Notes under the pieces: model-generated
What the model saw: the letters and a program-made list of their open reading frames with translations, nothing else
The model's database searches: none
What the model was told of the DNA's origin: nothing
Part shown: one piece after another, positions 1 to 64,000 of the stretch
How positions within the stretch are numbered: position 1 is the stretch's first letter
Layout of the letters: each line of letters begins with the position of its first letter
Source: Magallana gigas
Lineage: Eukaryota
DNA length: 64,000 nt
Direction: 5' to 3'
NCBI RefSeq assembly: GCF_963853765.1
Contig: NC_088853.1
Location: 58,404,001-58,468,000 of the forward strand
Translations under genes and position numbers: made by a program

Positions 1-672
1 AAATTCATACTACAAGGAAAGAAAATAATCTTGAGCTTATTGCAGAAAATCTAATTTTTTCATTGGTTGTTACCTTTAGCAACAGAAAAACATTTCAAAT
101 TGTTCATATTGATTGGATTTTAAATTAAGTGGGCGTATTCAATGATTCATCACATTCAAAAATATTGATTTTCCCCATGACTCTAGCAATATTTTTAAAT
201 TTTTAAGGTAATTATCAAATATGTGTGTCTTTGCAAAATCGTTTGTAGATTTATTATGTTGTTATTTCTTGAATTTTCAATATAATGTTTTGTTTTCTTT
301 TTAATTCTGTTTAATAGACTGTCTTTGCCATCGTTCAGATAATTGTTTGACAAACAGGAGATACATACCGATACTAAATGGCCTTAAATGTTTCCTCTTT
401 GATTACTTTGACCAGTTTCTTTCGGCAAACTTGTATACCATTTTTGATTTTCTCTACCATCGTTTAATTTTTCAGCTGATGAAATTGCCTTAGGCATCGA
501 AATGCTTTTTTTGTCTGAAACTTTCATACAGTTTTTGAGACGTTAAGAAATATAAACATATTTTTTATTTCTAAAATTATAATATAGTTACCAGAAAAAA
601 AAAATATATCAGCCAAAACAAAAATGCAGATATTTATTTCGTCTCATCATATAGGAAAACAGTGTTTATGTT

Positions 673-1068
673 TTACGGAACAATAAGTTCCTCCCTGAGG
701 TAGGGGTCCTTTCTCGGCGATAGTGCAGGCATAGAAAGAGTCCGGTGGCAGGAGCGGGTGGTTGCCAGTTCCTTCTTGATGGCCGCCTGCAAATGATGGA
801 GCTCCTGTGCCGCGGCCAGGGTGCGGTGGCAGGAATGGGGAGTCAGCGGCTCTTTCTTGATGGCTGTCAGGATGGCCGCTTCCAGCTCCTGTGCCGCGGA
901 CAGGGTCCGACGCCATGAATGGTCTGCCCTGATGTTGGCAACTTCGCGTGGCGCCACCGTAACCGTGTCCTGCCTCCCCCTCCTCAAGAGATACCGCAGC
1001 AGAATACTAAGACCAATCAAGCCGGCCATGACCATGGCCGAAATGGCAATGTTAAGGGCTTCGTTCAC
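673..1068 (-). CDS. Small single-pass membrane protein with three ~27-28 aa internal repeats (probably the last exon of a spliced gene)
   Basis: Hydrophobic stretch IAISAMVMAGLIGLSILL followed by RYLLRR. Repeats HSWRRTLSAAQELEAAILTAIKKE / HSCHRTLAAAQELHHLQAAIKKE / RSCHRTLS. GC-rich island in AT-rich DNA; a homolog is present at 49749-50161. Confidence 0.55.
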   Translation of the reverse strand: MNEALNIAISAMVMAGLIGLSILLRYLLRRGRQDTVTVAPREVANIRADHSWRRTLSAAQELEAAILTAIKKEPLTPHSCHRTLAAAQELHHLQAAIKKELATTRSCHRTLSMPALSPRKDPYLREELIVP

Positions 1069-1394
1069 AAAAAAATTGTAGAAAATACATTACTTCACTG
1101 TGATAAGAATGTAAATCATTTTTAGTCTTATTCAAGACCCCCATTAAAAATAAAATAAATATTAGTTCATTTCGATGAAAATGTATAATTATTCATGTCT
1201 GATTTTTCAATTTCCATCAAACGCCATACTTCATAAATAAAAATGATTTTAACTTGTAAAAGTTTTTTAGCAATAAAATTACTTGTCTAATTCCCCAACA
1301 GCTCATGCAAAAACAAAAAAAACAAAAAAAAACCACACAACTACATTCATGCTGTCATACTTTTTAAAAATGTTTTTTTATTTGTGTCATTTCA

Positions 1395-1925
1395 AACATC
1401 ATTACCTCATCGGTATCATCATTTTCACAATCACTGACGTGCTGAGTTACATGTATGTATTTTCGCCTACGATTAAAATTTCTTTTAATGATATATATAA
1501 TTAAACATATTGAAAGAGGTCCACACAATAAAATGTAAAGCAGTTGGTCGTGATTCGTACCGAGGGACTCCGATAGTGTTGATATGAGTTTGTATGTCAG
1601 CAGTGGTCTATTCCGTCAAATTTGAGGTGACAGTAAAATCATGCGAAGAGGAAGTAGCTGCAGATGGTAAAGAGACATTTGTAGTCATGTCAGGCGGAAT
1701 ATTTATGGAGTGTTTATTAAGTGAGGTGATTAGTTATACTGATTGCGTAAGCGGAGTACTTTCATGCAATGTAGCTGTGAAAACATGGGAAGTAGTAGTA
1801 GGTAACAATGCCAGGGATTCATTTTCGGACAAAGTAGTTTCATGCAGGGTGGTTGTACTATTAAATGCATAAGATTCATTGATAAGCGTGCTTCTGTTGA
1901 CTGGCTGTTCGGTTACGCAAGTCGT
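1395..1925 (-). pseudogene. Mucin-like Ser/Thr-rich ectodomain + TM + cytoplasmic tail exon (disrupted)
   Basis: The minus strand reads ESYAFNSTTTLHETTLSENESLALLPTTTSHVFTATLHESTPLTQS..., then after a frameshift DQLLYILLCGPLSICLIIYIIKRNFNRRRKYIHV...DDTDE|gtaatg. Contains stops and a frameshift. Confidence 0.6.
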
Positions 1926-2542
1926 CGATAAGTTATCGTATGACCTGAGGCGTGTTCAGCAGAGCGAGCGCTCGCGATCGGCTTTGTATGCGAACGGATC
2001 CAGTGAACTGAACGCACAGCGAGTGCTCGTTAAAATCCAAAATGGCTGACAATGTAAATATGAGTTGTTGTGAAAATTGCAATTTTCTATTATAACGTAG
2101 GTACATGTAATTGGTTATCCGGACTATATGAGCGTTTGAGGTTTCATATTTATGTGTTTTGTTTACGTTTAAGACAACAGGAAAACTACATGCAAAGAAA
2201 GTAAAGGACTTTTGAAGAAAAACCAGACTTCGACAATTGAGCCATTGTTTGTCTCGGTTAGTAAAACTCATTAAATCAATCTTAAAGTAATCAAACGTTA
2301 GGAATTTTTACTTTAAACCACTTGCATCACAAATTTTTGACCCTGAAGTACTTAAATACAATTCACCAAAAAAGGAGCAGTGAAATGAGTATTTAAAAAA
2401 TAATAAATGCTTTTTATTTGAATAAAATGATAAAAAGGAAACAGTTCTTACTAATAACCATCATAGGGAAAGGTGATAAACAATGAATTTTTGACTGACT
2501 TTGCAATGCTTGTTATCAACACATTTCAATGGTGAATTTTAG

Positions 2543-2918
2543 GTACAAAATCATAAATGAAAGAAACTCTAAGACTTGACATGGCCGTCAGTCTTGGAGA
2601 TTCTTCTCCCAGATGCAGGATCTGTTGCATGGAGACCCAGCAGTATCTCCAATCTCTGTAGCCTCTTCTTTGAAAGCGGCCATCCCAGATGACCCATCAA
2701 AGGAGAAAGACCCAGTAGCAACTGAGAGTGGATAATCAAGGAAGGGGAAGCGCCCGGCATCATCCTGTAAGGATCGGGAACCAAGCTGGATAAGAACTTT
2801 TCGTGAGGAATTGCAAAGCATGCATAAAGAGAGGATGGATATAGAGGATAAACGTATTCAACTGGACGACCGGAGGGTTATTGCCCTAGAAAAACTGGTA
2901 GAGGAAGTAAAGAAATAG
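2543..2918 (+). pseudogene. Myb/SANT-like (trihelix) DNA-binding protein, last exon; typical Harbinger accessory gene
   Basis: After a tttag acceptor it reads YKIINERNSKT*HGRQSWRFFSQMQDLLHGDPAVSP...WIRTFREELQSMHKERMDIEDKRIQLDDRRVIALEKLVEEVKK*. This is the end of a trihelix domain plus a C-terminal coiled coil, with two in-frame stops. Confidence 0.55.
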
Positions 2919-3004
2919 AAATCTTTAACTGTTGTTGTTGGTTATTTTCAAGGTATGAATAATGAGTCATAATTTTGCCAATAAGTGATTGTTTCTGGAA
3001 CATG

Positions 3005-3006
<2 letters not shown>

Positions 3007-3077
<71 letters not shown>
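3007..3077. repeat. (AT)n microsatellite
   Basis: Pure AT run of ~70 bp. Confidence 0.98.
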
Positions 3078-3081
<4 letters not shown>

Positions 3082-3099
3082 CTACATGCTATGTGGACA

Positions 3100-3821
3100 G
3101 GGCATTTCAGATGAAAAGATTGGCGATTATTTACGGGATATAGAAATAAACACTTAGTTAAGTGACGAAGACAAAGAGTTCTTTGATAAAGCTCCAACCA
3201 TACAAGAATGCTCTGAAGCCGTACTTGGAATGAAGAACAATAAATCTCCTGGACTTGACGGCTTGCCTGTTGAGTTCTATAAAATGTTTTGGAAACGCCT
3301 AAAGCAGTATATGTTCGATGCGCTAATAAAATCTTTTGAGGATAAGGAACTAACAAATACACAAAAATGCTGTTTTGTCTTTGATTTATAAGAAAGGAAA
3401 ACTAGATGAACTTCAAAACTATCGTCCCATAAGTTTAACAAATTGTGCTTAAAAAATTATTGCTTGTGTTTTTTCTCGACGTTTTTAAAAAATTATAGAC
3501 AAATTAATAAACCCCGATCAGTCTGGATATATTAAAGGACGTTATATAGGAACAAATGCTAGACTTATTTTAGATATTTTTGATTACTGGGAAAAAAGCA
3601 ACGAATCAGGAATTCTCTTATTTGTTGACTTTCAGAAGGCATTCGATTCTGTTGAATGGGAGTTCCTGTTGCAGTCAATGATGAAATTTAATTTCGGTGT
3701 CAATATTGTTAAATGGATCAAAATTTTGTATACAAATCCTTATTTCTATATAAAAAACAATGGTTTGATCTCCAGAAAATGTCATACGTATAGAGGTATT
3801 AGACAAGGATGTCCCGTCTCA
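3100..3821 (+). mobile_element. Non-LTR retrotransposon (L1/Tx1-type) reverse transcriptase fragment, degenerate
   Basis: KNNKSPGLDGLPVEFYKMFW, LIYKKGKLDELQNYRPISLTN, DQSGYIKGRYIGTNARL, LFVDFQKAFDSVEW, RGIRQGCPVS. Has stops and frameshifts and ends before the YADD motif. Confidence 0.92.
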
Positions 3822-4210
3822 GATGCAGACACAGCAACGGGCGGAGTCTGCAGTCTAGTGGGCACAGATGTTGGCACAACGACGGATGGAGTCTGCGGCC
3901 TAGTGGGCACTGATGTTGGCACAACGACGGGTCGAGTCTGCGGTCTAGTGGGCACAGATGTTGGCACAACGACGGGCGGAGTCTGCGGTCTAGTGGGCAC
4001 AGATGTTTGCACAACGACGGGTGGAGTCTGCGGCCTAGTGGGCACAGATGTTGGCACAACGACGGGTGGAGTCTGCGGCCTAGTGGGCACATATGTTGGC
4101 ACAACGACGGGTCGAGTCTGCGGTCTAGTGGGCACAGATGTTGGCACAACGACGGGTGGAGTCTGCGGTCTAGTGGGCACAGATGTTGGCACAACGACGG
4201 GTGGAGTCTA
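3822..4210. repeat. 45-bp minisatellite, ~8.5 copies; probable coding exon 2 of the CHHC gene on the minus strand
   Basis: Unit ctagtgggcacagatgttggcacaacgacgggtggagtctgcggt. Minus-strand frames give PTSVPTRPQTPPVVV or LHPSLCQHLCPLDRR repeats. A tag| acceptor lies at the array edge (~4208). Confidence 0.95.
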
Positions 4211-4290
4211 ATTTGATTTAATCGTATGTCGATTTATCAATAAGTTAGTAAAGCATGATTTTTTTAACCACGGGCATGGCTCATTTCACC

Positions 4291-4558
4291 TTGGATTGGT
4301 TAGTATTCCCCTCTTGCAAGACTCATCTTTTGCCTTTACAGAGGACAAGTAATCCTCACATTCCCTACATAAGGTACGTCCTTCACTCTTCTTTATTTTG
4401 TGAATAAAATCGTACTCACATGCCCTAAATAGGCGGGCTCCAGATTGATTACTTCTCTCGCATGTTCTAAGATGACGGGAGAATCTCTCAGTCCTAATTA
4501 TGTGCTTTGCCTCATATGGACAAACACGAAATCCCGCATACACTGGATAGTCCCCCAA
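4291..4558 (-). CDS. GTSF1/Asterix-like tandem CHHC (U11-48K-type) zinc-finger protein, exon 1; possibly pseudogenised
   Basis: CPYEAKH-IIRTERFSR-H-LRT-C fits C-x5-H-x9-H-x3-C. A 13-aa linker leads to CEYDFIH-KIKKSEGRT-L-CRE-C, in which the second His is replaced by Leu. The start is TTG; there is a donor ag|gtgaaa at 4290. Confidence 0.7.
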
Positions 4559-4661
4559 GTTAATGTTTTTATAAAATAAAATGTTACATATACACTGTAC
4601 ATTTATATTTCATGCGATTAAAATTTTAAAATTTTAAGCGGAATTTATCTTAACTTAATTT

Positions 4662-5126
4662 ATTAACAGGGTTTTCGAACGGAAAAATCCGGTTATAAAA
4701 ATGGTGAAAAATGGCGGGCGGGCGGCTGCTAAAAGGGTACCCTCATTGTACGGATAACTCCTCCTACAGTTTTCAAGATAGGAAGTTGTTCTTTTGCAGA
4801 TCAATTGTACATATATCAGAGGTGTGCATATTGCTTGGATTTAAATTTTTGATATTTTATGATAAAAATACCAGCTTTAGATCTTGCTATCTTTTTGGCA
4901 AATCAAATTGCAGATCAATTGTACATAAATCAGAGGTGAGCATATTGCTAGGATTTTTATTTCTGATTATTTATGAAAAAAAATACTAGCTTTTGAACGT
5001 TTTGGGGGGCAAAATATTGCAAATAGGGTACTCCATTTCGCTGGATACGGGTTGACATGGATTATGGACACCGTTCACAAAAAAGAAAACCCGGTTTGCT
5101 GTCACATTGACAGCTTTTCACTTGTT
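4662..5126 (+). mobile_element. Non-autonomous Helentron-like (HINE/pearl-type) element, family 1
   Basis: 5' AACAGGGTTTTCGAACGGAAAAATCCGGTT palindrome, a GGCG microsatellite, internal core repeats and a 3' ctgtcacattgacag hairpin + cttgTTT. A second copy lies at 33842-34338. Confidence 0.7.
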
Positions 5127-5192
5127 TTTTTTTTAGCACGGTGAAACTCTTATACGTAATATAATTAAATTAGGTCAAGTTATCAATTTACT

Positions 5193-5420
5193 AGTAGTAT
5201 AGTAGATAACATGCAGCCACAGTCAAGGTCCCTAACCCAATGACGTCATGGGGTTAACCTGGGGTAATGACCAAGAAGAAGGTCCCACCCAATGACGTCA
5301 TCGGTTAACCACAGTCAAGAAACCCAGAGTCAAGAGAAATTCCACAGTCACAGTCGAGAAACCCTACAATCACAATTAAGAAACCCCACAGTCAAAGCCC
5401 ATTCTGATGACGTTTATAGA
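5193..5420 (+). mobile_element. Polinton/Maverick-type left terminus (variant 1)
   Basis: AGTAGTATAGTAG start; CCCAATGACGTCA at 5241 and 5293; repeated ACAGTCA motifs. Same architecture as 8404, 13261 and 57337. Confidence 0.5.
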
Positions 5421-6480
5421 AGAGTCATAATTTAAGCTCAATTGTGATGAAGTCAGCATTTTGTTTCTATATTCACCAGAGTAGCCTGTAGCCGTGAAGG
5501 TTAATATTAATATTACTTTCTGAAAGGTAACTACCAGTAGATTGACCAATCAACAGTCAAGTGACTTCATGATGATGTTAAAAATCATAAGGAATCTACA
5601 GTCCTCAATAATCGCCATCCTGAATATGACAAGCACGAATGGTACAGTGACATATTTTACAAAACACTTATTATTAAAATCACGAACTAGCTAATAATAT
5701 ATAGCAGAAAATACTTGTGCAAAAAAGTAAGTAATTTTGTTAACATACTTTACTAGAAGTTTTTCTTGGATTACATTATAAGAAAAATCATTTAAAATAT
5801 AATGTAGTCAATAGAAGTATTACTAATACTTAGAAAATCATTATAGATCAGGTATGAGGAACTGAACCATAATTTGTATTATTTATCTTCATTTTAAAAA
5901 AATGTCGGACATTGTAGTAAATTTATTTATTTACAAACTAAACACATCGCGAAGAATGTGCTGGAATGAAAAACACCTGTCATGTGTTATCCTACAAACT
6001 TTATTGAACTTTACTGGCACAGTTCACATTTCAGTATCGTCGTTGTTTGGTTAAAGTAAAACAGTTCTCATTTTATTTTCTCTTTACAATTAATTTAAAA
6101 TATTTGTTTGAAATTGATAAGACCCGACCACTGGGTATTGATTGAAACTTTGTTTACATATTGCAATTTTTTTTAGTACCTGTCATGTTTTTCATTTTTA
6201 TATCTACCACAGACAAACATACATTTCTTTGTTTGAGGTCAAGGTTACCGGATCCGGAAGTCATAGTTGTTAATGTAAATACAAATTAGTTGCATAGCAG
6301 TGTTCAAAAGCAGCAGTGTTAAAACTAATTTAATTTGAACTGTTTTTTTAATGGTTCATGGGATTAATATAATCGGTAATTAACTTGCGATTTTTTGTGT
6401 ATTTTTGATAATTAACATTCTTCTGAAAAAAAACCTGCATATTCATAACTTTATCAAGCTATTCTGAATAGCGTTTTTAA

Positions 6481-6973
6481 AGGGGCATGGTCACGATTTT
6501 GGTAAAAAATAATTTTTGCGATTTAAATGTTTACAATGCTTCAGTAAGGTATTTTTAATAAGCAACCAACATTTGATTGTCATTTGTTGAGTTATAAGCG
6601 AGTTGCAGAACTTACAATTCTTCGCTATGTAAACAAAGCTTTTGTTTACATTTTGAATGTTGAAGTGAAAATTTTAATTTTAGACCTCAAATAAATGTGT
6701 TAATCGTTAGGAACTGTTTATTTATTCTTAAATGAATAAAAAGATAGACAAATTAGCTTGAAAAAGATTTTTTACTGGTATATTGAACCTATGTAAACAA
6801 AAAACAGGGCATGGGCCTTGTTTACTTGACGAAGAATTTTGAGCCCTGTATCTTGCTTAAAAATCATCGACTGGCACCCAAAATTCATTTGATCATTAGA
6901 AATGCATTCCTAAAGCATTGTAAATAATAAAAACAGAAAAATAAAACTTGACCAAAATCGTGGTCATGCCCCT
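6481..6973. mobile_element. TTAA-flanked MITE (Kolobok-like, non-autonomous)
   Basis: TIR AGGGGCATGGTCACGATTTTGGT / GACCAAAATCGTGGTCATGCCCCT with TTAA on both sides. A second copy lies at 41144-41637. Confidence 0.88.
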
Positions 6974-7300
6974 TTAAGTTATATAGCTAAATCAGTGCTG
7001 GACCTGTTCAACATTCGGTAAGCCTCTAATATGGTAATACATTTAAATTGTTTTTTCGAGCTCTGTCTGAAAGGCTCGAAATATTGCATTTGTAACAGAT
7101 TAAGAGTTCAGGATCTGAATATATCTATATTTGTTTCTCAGGGGACACTTTTAATGTCAGAACAGTTTTCAGTTAAAAATTCGAACTCTGGATGTAAATT
7201 AATATTACACTTTACTATACTAAACTATACATGAAGTCTTGTTTCTCATGTAATGCATATTTTTAAAGTAAAAATTTATGAAATGTTTTTTTTAACACAG

Positions 7301-8388
7301 AATGTTGCAACCACAATACGAACAATGTTTGTCCCATACAATATGAACTTAAATGCACTAAGAAGGCCGCATATGAAATTCCAAAGACATGCGTTAAACA
7401 CCACTTGGACTCACAAATGTTGTTGCCTTGGAGGTCCTGATGAGGTTAATTTATGAATTATGAACAAAATAAGTCTTGAACCTCGATCCTTTTTAAGTAT
7501 TTTAGTATTTTTCCCCCTTCCCCTACAACAGAGTCGGAACAAACATGTTTTAAGATAGATTCCAAATCATCTGTACAGCACTGTACTTACCAAGTGTAAA
7601 TTAAAAAACAAGATTCAGAGATATTTCATAACACCAATTAAGATATGGAATTTGTTTTTTTTTCCTTTTAAATGTATTACAATTTTTTTTATGAGGTACC
7701 AGACAAACAATGAAAACAATTCTTATTGAAGCAGGGCTCGGGGAAAAAAGACTGGTTCTAGCAAAGAACAAGGATGCTGAATATCTTAGAGATGCATTGT
7801 TGAAGCATTACCCCAAAACTAAAGGATGCTGGGGGATATGAGTTGATGCGTTTATCGTCAAGAACTCTATTGGAAACGATTCCTATTCAACGTTATGGGT
7901 ATACGACTCACTATTTGTCCGATGAGAGTGGACTTGGCTCCGCAATATGCTACATAAGACCATTGCAAGGACAACTGTCCTTGGATGTAGAAGACAGAAG
8001 TGAGTTACCTTAATTAGTTATAGACAGAAGTGGGTTACCTTAATTAGTTATCTTAACTGTAATGTCTCAACTGATTTTTCACTTACAATTTTGATTCATA
8101 AATAACATATAAAATGTCATAGATCAATTGAGGTAAAAGATGTGGATGCAAGCTGGAAGTTGAAAAAGATGTTTTTATTTTATTTCTAAAGTTCTAAACA
8201 ATGAAAAAAGCAAACCTGGTGAGGATTTGTGCTATTAAAATGTTGAAACTATCTATCTGAATTGTCTTATGTTAATATTCCATAGCCATCAGAATTTTGT
8301 CCAAAAGAATTGTGCAAAGGTTGTGGAAAGAAAACTAGTTGTCTTGCTAAGAAATCATTTGTCTGTGTGCAAAGATCAATGTGAAATT
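7301..8388 (+). pseudogene. N-terminal exons of a G2E3-like/HECT-associated gene, frameshifted and cut off by the element at 8404
   Basis: Exons 7301-7444 (..NTTWTHKCCCLGGPDE), 7696-7999 (MKTILIEAGLGEKRL..YPKLKDAGGYELMR..LGSAICYIRPLQ) and 8286-8388 (PKELCKGCG..LRNHLSVC), with GT-AG boundaries. Motifs were recognised from memory of this family; the HECT domain itself is not present. Confidence 0.5.
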
Positions 8389-8403
8389 GTAAGTATTTGT
8401 AGG

Positions 8404-22062: not shown

Positions 22063-24134
22063 AAAGGAATATTTTTACTTACAGAAATTCAAGGAATGCT
22101 TCTGCCATATTGTCCGGTATTTTGTCGATAATTATTCAGTTTTTAACAACCCTCCATTGATACTCTACCAGAACTGTGAACGTGACATTGGACATTTTAG
22201 AAAAAAAATAATCGCGTTTTAGATCAGAAACATTTAGGGTGTGAAAGCCCAAGAGTCAGGTACTGAGGGTGGGGTATATAGAAATTTTTTGATCAAGTTC
22301 ATTGCGTTTTAGATCAGAAAAAAAATTGGGGGGGGGGGGGGGTGTAAGCCCTAGAGTCTGGAACTGAGGGTGATAAAGTTTATTGTCTTATAGATCAGAA
22401 ACATTTGGGGTGTAAGCGCTTAGGGCCTTGCTCCCGATTGAACAATGTCAAAATTCCAGTTTAAAAACACCGCTCTATATCATGACCTACCTGCGTGGTT
22501 GGATGCGCAGAAGTAGTTTAACACGACCTGACCTTCTTATACTGAGTAGCTGTAGATTTATTCAATCTCTATATCGATCTCAAATTTCGCATTTCACACC
22601 TGCGTTAAGATTGTGTCACTTATCCCGACATGACCTAATATCAGTACTTTTATTAACGGACAATGCGTCTTTTACTACTTTGTTCAGTAATATTCCAACT
22701 TTAATAAAATTGATTATCAGAAAAACACAATTAAAATTGCATTTCGTACTTCGATCAATTAAAGGGGTGAGATAAGGTAATGTGGTTTGATCTAAATCTA
22801 CCTGAATTTGATCATTTTAACGGTGTAAAATGACTTAACAATACTTTTTCATTTAAATAAGGGAATAAGGGTGATACGTAAAGAAATTAAGGGGACACAA
22901 GTACTTTAAACCGGTATACAATACGTATATACATGTATACAAGTACAATATATGTTATGTTAGCCCACATCATATGCTCAAGTGAAATGAAAGTTAGTGC
23001 TTAATTAAAAGTGTTTTTTTTTTTATTTTAACATAGGTACATAAATATTGCAATACCTACTACGGCCTTATAATAATTCTCGTGATTGCATTTTCATACT
23101 TCACTTGAAGTGTACAATAAAATATACTTAATTCGATAAAAATCTTTATTTTAAACGAATCAACCATATACACTCTGTACCATCAATGAGGCATTCCGGA
23201 TTAATTATTGCTACCTAGTGTATGCGGGTTTCCGATAACGCCTTTATCCTGGTCAAAGGGGGTTTTAAAGACCGATCTACCGTGAAACCACACATTTATT
23301 AGAAGGTGTTCTAATTTGAACGTTTTGTATTACATCCTCATATCTAATATACTAGCCTCTTTTTTAAGTAATGTTGAGAAAATGTTAACCTCAATTTGCC
23401 CTGTACGTGTTAATAGAGGAAAAATTAACTATTTGGGCTGACGTTATTGTGTTGATTTAATTGTTGTTGTAGCTTTAGAATGGCCACTCTCTCTTGGGCG
23501 CTCCTAGCCCAAGTCTGACATTGATATAAACAATAGTGACTTTTGATATTTACATTTAAACATTGAACAAAGTTTACGAAAGATTAATGTAAATTAATTT
23601 GACTTTTGAGCATAAATCAGTCGACAGTATAGCAATAGAGGATGCTATAAATTTGTTTGTATTATCCGAGCCGTCTCGTCTACTTTGTTATCCCCCCACT
23701 TCGGCCCTCGATTTTGGTGAGCGAGAGACATAATAGAGAGTTCAAAACTCTTTTACAAACTTCAAACGTTTTAAGTAAAACACATAACTATTAACAGTTG
23801 AATTATTATTTTTAAAAAAAAAACGTTTTAACTTTATCTTAAATTTACATACAAAAAATTGAATCAACACGAAGTTGACCTCCTCCCCCCCCCCCCCCCC
23901 CCCCACTTTTATCGGACCTAAATTGAATTGATAATAAGGAAATTATCAGTGAAATTGAATTTAAAGGTATACTATTTACATGTACGACCCCCTCCCCCGG
24001 GGTAATTAAGAATTTCTGAAAGTAACTTTTTCCTTATTTTCGTTTTTTGCTTGTCAAGACTTTCTTTGCTTGTCAAGATTTTCTTGGATGAATCTGCAAC
24101 CCCCCCCCCCCCCCATTTTCAAAAACGGTCTTAC

Positions 24135-24320
24135 GTGCCTCACACCGTCCCAATAATTTGTCAAGCAATCTTTCTTTTAAACACTCAACTAGTATAGACG
24201 TACCTAATACACACCGTCCAAATAATTTGTCAAGCATTCTTTCTTTTAAACACTTAATTAGTTCACATGTACCTAATACACACCGTCCCAATAATTTGTC
24301 AATCATTCTTTCCTTTAAAT
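24135..24320. repeat. ~58-bp tandem repeat (~3 copies) within a dispersed repeat that has a diverged second copy at ~25900-26420
   Basis: cacaccgtcc(c/a)aataatttgtcaa recurs at ~24141, ~24210 and ~24280. A similar motif lies at ~26078, and 24600-24720 resembles 26260-26370. Confidence 0.7.
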
Positions 24321-24828
24321 AATAATGTAAAATATTCCTTTTAAGTGCATTTTTTTGGTAAAAAATCTAAATCAATTTACTAAGAAACAGAGAAAAGCGT
24401 CGAGAGAAGATAGCATTTTCAAGTGAAGCCTCGGAAGTAAACGATGAACAATGCAGGTTTTTTTCTTTATCCTTTTTTTGGAAATTCTTCTCCACGAGTT
24501 GTTTCCGTCTGTTCAATGTAGATAAACATATAATAACACGTTCTTTGTGTTCAGTTTTATGAAGTTTAATAATTTTGCATTTTGAATGACTCCTTATACA
24601 TTGTGGTTTTTAAGTTTACTAAGCGTAGTAGGAATCAAAAGAATGTTATTTTCAATTAAATAAAAATAATAAAATTAATATCGTGTCTAGTTAATTGTGG
24701 TTTGTGTTTATTGTTATATAACATACCTGCATCGAAGATATCGATAAATATCTAATGTGCTGAAAGAACGTCTTTGGTGATTTTTTCAATCATTACTTTA
24801 TAGTAAGTGTTAGGAGTTGTTTAGTTAA

Positions 24829-24831
<3 letters not shown>

Positions 24832-24894
<63 letters not shown>
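24832..24894. repeat. (AG)n microsatellite
   Basis: Pure AG run. Confidence 0.98.
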
Positions 24895-24898
<4 letters not shown>

Positions 24899-27286
24899 CG
24901 CTACAGTTATGAGAAAAACTATTTTTTTTACAGAACTAGAAAACAATATACGAAATAACGGTTTGTGACACTGCTGTTTATAAATATATATTTAAATTAA
25001 ACGTCTATCAAATAAATAGTATATTACTGTTCTACAGATGTTGTCATTTAAAACAATAAAAAAATGCATCAAAACATTGTTCATACTCTCATAACACAAA
25101 TTAAAAGTTACATTATTTCACCTTCAATAACTAATAATAGTGTGCATTTTCATCTTCTAATCACTTTATAAACACAGTCTCAATTATTTGCCAAGATTCA
25201 CACAGTCTCAATTATTTGCCAAGATTCTATTAGTAAGACATTTAGTTAAATCCGTTTAAGTTTTTGTTGTTGTTGTTATTTCCTTTTTTTTTTCTTTTTT
25301 TTTTTGCTTGGTAATATTAAATGGATTTATGGAGCAATTTAAGATGATGACAGTAAATATCTGTTTATTGCGTGCTTGTGTCGGTTTATTTCCGTCTTTA
25401 AAATGTTGTTATATAAACCAATTGTTCTCAAGAAATATAATGATTCAATACATGTACTTTTATTGATCCCCATGTAAAATACATGTAAGAAGATGGAACA
25501 AAATCGCCAAATATCATGGAAATATAATTTTTAACTGCTTATTAAATAACCAAAGCCGCTGGACAAAACTGTAAAATATATATTCAGTGACAAACAAGTT
25601 GCATCATCTCAATGCAGGGACGTAGCATCGGGGGGGGGGGGGGGCAGGCAGTGAGGCATGCACACCCCCTCCCCCTCTTTCTCGCAGCAAACTTTGTTTT
25701 TTATTTAGGATGTAAAAAAGTACATTAAAATGGAGTCGGCCTCCCACTCTTTTTTGGAGGGGGGGGGGGGGGGGTGGGGGGGGGGGTGTAAAAAATTGAA
25801 TTGAAAGGAAGGAAACTAACAACATGATTGTTATTATATGAAGTTTAAGATATGCTCTGCCTACTCCAACCCCCCAACCTCCAGATGATTTTTCATGATC
25901 GTGAATACTTACCCCTTTTTTGTTTGGTTTTCTTTTTTTGCTTGTCAAATTTCATTTATTTTAATTTTAGATGATTTTGCCCCTCACCAACTGTCAAAAA
26001 CGATGCTATGTGCCTGCAATGAGAGTGACTTTAGGAAGAACAACGCCGATATTACACTTTTCTTGGTATTCTTAAAACGCACCGCCCAAACTATTTGTCA
26101 AACATTGTTTCTTTAATGCACTTCTGTTAAATACCCTTTAATGTGAATTTTTGTTTATTATAATCAATTGAATATTGTGCGCTAACGTGTAATAACACTT
26201 CCTTTGTGTTATGTTTTATGAAGTTTGATACTTTTTCACTTGGAATTACCCTTAATACATGTTGGATTTCAAGTTTACAAAATGAAGTATGAATCAAAGG
26301 AGTTTTATTATCAATTAAAAAAAATATGAAATTCATGTCTTGTCTAGTTAATTATGGTTTGTGTACATTGTTCCTGCACGCACCTGTGTCTCAGATAATT
26401 CATTCATTGATTTATAGTAATCGTTATGAGGTTTTTTTTTTTTATTCAACTGAAAAGGGCAATGTTAAAAGGCAAAGAATGATAGTTGGAAAATATATGT
26501 TGTAAGGAAAAAGAAAACATACAAGGACGATATTACACATGTTATGTGTTACGGTCTTCAGTCTCACTAATAAAATAGTTTCACCTTTGCAGTTCAGTTT
26601 ATTTACTCGCTCAAAACCATTTCAAACATATGGTACATGAGGACAAAAATTACATTAAAATATACATATAAATAAAACGTTGGGAAAAACTATACAAAAT
26701 GAACCTCATAGAGGACAGACTACCGCCTATATCTTTTGTTATAAACATACACAATTTTCTTAACAATTTCATGTTACATGTTGCCATGAGGAACGAAAAT
26801 TTTAGCACATTTGGTCTAGCCGGAACATTTTTGTCTATAACCGTGTTCCGGACTTGTGATTTTGCATCATATTCCAAAATATAATGTAAGATGCGTTACT
26901 TTAGCGCTCTATTAAGATCAACACATTATATCTATATGTATAAACAATACATGCCGCTGGTGTACAAACTGTATGAGTGCCAACTCGTTTTTATTTGGCG
27001 AAGTTACCTATAAACGCTTAAACAATGCAAACCCGTGTATATTTTAAAACCAGTTTGTTTTCACCAGGGATACCCTCCCTTAATGCAAGTTATGTTCTTG
27101 AACAAGTTGCTGTCCTTTAAAAAAGGACTACAATACGTGGACCATTTGCATGTGTTTCCAACGAAAGCGTGAAAGCCTTAAGATTATCAGAGATTCCATC
27201 GACTCTAGCCCTATGCTTTTAACCACTAAATTTGTACGTTGCATTATGTATTCATGTTTGTATAGCCCTGACTTCTAAAATAATAA

Positions 27287-27288
<2 letters not shown>

Positions 27289-27354
<66 letters not shown>
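27289..27354. repeat. (AT)n microsatellite
   Basis: Pure AT run. Confidence 0.98.
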
Positions 27355-27357
<3 letters not shown>

Positions 27358-27997
27358 TGAAGTTTGCATGTATAGTATCAGGCATTCGGTAAATTCTACT
27401 ATTTGCGCACACATTACGATTTGCACTACTTTGCTAACTAACGTTATGCAGTGACAGCTTTGTATAAATTAAAAATTTCATATTTTGATGCATTTCATAT
27501 TTTGATGCATTTTTCTTGAGATTTAAACTTTTATACAGTGACATAATTATTCAATCATACTTAAATGTTTAAAAAAGTTTAATCGGGAAGTTCTCTAGCC
27601 TTGCCTACTATAAAAGTAAAGTTGCATGTGTAAAACAACAAAACATTGCAAATTATGCTATTTGATGCATGTTGTAGTTTCGGCATAACATTTATTTAAC
27701 TTATTTCATAATACTGATAGTTCATATGACATGCCAATCATTTCTTTAAAAGGAATACTTTGTTTCTGTACTGTTTACAGAACCTTTGAACTTATGTGTG
27801 CATATGGCACGGAATCGCGATCCCGATTCAGATAAACGTGTGCTAGCCTGGTTCCCTGAGCTACCCATTACGCACAGGAACCAGGCTAGCTCATACGCAG
27901 GCTAAATTTTCCCCATAGCATCCGGTTTAGCCTCGATTATATATTTTCTGCAAGGACCTCAGGGTCCACGCAATTATGCAGTCATGAATCCATTTCT

Positions 27998-28200
27998 ATT
28001 CTGTGAAATCATTAAAATTTATGGTGGCTCGATCTTTATGGTATTCGTGGGTATCCGTCTCCCACGAATTTACATCCTCAACGAAAACAAATTATGAAAG
28101 GGTTATCTTTATTACTGAAACTGAAAATTGACGCACGAAATTACATTAAAAAAAATCCACGAAAATTGGCCCCCATTGAATTAAATGGTTTCAAAGAATA
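27998..28200. mobile_element. Short MITE (Tc1/mariner-like termini)
   Basis: tattctgtgaaatcatt ... aatggtttcaaagaata imperfect TIRs with TA at the ends. Confidence 0.5.
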
Positions 28201-28693
28201 TCACTCAACATACTTTATGTATCGTTTATTTTATCCTTAAACAGATAAGTAAGATGAACATTATGGTAGTACTAATTCAAACACAGACCAAATAATATAC
28301 GTGTGCAGTAACTCGACTACATCAACAACCTTTCATACATATACATGTGTGTATTATATCATATTATTATTTTAGACTATATTGCTTTAACATATTCAAA
28401 TAAAGAACAAATAAAGGTCTACTTGTTATAATAAAGATTGACAGCTAGTTTTTTAACATCGTACTAAGCTCTTAATATTTCTTGTTTTACTTCCTCGTCA
28501 CGTGATCATTGAGACTGCGCCTTCACTATCCAAACGCACCCCTTTTCTACTTAAACTTCTTGGTAAATACATATACAGCCTGTCTACATATGTCTTCTCA
28601 GACGAATGAATACTTTATATTAGTAGGTTATTTCTGTTAGGCATACAAATCTATACTCAAAGGGTTATAGAGTTTGACCAGATTGACAACACC

Positions 28694-31519
28694 ATGATGT
28701 CCCTGTCCCTGTCCGGACACTCTGTGTATCCCCACGATGTCCTCACTGTGTTGTTCTGTCTGCTGACACTATCCCAGGCGTACGGTGAGTCCACTTTATG
28801 TACATTTCTAAAAATCACGATATTTTCCAAATGATGTTGTTTTGGGTTACCTTATAAGAATTGAACCAAACCATCAAATGGTAAAGGAATAAAATGTAAA
28901 TAATAAGGGCATTTTATTGAATTTCCCAGAAATTATTGTTAATATAACAATAGCAATACTACATTCTAAAACCAATCTCCACACTCAAAAAGTATTTACA
29001 TATTAACTACCAATAATTTAAAGGCTATACACTTAACGTACTTCAAAGAAATATATTTACATTTTCCAGTGTCTTTGCCTGTGATAACACTACGAATAGA
29101 TTTTGTACTATATAACCCATAATACAAATGACGCCAAATTGACGCGCCAGCGGGGTTTGCTGATTTATATTTGAATATTTATTCGTACGATGGGTAAAAA
29201 TTATATAAATATAAGTAATAAGGATTCATTCTTTGAACATTTCGGTCGGGGCGTGATCAAATCTACCATAAAGCCCTTTGGGCTTTATTGGATGTGATCA
29301 CAGGGAAATTTCAAGTTTCTTATGCCACTTGATGCCGGGAAAAAGGTCAATGGTTCGGTAGTTAAGAACAATGACAAGTAAGGATTTGTTATCGTGATGG
29401 CACCTACCATGATTCATGACTTAATGCTGCAACTACGCACTCACCATTACTCACCCGGATTAGAATTTCCCTGATTTTGAGAATTTCTTTTTCATTTTGC
29501 TTGTAAATATTTTTTTAATGATGCTGCCGCGCCCCTTTTAAAAAACGTTCCTGGAAATAACTGTAAATATATAATAGTGAATAAAATAAATGTGAGCATT
29601 CATCCAAATGAGAGCAAGTTACAACTGTTTTCTATTTAAAAAAAAAGATGTCCCCATTCGTTAGCTTTGCAAGATTTTGAGAATATTTTGGTATTTATAT
29701 TTCAGCAGATTTACAATAAATACTTAGAGTAATTTCCCCTTATTGTGACGTCAAAGTTCACATCGGTCAAGTGTCGTCTGTCTCTTTGAAAAAACACTGG
29801 AAAAAAAATAAGTGAAATATACTGTTTTGTTTACTTAAAAAGCATGATATTCTTGAAATTACACAATTTATCTGTTTCTCAAAAGTTTTACTTTGATTCT
29901 CGCGAGAAGGAATAAAGTCTAGTGAGATCGTCCGACATTGATCAATTGCATTGTGGGTCGAAATTTACGGACGCCGAAAAATTCTGTGGGATCAATGTGC
30001 AAGAAATCCATTGTGACGTCACTCGAAGGAACGACAACTCTGTTAGTCTTATGTAATGGAATTATTTTATTTACAATGCATGATGTACATAGTCTTTTAT
30101 CTTGTTCTCGTGAGAGTGTGAAATGGGAAACCATATTTACAGGGAATCACTAGGACGATTAAAACAAGGCATTACTGGTCCGATTTACTGACGCCAAAAA
30201 AATCCGTTGAATGAATGTGCAACTAGTCCGAATTTTCTATTTACATACGCCTTGCCGGTAGAGCTCGCTTCGCTCGCTATTAGAACCACGAGTTGACATC
30301 ATCACGATAGAAATGTTGTTAGAACATGTGTGTTTATCTTTACAGTCAATGTCGCCCTCAACAAACTAGCATACAGATCTTCTAGTTACAGTACAACCGA
30401 CACATCTGGCACCGGTAACGCTTTAAGCATGAGCGGTGGGGATGTTTTGAATGGAGGTCAATGTGCTGTATCAGAATCAGGAGAAACCGCCTACTGGCGG
30501 GTGAACCTGATCACCATCCACAGCATCCACCATATCACCATCCACTTCAGGGCGGACAATGTGACATGGGGTATAGTCACATTTACTAATTCTCGCTATT
30601 GATAAGGTTCTGTTAAACGTATATTCCGTTGTTATTATTTATAATGAGACAGGTTAGGGGGCTTGACCCGTATATCGTCGGAATCCAAAACAAAATAACA
30701 TGTTTGTCAGTGTAAATGTATTTAAGCATTGAATCATTATTTTTTCAAAGATGTGGTCTCATAACTGCAACGGTGTGTGCATACAAATTAAATAACGCGA
30801 GCTAGCGCTTTATGAAAAAAAATTTGCACACACCGTTGCAGTTGTTAGACCACATCTTTCAAAAAATAATGATTCGATGTTTATATCTACGTTTTTTAAT
30901 ATTTATTCTCTTTCCGAAAACATGATTTATTTAATAAAAAAATTATGCATTATTCAACGAGTAATGTGCACTTAACTGAAGAGCCACTGGAACAGCCGAA
31001 TCATGCTGACAAATAAGTGCACTGAAATTTGATAACTTATAAGATAATTTCATTTTTCATTCTGTAATTTGATAAATTTACTTTTGGTATACTAAGAAAT
31101 TAATCAATTGAATTCATTTTACTGTTATTATATGTTTACACCAAGAAATATTCATCAGCGTAGGTATAATATCAGGTAGTGATCTGGCTTGAAGTCGCGA
31201 GGAGACTCAGTTATGTTCTTTAAAAAATACTAATGGAAGACTGTATTCATACAGATTTGGTGATTGGATCTTCTGTGTAATGCGAAAATATCACCCAAAT
31301 AAATCAATGCAATTTGATAAGGGAAAAGAAAGTAAATGTAAATACTTATTAGTATATTCTGTAATAAACAATGAAAAACCATAGCTATAACGGTATCACC
31401 GTGGTAAGAACATTTTTTTGAAAATCCAAAATAGTGTGATGTTTATATAAATGTTCACTTTAAATTCGAAATTGCCCATATTTGATAAGGACGTAAGTTT
31501 AAGCCTGAAATGATGACCC

Positions 31520-31551
<32 letters not shown>

Positions 31552-34500
31552 GGTCGGACTTAAAACAAAATTATCAGAGAAATTGAAATCTTATATTCGT
31601 TTTCTCAGGAATTAAATAGTTAATCCGAATCAACAATTTATTTATCTATGACGACTGCGTGCCTCCTATCAACTAACGGAAAAAACTTGACTTGGAAAGA
31701 TGACATACTTTAATCATTTTAAATCAAATCGTTAAATAATGAAAATAACCTTTAATGGCAACATTTAAAGCAGGAATCTTGTAATATTATTTTTTTTTTA
31801 ATAGTCAACAAATTAACCGAAACTCGTTGTTGCATGAAGTATTAAAACAGTTACAGATCTAGAGACTAGTCGTGTCCTTATGTCGTAACATAAGGACCAG
31901 CGTCGCGGTCGGTATAATGGCACGATCAAGAAACCTTCAGTAGAATAATGCGTTTAATTTTAAATCGACAATTATTATTTTCGTGAATTCTTCATGAACA
32001 CGTTCAGGTATTCACTAACGCTGCTATAAGTTTAGGTGACAACACACTTTTAAACCAGACAGAGTTGTCAAGGAAACCCCTTCTACAGTAGGTGGTAGGG
32101 GCATCAAGTGAGTTGTGTACTATTGGCATGGATACACTAAAAAACATTTTTGTTAGTATTGATTAATTTTTTTTTATTTTTATTTTTTTTGTTTCATTGT
32201 TGATCCTTTAAACAATATAATTAACTGCATAAAACGTGTATACTTGGTTGTAAAACATCGCTATATACTATATAAAGACATCATCTCTATTTATTTGACA
32301 TGAATTAAATCTACATGCCCGCTTCATTTTTGCATATGTTGTGTGTCAACCATATTTGTGTATAGATTATGTCGAGAATCATTTATCGTTATTTTTTATT
32401 TAGCTACAGATGTTATTCCATCTCAAATAACTGTGTTAGATTGTTCTTGCAGGTCCCTCTAATAACGTCAATGGGCTCTTCCTTGGTTTCTCGGTGTACA
32501 TCTCCAATACAACAGACAGACTACAGGGAACACTGTGTTACAAGGACGACAACTTTACAATAGACACCATACCTGCTGTCTTCACCACCACCTGTCCTGT
32601 ACATGGACAGTACGTCATCTACTACAACGAGAGACTACCAGGAGTTAGTTACCCTGGAGGTTATTCTGTTTATGTTACCAATGTCCTCTGTGAAGTGGAG
32701 GTGTATGGTGAGTGTTCTTTATTCTTTCATTAAATATGTAAATAAAAAGATAGTAACGGTGATTTGCCAATATCTGACTGTTATCTAATATCTGTTATCT
32801 AATAGCTGACTGACTTTAGTATGATACCTATACATTGTGTTTTTGATATATTTATAGTGGTTTTTCCCCACATAACAATAACCATTATTTTAAACAATAT
32901 AATTGCTCATGAAACAATAATGATTGCTTTATTTTGGTCAATGGTGTCTCCTTACAATGCTACATAAGAGATTGAAATGAACAATATCAAAATAAACAGT
33001 AAGTTCATGATGCATATGCATTATAGTATGCATCATTTGATTACCATTATGTAACTCACGAATAGTTACTTTGAAGTAAAAAAAAATGTCATTTTACATA
33101 AAATCATATTACCATTGTATAAATTGAAGGATGTACCGCTACCGGATATTTTGGATACAACTGTTCCGTTCCTTGTTCAGACGTCAACTGTCAGTACTGT
33201 CACATAGAGACGGGCACCTGTCAGGGCTGTAAAACTGGATACAAAGGTCACCGATGTGAAATGGGTAAATTTGCAGATCTGTAGCTCGATGGAAAAATGA
33301 TTTCCAGTTGCCGTATAGATAGTTAATTAAAGACTAATGAACATGCAGCTACAACATGGTGTTAATTACCTTTTTTGGTGTGTGTTTTTCAGCCTTGATC
33401 AGAATTAAATAAAGTAAAAATTGATACGTTATGTTTAACTATTTCCTATAAAAGTTGATTTGTATCGAAAGCTTGTGAAGGAGGAACGTATGGTGCTGGC
33501 TGCAAAGAAACATGTGGACATTGCCGTGACGTAAACCAGTGCTCCTTCAACAATGGAATTTGCTTAACTGGATGTAATGCTGGTTTTAAAGGAGACTTGT
33601 GTAAAACTGGTAAGTGTGTGGATAAATTAACATAATTTAGTGACGTAAACAACCGTTCTTTCAACAGTTGGACTTGCTTAACTGGATGTATCGCTTGTGT
33701 AATGGAACCTGTTTTCCATATCACACCCAATATCAGCCTGAGACACCAATTTTAGCCAGAGGGTCAAAGACCCAAGGCGATAACTTAGTCGTAGACTGAT
33801 GCAGGGTATAATATGGAAAATGGTTGGTATTATTAAATTTTTTAACCGAGTTTTCCAACGGAAAAATCCGGTTATTGAAATTGTGAAAATGGCGGACGCG
33901 CGGACGGTTGGGCGGCCGCCAAAAGAGTATCCTCATTGTACGGAAAATTCCTCATACAGTTTTCAAGATAGGAAGTTTTTCTTTTGCAGAATAATTGTAC
34001 AGAATTTACAGATGTATATATTGCTAGAATTTTGATTTCTAATAATTTATGAAAAAAAAATACCAGCTTTTGAACTTAGTCATATTTTGGCAAAATATTG
34101 CATATAGAGTACCTTTATTATACGGATAACTCCTCATACAGTTTTCACGATAGGAAGTTGTTCTTTTGCAAATCAACTGTACATAAATAAGAGGTGTGCA
34201 CATTGCTAGAAGTTTGATTTCTAATAATTTATAAAAAAAAACCCAGCTTTTGAACTTAATGATATTTTGGCAAAACATTTCATGACATGGGTTATGGGTA
34301 CAGTTTACTGCTGTCAAATTGACAGCTTTTCATTTGTTTTCTTATTTATTTACTTTATTTTTCACATATTTTACAGACAAAACACCACTTTTTTTTTTCA
34401 GAGACCCTCACACACATGAGATCTGTATCATGTATTAATATACACCTACCTACATAGATAAACCCAGTATACGGTACATTTACCCGGGAATAAGAAGAAA

Positions 34501-36661
34501 ATCATAACATATGTACTACGTGAATTAAATATTTATTTAAAAAACCCTACAACTTTATAATGACCATCATTTTTTAAAGTCTTCAGTAACAAACAGTTCT
34601 ATTTCAATATTACATCATGTTTGTAAGTAGAACATTAACGTTGCAAAACATAGCATTGTCTTTTCTCGACATTTAAAAAATATGTTTCTTTACCAATATG
34701 ACAATTAGGTTAACTGCATGATCCATATCTGGTTACCTAATAGTACACTCTGGATATCAGATATCTAGTGCATGCTCTTGTTCTAAATTCCATGAAAATA
34801 TAATAACGCGTGAATTAGATCAGACATTGTTTTGTGACATATGGATCTTTGACTGAAATTTCTACCAAATTTTGAAGTTGAAAAAATCTAAGGAGTTTCG
34901 AAAACGGTACTACATGTATACCGATACGTACAAACTCTTCTGCGGTTTATATAAAGTTAGCTTTATCGCATATGTGAAAACCTTGTAGTCATTACTTAGT
35001 GTGTATTACATACATTTAATATTAGATAAAAATATGCAATGTAACTGTTGTGTTAAGAGCAGCCTGAACCTCACATAATGAACCATTATCAACTTCACCC
35101 AACAAGTACTCCCCCCCCCCCCCCCCTCCTCCCCGACCAGGTAATAGACTCTACAGGGTTTTTACGTCACGTCTTTGTCGACGTCAAATCGTTACAACAT
35201 CAAAATGAAAGTAGGATATATATTTCCGATGAACAGAACCTGATACTTAGCATGTTTAATAGTGTGGTTGTTCGGATGTCGTATCCGAAGTCAAGGAACA
35301 CATTTATAATCATAATGTCCTGACGCATCTCAAATTTATTTTGCAAAATTGGATCCACCTTTTAGCTAATTTATTTCTTGAACATTGTATTTTTTAAAAC
35401 ACAAAGGACAATAATATCTATACCTACATTTAATTTGACATCATTTAAAATAAAGAGGCCGAGAAAATATGTAATATTTTTTTTTGGAGACTGCAGTCAA
35501 ATTTAGTTAGTCACATATGTAAAATGGTTTAACTTCTATATTTGCAAAATAATTTGTACATAAAATTAAAATGATTTTAAACTTTTAGTGTGTGACAGAG
35601 GGTCGTACAGTGTATGGTTACGACTGCAATGAAATCTGTGGACACTGTCGTGACGTAAACCAGTGTTCTATTATCACAGGGACATGTTTTACTGGTTGTG
35701 ATACTGGATATCAAGGCGACTTGTGTAAAGAATGTAAGTGTTTTGTTTTATGATATACATTTTAAATTATTCAAAAATATATATTGCAATCAAAACTTTA
35801 ATATAATACTGATAATGTTACAGTGTAATCTGATACTCTATATCAACACTATGAGATTTTCTAGGTGTTTATAACCGCTGTCTTATTAAACCAATGAAAA
35901 GGACGTTTGTTTTTTAATTGTGTTTGAAAAGAAAAAAAGACTCGAATAGATTACTGTTGTAGCTAGATAAGCATTAATTTATTGCTTTTTCCAATAAGTA
36001 TGGATAAGTCGTAATGAATTTATCATAACATGTATGTACCCAACTTGGTCCAAGGGGAGAGACCACTTTCCTTCTTTATTGATCTGATAATCTGCGTATG
36101 TCTTATTGATATCAAATTTCTCAGATCAAGTTGCTGTTATAATGAATATATATGTTCTATCTGAATCAAATTATATATGAATGAATTCAAAACAATTAAT
36201 ATGAATAGTATTTCTTAATACGTTAACTTTATAAAAGTTACCATTTTATTCGTAGCATGTGACAGTGGGTCATATGGTTACGACTGCAATGAAACCTGTG
36301 GACAATGTCGTGACGTAAACAAGTGTTCCATTATCAATGGGACATGTTTGACAGGATGTGATGCTGACTATCAAGGGAACTTGTGTAAAACTCGTAAGTA
36401 GATACATATAAGATATATAACATAGAAAAAAATGATAAATAATGCGTGTATTTTATTGGTAAGAAGAATAAAACAGTAAATAGTGATCAATACTAAGTAC
36501 ATAACACATTTGGTTCATGTCAGTTTGCCCCGTTGGATATTTTGGGCAAGAATGTTCGGAGACATGTATTAACAGTTACACGTGTGATGGTTGTAACGAT
36601 GCCAGTGGTTCATGTGATTATGGCTGCCGTCCTGGCTGGATAGGATACTTCTGTCAAAAAA
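28694..36661 (+). CDS. Secreted/membrane fucolectin(FTP)-like domain + multiple EGF-like repeat protein (MEGF10/scavenger-receptor-F-like family); 3' end not resolved
   Basis: Phase-1 GT-AG exons: 28694-28784 (MMSLSLS..VLFCLLTLSQAY, signal peptide), 30346-30570 (NVALNK..GGQCAVS..WRVNL..SIHHITIHFRADN), 32453-32707 (FLGFSVYISNTT..GQYVIYYNER..LCEVEVYG), then EGF exons 33130-33264, 33472-33609, 35589-35733 (frameshifted), 36256-36393 and 36524-36661. Confidence 0.88.
29460..30281 (-). mobile_element. Partial second copy of family 2 element, in intron 1 of the FTP-EGF gene
   Basis: Matches 14590-15487, e.g. cattactggtccgatttactgacgccaaaaaaatccgttgaatg, and ends gccggtagagctcgcttcgctcgct. Confidence 0.75.
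33842..34338 (+). mobile_element. Second copy of HINE family 1
   Basis: aaccgagttttccaacggaaaaatccggtt start, the same core repeats and a ctgtcaaattgacag 3' hairpin, as at 4662-5126. Confidence 0.75.
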
Positions 36662-37869
36662 GTATTTTTTTTTTATTTTCAAACATATTTTCATTTAATT
36701 TTGAAATGTAAGCTTTCAAAACTGTGGATTTTCATTCAAACGTCCTTAAAAGAAAAGTTTGAAACATGATTTCGTACAAGGGGATATTTAAAAAAAAAAA
36801 AATTCGGACATTTTATTTGTGTTTAAAATATTTTTTTTAAAATATTGACGGGTAAAATAAAACTGTACTATGACTTACCTGATTTGAGTACATCAGAAGC
36901 CAATGATATGTTCTTAGGTAAGTATTTAAACATTTTTTTTTTATTTTACAAAAGAAACAACTAAAGAAACAAACAAACACAAACAGACTAATACATTACA
37001 AAGCACACATTATATTGGGAACATAGTTGGAGTTTGCGTGAATATGAATGCACATAAAGGCTACACTTATGTGATAATAAATCAACGCCACTATGGTAAA
37101 ATTGTTTCTTGGGTGTATGATACATTACATTACTTTGGTATAGTTTAAAGCAGCTTTTACAAAAACATTTTTTTTTAAAATCTGGTAAATAAAAATAACC
37201 ACAAATAACTTTGATTTGTATATATGCATTACAACGCGTTGCCGCGTTATTGTTTGGAGAAATCTGGTATGTATGAAACAACGGGGAATAATACACAAAG
37301 TGCATGATGGGTAAGTGTTATAATTTTGTCGTTAGAGTATATAAAGAACATTTTTTCTGAATAATGCCTATTTGGTTTATAAGTAATTTTAGAGCTTTTA
37401 GAGCTTTTGAATTTCAAGCCCTTGCGGTTTTTGTGTCTGTCACCAGCCATCTGCAGTTATTTATTTTAGTTTAATTTTATTCAGATCTAAATAGATTAAT
37501 GTTTCATTTGAATGAACGCTGCTTTTTTAATGTCTTTCACTCCTATTTTAATTAAATATTGTTTAACTTTCAATGTAATACGGTATTTTAAATAGTTTTA
37601 ATTCGTCTTTAATAAATTAAACAATGTTTGTATATTTATTTCATAACATAATATTACTATTTTTCTCAATCTTGCGTTCGAATGTGGAGTTCCCAGTAGT
37701 ATTGATACACACTTTACCTGTTAAAGGTATAGAAACGGGTCATCCTTAAAGTGTGCATGCTATATGTTTAAGATTATGTGTAAGATTAACATGTTTTGAA
37801 CTATGAATTTTGTTTTTTAAACATTGTGTGCATATTTTTTTATGTTATTATGTATATTTAACCCAATTT

Positions 37870-39000
37870 TTCATTCTTCTTTAGCTTGAGAAATCCCTTC
37901 TTTGTATATTTAGATTTGTTTGTAAGAAACCATTTACATACGCATGACTGACGGAACTTAGTCTGAAACGTGAGTATGTTTAACTGCTAAATGAAAAAAT
38001 GACAATAACAAACCGTCAATGTATCGCCTTCAATACCAAACTGTTATCCATATCTTTTTAACATTGGAATGCATATCGTAAATATTCGCAAAGTTTTAAT
38101 ACCGCACATCTGTATTAATACCTTATAGTTTTATTACAGTAAAAAGGAATAAATGATGAACATGATAAGCGACATTGAATGGAGAAGTTGCCTCTCCAAA
38201 ATCAACACTGTTGATTCCGTTGAAAGTATGTTATGTCATACTATTTTTGTATGTATGTAGGCATAGTATGATTTCGCTACATAACTCGTGTATTCCATGC
38301 AAAAATAGATGAGTGTTAAATACATAGAGACAAACTCACAGGAATCATAATAATAGATAATTTTCTTTACAGATTTCTAACAAGGCCTGACTATTGGAGC
38401 TTCAAATCTCATCGAAATAAGGTAGTTTCTTTTTTTAAACTATTTTTTGGTATTTTTAACGCAATTGCTCATTCGTTTTAGCTTTAGATTTTCTTCATTT
38501 GTATATTTTGATTTGTTTCTAATAAACCATTTTAACACACATGATTGAAGGTGATTAATCTGAAACGTAAGTACATTTAAGAACTAAATGTATCGCCCTC
38601 AATATCACTCTATTATCCATATCTTTTAAAATTTGGATGCATATCATAGATATTCGCAATTTTTTTAATATCGCACATCTGTATTAATACCTTATAATTT
38701 TGTTTTACAGAAAAAAGAATAACTGAAGCGACATTAAATGGAGTTACCTATCCAGATACGGCACTGTTGATTCCCTTAAAAGTATGTTGTCTTACTATTC
38801 ATTTTGTATCCAAGTAGGCATGGTATTATTTCACTACATTACCCAATGTATACTTTGTAGAAATAGATGAATGTTGAATACGTAAAGACAATTTCACAGG
38901 AGTCATAATAATTGATATTTTTCTTTACTGATTTCAAACAAGTCCTGATTATGGGAGCTTTGTATCTTACATGTATTAAGGTGTAGGTAGTTCCCTTTTT
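37870..39000 (+). repeat. Diverged tandem duplication of a ~560-600-bp unit containing three small exon-like segments
   Basis: ctgaaac|gt at 37963 and 38560; cgcacatctgtattaatacc at ~38103 and ~38672; tttctttac(a/t)gatttc at ~38362 and ~38919. Confidence 0.7.
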
Positions 39001-39479
39001 ACTAATTAAATTTGTGCATGAATTTAAAAAAATGATCATTTTTCATGGTCATATATTTTTATTTGTAATATGTTTCAGTAATATAACACGTGTGTGTACG
39101 TGTACTTCATTGAAATAATTCGGAACAATTATAAAGGTTATATTGGTAATGAAACGCATACAATTTAAAATATGTTTATAATGTATAAAAAATATATGCA
39201 AAGTATCAAAATTTATATGTAAATAGAAGAGCATAACTAGGAAATACTTCATTAATTTTCTAAAATGCAAGTTTGATTAAATGGATATCTTATATATTAT
39301 CTCTAATGGAAACTCGATTTTTTCAGGTATTAGGCGGACCTAGACATTATATTAGCTGAAGCAGACGAGGATTACTGGATCGTCGTTTGCCATCGTCGTT
39401 TGCCATTCCCACATCTTCAGCTGAAGACAATCGTAGTGCATCTGACTTCTATCGTTTATGTTTCTGATTTGACATGTGA

Positions 39480-40212
39480 TAAAGAAACATGTTCGTGCCT
39501 GTCTTTACATCTACTTGTACTCATGATTCGTGTATGTGTTTGACATTACCTTTTGTTGAAGAAAATAGCACGTGCCTTATTGTATCCGTCTTTAAGAAAC
39601 ATGTACCTGTCCGCCATTACCTGTGTTCAAGAAACTTGTTCGTGTCCGCCATTACAAGTGTTCAAGAAACGTGTACGTGTCCGCCATTACCTGTATTCAA
39701 TAAACTTGTTTGGTCCACCATTGCCTGTCTTCAATAAACTTTAACGTGTACGCTATCCCCCGTGTTTAATAAACTTGAACGTTTACGCCATTATCTGTGT
39801 TAAATAAACTTGAACGTGTCCTTCATATACTGTGTTAAAGAAACTTTGACGTGTCCGCCATTACCTGTGTTTAGAGACTTGTACGCGTCTTCAACTCCCT
39901 GTGTAGAAAACATTTGTACATGTCCGTCGTATCCTGTGCACAAAAACACTCCCGTGTCAAACATTACCTTTGTACAATAACTTGTTCGTGTGTGATAATA
40001 CCTGTGTACAATAACTTGTCCGTGTGTGATAATACCTGTGTACAATAACTTGTCCGTGTCTGATAATACCTGTGTGCAATAACTTGTCCGTGTCTGACAA
40101 TACCTGTGTGCAATAACTTGTCCGTGTATGACAATACCTGTGTACAATAACTTGTCCGTGTATGACAATACCTGTGTACAATAACTTGTCCGTGTATGAC
40201 AATACCTTTGTT
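39480..40212. repeat. Minisatellite of 34-35-bp units
   Basis: Unit gacaatacctgtgtacaataacttgtccgtgtat (34 bp; 40164 to 40198), with related 35-bp units aagaaacttgttcgtgtccgccattac.. upstream. Confidence 0.92.
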
Positions 40213-41143
40213 TGAGAAACTCAATACGACGTTTTACGATGCGTCATTTTTGCATCTTACATTTCCTGTATACAGTCATTCATTGAAATAAAAATGTAGT
40301 TCCATTTAAAAAATGGTTTTCTCAGTTTTCTAATTTTGTTATCATTTAAAATTGTTTAAATAGTTTGTATCTTATATAAATTATATTTAAGTGTTAACAA
40401 GTTTCGAAGGATTATTTTATATGTTTTTTTTATCATTTACCTTGAGAGTTTTTAACATTTACATTAAATCTTATTGAATTGCTGAAGGTTTTACTTTATA
40501 GATAAAACGGGGCACAGAACTATTTCTATCAACTTCCTTAGGAAATAGAGGAAATAATACTTGGTGGATAGATATTTAAACAAATATTTACATCTACCGA
40601 GTATGATTCCCTCTTTTTCGTACGAAAACTTATTGCAATTTATACACATGTAGCTCTAAAGAAACTGACACGACTGAAATCAATCTACCTGCTCCGATAA
40701 TTGATTGGTCGAAACCTACAGCAACCTAAGAGAAATAATAAAGTTAATAACAATTCAATTTTAATTTAGTTTAATTGAATAAAAAAAACAACTAAAATAT
40801 ACTTGAGTTTTCATGAATCTCAAAATAAGTTCCTGATTCTTCATTCTCGGAAAAATGTGTACAGTATGGACTTAATGCATAACTATTGATTTTGTGATTG
40901 TCTACAAAAATCTGAGAAACTCTGACACGGGGTTAATTAAATATTGCTGTGTCGTCTATGGACCCAATCAAACCACCAATTACAAAGTCAAAGTGTTTTC
41001 TGTTTAAATATCAATAAGTAGGGCTCTTTTACGTCTTTCTAAGGAGTTCAAACTAACGATTACGTTTCCATTTGTATAGAAATAGCAATTTGTACAAGAT
41101 ATAAAAACGACATCGCCACATGGAGATTATCAAGACATATTAA

Positions 41144-41637
41144 AGGGGCATGGTCACGATTTTGGTCAAAAAATAATTTTTCGATGTTAATGTTTACAAT
41201 GCTTTAGTAGGGCATATTTAATAGGCAACCAAAATTTGAGTGTCAATTGATGAGTTATGAGCGAGTTACAGAGCTTACAATTCTTCGCTATGTAAACAGA
41301 GCGTTTGTTTACATTTCGAATGTTGAAGTGAAAAATTCAAGTTTTAGACCTAAAATAAATTTGTTTATCGGTAGAAAGTATTTATTTATGTTTTAAATGG
41401 ATAATAAGATAGACAAAGCAGCTTTAAAAAGATATTTTTCTGGTATATTGAACCTATGTAAACAAAAACAGGGCACGAGCCCTGTTTACATGACGAAGAA
41501 TTGTGAGCCCTGTATCTTGCTTAAAACTCAACGACTGGCACCCAAATTACAATTGATCATTAGAAATGCATTTATAAAACATTGCAAATAATAAAAACAG
41601 AGAAAAAAAATTCGACCAAAATCATGACCATGCCCCT
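41144..41637. mobile_element. TTAA-flanked MITE (Kolobok-like), second copy
   Basis: Same TIRs and internal sequence as 6481-6973; TTAA at 41140-41143 and 41638-41641. Confidence 0.88.
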
Positions 41638-43846
41638 TTAAGAGAGGTTGTCAGTAACCATTGAGCATTTTCTTTGAAAAAGTGGAAAGTGCAAAAATCA
41701 CGAATTCGAACGAAACTTTCACACATTTGTGTACGCAGGACAGTTAAGGCTACATCGGTAGAAGATATGCTAATAAGGAGATAATGAGATGTGACGTAAC
41801 TCTGCTTAGCTCCGCCTCTTTTACCAAATATGGATTCCATGCGATTTACAGCATTATAGAAAACAATATATTTTAATTTAGCTCGTCAACAAGTTTGACT
41901 GTTAATCCTATTATTTTTTTTTTCAATTATGAATAAGAATAATATACATCTTTTATCAAAACGTCCTTTTTGCGAGTCGTTTGGTGCGACATCTGTGTCG
42001 GTCAGGCGCTTCCGCTGCGCACTTGTCAACACAATGGCTGGAAGATTGTCAACAGAAGACGCGCTGCTCAAAATCTCAATTTTCAGACGTTTCAAAGAAA
42101 AAATAACGTGAGTAGCTCAGATATTATTTGAAATATATCAATGTTTTGTCTTTTTGTGTGTATATTTTAAGAAGTCAACGTAAATTTAATACGAAAACTG
42201 TTGAAAAAGGCTAAGGTAAGAAAACCACGTGTTGACCCAATTACCAGTAGCTGTGAAATTCGTGTAGAAATTATATACGCACAGTCTTAATCTTATTTTT
42301 AAACATAGTAAAACTTTATCGCAATGAAGTAGATGATAATTGTTTTGTGTCATTCCATTTATTTATGTGCAAAATTTACAATTGGAGAACTTTCTGCGAT
42401 TTAGCATAAAAACGTGCAAGTAGGTCAGACGACAGATTTGTTGTATCACTATCGAGGCTCGTCATTTCAGAATGGCATGTTTGCAGACTATAAGATCACG
42501 TTAGGCTTATTAAATACTTTCCTTATATATTGTTTGAACCCTTAAACGCAAATATTAAGCTCTTAAAAGATATATGGATCCGCAACTCTTGACAATTTAC
42601 AAAATGTGTATTTTCACCATAAATAGCCAGTCAAACCAAGGTGCATTACAAAAGCCAGAGACGCCGGGTATTTCCCTGGCAGGATTTCCCCTGCGTATGC
42701 TAACACATAAAGAGAATCCTTACTACAAATGTAATGAACTTATACATGATGGGGCTTCTGAACTGTCTAATGGGATGTTACCTCGCCATGTTATTTAAAA
42801 TCTGTCCCAAGATGATTATTCACAACATTTTTCCAATCAATTTAAAGCTGCTTGGTCCGATTTTATATCAAATTTTATGCACGCTTTTAAACAATGGCTA
42901 TGCTTAGTATATGTATAATAATAGACATTGCAGTAGTTTTACCCGTCAATTATGCCAAATTTCAATGAAGAAAAATACGTACAAAATTTGCTACAAAACA
43001 AACGACATTAAAAGGTACCGCGTTATTTCGCCTCATGTGAAACTTCACCCCTGACGACGAAACGGATATGGTTATATTACGAATTTGACATCGCTTTAGA
43101 TAAAGGTCGAAATGATCAGACAAATTACAAATAAACATGTGTACGTTTTTTTGGCTAATATTTCTGAAGTCTGCTTTCTTTACAATCGATGCATAGCATG
43201 TGGGTTGAATAACCCCAATCATTCGGGGACAAAACCAAGCGGTTTCCTTTTCTAAACATTCCCATGATGCATTCTGGTTTGTTTTTTCGTTTGCCTAAGA
43301 GAAATTATTTTTATTTACTTTGAATATTTCTAACTTTGAAAGGAGACTGATTCTGCTGGTGTAAATTGGAAAAAGTCCATAACTTTCTAAGATAAATGAT
43401 TTGTATGGAAAACATGTTGGTACTGTAAAAATAAAAAAATCGGACGAAGCAGCTTTAATATTTAATATACAAATTTCCATGTCAAAACTATATCCGAAAG
43501 CTTTGTACTTTCATATTAGGCCGAGGACTAAAAAAAGCTAATATATGAAGCTCAAATATTTTTGGAAAATAAAAAAAAATCGCTTAAGTATCGTTGTATT
43601 AATGGTAAATGTATTGATCCAAATATCGTCAAAATAAATACCTTGATTCACCGGTGCATCGGTGGATCGTCCCATCCCTAGAATACATGTATTATACAAG
43701 TTTTCCTGAAGTGTCTCTTTAAATTATCAAGAAAGGAAACAACAATTTATACCAATGTATTTAGATGCTATTAATTTATTTGAGATGCTGGCATATTAGA
43801 ATTCATTAATTGTCAATGATGGAATATATTGACAAGTTGAATAAAT

Positions 43847-46800
43847 TCAAAAATGATATATTTTCCAATGTGTAAGTAAGGATTCTGCCAATTTTCTTTT
43901 TTCTTCCAGGAGAGGATTATTCTTAGTTTCTCTCTGAAATTTGCTGATGGCAATCTGTACTTTGGCTAGTGCAGCATCATAACACTTCCTGAAGCTTTTG
44001 TCATGAGGGCTGGTTTTACACAGTCTCTTGTATTTCGTGTACTCGGCCACAAGCTTCGAGTTCCCAAGTAAGGCATTCAGAACATCAGCCGTTGATTTTG
44101 GTTGATCTAAAGATTTTATTTTTAAAATAAATTTCTTGCTTAAAAATTCCTGGATCCATTAAAAAATATTTAAAATATTCCAGTGAATTACAGTAATTAC
44201 TGGTGTAAAAAAAATCTTATTACATGTATTTTTAAAATATAAATAGTAAAATAAGTGTATTTTGCTTAAGAATTGTTTTATAGAATTTTCTTGTCAAACT
44301 TTGTCCTTGTGCTTTTCCTTTATTGGTCATTTTAAATGTTTACCTTTAACTTCAATGAAAAGTCTCTTTTTGCAACTTTTCGGTTAAGGGTCTGAAACAA
44401 AGAGTTTTCAATGTCAAGTTTTGTCGGTTAAAATGGTAACTTTTGATTTTTGTTATTACAATAAACACCATTAAGCAATTTGTATCAGATACTTTACCAA
44501 ATTCAGCTACAAGCGAAGGTTTCTTTCGTGGAAAATTTTCTACCGGTAAATGTGCATCAGAATCTCTTGTGCTAATATATTCTGTAAAGATAAAACGTCA
44601 ATGAAAACTTTAAATATGGTTTTAAAAAAGAACGAAAATTTAACATAGTCCAAATAAAAAAAATAGTTGCGTTGCTGGTAACATGACAAAAACATGTAGA
44701 GTAGGTAGTTAGGCAAGAACTTTTTTTTATTTTTACTATTTATTTTAAATACATTGTCTTTTGTCAATATACATACACATATAAATAAAAACATGCAACA
44801 AAACAAATGTGAACTCTTTAAAGTACAAGAACAGACACAATCTATGATGCAGGTATGCATTTTAATAAATACTGCATGAAAAATATGCATGCGCAGAGAA
44901 GTACATTTCCAAATCCAGATGTGGAATAAAAAGTTGAAGGGTCGTGTGTAAAAATTAGGATATGTCAGGTTACAGGAAACACACTTTTTTTCTCAGCCTT
45001 ACCAATATTTTGATAATTCATTTAACACCTTGCCTTTTTTTATTGTAGCATTGAAATTGTAGGTTACCTGACTCAACGACTCCGAGTCCTCCCCTTGTCT
45101 GCAAAAAGGGTCCTGTTCTGTCACCATGTTGGCGCAAGGATCAGTTGTGTCTAGAGGTAAACATTTTATTGTTGTATTTTTCATTTGCATGGTTAGTTAA
45201 GTGCTGTTTTGTGACCATCTTCTGCACCAGTATTGATTATTTAAAAAATTGTTCTTACCTTCCTGAGCATCATGGGGGCAAGCCTCTGCCCCATTGCCAT
45301 TATTGTCATTATTGGGCTGTGTCTCTACAGCATTGTCCTGGTAATGCTGGAAACATTTTCCTGCATCATTCTTCATCTATAAAATACACATGTTTTTAAC
45401 ACTTAACACCAAGCATATAATTATTAAACAGTAAAATCAGAGAAAAGCAAACAGATTCAAGTTATTTTGTACTAAGATGACATTTAGCACCTTGCCTTTT
45501 TTTAAAATTTAACATTGAAATTGTAGGTTACCTGACTCAACGACTCCGAGTCCTCCCCTTGTCTGCAAAAAGGGTCCTGTTCTGTCACCATGTTGGCGCA
45601 AGGATCAGTTGTGTCTAGAGGTAAAACATTTTATTGTTGTATTTTTCATTTGCATGGTTAGTTAAGTGCTGTTTTGTGAACACCCTTTGCACCAGTATTG
45701 ATTATTTAAAAAATTGTTCTTACCTTCCTGAGCATCATTGGGGCAAGCCTCTGCCCCATTGCCATTATTGTCATTATTGGGATGTGTCTCTACAGCATTG
45801 TCCTGGTAATGCTGGAAACATTTTCCTGCATCATTCTTCATCTATAAAATACACATGTTTTTAACACTTAACACCAAGCATATAATTATTAAACAGTAAA
45901 ATCAGAGAAAAGCAAACAGATTCAAGTTATTTTGTACTAAGATGACATTTAGCACCTTGCCTTTTTTTAAAATTTAACATTGAAATTGTAGGTTACCTGA
46001 CTCAACGACTCCGAGTCCTCCCCTTGTCTGCAAAAAGGATCCTGTTCTGTCACCATGTTTGCGCAAGGATCAGTCGTGTTTAGAGGTAAAATTTCATTGT
46101 TCTATTTAGGCAACTAGTTACAATTTAAGTGCCACAGTTAAAGTTCAAAAACTTTACTTTTTTAATAGCAAGGAAATGTTAAGATATGTATTTACCATTT
46201 AGTGGATATATGAATTTTGCTTCCTCTTCATAGTAGACCCTGATTCTCTTGATGGGGAGTTTGAGGAGACCTTCTGCAAATTTGTCAACACATGTTTTCC
46301 AAACAGAGGCCAAAAAGGATGTTTCTCTGTGCAGATTGAAGGAGGTAAAGTTGTTAATTCGTGGACCTTCCTGTCTCCTGCAAGGCTCATCCTCACCATC
46401 ATAGAATTCAATGCCGCCTTCTACCCATGACAACTATACATCTTTTCCTGCCAACATGAAGTCCGAGATCCTTTCCAGATGGGCTTGAAACAGAACTGGA
46501 TTTTTTTTAACAAATTCATTTGAGAAAATGGTGTTGCCACGTTTCTCGAGGAGCTTGGATTGATGGCTGATCATCGAGTTTTGTTATTTTAGAGTGTCCG
46601 GTTTTGAGTTAATTTGTTGTTGAATTGTAAATCGTAGAACAGCATTGTCCACCACATATTTTGCGTGTCTGTTGGTTGTTTGTAGGGAAAGACGCCGCAG
46701 ATCCCCAAAGCTTCTTTCTTCTTGTTCCGGTATGATTGACTTCAAACAAAATATTCTGTAAGTTTCTGGGAGATGGACAGTTATCCCATGATAATGGCTT

Positions 46801-46990
46801 CCAAAAAAAATTTCGAGCTGTTAGTTTTGCTGGTTTTCCAAAGATGAGTTTTGATAGTGTTGCAAATTTAAAACATTGGTTATATAGTCTCAGGATCTGT
46901 CTCGGGTTTCTGTTTTTGAAATTGGAATATGATATTTGAATGATTTCAACTAGACTAGGAAATCTTCATGGATTTTGTTTTCTTCATATT
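43847..46990 (-). pseudogene. C-terminal part of a RAG1/Transib-like DDE transposase with spliced tail exons (5'-truncated, frameshifted)
   Basis: The minus strand ~46920-46620 reads RNPRQILRLYNQCFKF..GSHYHGITVHLPETYRIFCLKSIIPEQEERSFGDLRRLSLQTTNRH. This aligns with the RAG1 motif TNYFHKTLAHVPE..ASEGNESGNKLFRR (recalled from memory). It continues into ORF 46179..46433, the repeated exons and a last exon at 43847-44107. Confidence 0.6.
45015..46090 (-). repeat. 464-465-bp tandem duplication (~2.3 copies), each carrying two exons
   Basis: aggttacctgactcaacgactccgag recurs at 45061, 45525 and 45990. Confidence 0.95.
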
Positions 46991-47451
46991 TTGTACTGAT
47001 AAAGATTTGTTTTACGAGTGAATGCAGAAAGCTAAAAACTTATACATTACAAAGAAGTAATGTTTGGTGTTGTACCCCCCTCCCCTTCATCCCCCTTCCC
47101 CTTCCATAAATATTTCACCACCTGATAATAAGTTAGTGCGTTCTGTTTTTTCCGCAGAGGGTTCGATTGTCAGATTTTCATTAGAATAAGGGGGTCACAA
47201 CACCCTTTCATATTGAGAGCAAATAATTAATTTGCAGCCAAATAGATTATGTTATGAGTGGGTAGGGAACAATACTGCATTGTTTCAAACATTAGTAATA
47301 GGGGTATCAGAATAAACTCCTAGATCAACAAAAACGAATCAAAGTCGAATAAAATTGATATAAATAAATCGTAGGAACTTTTTCTCTTCTCTTTCCCGCA
47401 AAAAAGTTACCAAGTGGAACAGTTGAATGTTATTCACATTTTCTTTTCATA

Positions 47452-49429
47452 ATGATTGTGATAGTTATTTTACATGTATTTCTCGGGATATGTTTGTCTC
47501 AGCACACTCCACCCTGTGACTGTCTAAACGAATTAGGAATTGCCTACTGTCGCCATGTACGGGCATGTCCAGAATTTGTATCAAATGTCCAGGTGGAATG
47601 TGCGATAAATGAAATAATTTTAAAAGCAAACACGTCGCTTGACCAAGTACTGATCCACGGGGAATGTAGCAACATGTCGGTATACAAGCGATTGTGCATG
47701 TATGCAATTAAGCAAATAGTATTGCGGTCTACCAGAGAAAGTTTCCTTTGTTCAGGTAATTATATACTTAAAAAACTGAAGTGTGATTGGTGAAGCAAAA
47801 TTACTGTACTCGAGTGTTAATTTATCTGTTAAGGTGATATTTTCGACTTATTGTGTAGGTAAGTTAATTTGAAGACCTATTTTGGAAACAGTTAAGTTAT
47901 TGTATTTCAGAGTTGAATTTTATAAAATTTGCGTAAAAAAATTATAGAAATAATTTACAAAATAAAAAAAAATACAAGAAATTGGATTTCAAAAGTTTTG
48001 GAATAAAACTTTTTTTGGTCACATGACCTCTTCTTTGTTTCTCAAATCTGCGAACCTTCCTCTGTGCAATCACCCGTGTGAAGCGTGACACCGTTATCAG
48101 TCATTCCCTCATGGCGTGTTCACTGATGAACGGACGCGTGTTGTGTAAAGGTACAGAACTTTTGTTTAATCTCACAGATCATTGTAAAATTCTGTCTTTT
48201 ATGTCAAATGTTTAAACGCTTTTATGAATATCAAATCTCTGATGCAAATGAAGTGGAAAATTAAACTTTATCTGTAGATTTGACCACGACGATGAAACCG
48301 GGCTGTTGGAAATCACCAGCGAGAAGCGTGAGTAATCTCTTCTTTTTGTCACTGTATCTTCTTTTTTATTAATACCTTTAATTGGGCGATTTGGTTTTAG
48401 ATTTCTGTTAAAGTTTTCGTGGGAAAACTAACATTGTATTACAGGGTTTTTTCCCACGCGTTCGATCGTTTCGATCGAGCGCGCACACAAACAGGGTAAA
48501 AATGAAATATTTTTTTTTAGAGATTGAAAAAGAAAAGAAATAAAAACAATTATGGACAACTTTTTATTGTTGATGTTGTGAATACACTCCTCTGTTCGTG
48601 TGAGTGGAGAAGAGTGCAATTGATTATTATCGAACATGCGCGGATCTGAAAGGGAGTGGGGTGGGTCCCGACCAACCACCCCCCCCCCCCTTTCTATTTG
48701 GAAAATAAAAAATTATTATATTAATATGGTAAAATTATTGCATATATGCCTCGGACCCCCCACCCCCGGCTAACAATTATCCTTCGGAACCACCCCCCCC
48801 CCCCACACCCCTTTTGGAAAAAAAAAAATTCTGGATCCGCGCATGCCAGAATCCATTTTTTATTTTGCAAATTAAAATGTGATTTTTTTTCCCCTTAAAT
48901 TTAGATTTTACACTCGGAAGGGGTTCGTCACGGACATACAACAACTTTTCAACCACTGACGTAACCGAACAGCATGCTAACAGAAGCACACTTATTAATG
49001 AATCTTATGCATTTAATAGTACACCAATCCCGTATGAAACTACTTCGCCCGAAAATGAATCCCTGGCATTGTCTCCTATAACTACTGCTAATGTTTTAAC
49101 AGCGACTATGCATGACAGTACTCCGCTTACGCAATCAGTAAAACAGACCACCCCCCTTATTAAACACTCCACAAATAACAACAAATGCCTCTTTACCAAA
49201 TGCAGCTACTTTCTCTTTGCATCATTTTACTGTCACCTCAAATTTGACGGACTTGACGACTGCTGACATACAAACTCGTATAACCACCATCGGAACGAAA
49301 AACACTGAGTCCTTCGGTACGAATCACGACCAACTGCTTTACATTTTATTTTGTGTACCTCTTTTGATATTTGCATGTTTTATTATATATATTATTAAAA
49401 GAAATTTTAATCGTAGGCGAAAACACTAA
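47452..49429 (+). pseudogene. Type I membrane glycoprotein: signal peptide, Cys-rich domain, mucin-like stalk, TM, basic tail (frameshifted)
   Basis: MIVIVILHVFLGICLSQHTPPCDCLNELG.. with a donor tcag|gtaatt at ~47756; a small exon at ~48278-48330 ending gc|gtgagt; a Thr/Ser-rich exon at ~48920-49429 ending LLYILFCVPLLIFACFIIYIIKRNFNRRRKH*. Several N-x-S/T sites are present. Confidence 0.6.
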
Positions 49430-49748
49430 CATGTAACTCAGCACGTCAGTGATTGGGAAAATGATGATACCGATGAAGAATTTTTTTTGCATGAGCTGTG
49501 CATGGAAATTAGACAAGTAAGTAATTTTATTGCTAAAAACCTTTTACAAGTTAAAAATTATTTTAATTTCATGAAGGATGACGTTTGATGAAAATTTAAA
49601 AATCAGTCATGAATAATTATACATTTTCATCGAAATGAACTAATATTTTTTATGTAATTTTTAATGGGGGTCATTGATATGACTTAAAATGATTTACATT
49701 CTTATCACAGTGAAGAAATGTATTTTTTACAATTTTTTAGTTTTTTAC

Positions 49749-50161
49749 AAGCCTTCAGTATTGCCATTACGGCCATGATCATGGCCGGCTTGATCGGCCT
49801 TAGCATTCTGCTGCGGTATCTCCTGAGGAGATACCGCAACTACATTTTGCGGAGGGGGGGGGGGGGCAGGACACCCTTACGGCGGCGCCACGTGAAGTTG
49901 CCAGGGCAGACCATTCATGCCGCCGGACCCTGGCCGCTGCACAGAAGCTGGAAGCGGCCCCCTGACAACCATTAAGAAAGAGCCGCGGTGACCCCCCATT
50001 CCTGCCACTGCACCCTGGCCGCGGTACAGGAACTCCACCACGTGCAGGCGGCCATCAAAAAGGAACCGGTATCCCCCTGCTCCTGCCGCTGGACTCTGTC
50101 CATGCCGGTGATCTCTCCGAGGAGGGACCCCTACCTCAGGGACGAGCTGATTGCCTTGTAA
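49749..50161 (+). pseudogene. Frameshifted paralog of the small TM/repeat protein at 673-1068
   Basis: AFSIAITAMIMAGLIGLSILLRYLLRR.., then frameshifts, with the same repeats (..QELHHVQAAIKKEP..RDPYLRDELIAL*). Confidence 0.65.
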
Positions 50162-50544
50162 TCTTAATCATCTGATTAAACCCGATAACAAAACTTTTAA
50201 ACTTGCTTGGTGTTTTTTCCCCACTGTTTTCCTATATGATGAGACGAAAGAAATATCTGCATTTGTTTTTGGCTGATTTCTTTCTTTCTTTCTTTTTTTT
50301 GGTAACTATATTATAATTTTAGAAATAAAAAAAAAATGTTTATATTTCTTAACGTCTCAAAAACTGTAATGAGAGTTTCAAGCAAAACCAAAAAGAAGAT
50401 GCCTGAGGCAATTTGATCAGCTGAAAAATGAAACGATGGTTGAGAAAATCAAAAATAGTATGCAAGTTTGTCTAAAACATTTAAGACCATTTAGTATCGG
50501 TATTTATCTCCTGTTTGTCAAACAATTATCTGAACGACGTAAAG

Positions 50545-53500
50545 ATGCAACATCGATGCAGATATCATTAAAAAAATCTATAGTGGTGATAAAAAATACC
50601 GATAATCTATGTCTGTTAAGAGCTGCTCTTGTGGCTTTCTGCAGTGCTTGTAGAACGAGCAACGACGAATACAGGAGATTGAAAAATTTGCATTCTACTC
50701 TCACCCCAGCCGAAATTCTCATTCAGTTTGAGAAATGCCCACAGTGGTACTATAGACAAGTGTGTCAAAATACTGATCAAAAGCAGGACACCCTCACTCG
50801 GTCTGTGTGTTATTCATTGGCCATTTCGAAAGACCAACCGTTAACGTACTCATTGATCCCAAAATTAGAGGATTATTTCAATGTAAACATTGACGTAATA
50901 AGCTCTGCTTTGAGTAACGCATTTTCATACATCAGTCAAAACTGCGATGAGGAAAGAAAAAAAATATTTTTATACCACATAGACAGGGACCTGGGACACT
51001 TTCATGCCATTGTTAAAATATGTGGCTTTTTTTAAGTTCGTATTTCTGTTCTTCGTGTCTGACCCCGTATGATCATAAACATAAACATGCTTGTAAGAAT
51101 CATTGCAGCGTTTGTTTGTCGGATGATTGTGAAAACCAGCAGGTTTGGATTTGTCAAGATTGACACCGAACTTGCAGATCTGCGGAGTGTTACAAAAGGC
51201 ATAAAATGCGTACCGAAAGCGGTAGAGTACCATGCGAGCTAGTATACAAATGTCCGACCTGTCACAAAATCGTGGAACAATGCGAGATGAAGCCTGAGGA
51301 TCACAAGTGCGGGTACTTTACGTGTAAATCTTGCCTTCAGTATGTAGAACCGGAACATCTCTGTTACGCGAGAAGCTACCCCCCTTCCGACAACGGAACG
51401 CGACGCTACATTTTTGCCGATATAGAGGCATCGCAGAGGGATGAAATAGTGCAGTGTGAATGGGGATATGCCCCTCGCCTTGACACAAACTGCGCTCAAT
51501 GTATTCAAGAGGAAAAGACCTGTTTGGATTGCCGTCGATGTCAGCATTGTCTCCAGTCTTACTGCGGAAAATCAAGGCATTCTGTTGTCTTAGCCGTCTG
51601 TCAGTCCGCCTGTACAAAGTGCGAAAACAATGACATGACTCCAGAGAGCACATGCAATGAATGCGGAGATCGGTGCAATCGTTGTGCTAAAAGAGATAAA
51701 AAGACCAAACGATATATCAGAACCCCCTGTCCCGGAGAGTGTGGATTCCGAGAGCGCGTGTTTAAGACTCTGTACGACTTGGGTAGATGGATATTCCACG
51801 AAAACCACAGAGGGTATACGGTCGTTTTTCACAATCTGTCATACGATGTTCAATTTCTACTTCAGTACCTCATATCGCAGACTATACGACATTCCTTTAT
51901 TATCTACAGCGGTAGTAAAGTGCAAATGTTTAACGTGAATGCTTTACAGATCAGAGAGATTGATTCATTTCATTTTTTACCCATGGCCCTGGCAAAATTA
52001 CCTGGAGCATTCCAACTGGAATCATTAGCCAAAGTATATTTCCCGCACTTCTTTACGTGTCGGGAAAATTTATCATACGTGGGGCCGTATCCCCCGCCTG
52101 AGACTTACGGGTTCGATGACATGTCAATCGAAGGGCGGGAAAAATTCTACGAGTGGTATCGGGAAAAAATTGACAGCGGAGAAGTGTTTGATATTCATAG
52201 CGTAAAAGGTGAAATACTGTCGAAGCGACGTCGATATACTGCGGCGAGCCTGTATAAAATTCAAACACCTCCTACACGAAGCGACTAGCAGAGACGGAGG
52301 TCGCGCCATTGACGCATTTGACTCCTGTACCATAGCATCTCTTTGCATGGAAGTTTACAAGCAAAAATTTCTTGAAGAGCAGTGGCGATTAATCGTCAAG
52401 GAAAACGACCAAGAGATCCGGATAGATGCTAAAAAAATAAACGGAAAAACATCTGTCCTCTATCAGTTTAGATAGACTTGAACGAATTTAAGAAAATGAA
52501 CATGGAAATAATCAAGGAAGTTTTCGTGAAGTCCCCCATTGCTCGTCCACCGCCGAACGGATATCAGGTTTGTATACCATTCAGCAGAAAATCCATAGCA
52601 TGGCTCTAATTGTTAATGCAGCGCGCCCGCACAAACGGTCAACACCTGGATATTTGCCATGCATTAAACGGAAGAGGGGAGTACCGAGTACCGGAAACTC
52701 GTTATCGACTAGATGGTTACGTAGCACCTACCACCGAATTTCCCGCCGGAATTGCTTATGAATTTCACGGCTGTCGTTTTCACGGATGTCCTGCGTGCTT
52801 CAAAAACGGAGGTGATATTTTACTTCCAAACTCCGAGTATACTGCATCCGAGTTGCTTGCACGGACCCGTAATAAAGAAAGAAAGTTAAAGAGTCTGGGA
52901 ATGAAACTTGTCGTCATCTGGGAACACGAATATGACACCGTGATTAAGGAGGACCCTGACGCCAAAACCTTTGTCGAAAACCTGGAATTGACTGAGCGTC
53001 TAGACCCCCGGGATAGTCTTATGGGTGGACGTACAAACGGATGTGTGTTGTACAAAAGAGCGCCACGAGATACAAAAATACGTCGATTTTACCTCGCTGT
53101 ACCCTTTCGTTAACAAGACGGCACGATATCCGACCGGACATCCCGAGATCATCACTCGTGAGTTTGACGATATCTCAAAATATTTCGGACTGGCAAAGGT
53201 AAAAGTTCTCCCGCCTCGAGGACTTTTTCACCCAGTGCTCGGTTACCGCTCGCGGGGAAAGTTAACTTTTCCGTATGTCGATCGTGTGTGGAGCGCCAAC
53301 AGAAAGAACCTTGCGCTTGTTCGGACGCGGACAGAGCATTGACGGGTACTTACTATACACCCGAACTTCTCAAAGCCGTTGAAAAGGGGTACACGATCCT
53401 CAAAATCTACGAAGTCTACCATTGGAGCGAATCAACTCAGTTCGACTCTGTAACCAAGACGGGTGGACTATTTGCGCCTTATATCAACATGTTTTTGAAA

Positions 53501-54369
53501 ATTAAACAAGAGGCCAGTGGACGACCCGACTGGATCAAGACGGAGGATGACTTTGCTCAATATATCGAGATGTACGAGCAGAGAGAAGGTTTTCGTCTAG
53601 ACTCCGACAATATTGAGCACAATCCGGTCTACGTAGCCTGGCAAAGCTTCTATTGAATAGTTTCTGGGGTAAATTTGGACAGAGAATGAACATCTGCAAA
53701 ACGCAGATTCTTCACGACAGCCAAGCTCACGTGTTGTTTGAGCAGATGGCCAATCCAACTATAGAAATTCAGGATTTTAATATCATAGACGACAACCATC
53801 TCATGCTGTCTACTAAACGTACCTCGGAGGACATGTGCGACCCCAGTCACAGCAATGTTTTTTTTGGCTTCATTTACTACCTGTTGGGCCCGCCTTAAGT
53901 TGTACGAAATATTAGATTTGTTGCAAACCCGCGTTTTGTACTGGAACACAGACTCGGTAATCTATACCCAAAAGGAAGGGGAAATAGAATTTCCCATTGG
54001 TGATTATCTGGGTGAACTTACAAACGAATTGAAAAAGGACGACTGGATTATCGAGTTTGTGTGCAATGGTCCTAAAATTATGCATACAGAACCCATAAAG
54101 GAAAGGAGGTATGCAAAGTCAAGGGATTTTCCCTAAATTACATCAATTCGACAATCCTTAATTTAAACAGCATGAAAGACGCCATGTTCCATCGCGAGAA
54201 TTCATTGGCGGGAAACTACTGCACAGTAGTCGTCCACAATCCCAACAATATCAGTCGAGAAAAAATTCATTGCGAACTTTATTGCCAAGAGGAAATTAAG
54301 AAATATGCATCTGTGTATACGAAACGAGTTGTGCAACCAAATTTGACAACACTTCCTTATGGTTATTAA
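50545..54369 (+). pseudogene. Protein-primed family-B DNA polymerase (Polinton/Maverick/adintovirus type) with Vsr-like nuclease insert; ~8 frameshifts
   Basis: IKNTDNLCLLRA; ExoI YIFADIE; ExoII HNLSYD; ExoIII YCRSDV; insert YRLDGY..AYEFHGCRFHGCP..VIWEHE; GGRTN; motif A DFTSLYP; motif B KLLLNSFWGKFGQ; motif C YWNTDS; C-terminal KRV..TLPYGY*. Confidence 0.93.
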
Positions 54370-54704
54370 AACAATATCTCATGTATTAGAATGATTGTTT
54401 ATTAGTATATGCACACTTAAAAATACATATTTTGAACATTTTTAACAAAATAAAATGATATGTGTTCACAATGTATTTTTTTTCTCATTTTTATAGTTTT
54501 TTTCGTTTACAGATAATAATGAATAAACACTCCCACCCTTTACAATTATAATATCAGCCACATTGTCCTTTTCTTTTTGGGTGAGAGTATGCCAGGAGGT
54601 GAAGTCGCTTTTCTCTTTTTGCTTCCCGCGTAAATAAGACCGGATCCAGATTGTGGAAGGGGGCGTTTTAATTGTCGACAATGTCTCCTCGGTGTTTACA
54701 ATTA

Positions 54705-55497
54705 CAAGTTATTTTCTAATTTGTTTTAAAATTCGTCACAATTATTGAAAACCCTTTCTCAAAAATTACCACAATCTAACTTTATTCCCAAAAATATTCC
54801 TAATTACAAATGATCAGGTACATACTTTCACCCTTTAATGCTTCTAGATTTCCACCTTGCTCACAACTAATGCCTCCAAAAGGAGAATAGTACGTCTGTC
54901 CGATGAAACTGGAGAAAAACAATTAAAACTAGTGGGAATTTTTTTTTTTTACAAAAAAACACGTATCCCCTTCTCCCCAAGGATTGTAATATGGGGCAAA
55001 TTTAACAAATATTATTCAATAGTACACCTAATTGTATTATTATTGCTCTTTGTTTAAAGTTTGAAGTCCTTCTGTCAAAGTATATTCAGGAGTTGAACAA
55101 TGAAGTTTTTTCTAATATGACCTTGAAATAAAAATTCTAGGTCAAGGTCAAAAATTTTGGTAAGGTTCAACTAGGTTATATACCATCTATCTATGATACA
55201 AGTTAAAAGTCTGTATGTTAAAGGACTCTGTGTTATGGTCCGAACAATATTTTTTATCAAAAGCTTGACCTTGAAAAACAAAATAGGTCAAGGTCGGAAC
55301 TTTTGGTGGCGTGCACTCCTTCTCAATACCATCTACCTATGTTCCAAGTGTGAAGTCTTAATGTCAAAGGATATTTAAGTTACGGCCTGGACAAATTTGG
55401 AAGAAGAAGAAGAAGAATGAGAAAGTCGACAAAAACAATATGTCTGAGAAAGTCGACAAAAACAATATGTCTCCCCTTTGAAAGGGGAGACATAACT
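54705..55497 (-). mobile_element. Helentron/pearl-like non-autonomous element
   Basis: Terminal hairpin tatgtctcccctttgaaaggggagacata, (GAA)n, recurring tgaccttga/aggtcaaggtca core repeats and a 27-bp direct duplication at ~55419-55472. The left boundary is approximate. Confidence 0.55.
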
Positions 55498-57336
55498 CTG
55501 GTGTGACAACGCAAATATGAATTATGCATCAAACGAGACAGTAATCATCACATGTGTCTGTATTGATATTTACATGAGCAAACTTTCCTAGAACACAACC
55601 ATGTCTACTACAATCCAGGTATTCTCAACACCTTCTAGATTCCATTGTCTTGTTTGTTTTTCTTTTGATACTGTAAACATTATGATATATCTTTAAAATT
55701 TTGCAAAAGTAGAATGGATCAGTTCTCTAATGAAACATATAATTGCAATAAAACTTGTCGAATCCAGCGGAGGATGGTTCTGAGAAATTAGGCCGGATTA
55801 GCCAACATCCGGTTTAGAGGACATTATAGCAAATTAACAGTCAACAGGTGGCTGATTACATAATGACGAAAACTGTTTTCATGCAGGAAACAATTGATGA
55901 ATATTTAAATACAAGGGAATTTAATAAAGAATGGAACATTAAGTGTAACCATACAACAAGCATTACAAACGATATCGACAGTCTTACTCGTGCGGTATTC
56001 ACAATCATGGTCTGAAAAAAAAACTTGGGGTGAAGTATAATATGCAATACCTTTTTGATCTAATTTAAGCTAAATGCGAATTTTTTTTTTATAAGAATTA
56101 ATGGTATAAATTGAAATGAGTTGATAGTTTTGAATTTATATTCACAGTTGTTTAAATCAATAGCAACGGCAGGAAAATTCATCGATAATTGAGCTGTTAC
56201 TATCCCGCAAAATACTGATCGAAAAGTGGCCAGAATACGGGACATATTATTCACTAATTATAAGCAGCCGGTTTTTTTTCATCGCGGCCGGTTTACAGAA
56301 TAGACAATATCCGGATTGCACAACATTTTTTAAACAAAATGATACGGAAATGTCAAGGGACTGACTAATATCATCGGATTGGACAACATTACAAAATGCA
56401 CAACATCTGGATTCAACAAGTTTTACTGTAATCATTTGTGGCAAAACACATGAAAACCAACCTTTTTTTCAAAACCAAGAATATTAGTAATAATTTAAAC
56501 AGTTCAATTACAAATTAAGGCATTTCTAGGAACTGAAAAAAATGTCTGTCTATCTGTCTGTCTGTAAACTTTAACATTTTTCCCCAAGCCTAAAAATTGT
56601 TAACTAAATATACATGTTCATACGAATAAATGAACTTAATTTATCACAATAATCGTCTACTGTGCATACATGTATATATTTTACCACCCAAACACTTCAG
56701 GTGAGCAGAGACATAAATAGCATCAAAGTTATATTTCGAAATTGGTATCAAATACCGCTTCCATACAGTTTCGCGCGCTTGTCATCCTACAAAGCTCTTA
56801 CAAGATCGGATGAACTGTAACAAATTTGACGATCATGGCATAACGCCTTACAGCAAAAAGACTTAAAACAGTAAGAATACAGTAGTTCATGAAACAATAA
56901 GTATTAATCTTTAAACCAAATCTTAATAAAAAAAGGAACACAAATTTTAAATTTAGCATCCAAACGCGATACGTCCTTTTTCTCTCATCGAATATATAAT
57001 AAGACGTTTAAGTTTAAGTAAAATTTAATTTCATAAATTTCAATTTTAGTTTATGTTACATTAACGTACACAAATGACTTCCCCTAAAAATGTCTGTGTG
57101 TGTGAGTTGGAACAATACAGTATGCGTATTGAACAAGAAAAAATTAAGACTAACGGTATTATTCTCAGTGCATTGATATCGGACCATGTACATTTAATTA
57201 ACAGATATTTTTTCTAATAATTTTGATTTTCAAATATAACTTTTCTTTTGAAAACCAGACCTATGCAGCACAGCAAAAAATCTTCCTGCTGGAGCAAACT
57301 GCACTTAGGACAACGTCAAGTGGGACGAAATTTGGT

Positions 57337-57560
57337 AGTAGTAGGGTATATACTGTGCAGTCACTTTAGAGTCAAGATGACGTCATGGGGATTCCCAGGT
57401 CCCACCCACACAGGTCATAATTGAGGTCACAATCCAGGTGTGACTCTACAGTCAGGGTGTTCTCTACAGTCAGGGGTGTCTTTACAGTCAAGGGCGACTC
57501 TACAGTCAAGAGGGACCCTACAGTCAGTGTCACTTCGGGGTCACATCTGAATCACAGACA
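57337..57560 (+). mobile_element. Polinton/Maverick-type left terminus (variant 3)
   Basis: AGTAGTAGGG..GCAGTCACT..AGTCAAGATGACGTCATGGG, with TGACGTCA 41 bp from the start, AGGTCA half-sites and repeated (CT)ACAGTCA. Confidence 0.65.
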
Positions 57561-58134
57561 TTTTCAACCTTGGTTTTTTTTTTCATTAAATACATGCAAC
57601 ATGGGTTATTTGTATTTGCAAGAAGACGAATTGTAACTTTTCAAACATCTGCAGACTATTTTTTAACCATGTATTTTCCACTACTATTGAAATGGATTGT
57701 CCGTGACACACCCATGATATACCAGAGACTATAAAAGTCCAAGATTTCTTAATTTTTTTTACCTTCCAATTTTTGTATGCATAGAGAAAAGTCACCAACG
57801 TGTGTCTGTAAGTAATATATTGCAATAGACAACTTATTTGTTTGTTACCACATACATTTTGGTGATGAATTTTCAGCACCAATTTACATTAATTTTAAAG
57901 AAAAAAAGAAAGACAGTTCTCAAAATTTTAATTCTCCAATTTTGACAAGTATGAACAAGAATCTAAGCACACCCTAGTACTCAGAAATTATATTCACTAA
58001 AAAAAAAACCCTCAGTTTTATTTTCACTGATAAGTAATTCACTTCATTTTTTAAAAATAATATTGGATAAAGTTTACAATCATGGAAAAGAGATCTACTC
58101 GAACAGAGTCAACTCATTCGCATAGCGCTGTCAC

Positions 58135-58405
58135 CTCCTCTTTTAGAGGATAATGGTCAGGTGACGTCTGTTGAGTAAAACACCCAATAAGGTATCCCAA
58201 TGACGTAAGTGGTGCCTGAAACGGAGTTAAATTGTTTCTAGGATATGTAAGCGGCACATGGGTTGGTGATTTTAGTACCGCTGGACTGTACTCCGGTGAT
58301 GCCGGGCTGTACTCTGGTGACACCGGACTGTACTTCGTCGTCCTAGGTGGCCCTTGAGTACATGTCCGCTTCTCGAGCGCTTGATACCTTTCAGGGTTTT
58401 CCTGT
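58135..58405 (-). CDS. Internal exon of an uncharacterised spliced gene with YSPxSPx heptads
   Basis: Acceptor aatacag| and donor gag|gtgac. Reads QENPERYQALEKRTCTQGPPRTTKYSPVSPEYSPASPEYSPAVLKSPTHVP.. Confidence 0.5.
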
Positions 58406-59305
58406 CTGTATTAAAAGAAAGAAACATAAAATATCTAACCTATATACCAAGACCTAATCTTTCAAGATCTTTAAATCTTATTTTTTAAGACTTTAAACTT
58501 AACTTGAATCTGGTTAAAGTAAATGCTTTAATTCCTTTATTTTATTTTTTTTATTTGTTTTTAGTGTCAAATTTCTACTTTCACACATGTATTACAAATT
58601 GACAACTATACCTGAAGGTTTTTAGTAGAGGATCCTCATTGTGCTGTTACGATAGGCAATATTGTGTTTTCCATCGGGTTCGAAATTCAATTAATTTCTA
58701 GGGTATATATATTTGACTTCTTTACTGAAGAGCGTTAGTCCGTGCAGTTTTACCGCCAATGTATCTGTAGTTTGCAGTCAGGTCACAAATGTAAGTTTAC
58801 AAATTTTTTTTGCTGTGTTAATCAAAGTTTACTAATTATTATATCAATTCTCTTTTGTTATAACATTTAAGTACCGGTCTCACTAAGAATCAGGTACCGT
58901 GGTTTAAAAATAAATGAGATATGGCCACAAAATGTACATTTAAAGTGTTTTTCATGCTTGAAAATTATTATTATAACACTAGATAATTTTAAAATCAAGT
59001 AAGTTTCTATAGAATTTCTCTAATCACTATTATTTTATAAGCTTACGAATCAGGCTCCGCCATTACGGTGTATACAAAATGTTAAAAATTTACATCGACT
59101 TGACACCTATTACTTGTTAGCTACAATCCCATATATATAATAAACAGTTACTTTGAATACTAATCCTAGGCCATGATAAAAAAAAACTGGTGTGTTTATT
59201 TATATTTTATGAAATATAACGGTATAAAATACAGTTCTGAAAATCCGTTTTTGAGGTAAGAGTTATTCCCCTTTGAAAACTCTTTCGTGTTGCTGATGTA
59301 AACAA

Positions 59306-59546
59306 ATGGCAGACGGCAGGTGTTCGGTCGCCTGTATATCTAGTGTAGTTAAAACAGACTGCAACGTATCTTCAAGATATCGAAATGACTGTGAAGTGAG
59401 GAGGTTGAGTGACTGTAACAGGCCCATTTTCAACCATTTGCGTCAGTTTTCTATTAACAGCGCCGACATTACAAGTGAAGGGCAATTGATTGCATTTCGA
59501 TGCGGGCTGTTCGACACAGATCTTAGCTCATTCACCGTGTGCCCAT
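59306..59546 (+). pseudogene. Cys-rich N-terminus of a probable transposase-like protein, interrupted by the Gypsy LTR
   Basis: caaATGGCAG start; MADGRCSVAC..C..LSDC..HL..SEGQLIAFRCGLF..FTVCP, cut exactly at the LTR edge. The family is unresolved. Confidence 0.4.
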
Positions 59547-59782
59547 TGAAGAATATAACGAATTAAATCAATTCACGAATAGGTTTATTCATGACACATG
59601 TATACAAGTCCACATCATGCTCTCACGCACGCACACATCATCAGCATGGCTATTTTCCCGTGCTCAATCCCCGGATGATACTCTCAAACAATACACACAA
59701 AGAACCATAACTCTTACTCACATCATACTCATACATTCATACTCAAACAGTTACTTCCCTTAGATCATATAAATATACTACA
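59547..59782 (-). mobile_element. 3' LTR of the Gypsy element
   Basis: Minus strand: polypurine tract AAAGGGGGG (59786-59794), then TGTAGTA...CTTCA, with AATAAA near its end (59584-59589). The left edge cannot be confirmed against the 5' LTR, which is outside the window. Confidence 0.7.
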
Positions 59783-60015
59783 ATACCCCCCTTTGCAAGA
59801 TTTAACTATTATACTGAAAAACATATTAATAATCAGATTTCTCATTCTTAATAAGATTACTGTCCCTTATTTCTGAAAAACATTCACAATTTTTTACATT
59901 TAGTAATGAGTCACAGTTCACAGTCCATTATAAAGAGTTTACAAAATTTACAAAGACAGTCACAGTTCACAGTCCATGATACAAATAATTTCACACGGAA
60001 ACACACGGACACGGC

Positions 60016-63000
60016 TCACATTTTAAAGTCCTTAAAACGTTGCGGAACTGTCTTTACACGGGTTGACCTTCTCAAGACTGGCTCTGTTGGTTTTCTTGCG
60101 ATAGGTTCCCTCACAGAAGGCCGTCCTTCATCACCTGTATCAGCTGATACAATGATCGGTTCACTGTAAGTCTCTGGAATATCGGACACATCACTTTCGG
60201 AAGTTCCCGGTTCTTGATACTTTTTCACAAACTCGCTATTCCTCTTCAATGTGACTCCTTCTGGTGATTCAACAACACAGCTGTTTCCAGTTTTCTGTAC
60301 CAAAGTATATGGCTCTGCATGGTACGGAGTGTCCATTTTGTCTTTGACTGCTTTCTTCAAAAGGACTGAATCTCCAGGCTCTAAGTCGCAATCCACTGCA
60401 CCACGTTTCTCATCAACATATAGCTTGTTTCTGTACTTTGAATACACATCCTTATCTCGCATTTCTTCATCAAACACATTTTCTTGTAGATTCTCTACTT
60501 GTGGTAATTTTGTCCTCAGTTTACGGCGGAACATCAATTCTGCAGGTGACACCCCAGTTGTACTGTGTGGAGTTGTTCGATATGCAAACAAGTATTTCCG
60601 GATTTCTTTCTTCCAATCCTTAGATTCTGCTTGTGCAATTCTAATCCTTTTCATCAATGACCGGTTTTGACGTTCAACTTCCCCGTTTGCAGCCGGATGT
60701 AATGGTGTAACTGCTCTGTGTTTGATGCAGTTATCTGTCAAATAATCCTCAAATAACTTAGACTTGAATTGTGGTCCATTATCAGATGTAATTTGATATG
60801 GAATTCCGTGTCTACAAAACATTCCCTCTAGAGCATCAATGATTTTCTCACTTGTAATGTCTTTGGTAATTTCAATTTCATAATAACGGCTGAAGTAGTC
60901 CACTACAACTAACACATATTGTCCTGATGTTAATGGTCCCAGTAAGTCAATTGCCAACTCTTGCCACGGTCCCGTCGGTAAAGGTGTTGGACTGATTGGC
61001 TCCGGTTTTGGATATGCACTAGTAATCTGACATCCATGACATGATTTCACGTACTTTTCCACTTCTTTGTCCATACCAGGCCACCAAACTTTCGTCCTAA
61101 GTTGTTGTTTTGTCCCAACAATGCCCAAGTGCCCCTGGTGTGCTAACTGAACACACTGTTTTCTCAGACTTCTCGGAATCACAATCCTAGATCCACGTAA
61201 CACAAGGTATCCAATAGAACAAAATTCATCTCTGAATGGAAAATAGTCAACACAAGATTTTTCCCATTCCCCTTCTTTAATGAATCTACAAAATCTGACA
61301 AGTTCTTCGTCCCTCTTTGAAACTTCTTCTACTTCTCGAGTAGACAATGCATGAGGCGTAGCTTCCCTCGCTATAAATTTCACATATTGTTCAGTCTCCA
61401 CAGAGTTACTGTTTTCCACAGGTTTGTTTTCCACTAAACGTGACAATGCATCTGCAATATTCTGATGTCCAGGTAAGTAACGCACTTTGAAATTGTATGC
61501 CATAAGTTTCAACAACCAGCGTTCAATTCGTGCATTTGGTCGAGATTTTCTTCCATAAAGAACTTCTAATGGCTTGTGATCTGTAATCAGCTCAAACTCT
61601 ACACCATACAAGTAAATATGGAACTTCTCACATGCCCACACAACTGCCAGAGCTTCTTTCTCTGTTGTCGAATAATTGCGTTCTGCCACGGACAATGTAC
61701 GGCTTGCATAACAGATGACTCTCGTTTCACCTTTGTGCACTTGAAGTAAGACTGCTCCAAGGCCTACATTGCTAGCATCTGTCACTAACTGTGTTTTTTC
61801 TGCATCTAACCTGTAGTGTCCTAAAGTTTCCACATTTGACAAACAACGTTTCAACGTATCAAAACTCTTCTTCTGTTCATGTCCCCATACGAAGTTCACA
61901 TTCTTCTTTGTCAATCTCCTCAGCGGTTCTGACACAGTCGCTAGGTTTGGTATATATCGTGCACTAAAGTTTACAAGTCCAAGGAAACTTTTCACTTCAG
62001 ATCCACTTGTTGGCTCTTTTGCATCCAGTAATGACTTGATCCTGTCACTTGTTGGCCCAATACCATTCTTAGACATCACATGACCCATGAATGTTATTTT
62101 GTTCATGCTAAATTCACACTTTGCTTGGTTCAGCGTAAGTCCTTTTTCTTTAATTCTCTGCAATGCTTTACGAAGTCTTTTATCATGTTCTGCTTTGTCA
62201 CGCCCATGGATCACAATATCATCTGAAATGTTTTGTACTCCCTCACAATCATGAAATACTTGTGAAATCACTTGCTGATATTTTTCTGGTGCTGATGAAA
62301 TACCAAACATCAGTCTTTTATATCTATACAGGCCTTTGTATGTTACAAATGTAGTGATCTCCCTTGAAGATTCCTCCAACTCAATCTGATGGTATCCACT
62401 TCTAAGGTCCAACTTGCTAAACACTTCACTACCATTCACATTGTAGAGTATTTCTTCCACAGTCGGAATAGGGTGTCTTTCACGAATAATCGCAGCATTG
62501 GCTTGTCTCATGTCGACACACAATCTGATGTCACCATTGGATTTCGGTACAATAATGACTGGACTGACCCAAGGTGTAGGAGAATTCACTTTCTCAATGA
62601 TATCCTGAGATTCAAGGTCATCAAGTTGCTCTCCAACTTTCTCTCTCAAACTGTATGGAATCCTGTACATAGCTTGGGCAACAGGTTTTACGTCCTGATC
62701 AATATGCAGCTTTAACTTAAAGTTTTTCAGCTTTCCTATTCCTTGGAAACACTCTGGGTATTCACGAACAATGTCAAATGATTGTACACTGTTGACACCA
62801 AGTTTAAGAACTCCTAGATTCGTAGCGGTATCTTTGCCTAGCAGTGCTGGTCCTTTTCCATTCAACACATAGAATTCTTCTTCACTACCATTGCCTGTTT
62901 CCTCGATCAAGGTATGTGTTCGAAATTTTCCTAACAATTTCAGTGGTTCTGTAGAACTATATGCATAGAGTTTCTTCTCACACTTTTCAGAATAACATTT

Positions 63001-63999
63001 TAGGCGTTTCTTCTTGAGAACTTCCCACAGTTCTTTGTCTATAATATTGGCTGATGCACCACTATCAATAACGAATTCCACTGGATGTCCTCCAAGACTG
63101 ACCGTAACTTTGTCTGATGACTTGTCCGATGTCTTCAGAATAAATGCAAACACATCTGAATCAGATTCCGACTCTACTGTATGAATCTGTCCTCCTCTCT
63201 GAGATTTCTGTGCCATACGTTTTCCTTGTTTTGGCTTCGTTAAGCAGCAGCTCATGAAGTGTCCCACATTTCCACATTTCCTGCATTCCTTATCTTTTGC
63301 CGGACATGATGGATCTCTGGCTAAGTGTCCTTCTCGTCCACAACGAAAACACTTATTTCCATACTTTCTGTTCTCGAATCTACCAGTACGTCTTGGTTTC
63401 TCTGTTTTAGGCCCACGTCCATGAATTTTATTTATTGATGCCACTAATTCGGTATCCATATGTCTTGCCTGTGCCTCTGTCATTTCAAATGTCGCAGCTA
63501 TTGTCCTCAACTGTTCCAGTGTTAAGTCTTTTCCTTTCTCTAACAACTTAGCTCTGATTTTATGAGACATGCACTTTTCAATCACCTGATCCCGAATTTG
63601 CTCATCCTGATTTGCAAAATCACAATATACTGCTTGCTGTCTAAGTTTCGTTATAAACTGTTCTACAGTTTCTTTATCACTTTGTGTTATCTTACGAAAT
63701 ACGTACTGTTCATATGGAACATTCACTTTGTTTTCAAAATGTTTATTTAACGTTTTGACAGCCACGGTATACACACTATCTTCTTGCTCTGCACGGACTT
63801 CATTCAGCGTATAATAAATATCCTGAACTTCTGGTCCTGCACAATGTAACAGTAAAGCTTTTCTTTGTTCAGGGTTACTCACCCCCTTTCCAACCGCAAA
63901 AAGTTCGAAACTTCTATGCCACCGTTTCCAAGACTGATTTAACTGTGACGGTTCTGCGTTTGGGTCGAACTTCTGAACACCATTCAGTTCAATAAGCGA
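60016..63999 (-). CDS. Ty3/Gypsy LTR retrotransposon single-ORF gag-pol polyprotein (5' end beyond the window), apparently intact
   Basis: Open from the window edge (SLIELNGVQKFDP..). Gag with a CCHC knuckle CFRCGREGHLARDPSC, protease FVIDSGAS, RT (LCVDMR, ISDDIVI), RNase H (TDASNVGLGAVL, TDHKPL), integrase HHCC (AHQGH..CHGC) and D,D-35-E core (IDLLG, SDNG, NGEVER). The order PR-RT-RH-IN is Gypsy. Confidence 0.97.
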   Translation of the reverse strand, partial: SLIELNGVQKFDPNAEPSQLNQSWKRWHRSFELFAVGKGVSNPEQRKALLLHCAGPEVQDIYYTLNEVRAEQEDSVYTVAVKTLNKHFENKVNVPYEQYVFRKITQSDKETVEQFITKLRQQAVYCDFANQDEQIRDQVIEKCMSHKIRAKLLEKGKDLTLEQLRTIAATFEMTEAQARHMDTELVASINKIHGRGPKTEKPRRTGRFENRKYGNKCFRCGREGHLARDPSCPAKDKECRKCGNVGHFMSCCLTKPKQGKRMAQKSQRGGQIHTVESESDSDVFAFILKTSDKSSDKVTVSLGGHPVEFVIDSGASANIIDKELWEVLKKKRLKCYSEKCEKKLYAYSSTEPLKLLGKFRTHTLIEETGNGSEEEFYVLNGKGPALLGKDTATNLGVLKLGVNSVQSFDIVREYPECFQGIGKLKNFKLKLHIDQDVKPVAQAMYRIPYSLREKVGEQLDDLESQDIIEKVNSPTPWVSPVIIVPKSNGDIRLCVDMRQANAAIIRERHPIPTVEEILYNVNGSEVFSKLDLRSGYHQIELEESSREITTFVTYKGLYRYKRLMFGISSAPEKYQQVISQVFHDCEGVQNISDDIVIHGRDKAEHDKRLRKALQRIKEKGLTLNQAKCEFSMNKITFMGHVMSKNGIGPTSDRIKSLLDAKEPTSGSEVKSFLGLVNFSARYIPNLATVSEPLRRLTKKNVNFVWGHEQKKSFDTLKRCLSNVETLGHYRLDAEKTQLVTDASNVGLGAVLLQVHKGETRVICYASRTLSVAERNYSTTEKEALAVVWACEKFHIYLYGVEFELITDHKPLEVLYGRKSRPNARIERWLLKLMAYNFKVRYLPGHQNIADALSRLVENKPVENSNSVETEQYVKFIAREATPHALSTREVEEVSKRDEELVRFCRFIKEGEWEKSCVDYFPFRDEFCSIGYLVLRGSRIVIPRSLRKQCVQLAHQGHLGIVGTKQQLRTKVWWPGMDKEVEKYVKSCHGCQITSAYPKPEPISPTPLPTGPWQELAIDLLGPLTSGQYVLVVVDYFSRYYEIEITKDITSEKIIDALEGMFCRHGIPYQITSDNGPQFKSKLFEDYLTDNCIKHRAVTPLHPAANGEVERQNRSLMKRIRIAQAESKDWKKEIRKYLFAYRTTPHSTTGVSPAELMFRRKLRTKLPQVENLQENVFDEEMRDKDVYSKYRNKLYVDEKRGAVDCDLEPGDSVLLKKAVKDKMDTPYHAEPYTLVQKTGNSCVVESPEGVTLKRNSEFVKKYQEPGTSESDVSDIPETYSEPIIVSADTGDEGRPSVREPIARKPTEPVLRRSTRVKTVPQRFKDFKM

Positions 64000-64000
64000 A

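Follow-up and report, generated by a model that had tools for sequence, protein, structure and literature searches.

A GTSF1-like gene carried by oyster Polintons and a truncated relic of it in the genome of Magallana gigas

The GTSF1/Asterix proteins (mouse GTSF1, Bombyx Gtsf1/Gtsf1L and Xenopus D7) are the closest described relatives of the oyster gene reported here, with which they share two zinc fingers in tandem, the first of CHHC type, four basic residues in finger 1 and an acidic Trp motif after the fingers. For mouse GTSF1, the accessible part of a preprint reports that the four basic finger-1 residues are required for RNA binding and potentiation, and that Trp residues of the central region are required for PIWI binding (bioRxiv 10.1101/2021.05.04.442675); the structure of a SIWI-GTSF1 complex has also been solved (9nhc). 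The oyster genes differ from this family in that they occur in multiple copies inside Polintons, have an intronless coding region and lack the host-type tail, while their finger 2 is remodelled (CHCC-type in subfamily A) and their Trp motif is sometimes duplicated.

Plant VANDAL/VANC proteins and viral RNAi suppressors counter small-RNA or chromatin silencing; a comparable action of transposon-encoded proteins on the animal piRNA pathway is not established. The oyster protein would share this element-encoded anti-silencing logic, which is only proposed for it; to our knowledge, none of the plant and viral factors is derived from a host silencing cofactor and none acts on PIWI. Mobile elements with piRNA-pathway gene sequence are known from the telomeric retroelements of Drosophila, whose captures are described, in the portion of the report available, as ~90%-identical fragments acting via piRNAs (PMC13534243), whereas the oyster gene, carried by a virus-like DNA element, is complete as an ORF, has diverged and is selected as a protein. 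Mavericks have been described, in the accessible text of a preprint, as vehicles of horizontal gene transfer (bioRxiv 10.1101/2022.07.12.499685), and the extra gene of the oyster elements resembles such cargo in sitting between PolB and the TIR; no piRNA-pathway cargo of Mavericks/Polintons came up in our literature searches. Nor was a description of GTSF1-like Polinton cargo found, although supplements, subscription papers or Repbase entries might mention it; GTSF1 and Polinton are mentioned together in a Drosophila review, as far as its accessible text goes. Maverick gene capture and retroelement capture of piRNA-gene fragments (PMC13534243, as far as available) are known already; what is new here is the carriage by Polintons of a complete GTSF1 homolog under selection.

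The analysis started from a 64,000-nucleotide stretch of M. gigas DNA, here called the window (assembly GCF_963853765.1, contig NC_088853.1, positions 58,404,001 to 58,468,000), in which a sequence-only reading had placed a GTSF1-like gene with a TTG start at 4209 to 4558. The features of this gene copy are as follows:

4303..4557, minus strand: relic of a Polinton-borne GTSF1-like gene of subfamily A', truncated at its 5' and 3' ends
4460..4522, minus strand: CHHC finger 1, above the PF05253 cut-off and aligned to 6x46
4358..4420, minus strand: finger 2, remodelled to C-x5-H-x10-C-x2-C, a subfamily trait
4556..4558, minus strand: TTG at the 5' junction, no genuine start, with unrelated sequence upstream
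4216..4302, minus strand: unrelated repeat joined at the 3' break, which contributes the final codons and, at 4286-4288, the stop

The zinc-finger identification was borne out. Finger 1 has the exact C-x5-H-x9-H-x3-C spacing, which occurs once in the six frames of the window and in none of 30 mononucleotide shuffles, and the HMM check that had been proposed places it above the cut-off of Pfam zf-U11-48K (22.9 versus 21.1 bits); its best PDB sequence match is mouse GTSF1 (6x46, E=1.3e-5). The inter-finger linker of 13 aa does match that of mouse GTSF1, as the sequence-only reading had it, while the mollusc host GTSF1 proteins have 11. Three of the four RNA-binding positions of mouse GTSF1 are basic (the equivalents of R26, R29 and K39), with a Thr at K36. 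The second His of finger 2 is indeed missing, with a Cys one position further on; the same C-x5-H-x10-C-x2-C arrangement is found in the copies at C4:48.28 Mb and C1:54.79 Mb and in 14 other A-type proteins. This ligand change is consequently no private lesion of the window copy, since the A/A' siblings inspected at finger 2 have it too, but a fixed trait of subfamilies A and A'.

The proposed extent and start of the gene were not upheld. By blastn, homology to the complete C4:48.28 Mb copy (79.7%) and to the C1:54.79 Mb copy (91.8%) covers exactly 4303..4557, and the stop-to-stop ORF on the minus strand spans 4286-4609, so that the frame already stops at 4286-4288 and does not reach 4209. Upstream of 4557 unrelated sequence stands where the siblings have their leader and start codon; since sibling homology starts at that position, the TTG is a junction product. 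Read and contig coverage likewise ends at ~4557, where the loose ends carry the sibling leader. At the other break, loose ends at 4298 and 4308 run on into differing sequences, while the 3' junction of the window copy recurs at C1:56.448 Mb. The C-terminal Trp motif is missing, because homology to the complete sibling stops at 4303 and the last codons come from another repeat; lacking this aromatic/acidic PIWI-binding segment, the window copy is classed as a relic and not as a member of GTSF1/Asterix. In three raw RNA runs, 0 of 34, 0 of 29 and 0 of 13 mapped reads matched the window copy at 99% identity. The window copy is thus a dead, doubly truncated leftover, and the suggestion that it might be a captured decoy of the piRNA pathway fails for this copy, which, truncated at both ends, cannot act as one; such a role could be proposed only for the complete copies described below.

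The surroundings of the relic comprise the following features:

3158..3830, plus strand: broken non-LTR reverse transcriptase fragment of Tx1/L1 type (RVT_1, E=8e-14)
3830..4209, minus strand: 45-bp tandem array of 8.4 units, encoding a Pro/Thr-rich stretch
4660..5112, no strand assigned: dispersed repeat upstream of the GTSF1-like gene, which also breaks up a B-like GTSF relic at 56.446 Mb
5114..5192, no strand assigned: target repeat hosting the insertion of the element at 5193, with empty sites at C1:63.88, 62.60 and 54.78 Mb
5193..5716, plus strand: AGTAGT terminus, oriented away from the GTSF1-like gene, of another Polinton-type element
8404..9230, plus strand: second Polinton-type terminal module, also present at 13261

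The gene had been described as embedded in Polinton-type debris and lying ~650 bp from an AGTAGT terminus. Its immediate neighbours are instead the reverse transcriptase fragment, the 45-bp array, which precedes a BEN-like ORF in the C1:56.448 Mb copy, and the dispersed repeat, tentatively labelled 'Helentron-like'. PolB fragments of another group do lie at 51-54 kb, where a broken protein-primed PolB (DNA_pol_B_2) at 50373-53656 on the plus strand belongs to a Polinton group other than that of the two carriers described below. The AGTAGT terminus does exist, at 5193 and a distance of 635 bp, but the proposed link between it and the gene does not hold: the left flank is present at three other loci that lack the terminus, which is therefore a separate insertion, and the junction of this element is also found at C1:56.445 Mb. 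The motif AGTAGTA itself occurs nine times in the window versus 7.0 expected, i.e., at chance level. No core protein of the carrier Polintons matches anywhere in the window, and the relic is not located between paired TIRs with core genes. The 8404-type module lies upstream of each of the four A' copies, at a distance of ~2-11 kb, where it recurs in tandem and with flanks in common, a pattern which suggests that Polinton debris may have been spread by segmental amplification. Of the other sequences in the window, the AGTAGT terminal modules at 8404, 13261 and 57337 are mutually related, 331-1945 resembles 48932-50537 at 77-82%, and 60016-63999 (minus strand) holds an LTR retrotransposon gag-pol with an unbroken 1327-aa frame that continues past the window end.

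Genome searches returned at least 13 GTSF1-like copies without a coding intron, consisting of four B, two A and four A' copies (the window copy included) as well as three B-like relics. The B copies are 95-100% identical to each other; complete ORFs are present in five of the 13 copies, and the remaining eight are broken. Host GTSF1, on the other hand, is a tandem array of four intron-split genes at C5:10.47-10.51 Mb (L090-L094), and at least two of these host paralog types are present in Saccostrea. The element-type genes neither contain introns in their coding region nor group with mollusc GTSF1, as a host orthologue would. In the tree that had been called for, all 15 element-type rows form one branch of their own (support 97/97) with a long stem. 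The analysis did not recover a grouping of this branch with the oyster host genes, nor could such a grouping be rejected (AU p=0.47, after removal of three rows that were long or gappy). The two readings that would have refuted an element-borne gene, namely that it is the single host GTSF1 or an isolated dead duplicate never linked to mobile elements, are contradicted by the four host paralogs on C5 and by the 13 copies, three of which lie within paired Polinton TIRs.

Two of these three TIR-bounded copies lie in elements with perfect 6-bp TSDs:

C1:3193865-3212930: carrier Polinton of 19,066 bp with TIRs and a perfect 6-bp TSD
C4:48263658-48282479: carrier Polinton of 18,822 bp with TIRs and a perfect 6-bp TSD

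Both carriers have the size (15-20 kb), the long TIRs starting with AGT and the 6-bp TSD by which Polintons/Mavericks are defined. They are colinear, share ~70% DNA identity and have the GTSF1-like gene downstream of PolB on the same strand. According to Pfam, both encode an rve+chromo integrase, a C5 protease and an A32-like ATPase, with Pox_A32 at or just below the cut-off and Peptidase_C5 above it in one of the two. The polymerase motifs A, B and C of PolB were recognized by direct reading, as Pfam DNA_pol_B_2 gave no match, and a low-confidence model (pLDDT 52) of the 441-aa capsid resembles double jelly-roll capsids (Foldseek E=4e-11), matching those of PBCV-1, Sputnik and mavirus; sequence searches of PDB and PHROGs did not identify the carrier polymerase and capsid. 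Of note, the PolB genes of the carriers are apparently split by spliceosomal-type introns between conserved motifs (L032:7050-8145, L016), and the C1:3.2 Mb element contains a 1.4-kb inversion in its ATPase/PolB region (L015:7584-9029). Cys-rich, signal-peptide-like accessory ORFs are common to three Polinton families (L097:3355-3777, L098:4414-4878, L120:7111-7443), without a Pfam match in the members scanned.

Inspection of 10-20 kb on either side of all 13 copies showed core genes within 20 kb of four, and a B TIR end 1.1-1.5 kb from each of the four B copies. Relics at 54.79, 61.54, 60.91 and 56.23 Mb retain carrier-type flanks or accessory genes, while the carrier context has been lost around the window copy and two copies at 56.45 Mb. 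The suggestion of the sequence-only reading that the GTSF1-like gene could be element-borne is supported by the other copies inside Polintons and not by the window copy, which has neither TIRs nor core genes. A third Polinton family (capsid 83% identical) has no GTSF1-like gene in either of the two copies examined, and neither does a 5.6-kb deleted B element; the gene is accordingly dispensable, as shown by a sibling family that does without it. Weak HMM matches (E 1-2) in the sibling E family were considered as a gene relic and rejected as a local repeat.

Among the A and A' copies, dN/dS is 0.16 for the window versus the 54.79 Mb copy, 0.15 for the window versus the C4 copy and 0.14 for the C4 versus the 54.79 Mb copy, with bootstrap upper limits on pN/pS of 0.36-0.39 for the three pairs, and the A versus B pN/pS of 0.38 falls within the range of eight core genes (0.15-0.63). 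The B copies are too alike for a selection test, those at 3.21 and 10.46 differing by three nonsynonymous and no synonymous changes. These data bear on the explanation that the gene has been domesticated by the host as an extra GTSF1, or is passive cargo of no benefit to the element. Such an explanation could draw on the concentration of 12 of the 13 copies on chromosome C1, nine of these within the stretch rich in capsid genes at 54-62 Mb, and on the absence of the gene from one sibling family; it is nevertheless quite improbable, as constraint on the gene equals that on core element genes, copies decay after their elements break, and 95-100% identical copies at four distant loci have moved with their TIRs. 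The density of Polinton capsid genes along C1 at ~53-65 Mb is an observation in its own right, and this region could be a piRNA-cluster-like trap. We conclude with high confidence that the GTSF1-like gene is an element-borne, selected gene of Polintons.

Related sequences of the element type occur beyond M. gigas. Public collections contain further lineages, mostly unnamed and without genomic context, at 35-98% pairwise identity, and a relative in C. virginica (XP_078330801) shows that the clade spans both species; P0006 and P0012, which resemble bisulfite-converted reads, were excluded from profiles and trees. Scans of viral and metagenome contigs returned 57 and 128 pattern matches, none of which was confirmed as a relative. 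One B-type copy is annotated 'Protein D7' in M. gigas (K1PLJ1), and some oyster 'GTSF1/D7' annotations are thus Polinton cargo. The public gene models P0020, P0111, P0023 and P0246 join the GTSF1-like gene to neighbouring exons; the fused exons of the three M. gigas-type models tested map within the B element, and the fused tail of the C. virginica model had no match among the matches listed.

The element proteins measure 105-161 aa and are 26-37% identical to mollusc GTSF1, with the host introns and the long C-terminal tail absent. The PF05253 cut-off is exceeded by the window copy as well as by proteins of the A, B and C. virginica types, and the residue numbering of mouse GTSF1 fits the 6x46 alignment exactly. 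Of the 13 element representatives scored (of 14), 12 have a basic residue at each of the four RNA-binding positions, a count relied on in preference to a wider census (91 of 112 sequences) that mixes near-identical alleles and some mis-caught fingers. The Trp motif, which aligns with host exon 3, is present in all five complete genomic copies and occurs twice in tandem in P0230 and in a cluster of 91 members; among the 14 representatives the Trp itself is substituted in two and the motif cut short in two. Finger 2 retains the CHHC spacing in B-type proteins and is CHCC-type in A/A', with no separate Pfam stretch. When the 14 representatives were compared with three mollusc host proteins, identity was 52% for finger 1, 46% for the Trp motif and 26% for finger 2, the last being the best-conserved part among hosts (89%) and conserved at 66% among elements. 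The AlphaFold model obtained for the B protein is of low quality (pLDDT 57), and its top Foldseek hits, GTSF1 structures only at E>0.05, were not counted.

The retention of finger 1 and the Trp motif suggests that the element protein probably works via PIWI binding. A PIWI-independent job in the element cycle, such as binding of tRNA or element RNA or partnership with an RdRP, would be in keeping with the tRNA binding reported for GTSF1 finger 1 (PMC9539491, in the text available), with the binding of nematode GTSF-1 to RRF-3 and not to PIWI (PMC13650160, likewise), and with a finger 2 that is remodelled yet conserved among elements. We consider it unlikely, however, given that the acidic Trp motif, for which PIWI binding is the role described, has been kept across 35-98% pairwise identity and duplicated in some lineages.

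The following course of events is proposed. The element branch would go back to one ancient capture of a host GTSF1 transcript, as indicated by a coding region devoid of host introns and of the long tail of the host proteins. Finger 1 and the Trp motif, retained while finger 2 was remodelled, would allow the protein to dock on PIWI engaged with a target and, by competing with host GTSF1, to reduce slicing of element RNA. In C. gigas, one class of piRNA clusters is reported to show a 32-fold enrichment of Polintons, and PIWIs to be expressed in soma and germline (PMC6128900, in its accessible part), and this enrichment would give Polintons a motive to interfere. That the complete protein docks on host PIWI, competes with host GTSF1 and dampens piRNA-guided slicing of element RNA is our preferred reading, with a chance somewhat short of even, and the net effect on PIWI slicing may, with similar reserve, be inhibitory. 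More tentatively, Polintons may once have captured GTSF1 and made it a competitive slicing inhibitor, with the Trp motif duplicated for avidity and finger 2 rebuilt.

With both activation modules, i.e., the basic residues of finger 1 and the Trp motif, retained, a working GTSF1 activator fits the protein equally well. Such an activator would boost or redirect host PIWI slicing, for example against competitors or the element's own copy number; GTSF paralogs can be PIWI-specific activators (PMC9808576, in the text available), and a duplicated motif would likewise raise affinity. This alternative nevertheless appears rather unlikely, since the host already has four paralogs, stronger slicing would be costly to elements enriched in piRNA clusters, and finger 2 departs from the host-conserved state. 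Element-derived piRNAs might also target host GTSF1 mRNA in the manner of TART/nxf2, following the precedent set in Drosophila by telomeric elements with captured fragments of nxf2, piwi or aub. This is highly improbable for the oyster gene: in comparisons of three element genes with ten host exons, every 28-nt window contained at least nine mismatches and the longest exact match was 12 nt, which disfavours piRNA targeting, while such targeting is lost at about 80% identity (PMC13534243, in the portion available for both points) and selection on the gene acts at the protein level.

The RNA data give weak evidence of expression. In samples of ~12.9 M reads, or 1%, from each of three raw RNA runs with no tissue given, no read covered the B coding region. 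Seven RNA runs containing half or more of the words of the B stretch were not counted as expression; in one of them, X4, alignment to B resembled DNA carry-over or pervasive transcription. In one RNA contig run the flank outside the TIR was covered as deeply as the gene, and the A' siblings had few RNA reads, in both mate orientations.

As for the preferred reading of a competitive inhibitor, the four-gene GTSF1 array of the host could, if that reading is true, be its arms-race counterpart. The element proteins constitute a small natural protein family for which a GTSF1/PIWI slicing assay separates inhibitor from activator. An activator would mean that a virus-like element supplies part of the host defence, while an inhibitor would represent a new class of anti-silencing factor, i.e., a transposon- or virus-encoded protein suppressor of the animal piRNA pathway built from the pathway's own activator.

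Follow-up and report, generated by a model that had tools for sequence, protein, structure and literature searches.

How did four Polinton-type ends, each carrying the CRE palindrome TGACGTCA, come to lie in one short stretch of oyster DNA, all facing the same way and none with a partner? The sequence-only reading saw in them a conserved origin architecture, with the CRE at a fixed 40 to 41 bp, and either one-ended derivatives or repeated, oriented insertion into one element family. We consider it probable that the four ends are partnerless, duplicated relics of one lineage of Polintons, which would once have had two ends, and that they combine an inherited CRE offset and putative promoter-type CREs with a location on a Polinton-dense chromosome.

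Ends, copies and flanks in the window

The window (the whole 64-kb stretch analysed here, C1:58404001-58468000) lies on C1, the largest chromosome (76.1 of 564.0 Mb, 13.5%). Four places in it match AGTAG-N30-45-TGACGTCA (six pattern matches), every one on the plus strand, where 100 shuffles lead to an expectation of 0. All four ends start AGTAGTA and thus show the (AGT)2 end motif of Polintons, and CAGTCA repeats follow each of them, as described earlier. The failure to see a right end by eye is borne out by a pattern scan of both strands, which finds no reverse-facing end in the window; its two TACTACT motifs, at 11766 and 22673, are paralogous internal positions, not right ends. The features discussed below are these:

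1..1945, minus strand: reverse piece of the arm of a different Polinton lineage (that of 45887..54370), 77-82% inverted match to 48932-50537
5193..5420, plus strand: orphan Polinton-type terminus, divergent variant, with AGTAGTA at 5193, a CAGTCA-like box at offset 21 and CAGTCA repeats
5241-5248 (offset 48) and 5293-5300 (offset 100), plus strand: CREs of the 5193 end
8404..12635, plus strand: truncated polymerase-side Polinton arm, copy 1, with terminus at 8404 and CREs at offsets 41 and 136
about 9231-9808: small inverted-repeat element inserted in copy 1
12643..13260, plus strand: host flank of the 13261 junction, inside the tandem unit; duplication breakpoint at about 12636-12643
13261..23819, plus strand: truncated polymerase-side Polinton arm, copy 2, with terminus at 13261 and CREs at offsets 41 and 144
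about 13986-15486, 16654-17867 and 18188-22062: three later insertions splitting copy 2
45887..54370, plus strand: relic of a different Polinton lineage, a gene-poor arm and a broken polymerase gene (Pfam PF03175)
57337..57530, plus strand: orphan Polinton terminus, third variant, with a CRE at offset 41 and CAGTCA repeats

Three of the four offsets first reported stand: the CRE lies at 41 from termini 8404, 13261 and 57337. The fourth, 40 from 5201, had been counted from an internal AGTAG. Since ends of this family start AGTAGTA and have CAGTCA at offset 21, the terminus is at 5193 and its CRE at 48 (47 in the duplicate at C1:56445528). The box at offset 21 reads CAGCCA in the 5193 end and CAGTCA in that duplicate, a segmental one with the flank in common, which is the sole other copy of this end. 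No blastn match connects the 5193 end to the paired ends of the family, so its assignment rests on motif register, which suggests that it belongs to the same lineage as the other window ends. A second CRE is indeed confined to some variants (at 5293, 8540 and 13405), with none up to 300 bp past 57337. The window holds 13 copies of TGACGTCA against 0.71 expected; seven sit in the four ends and six in inserted or repeated elements, so that CRE richness here is not peculiar to Polintons.

The picture of four same-facing, unpaired CRE ends is accurate, but they are not four independent local events, the arms at 8404 and 13261 being copies of one unit, 94-99% identical when compared block by block. 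The label of left ends suits these two, which carry the polymerase-side arm, and the ends at 5193 and 57337 come without an arm assignment. Copy 1 is 72-76% identical to TSD-paired elements over about 570 bp and 74-82% identical across 4 kb to an element ending near C1:4815844, and copy 2 extends to 23819 when aligned to other copies. The tandem breakpoint is not at the terminus but about 620 bp upstream, which indicates ordinary tandem duplication; the same unit also forms a three-copy array at C1:61.547-61.555 Mb (period about 4.16 kb), where the breakpoint is likewise off the terminus. One of the insertions in copy 2 contains an array of about 166-bp repeats (18487-20542), which we take to resemble the oyster 166-bp satellite.

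The outer flank of each window end is common to one to four other places on C1. The left flank of 8404 recurs at C1:56437531 (92%, 1110 bp) and that of 13261 at C1:54785184, 61547052, 61551209 and 61555372; the outer flanks of 5193 and 8404 match an inverted block at C1 56.44 Mb. The 57337 end, 71-85% identical to family ends across 60-170 bp, is duplicated together with its flanks at C1:60973809 (97%), the flank match at 60.97 Mb. Crossover mapping of the 8404 copy against its two donors gave mixed informative sites with no clean switch, and none of 53 ends proved to be a partner of, or to share a TSD with, any of the four junctions in the window.

The window also contains Polinton DNA of another lineage. 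Its protein-primed polymerase (about 50550-54370) is broken by several stops and frameshifts and is about 40% identical to the polymerases of the paired lineages. The relic at 45887..54370 is duplicated at C1:55.47-55.48 Mb (94-95%), the piece at 1..1945 also matches C1:55.474-55.479 Mb, and a search for ends of this lineage found none. As far as shown, the relic is the body of none of the four ends. Because DNA of this other lineage occurs in both orientations (1..1945 on the minus strand, 45887..54370 on the plus strand), the window as a whole contains Polinton DNA facing both ways. A Gypsy-type LTR retrotransposon occupies 59530-64000+ on the minus strand, and its start is repeated at C1:58468018 (97%, 253 bp).

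The Polinton/Maverick lineage and its relatives

Across the genome, AGTAGT-N33-37-TGACGTCA has 37 matches on the forward strand and 34 on the reverse, compared with 22 and 12 for the reversed control. Among the 71 matches, 41 were judged by eye to be family ends (39 on C1, 2 on C9), and the other 30 were set aside as chance, the control total being 34. Two regular tandem arrays also emerged: at C4:35.059-35.066 Mb, AGTAGTA...TGACGTCA matches of identical sequence recur three times at 3.4-kb intervals, and the array at C6:20.265-20.327 Mb has about 16.4-kb spacing and CAGTCA-type repeats like those in the ends.

The identification of the ends as Polinton termini is confirmed by pairing, for copies identical or related to them face each other across Polinton genes. 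The ends of the lineage pair as inverted repeats 12.8-33.6 kb apart, in line with the 13-25 kb or more between Polinton TIRs, with an exact 6-bp target duplication (TSD) in five of nine pairs and without one in four; 6-bp TSDs are also present in a sister lineage and in one split insertion (see below). The paired elements enclose a protein-primed family B polymerase (pPolB, PF03175), an rve integrase (PF00665) with a C-terminal chromodomain (PF00385), an ATPase (Pox_A32 match, E=4e-4, under the cut-off) and an adenain-like protease (Peptidase_C48/C5, E=2e-4 and 4e-4), the latter two conserved across lineages. A capsid candidate has no Pfam match; its Atlas look-alikes at 0.98-0.99 have PF21738 (DJR-like) in 15-30% of members. 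The lineage of the window ends is Polinton/Maverick, and relic ends are themselves an ordinary feature of this known transposon class. The accessible parts of PMC8097293 and PMC10748475 give (AGT)2 ends and 6-bp TSDs as standard for Mavericks, (AGT)2 being the commonest end motif listed in the former, and the text available from PMC10294476 already records Polintons in molluscs.

Several other elements were noted. An AGCAGC-ended close relative (C1:63453639-63478177 and 18089568; L085-L087, L082) has CACTCA at offset 21 and TGACCT repeats where the CRE would be. TGCTGC...GCAGCA-ended Polintons with 6-bp TSDs lie at C1:40227443-40248486 (L079-L081), 58012852-58033909 (L291-L292) and 71671655-71692053 (L237-L239); 5'-TG...CA-3' ends resemble retroviral ends. 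Short TSD-bearing elements of 10-11.5 kb (C3:47775069-47786524 and C4:39980699-39990695) carry polymerase, integrase and ATPase, and queries with the capsid and the protease matched nothing in them. In three lineages, the product of the gene next to the integrase-side end joins a CARD (caspase recruitment) domain to two PC4 domains; in a fourth it has PC4 only. The CARD domain is possibly a captured host domain, and a literature search found nothing on it. The CARD/PC4 gene lies at:

L228:4436-5422
L087:4817-5830
L038:3134-4174
L045:1890-2405

An integrase tree, poorly resolved and with long branches, was used only to confirm divergence. In viral contigs, at least 120 stretches match the end pattern, nearly all far from contig ends, and these were treated as chance.

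Crowding on the largest chromosome

PF03175 matches collapse to at least 58 loci, of which 48 (83%) are on C1 and 27 of those within 52-66 Mb; this count is a lower bound, with 91 of 124 candidates scored and the window's own broken polymerase not among them. In the controls, C1 holds 54 of 150 scored Helitron matches (36%; 252 candidates) and 33 of 150 scored Gypsy matches (22%; 1480 candidates), making the Polinton excess significant against both (Fisher, p=1e-9 and p=1e-15). Duplicated loci inflate the C1 count, and distinct TSD-bearing insertions were therefore counted instead: at least 9 of 17 are on C1 (27 of its 48 loci examined; p=1e-4).

Does the integrase aim for C1? A chromodomain matched in all 11 integrase ORFs scanned, one of them below the Pfam cut-off, and its best structural relatives are CBX7, Polycomb and HP1. 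By alignment to CBX7, the 11 integrase tails have aromatic residues at all three positions that we take to form the aromatic cage. Since every integrase checked carries a chromodomain with three aromatic cage residues, chromatin-guided insertion is plausible, and the pile-up may thus reflect targeting, with the chromodomain reading methylated histone H3 in silent chromatin of C1. The share of polymerase loci on C1, compared with the two controls, and the surplus of TSD-bearing insertions there also favor this reading, which we nevertheless regard as tentative and clearly less likely than not to be the cause. Chromodomains are also found in lineages whose TSD-bearing copies are mostly off C1; chromodomain state does not tell C1-biased lineages from spread ones, all having the domain. 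C1 is enriched for other elements too. The available part of 10.1101/2025.06.24.661118 reports the largest Pacific oyster chromosome, which by its size C1 appears to be, as the most repeat-rich, duplication-rich and aneuploidy-prone. Moreover, paired ends with a TSD were found at 8 of 10 loci off C1 and at 9 of 27 on C1 (p=0.02), a comparison in which some C1 element ends may fall beyond the DNA examined for pairing; fewer TSD-paired copies on C1 suggest that retention of relics also contributes. Local hopping may be a source as well, and the present data do not distinguish among targeting, local hopping and weak purging.

An effect of the integrase chromodomain on site choice was noted as possible in the accessible portion of Starrett et al. 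(PMC8502044), and we found no published test of such steering in Polintons. With 83% of polymerase loci on 13.5% of the DNA, as opposed to 36% and 22% for the controls, it becomes directly testable. Our literature search, with subscription papers, supplements and Repbase outside it, found no published description of a one-chromosome Polinton pile-up in oysters or of CRE sites in Polinton ends.

CRE spacing, orientation and comparison with known systems

Among 53 ends of the lineage, the CRE lies at offset 41 in 36, 39 in six, 40 in four, 37 in three, 44 in two, and 47 and 48 in one each; these ends came from patterns demanding a CRE-like site, so that ends without a CRE are outside the count. 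Paired ends of other lineages were found without a motif filter. We compared nine lineages, whose identity to the window lineage falls from 89% to 32% in the capsid candidate and from 78% to 40% in the integrase. The first CRE is at 39-41, 37, 72, 86 and 94 in five of them, a sixth has TGACGTAA at 40, and three, including a close relative, have none in the first 300 bp. A CRE is thus an end feature in part, as proposed: exact TGACGTCA occurs in the first 100 bp of five of the nine lineages, where about 1.4% is expected per 100 bp, and a CRE within 100 bp occurs in three of five broader groups (p=2e-5), but its position varies between lineages and three lack it. The fixed spacing of 40-41 bp does not survive, given a range of 37-48 within the lineage and 72, 86, 94 or no CRE elsewhere, including in a relative with 78% capsid identity. 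Because the position differs between lineages, the spacing is a lineage trait; the modal offset of 41 was probably inherited from a common ancestor, with drift over the range 37-48. Stricter landmarks than the CRE are the AGTAGTA tip and the CAGTCA box at offset 21.

By analogy with adenovirus ITRs, the CREs are likely to be recognised by host bZIP proteins of the ATF/CREB type and to belong to a terminal promoter or enhancer, a likelier role than that of a ruler-spaced part of a replication origin. Their recurrence in the unalignable ends of five lineages hints at how such elements may become active. For one paired element of the lineage, poly(A) reads (about 1% of each of two raw-read runs from one study, plus two contig runs) give low, mostly sense-strand depth across the gene cassette, not enough to locate a start. 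We think it improbable that the origin includes the CRE at about 40 bp as a spaced element, where a bound bZIP factor would guide the terminal protein-polymerase complex into place, much as NFI and Oct-1 do in adenovirus. The modal offset of 41, the CRE at 37 in a sister lineage, the TGACGTAA found 40 bp into the ends of a distant lineage (its capsid identity is 52%) and the enhancement of replication by host-factor sites in adenovirus ITRs (PMC5717082) would fit such a role, but the 37-48 range exceeds one helical turn, six of the nine lineages, one of them closely related, either have the CRE at 72-94 or lack it, and further CREs lie deeper in the ends at variable places. The host-factor site is therefore not kept at the set distance that a conserved origin architecture implied: among the eight other lineages, five have it at 37, 40 (as a variant), 72, 86 and 94, and three have none. 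The same portion of PMC5717082 places NFI and NFIII/Oct-1 in the replication-enhancing set of the adenovirus ITR and ATF, with Sp1, apart from it in the transcription-related set.

Orientation calls for less explanation than first supposed. The chance of a common facing is 0.125 for four ends and 0.25 for three independent ones, and the family ends on C1 are 21 plus and 18 minus (p=0.75), so the strand bias looked for among genome-scan ends is absent. Nine consecutive plus ends run from C1 58.41 to 61.55 Mb, and known duplicates explain only part of this run. The flanks of 30 loci, searched for a shared target or self-nesting, yielded only duplicated blocks and common repeats. One same-facing pair can be traced to its origin. 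The plus ends at C1:63190430 and 65075188 carry complementary 6-bp flanks, and their flanking DNA abuts, with an overlap of exactly 6 bp, on two empty copies of the target repeat:

C4:5524533-5524538: empty site of the split insertion
C3:26156506-26156511: empty site of the split insertion

The exact overlap identifies them as the two ends of one insertion, now same-facing and 1.9 Mb apart, with one arm cut after 631 bp; an inversion probably split it. This puts Polintons at the breakpoints of large rearrangements. The element at C1 65.08-65.10 Mb has two ends that come from different insertions.

That the ends are one-ended derivatives, or repeated insertions in one orientation into their own family, is very unlikely: four ends in 64 kb face one way with none back, head-to-tail units exist at C1 61.55 Mb and more same-facing clusters at C1 58.615-58.724 and 62.605-62.611 Mb, but such facing arises readily by chance, the tandem breakpoint misses the terminus, no Polinton target is common to the flanks of 30 loci, and one same-facing pair is a single split insertion. 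Oriented insertion into one family is thus set aside, the window ends being duplicates of four old junctions. Taken together, the variable CRE offset, the lack of strand bias and the shared flanks mean that the fixed-origin and oriented-insertion readings fail and that the window ends are duplicated relics.

On this account of duplicated relics, each window junction likely began as a two-ended, integrase-mediated insertion with a 6-bp target duplication, as shown for relatives. The copies would then have multiplied by tandem and segmental duplication, and later deletions and inversions probably removed or flipped their partners. Polintons are dense in the part of the largest chromosome that contains the window; new insertions would be over-represented there and old copies kept and rearranged. 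A broader and more speculative proposal, which we consider clearly less likely than not, is that integrase chromodomains direct oyster Polintons, from several lineages, into the silent chromatin of one chromosome, both nursery and graveyard; that elements are split, blocks of megabase size inverted and ends duplicated when crowded copies recombine, which would help to make the chromosome structurally unstable; and that the ends independently keep host CREs that would tie their waking to cAMP or stress signals. An oyster chromosome of this kind is reported (10.1101/2025.06.24.661118) as the most repeat-rich and the most often lost in somatic cells.

The lineage resembles animal Polintons/Mavericks of the Alpha 'adintovirus' type, as far as described in the accessible text of PMC8097293 and PMC8502044, in its (AGT)2 termini, TIRs and 6-bp TSD. 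Its PF03175 polymerase, its rve integrase bearing a chromodomain, its packaging ATPase and its adenain-like protease are shared with Polintons/Mavericks, and the DJR-like capsid candidate may be as well. Most oyster copies are degraded, as vertebrate Mavericks are (PMC8097293), and in contrast to intact Polintons, what the window retains of the lineage is limited to orphan ends and truncated arms. Neighbouring oyster lineages end AGCAGC or TGCTGC, neither of which is among the three vertebrate Maverick end types given in that portion of PMC8097293. As in the adenovirus ITR (PMC5717082, available text), host transcription-factor sites including ATF lie near a protein-primed end; in contrast to it, the position of the oyster CRE varies among lineages, and the comparison rests on the CRE, not on NFI/Oct-1 sites.

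Heterochromatin targeting is known among retrotransposons. The integrase of chromoviruses (chromodomain Gypsy elements) likewise bears a chromodomain, which has been proposed to direct where they insert. The crowding on C1 recalls zebrafish 4q, where young elements are concentrated on one chromosome arm, according to the accessible part of PMC9341512. Unlike both, the oyster element is a Polinton, with putative targeting and a bias much stronger than that of two control element types.
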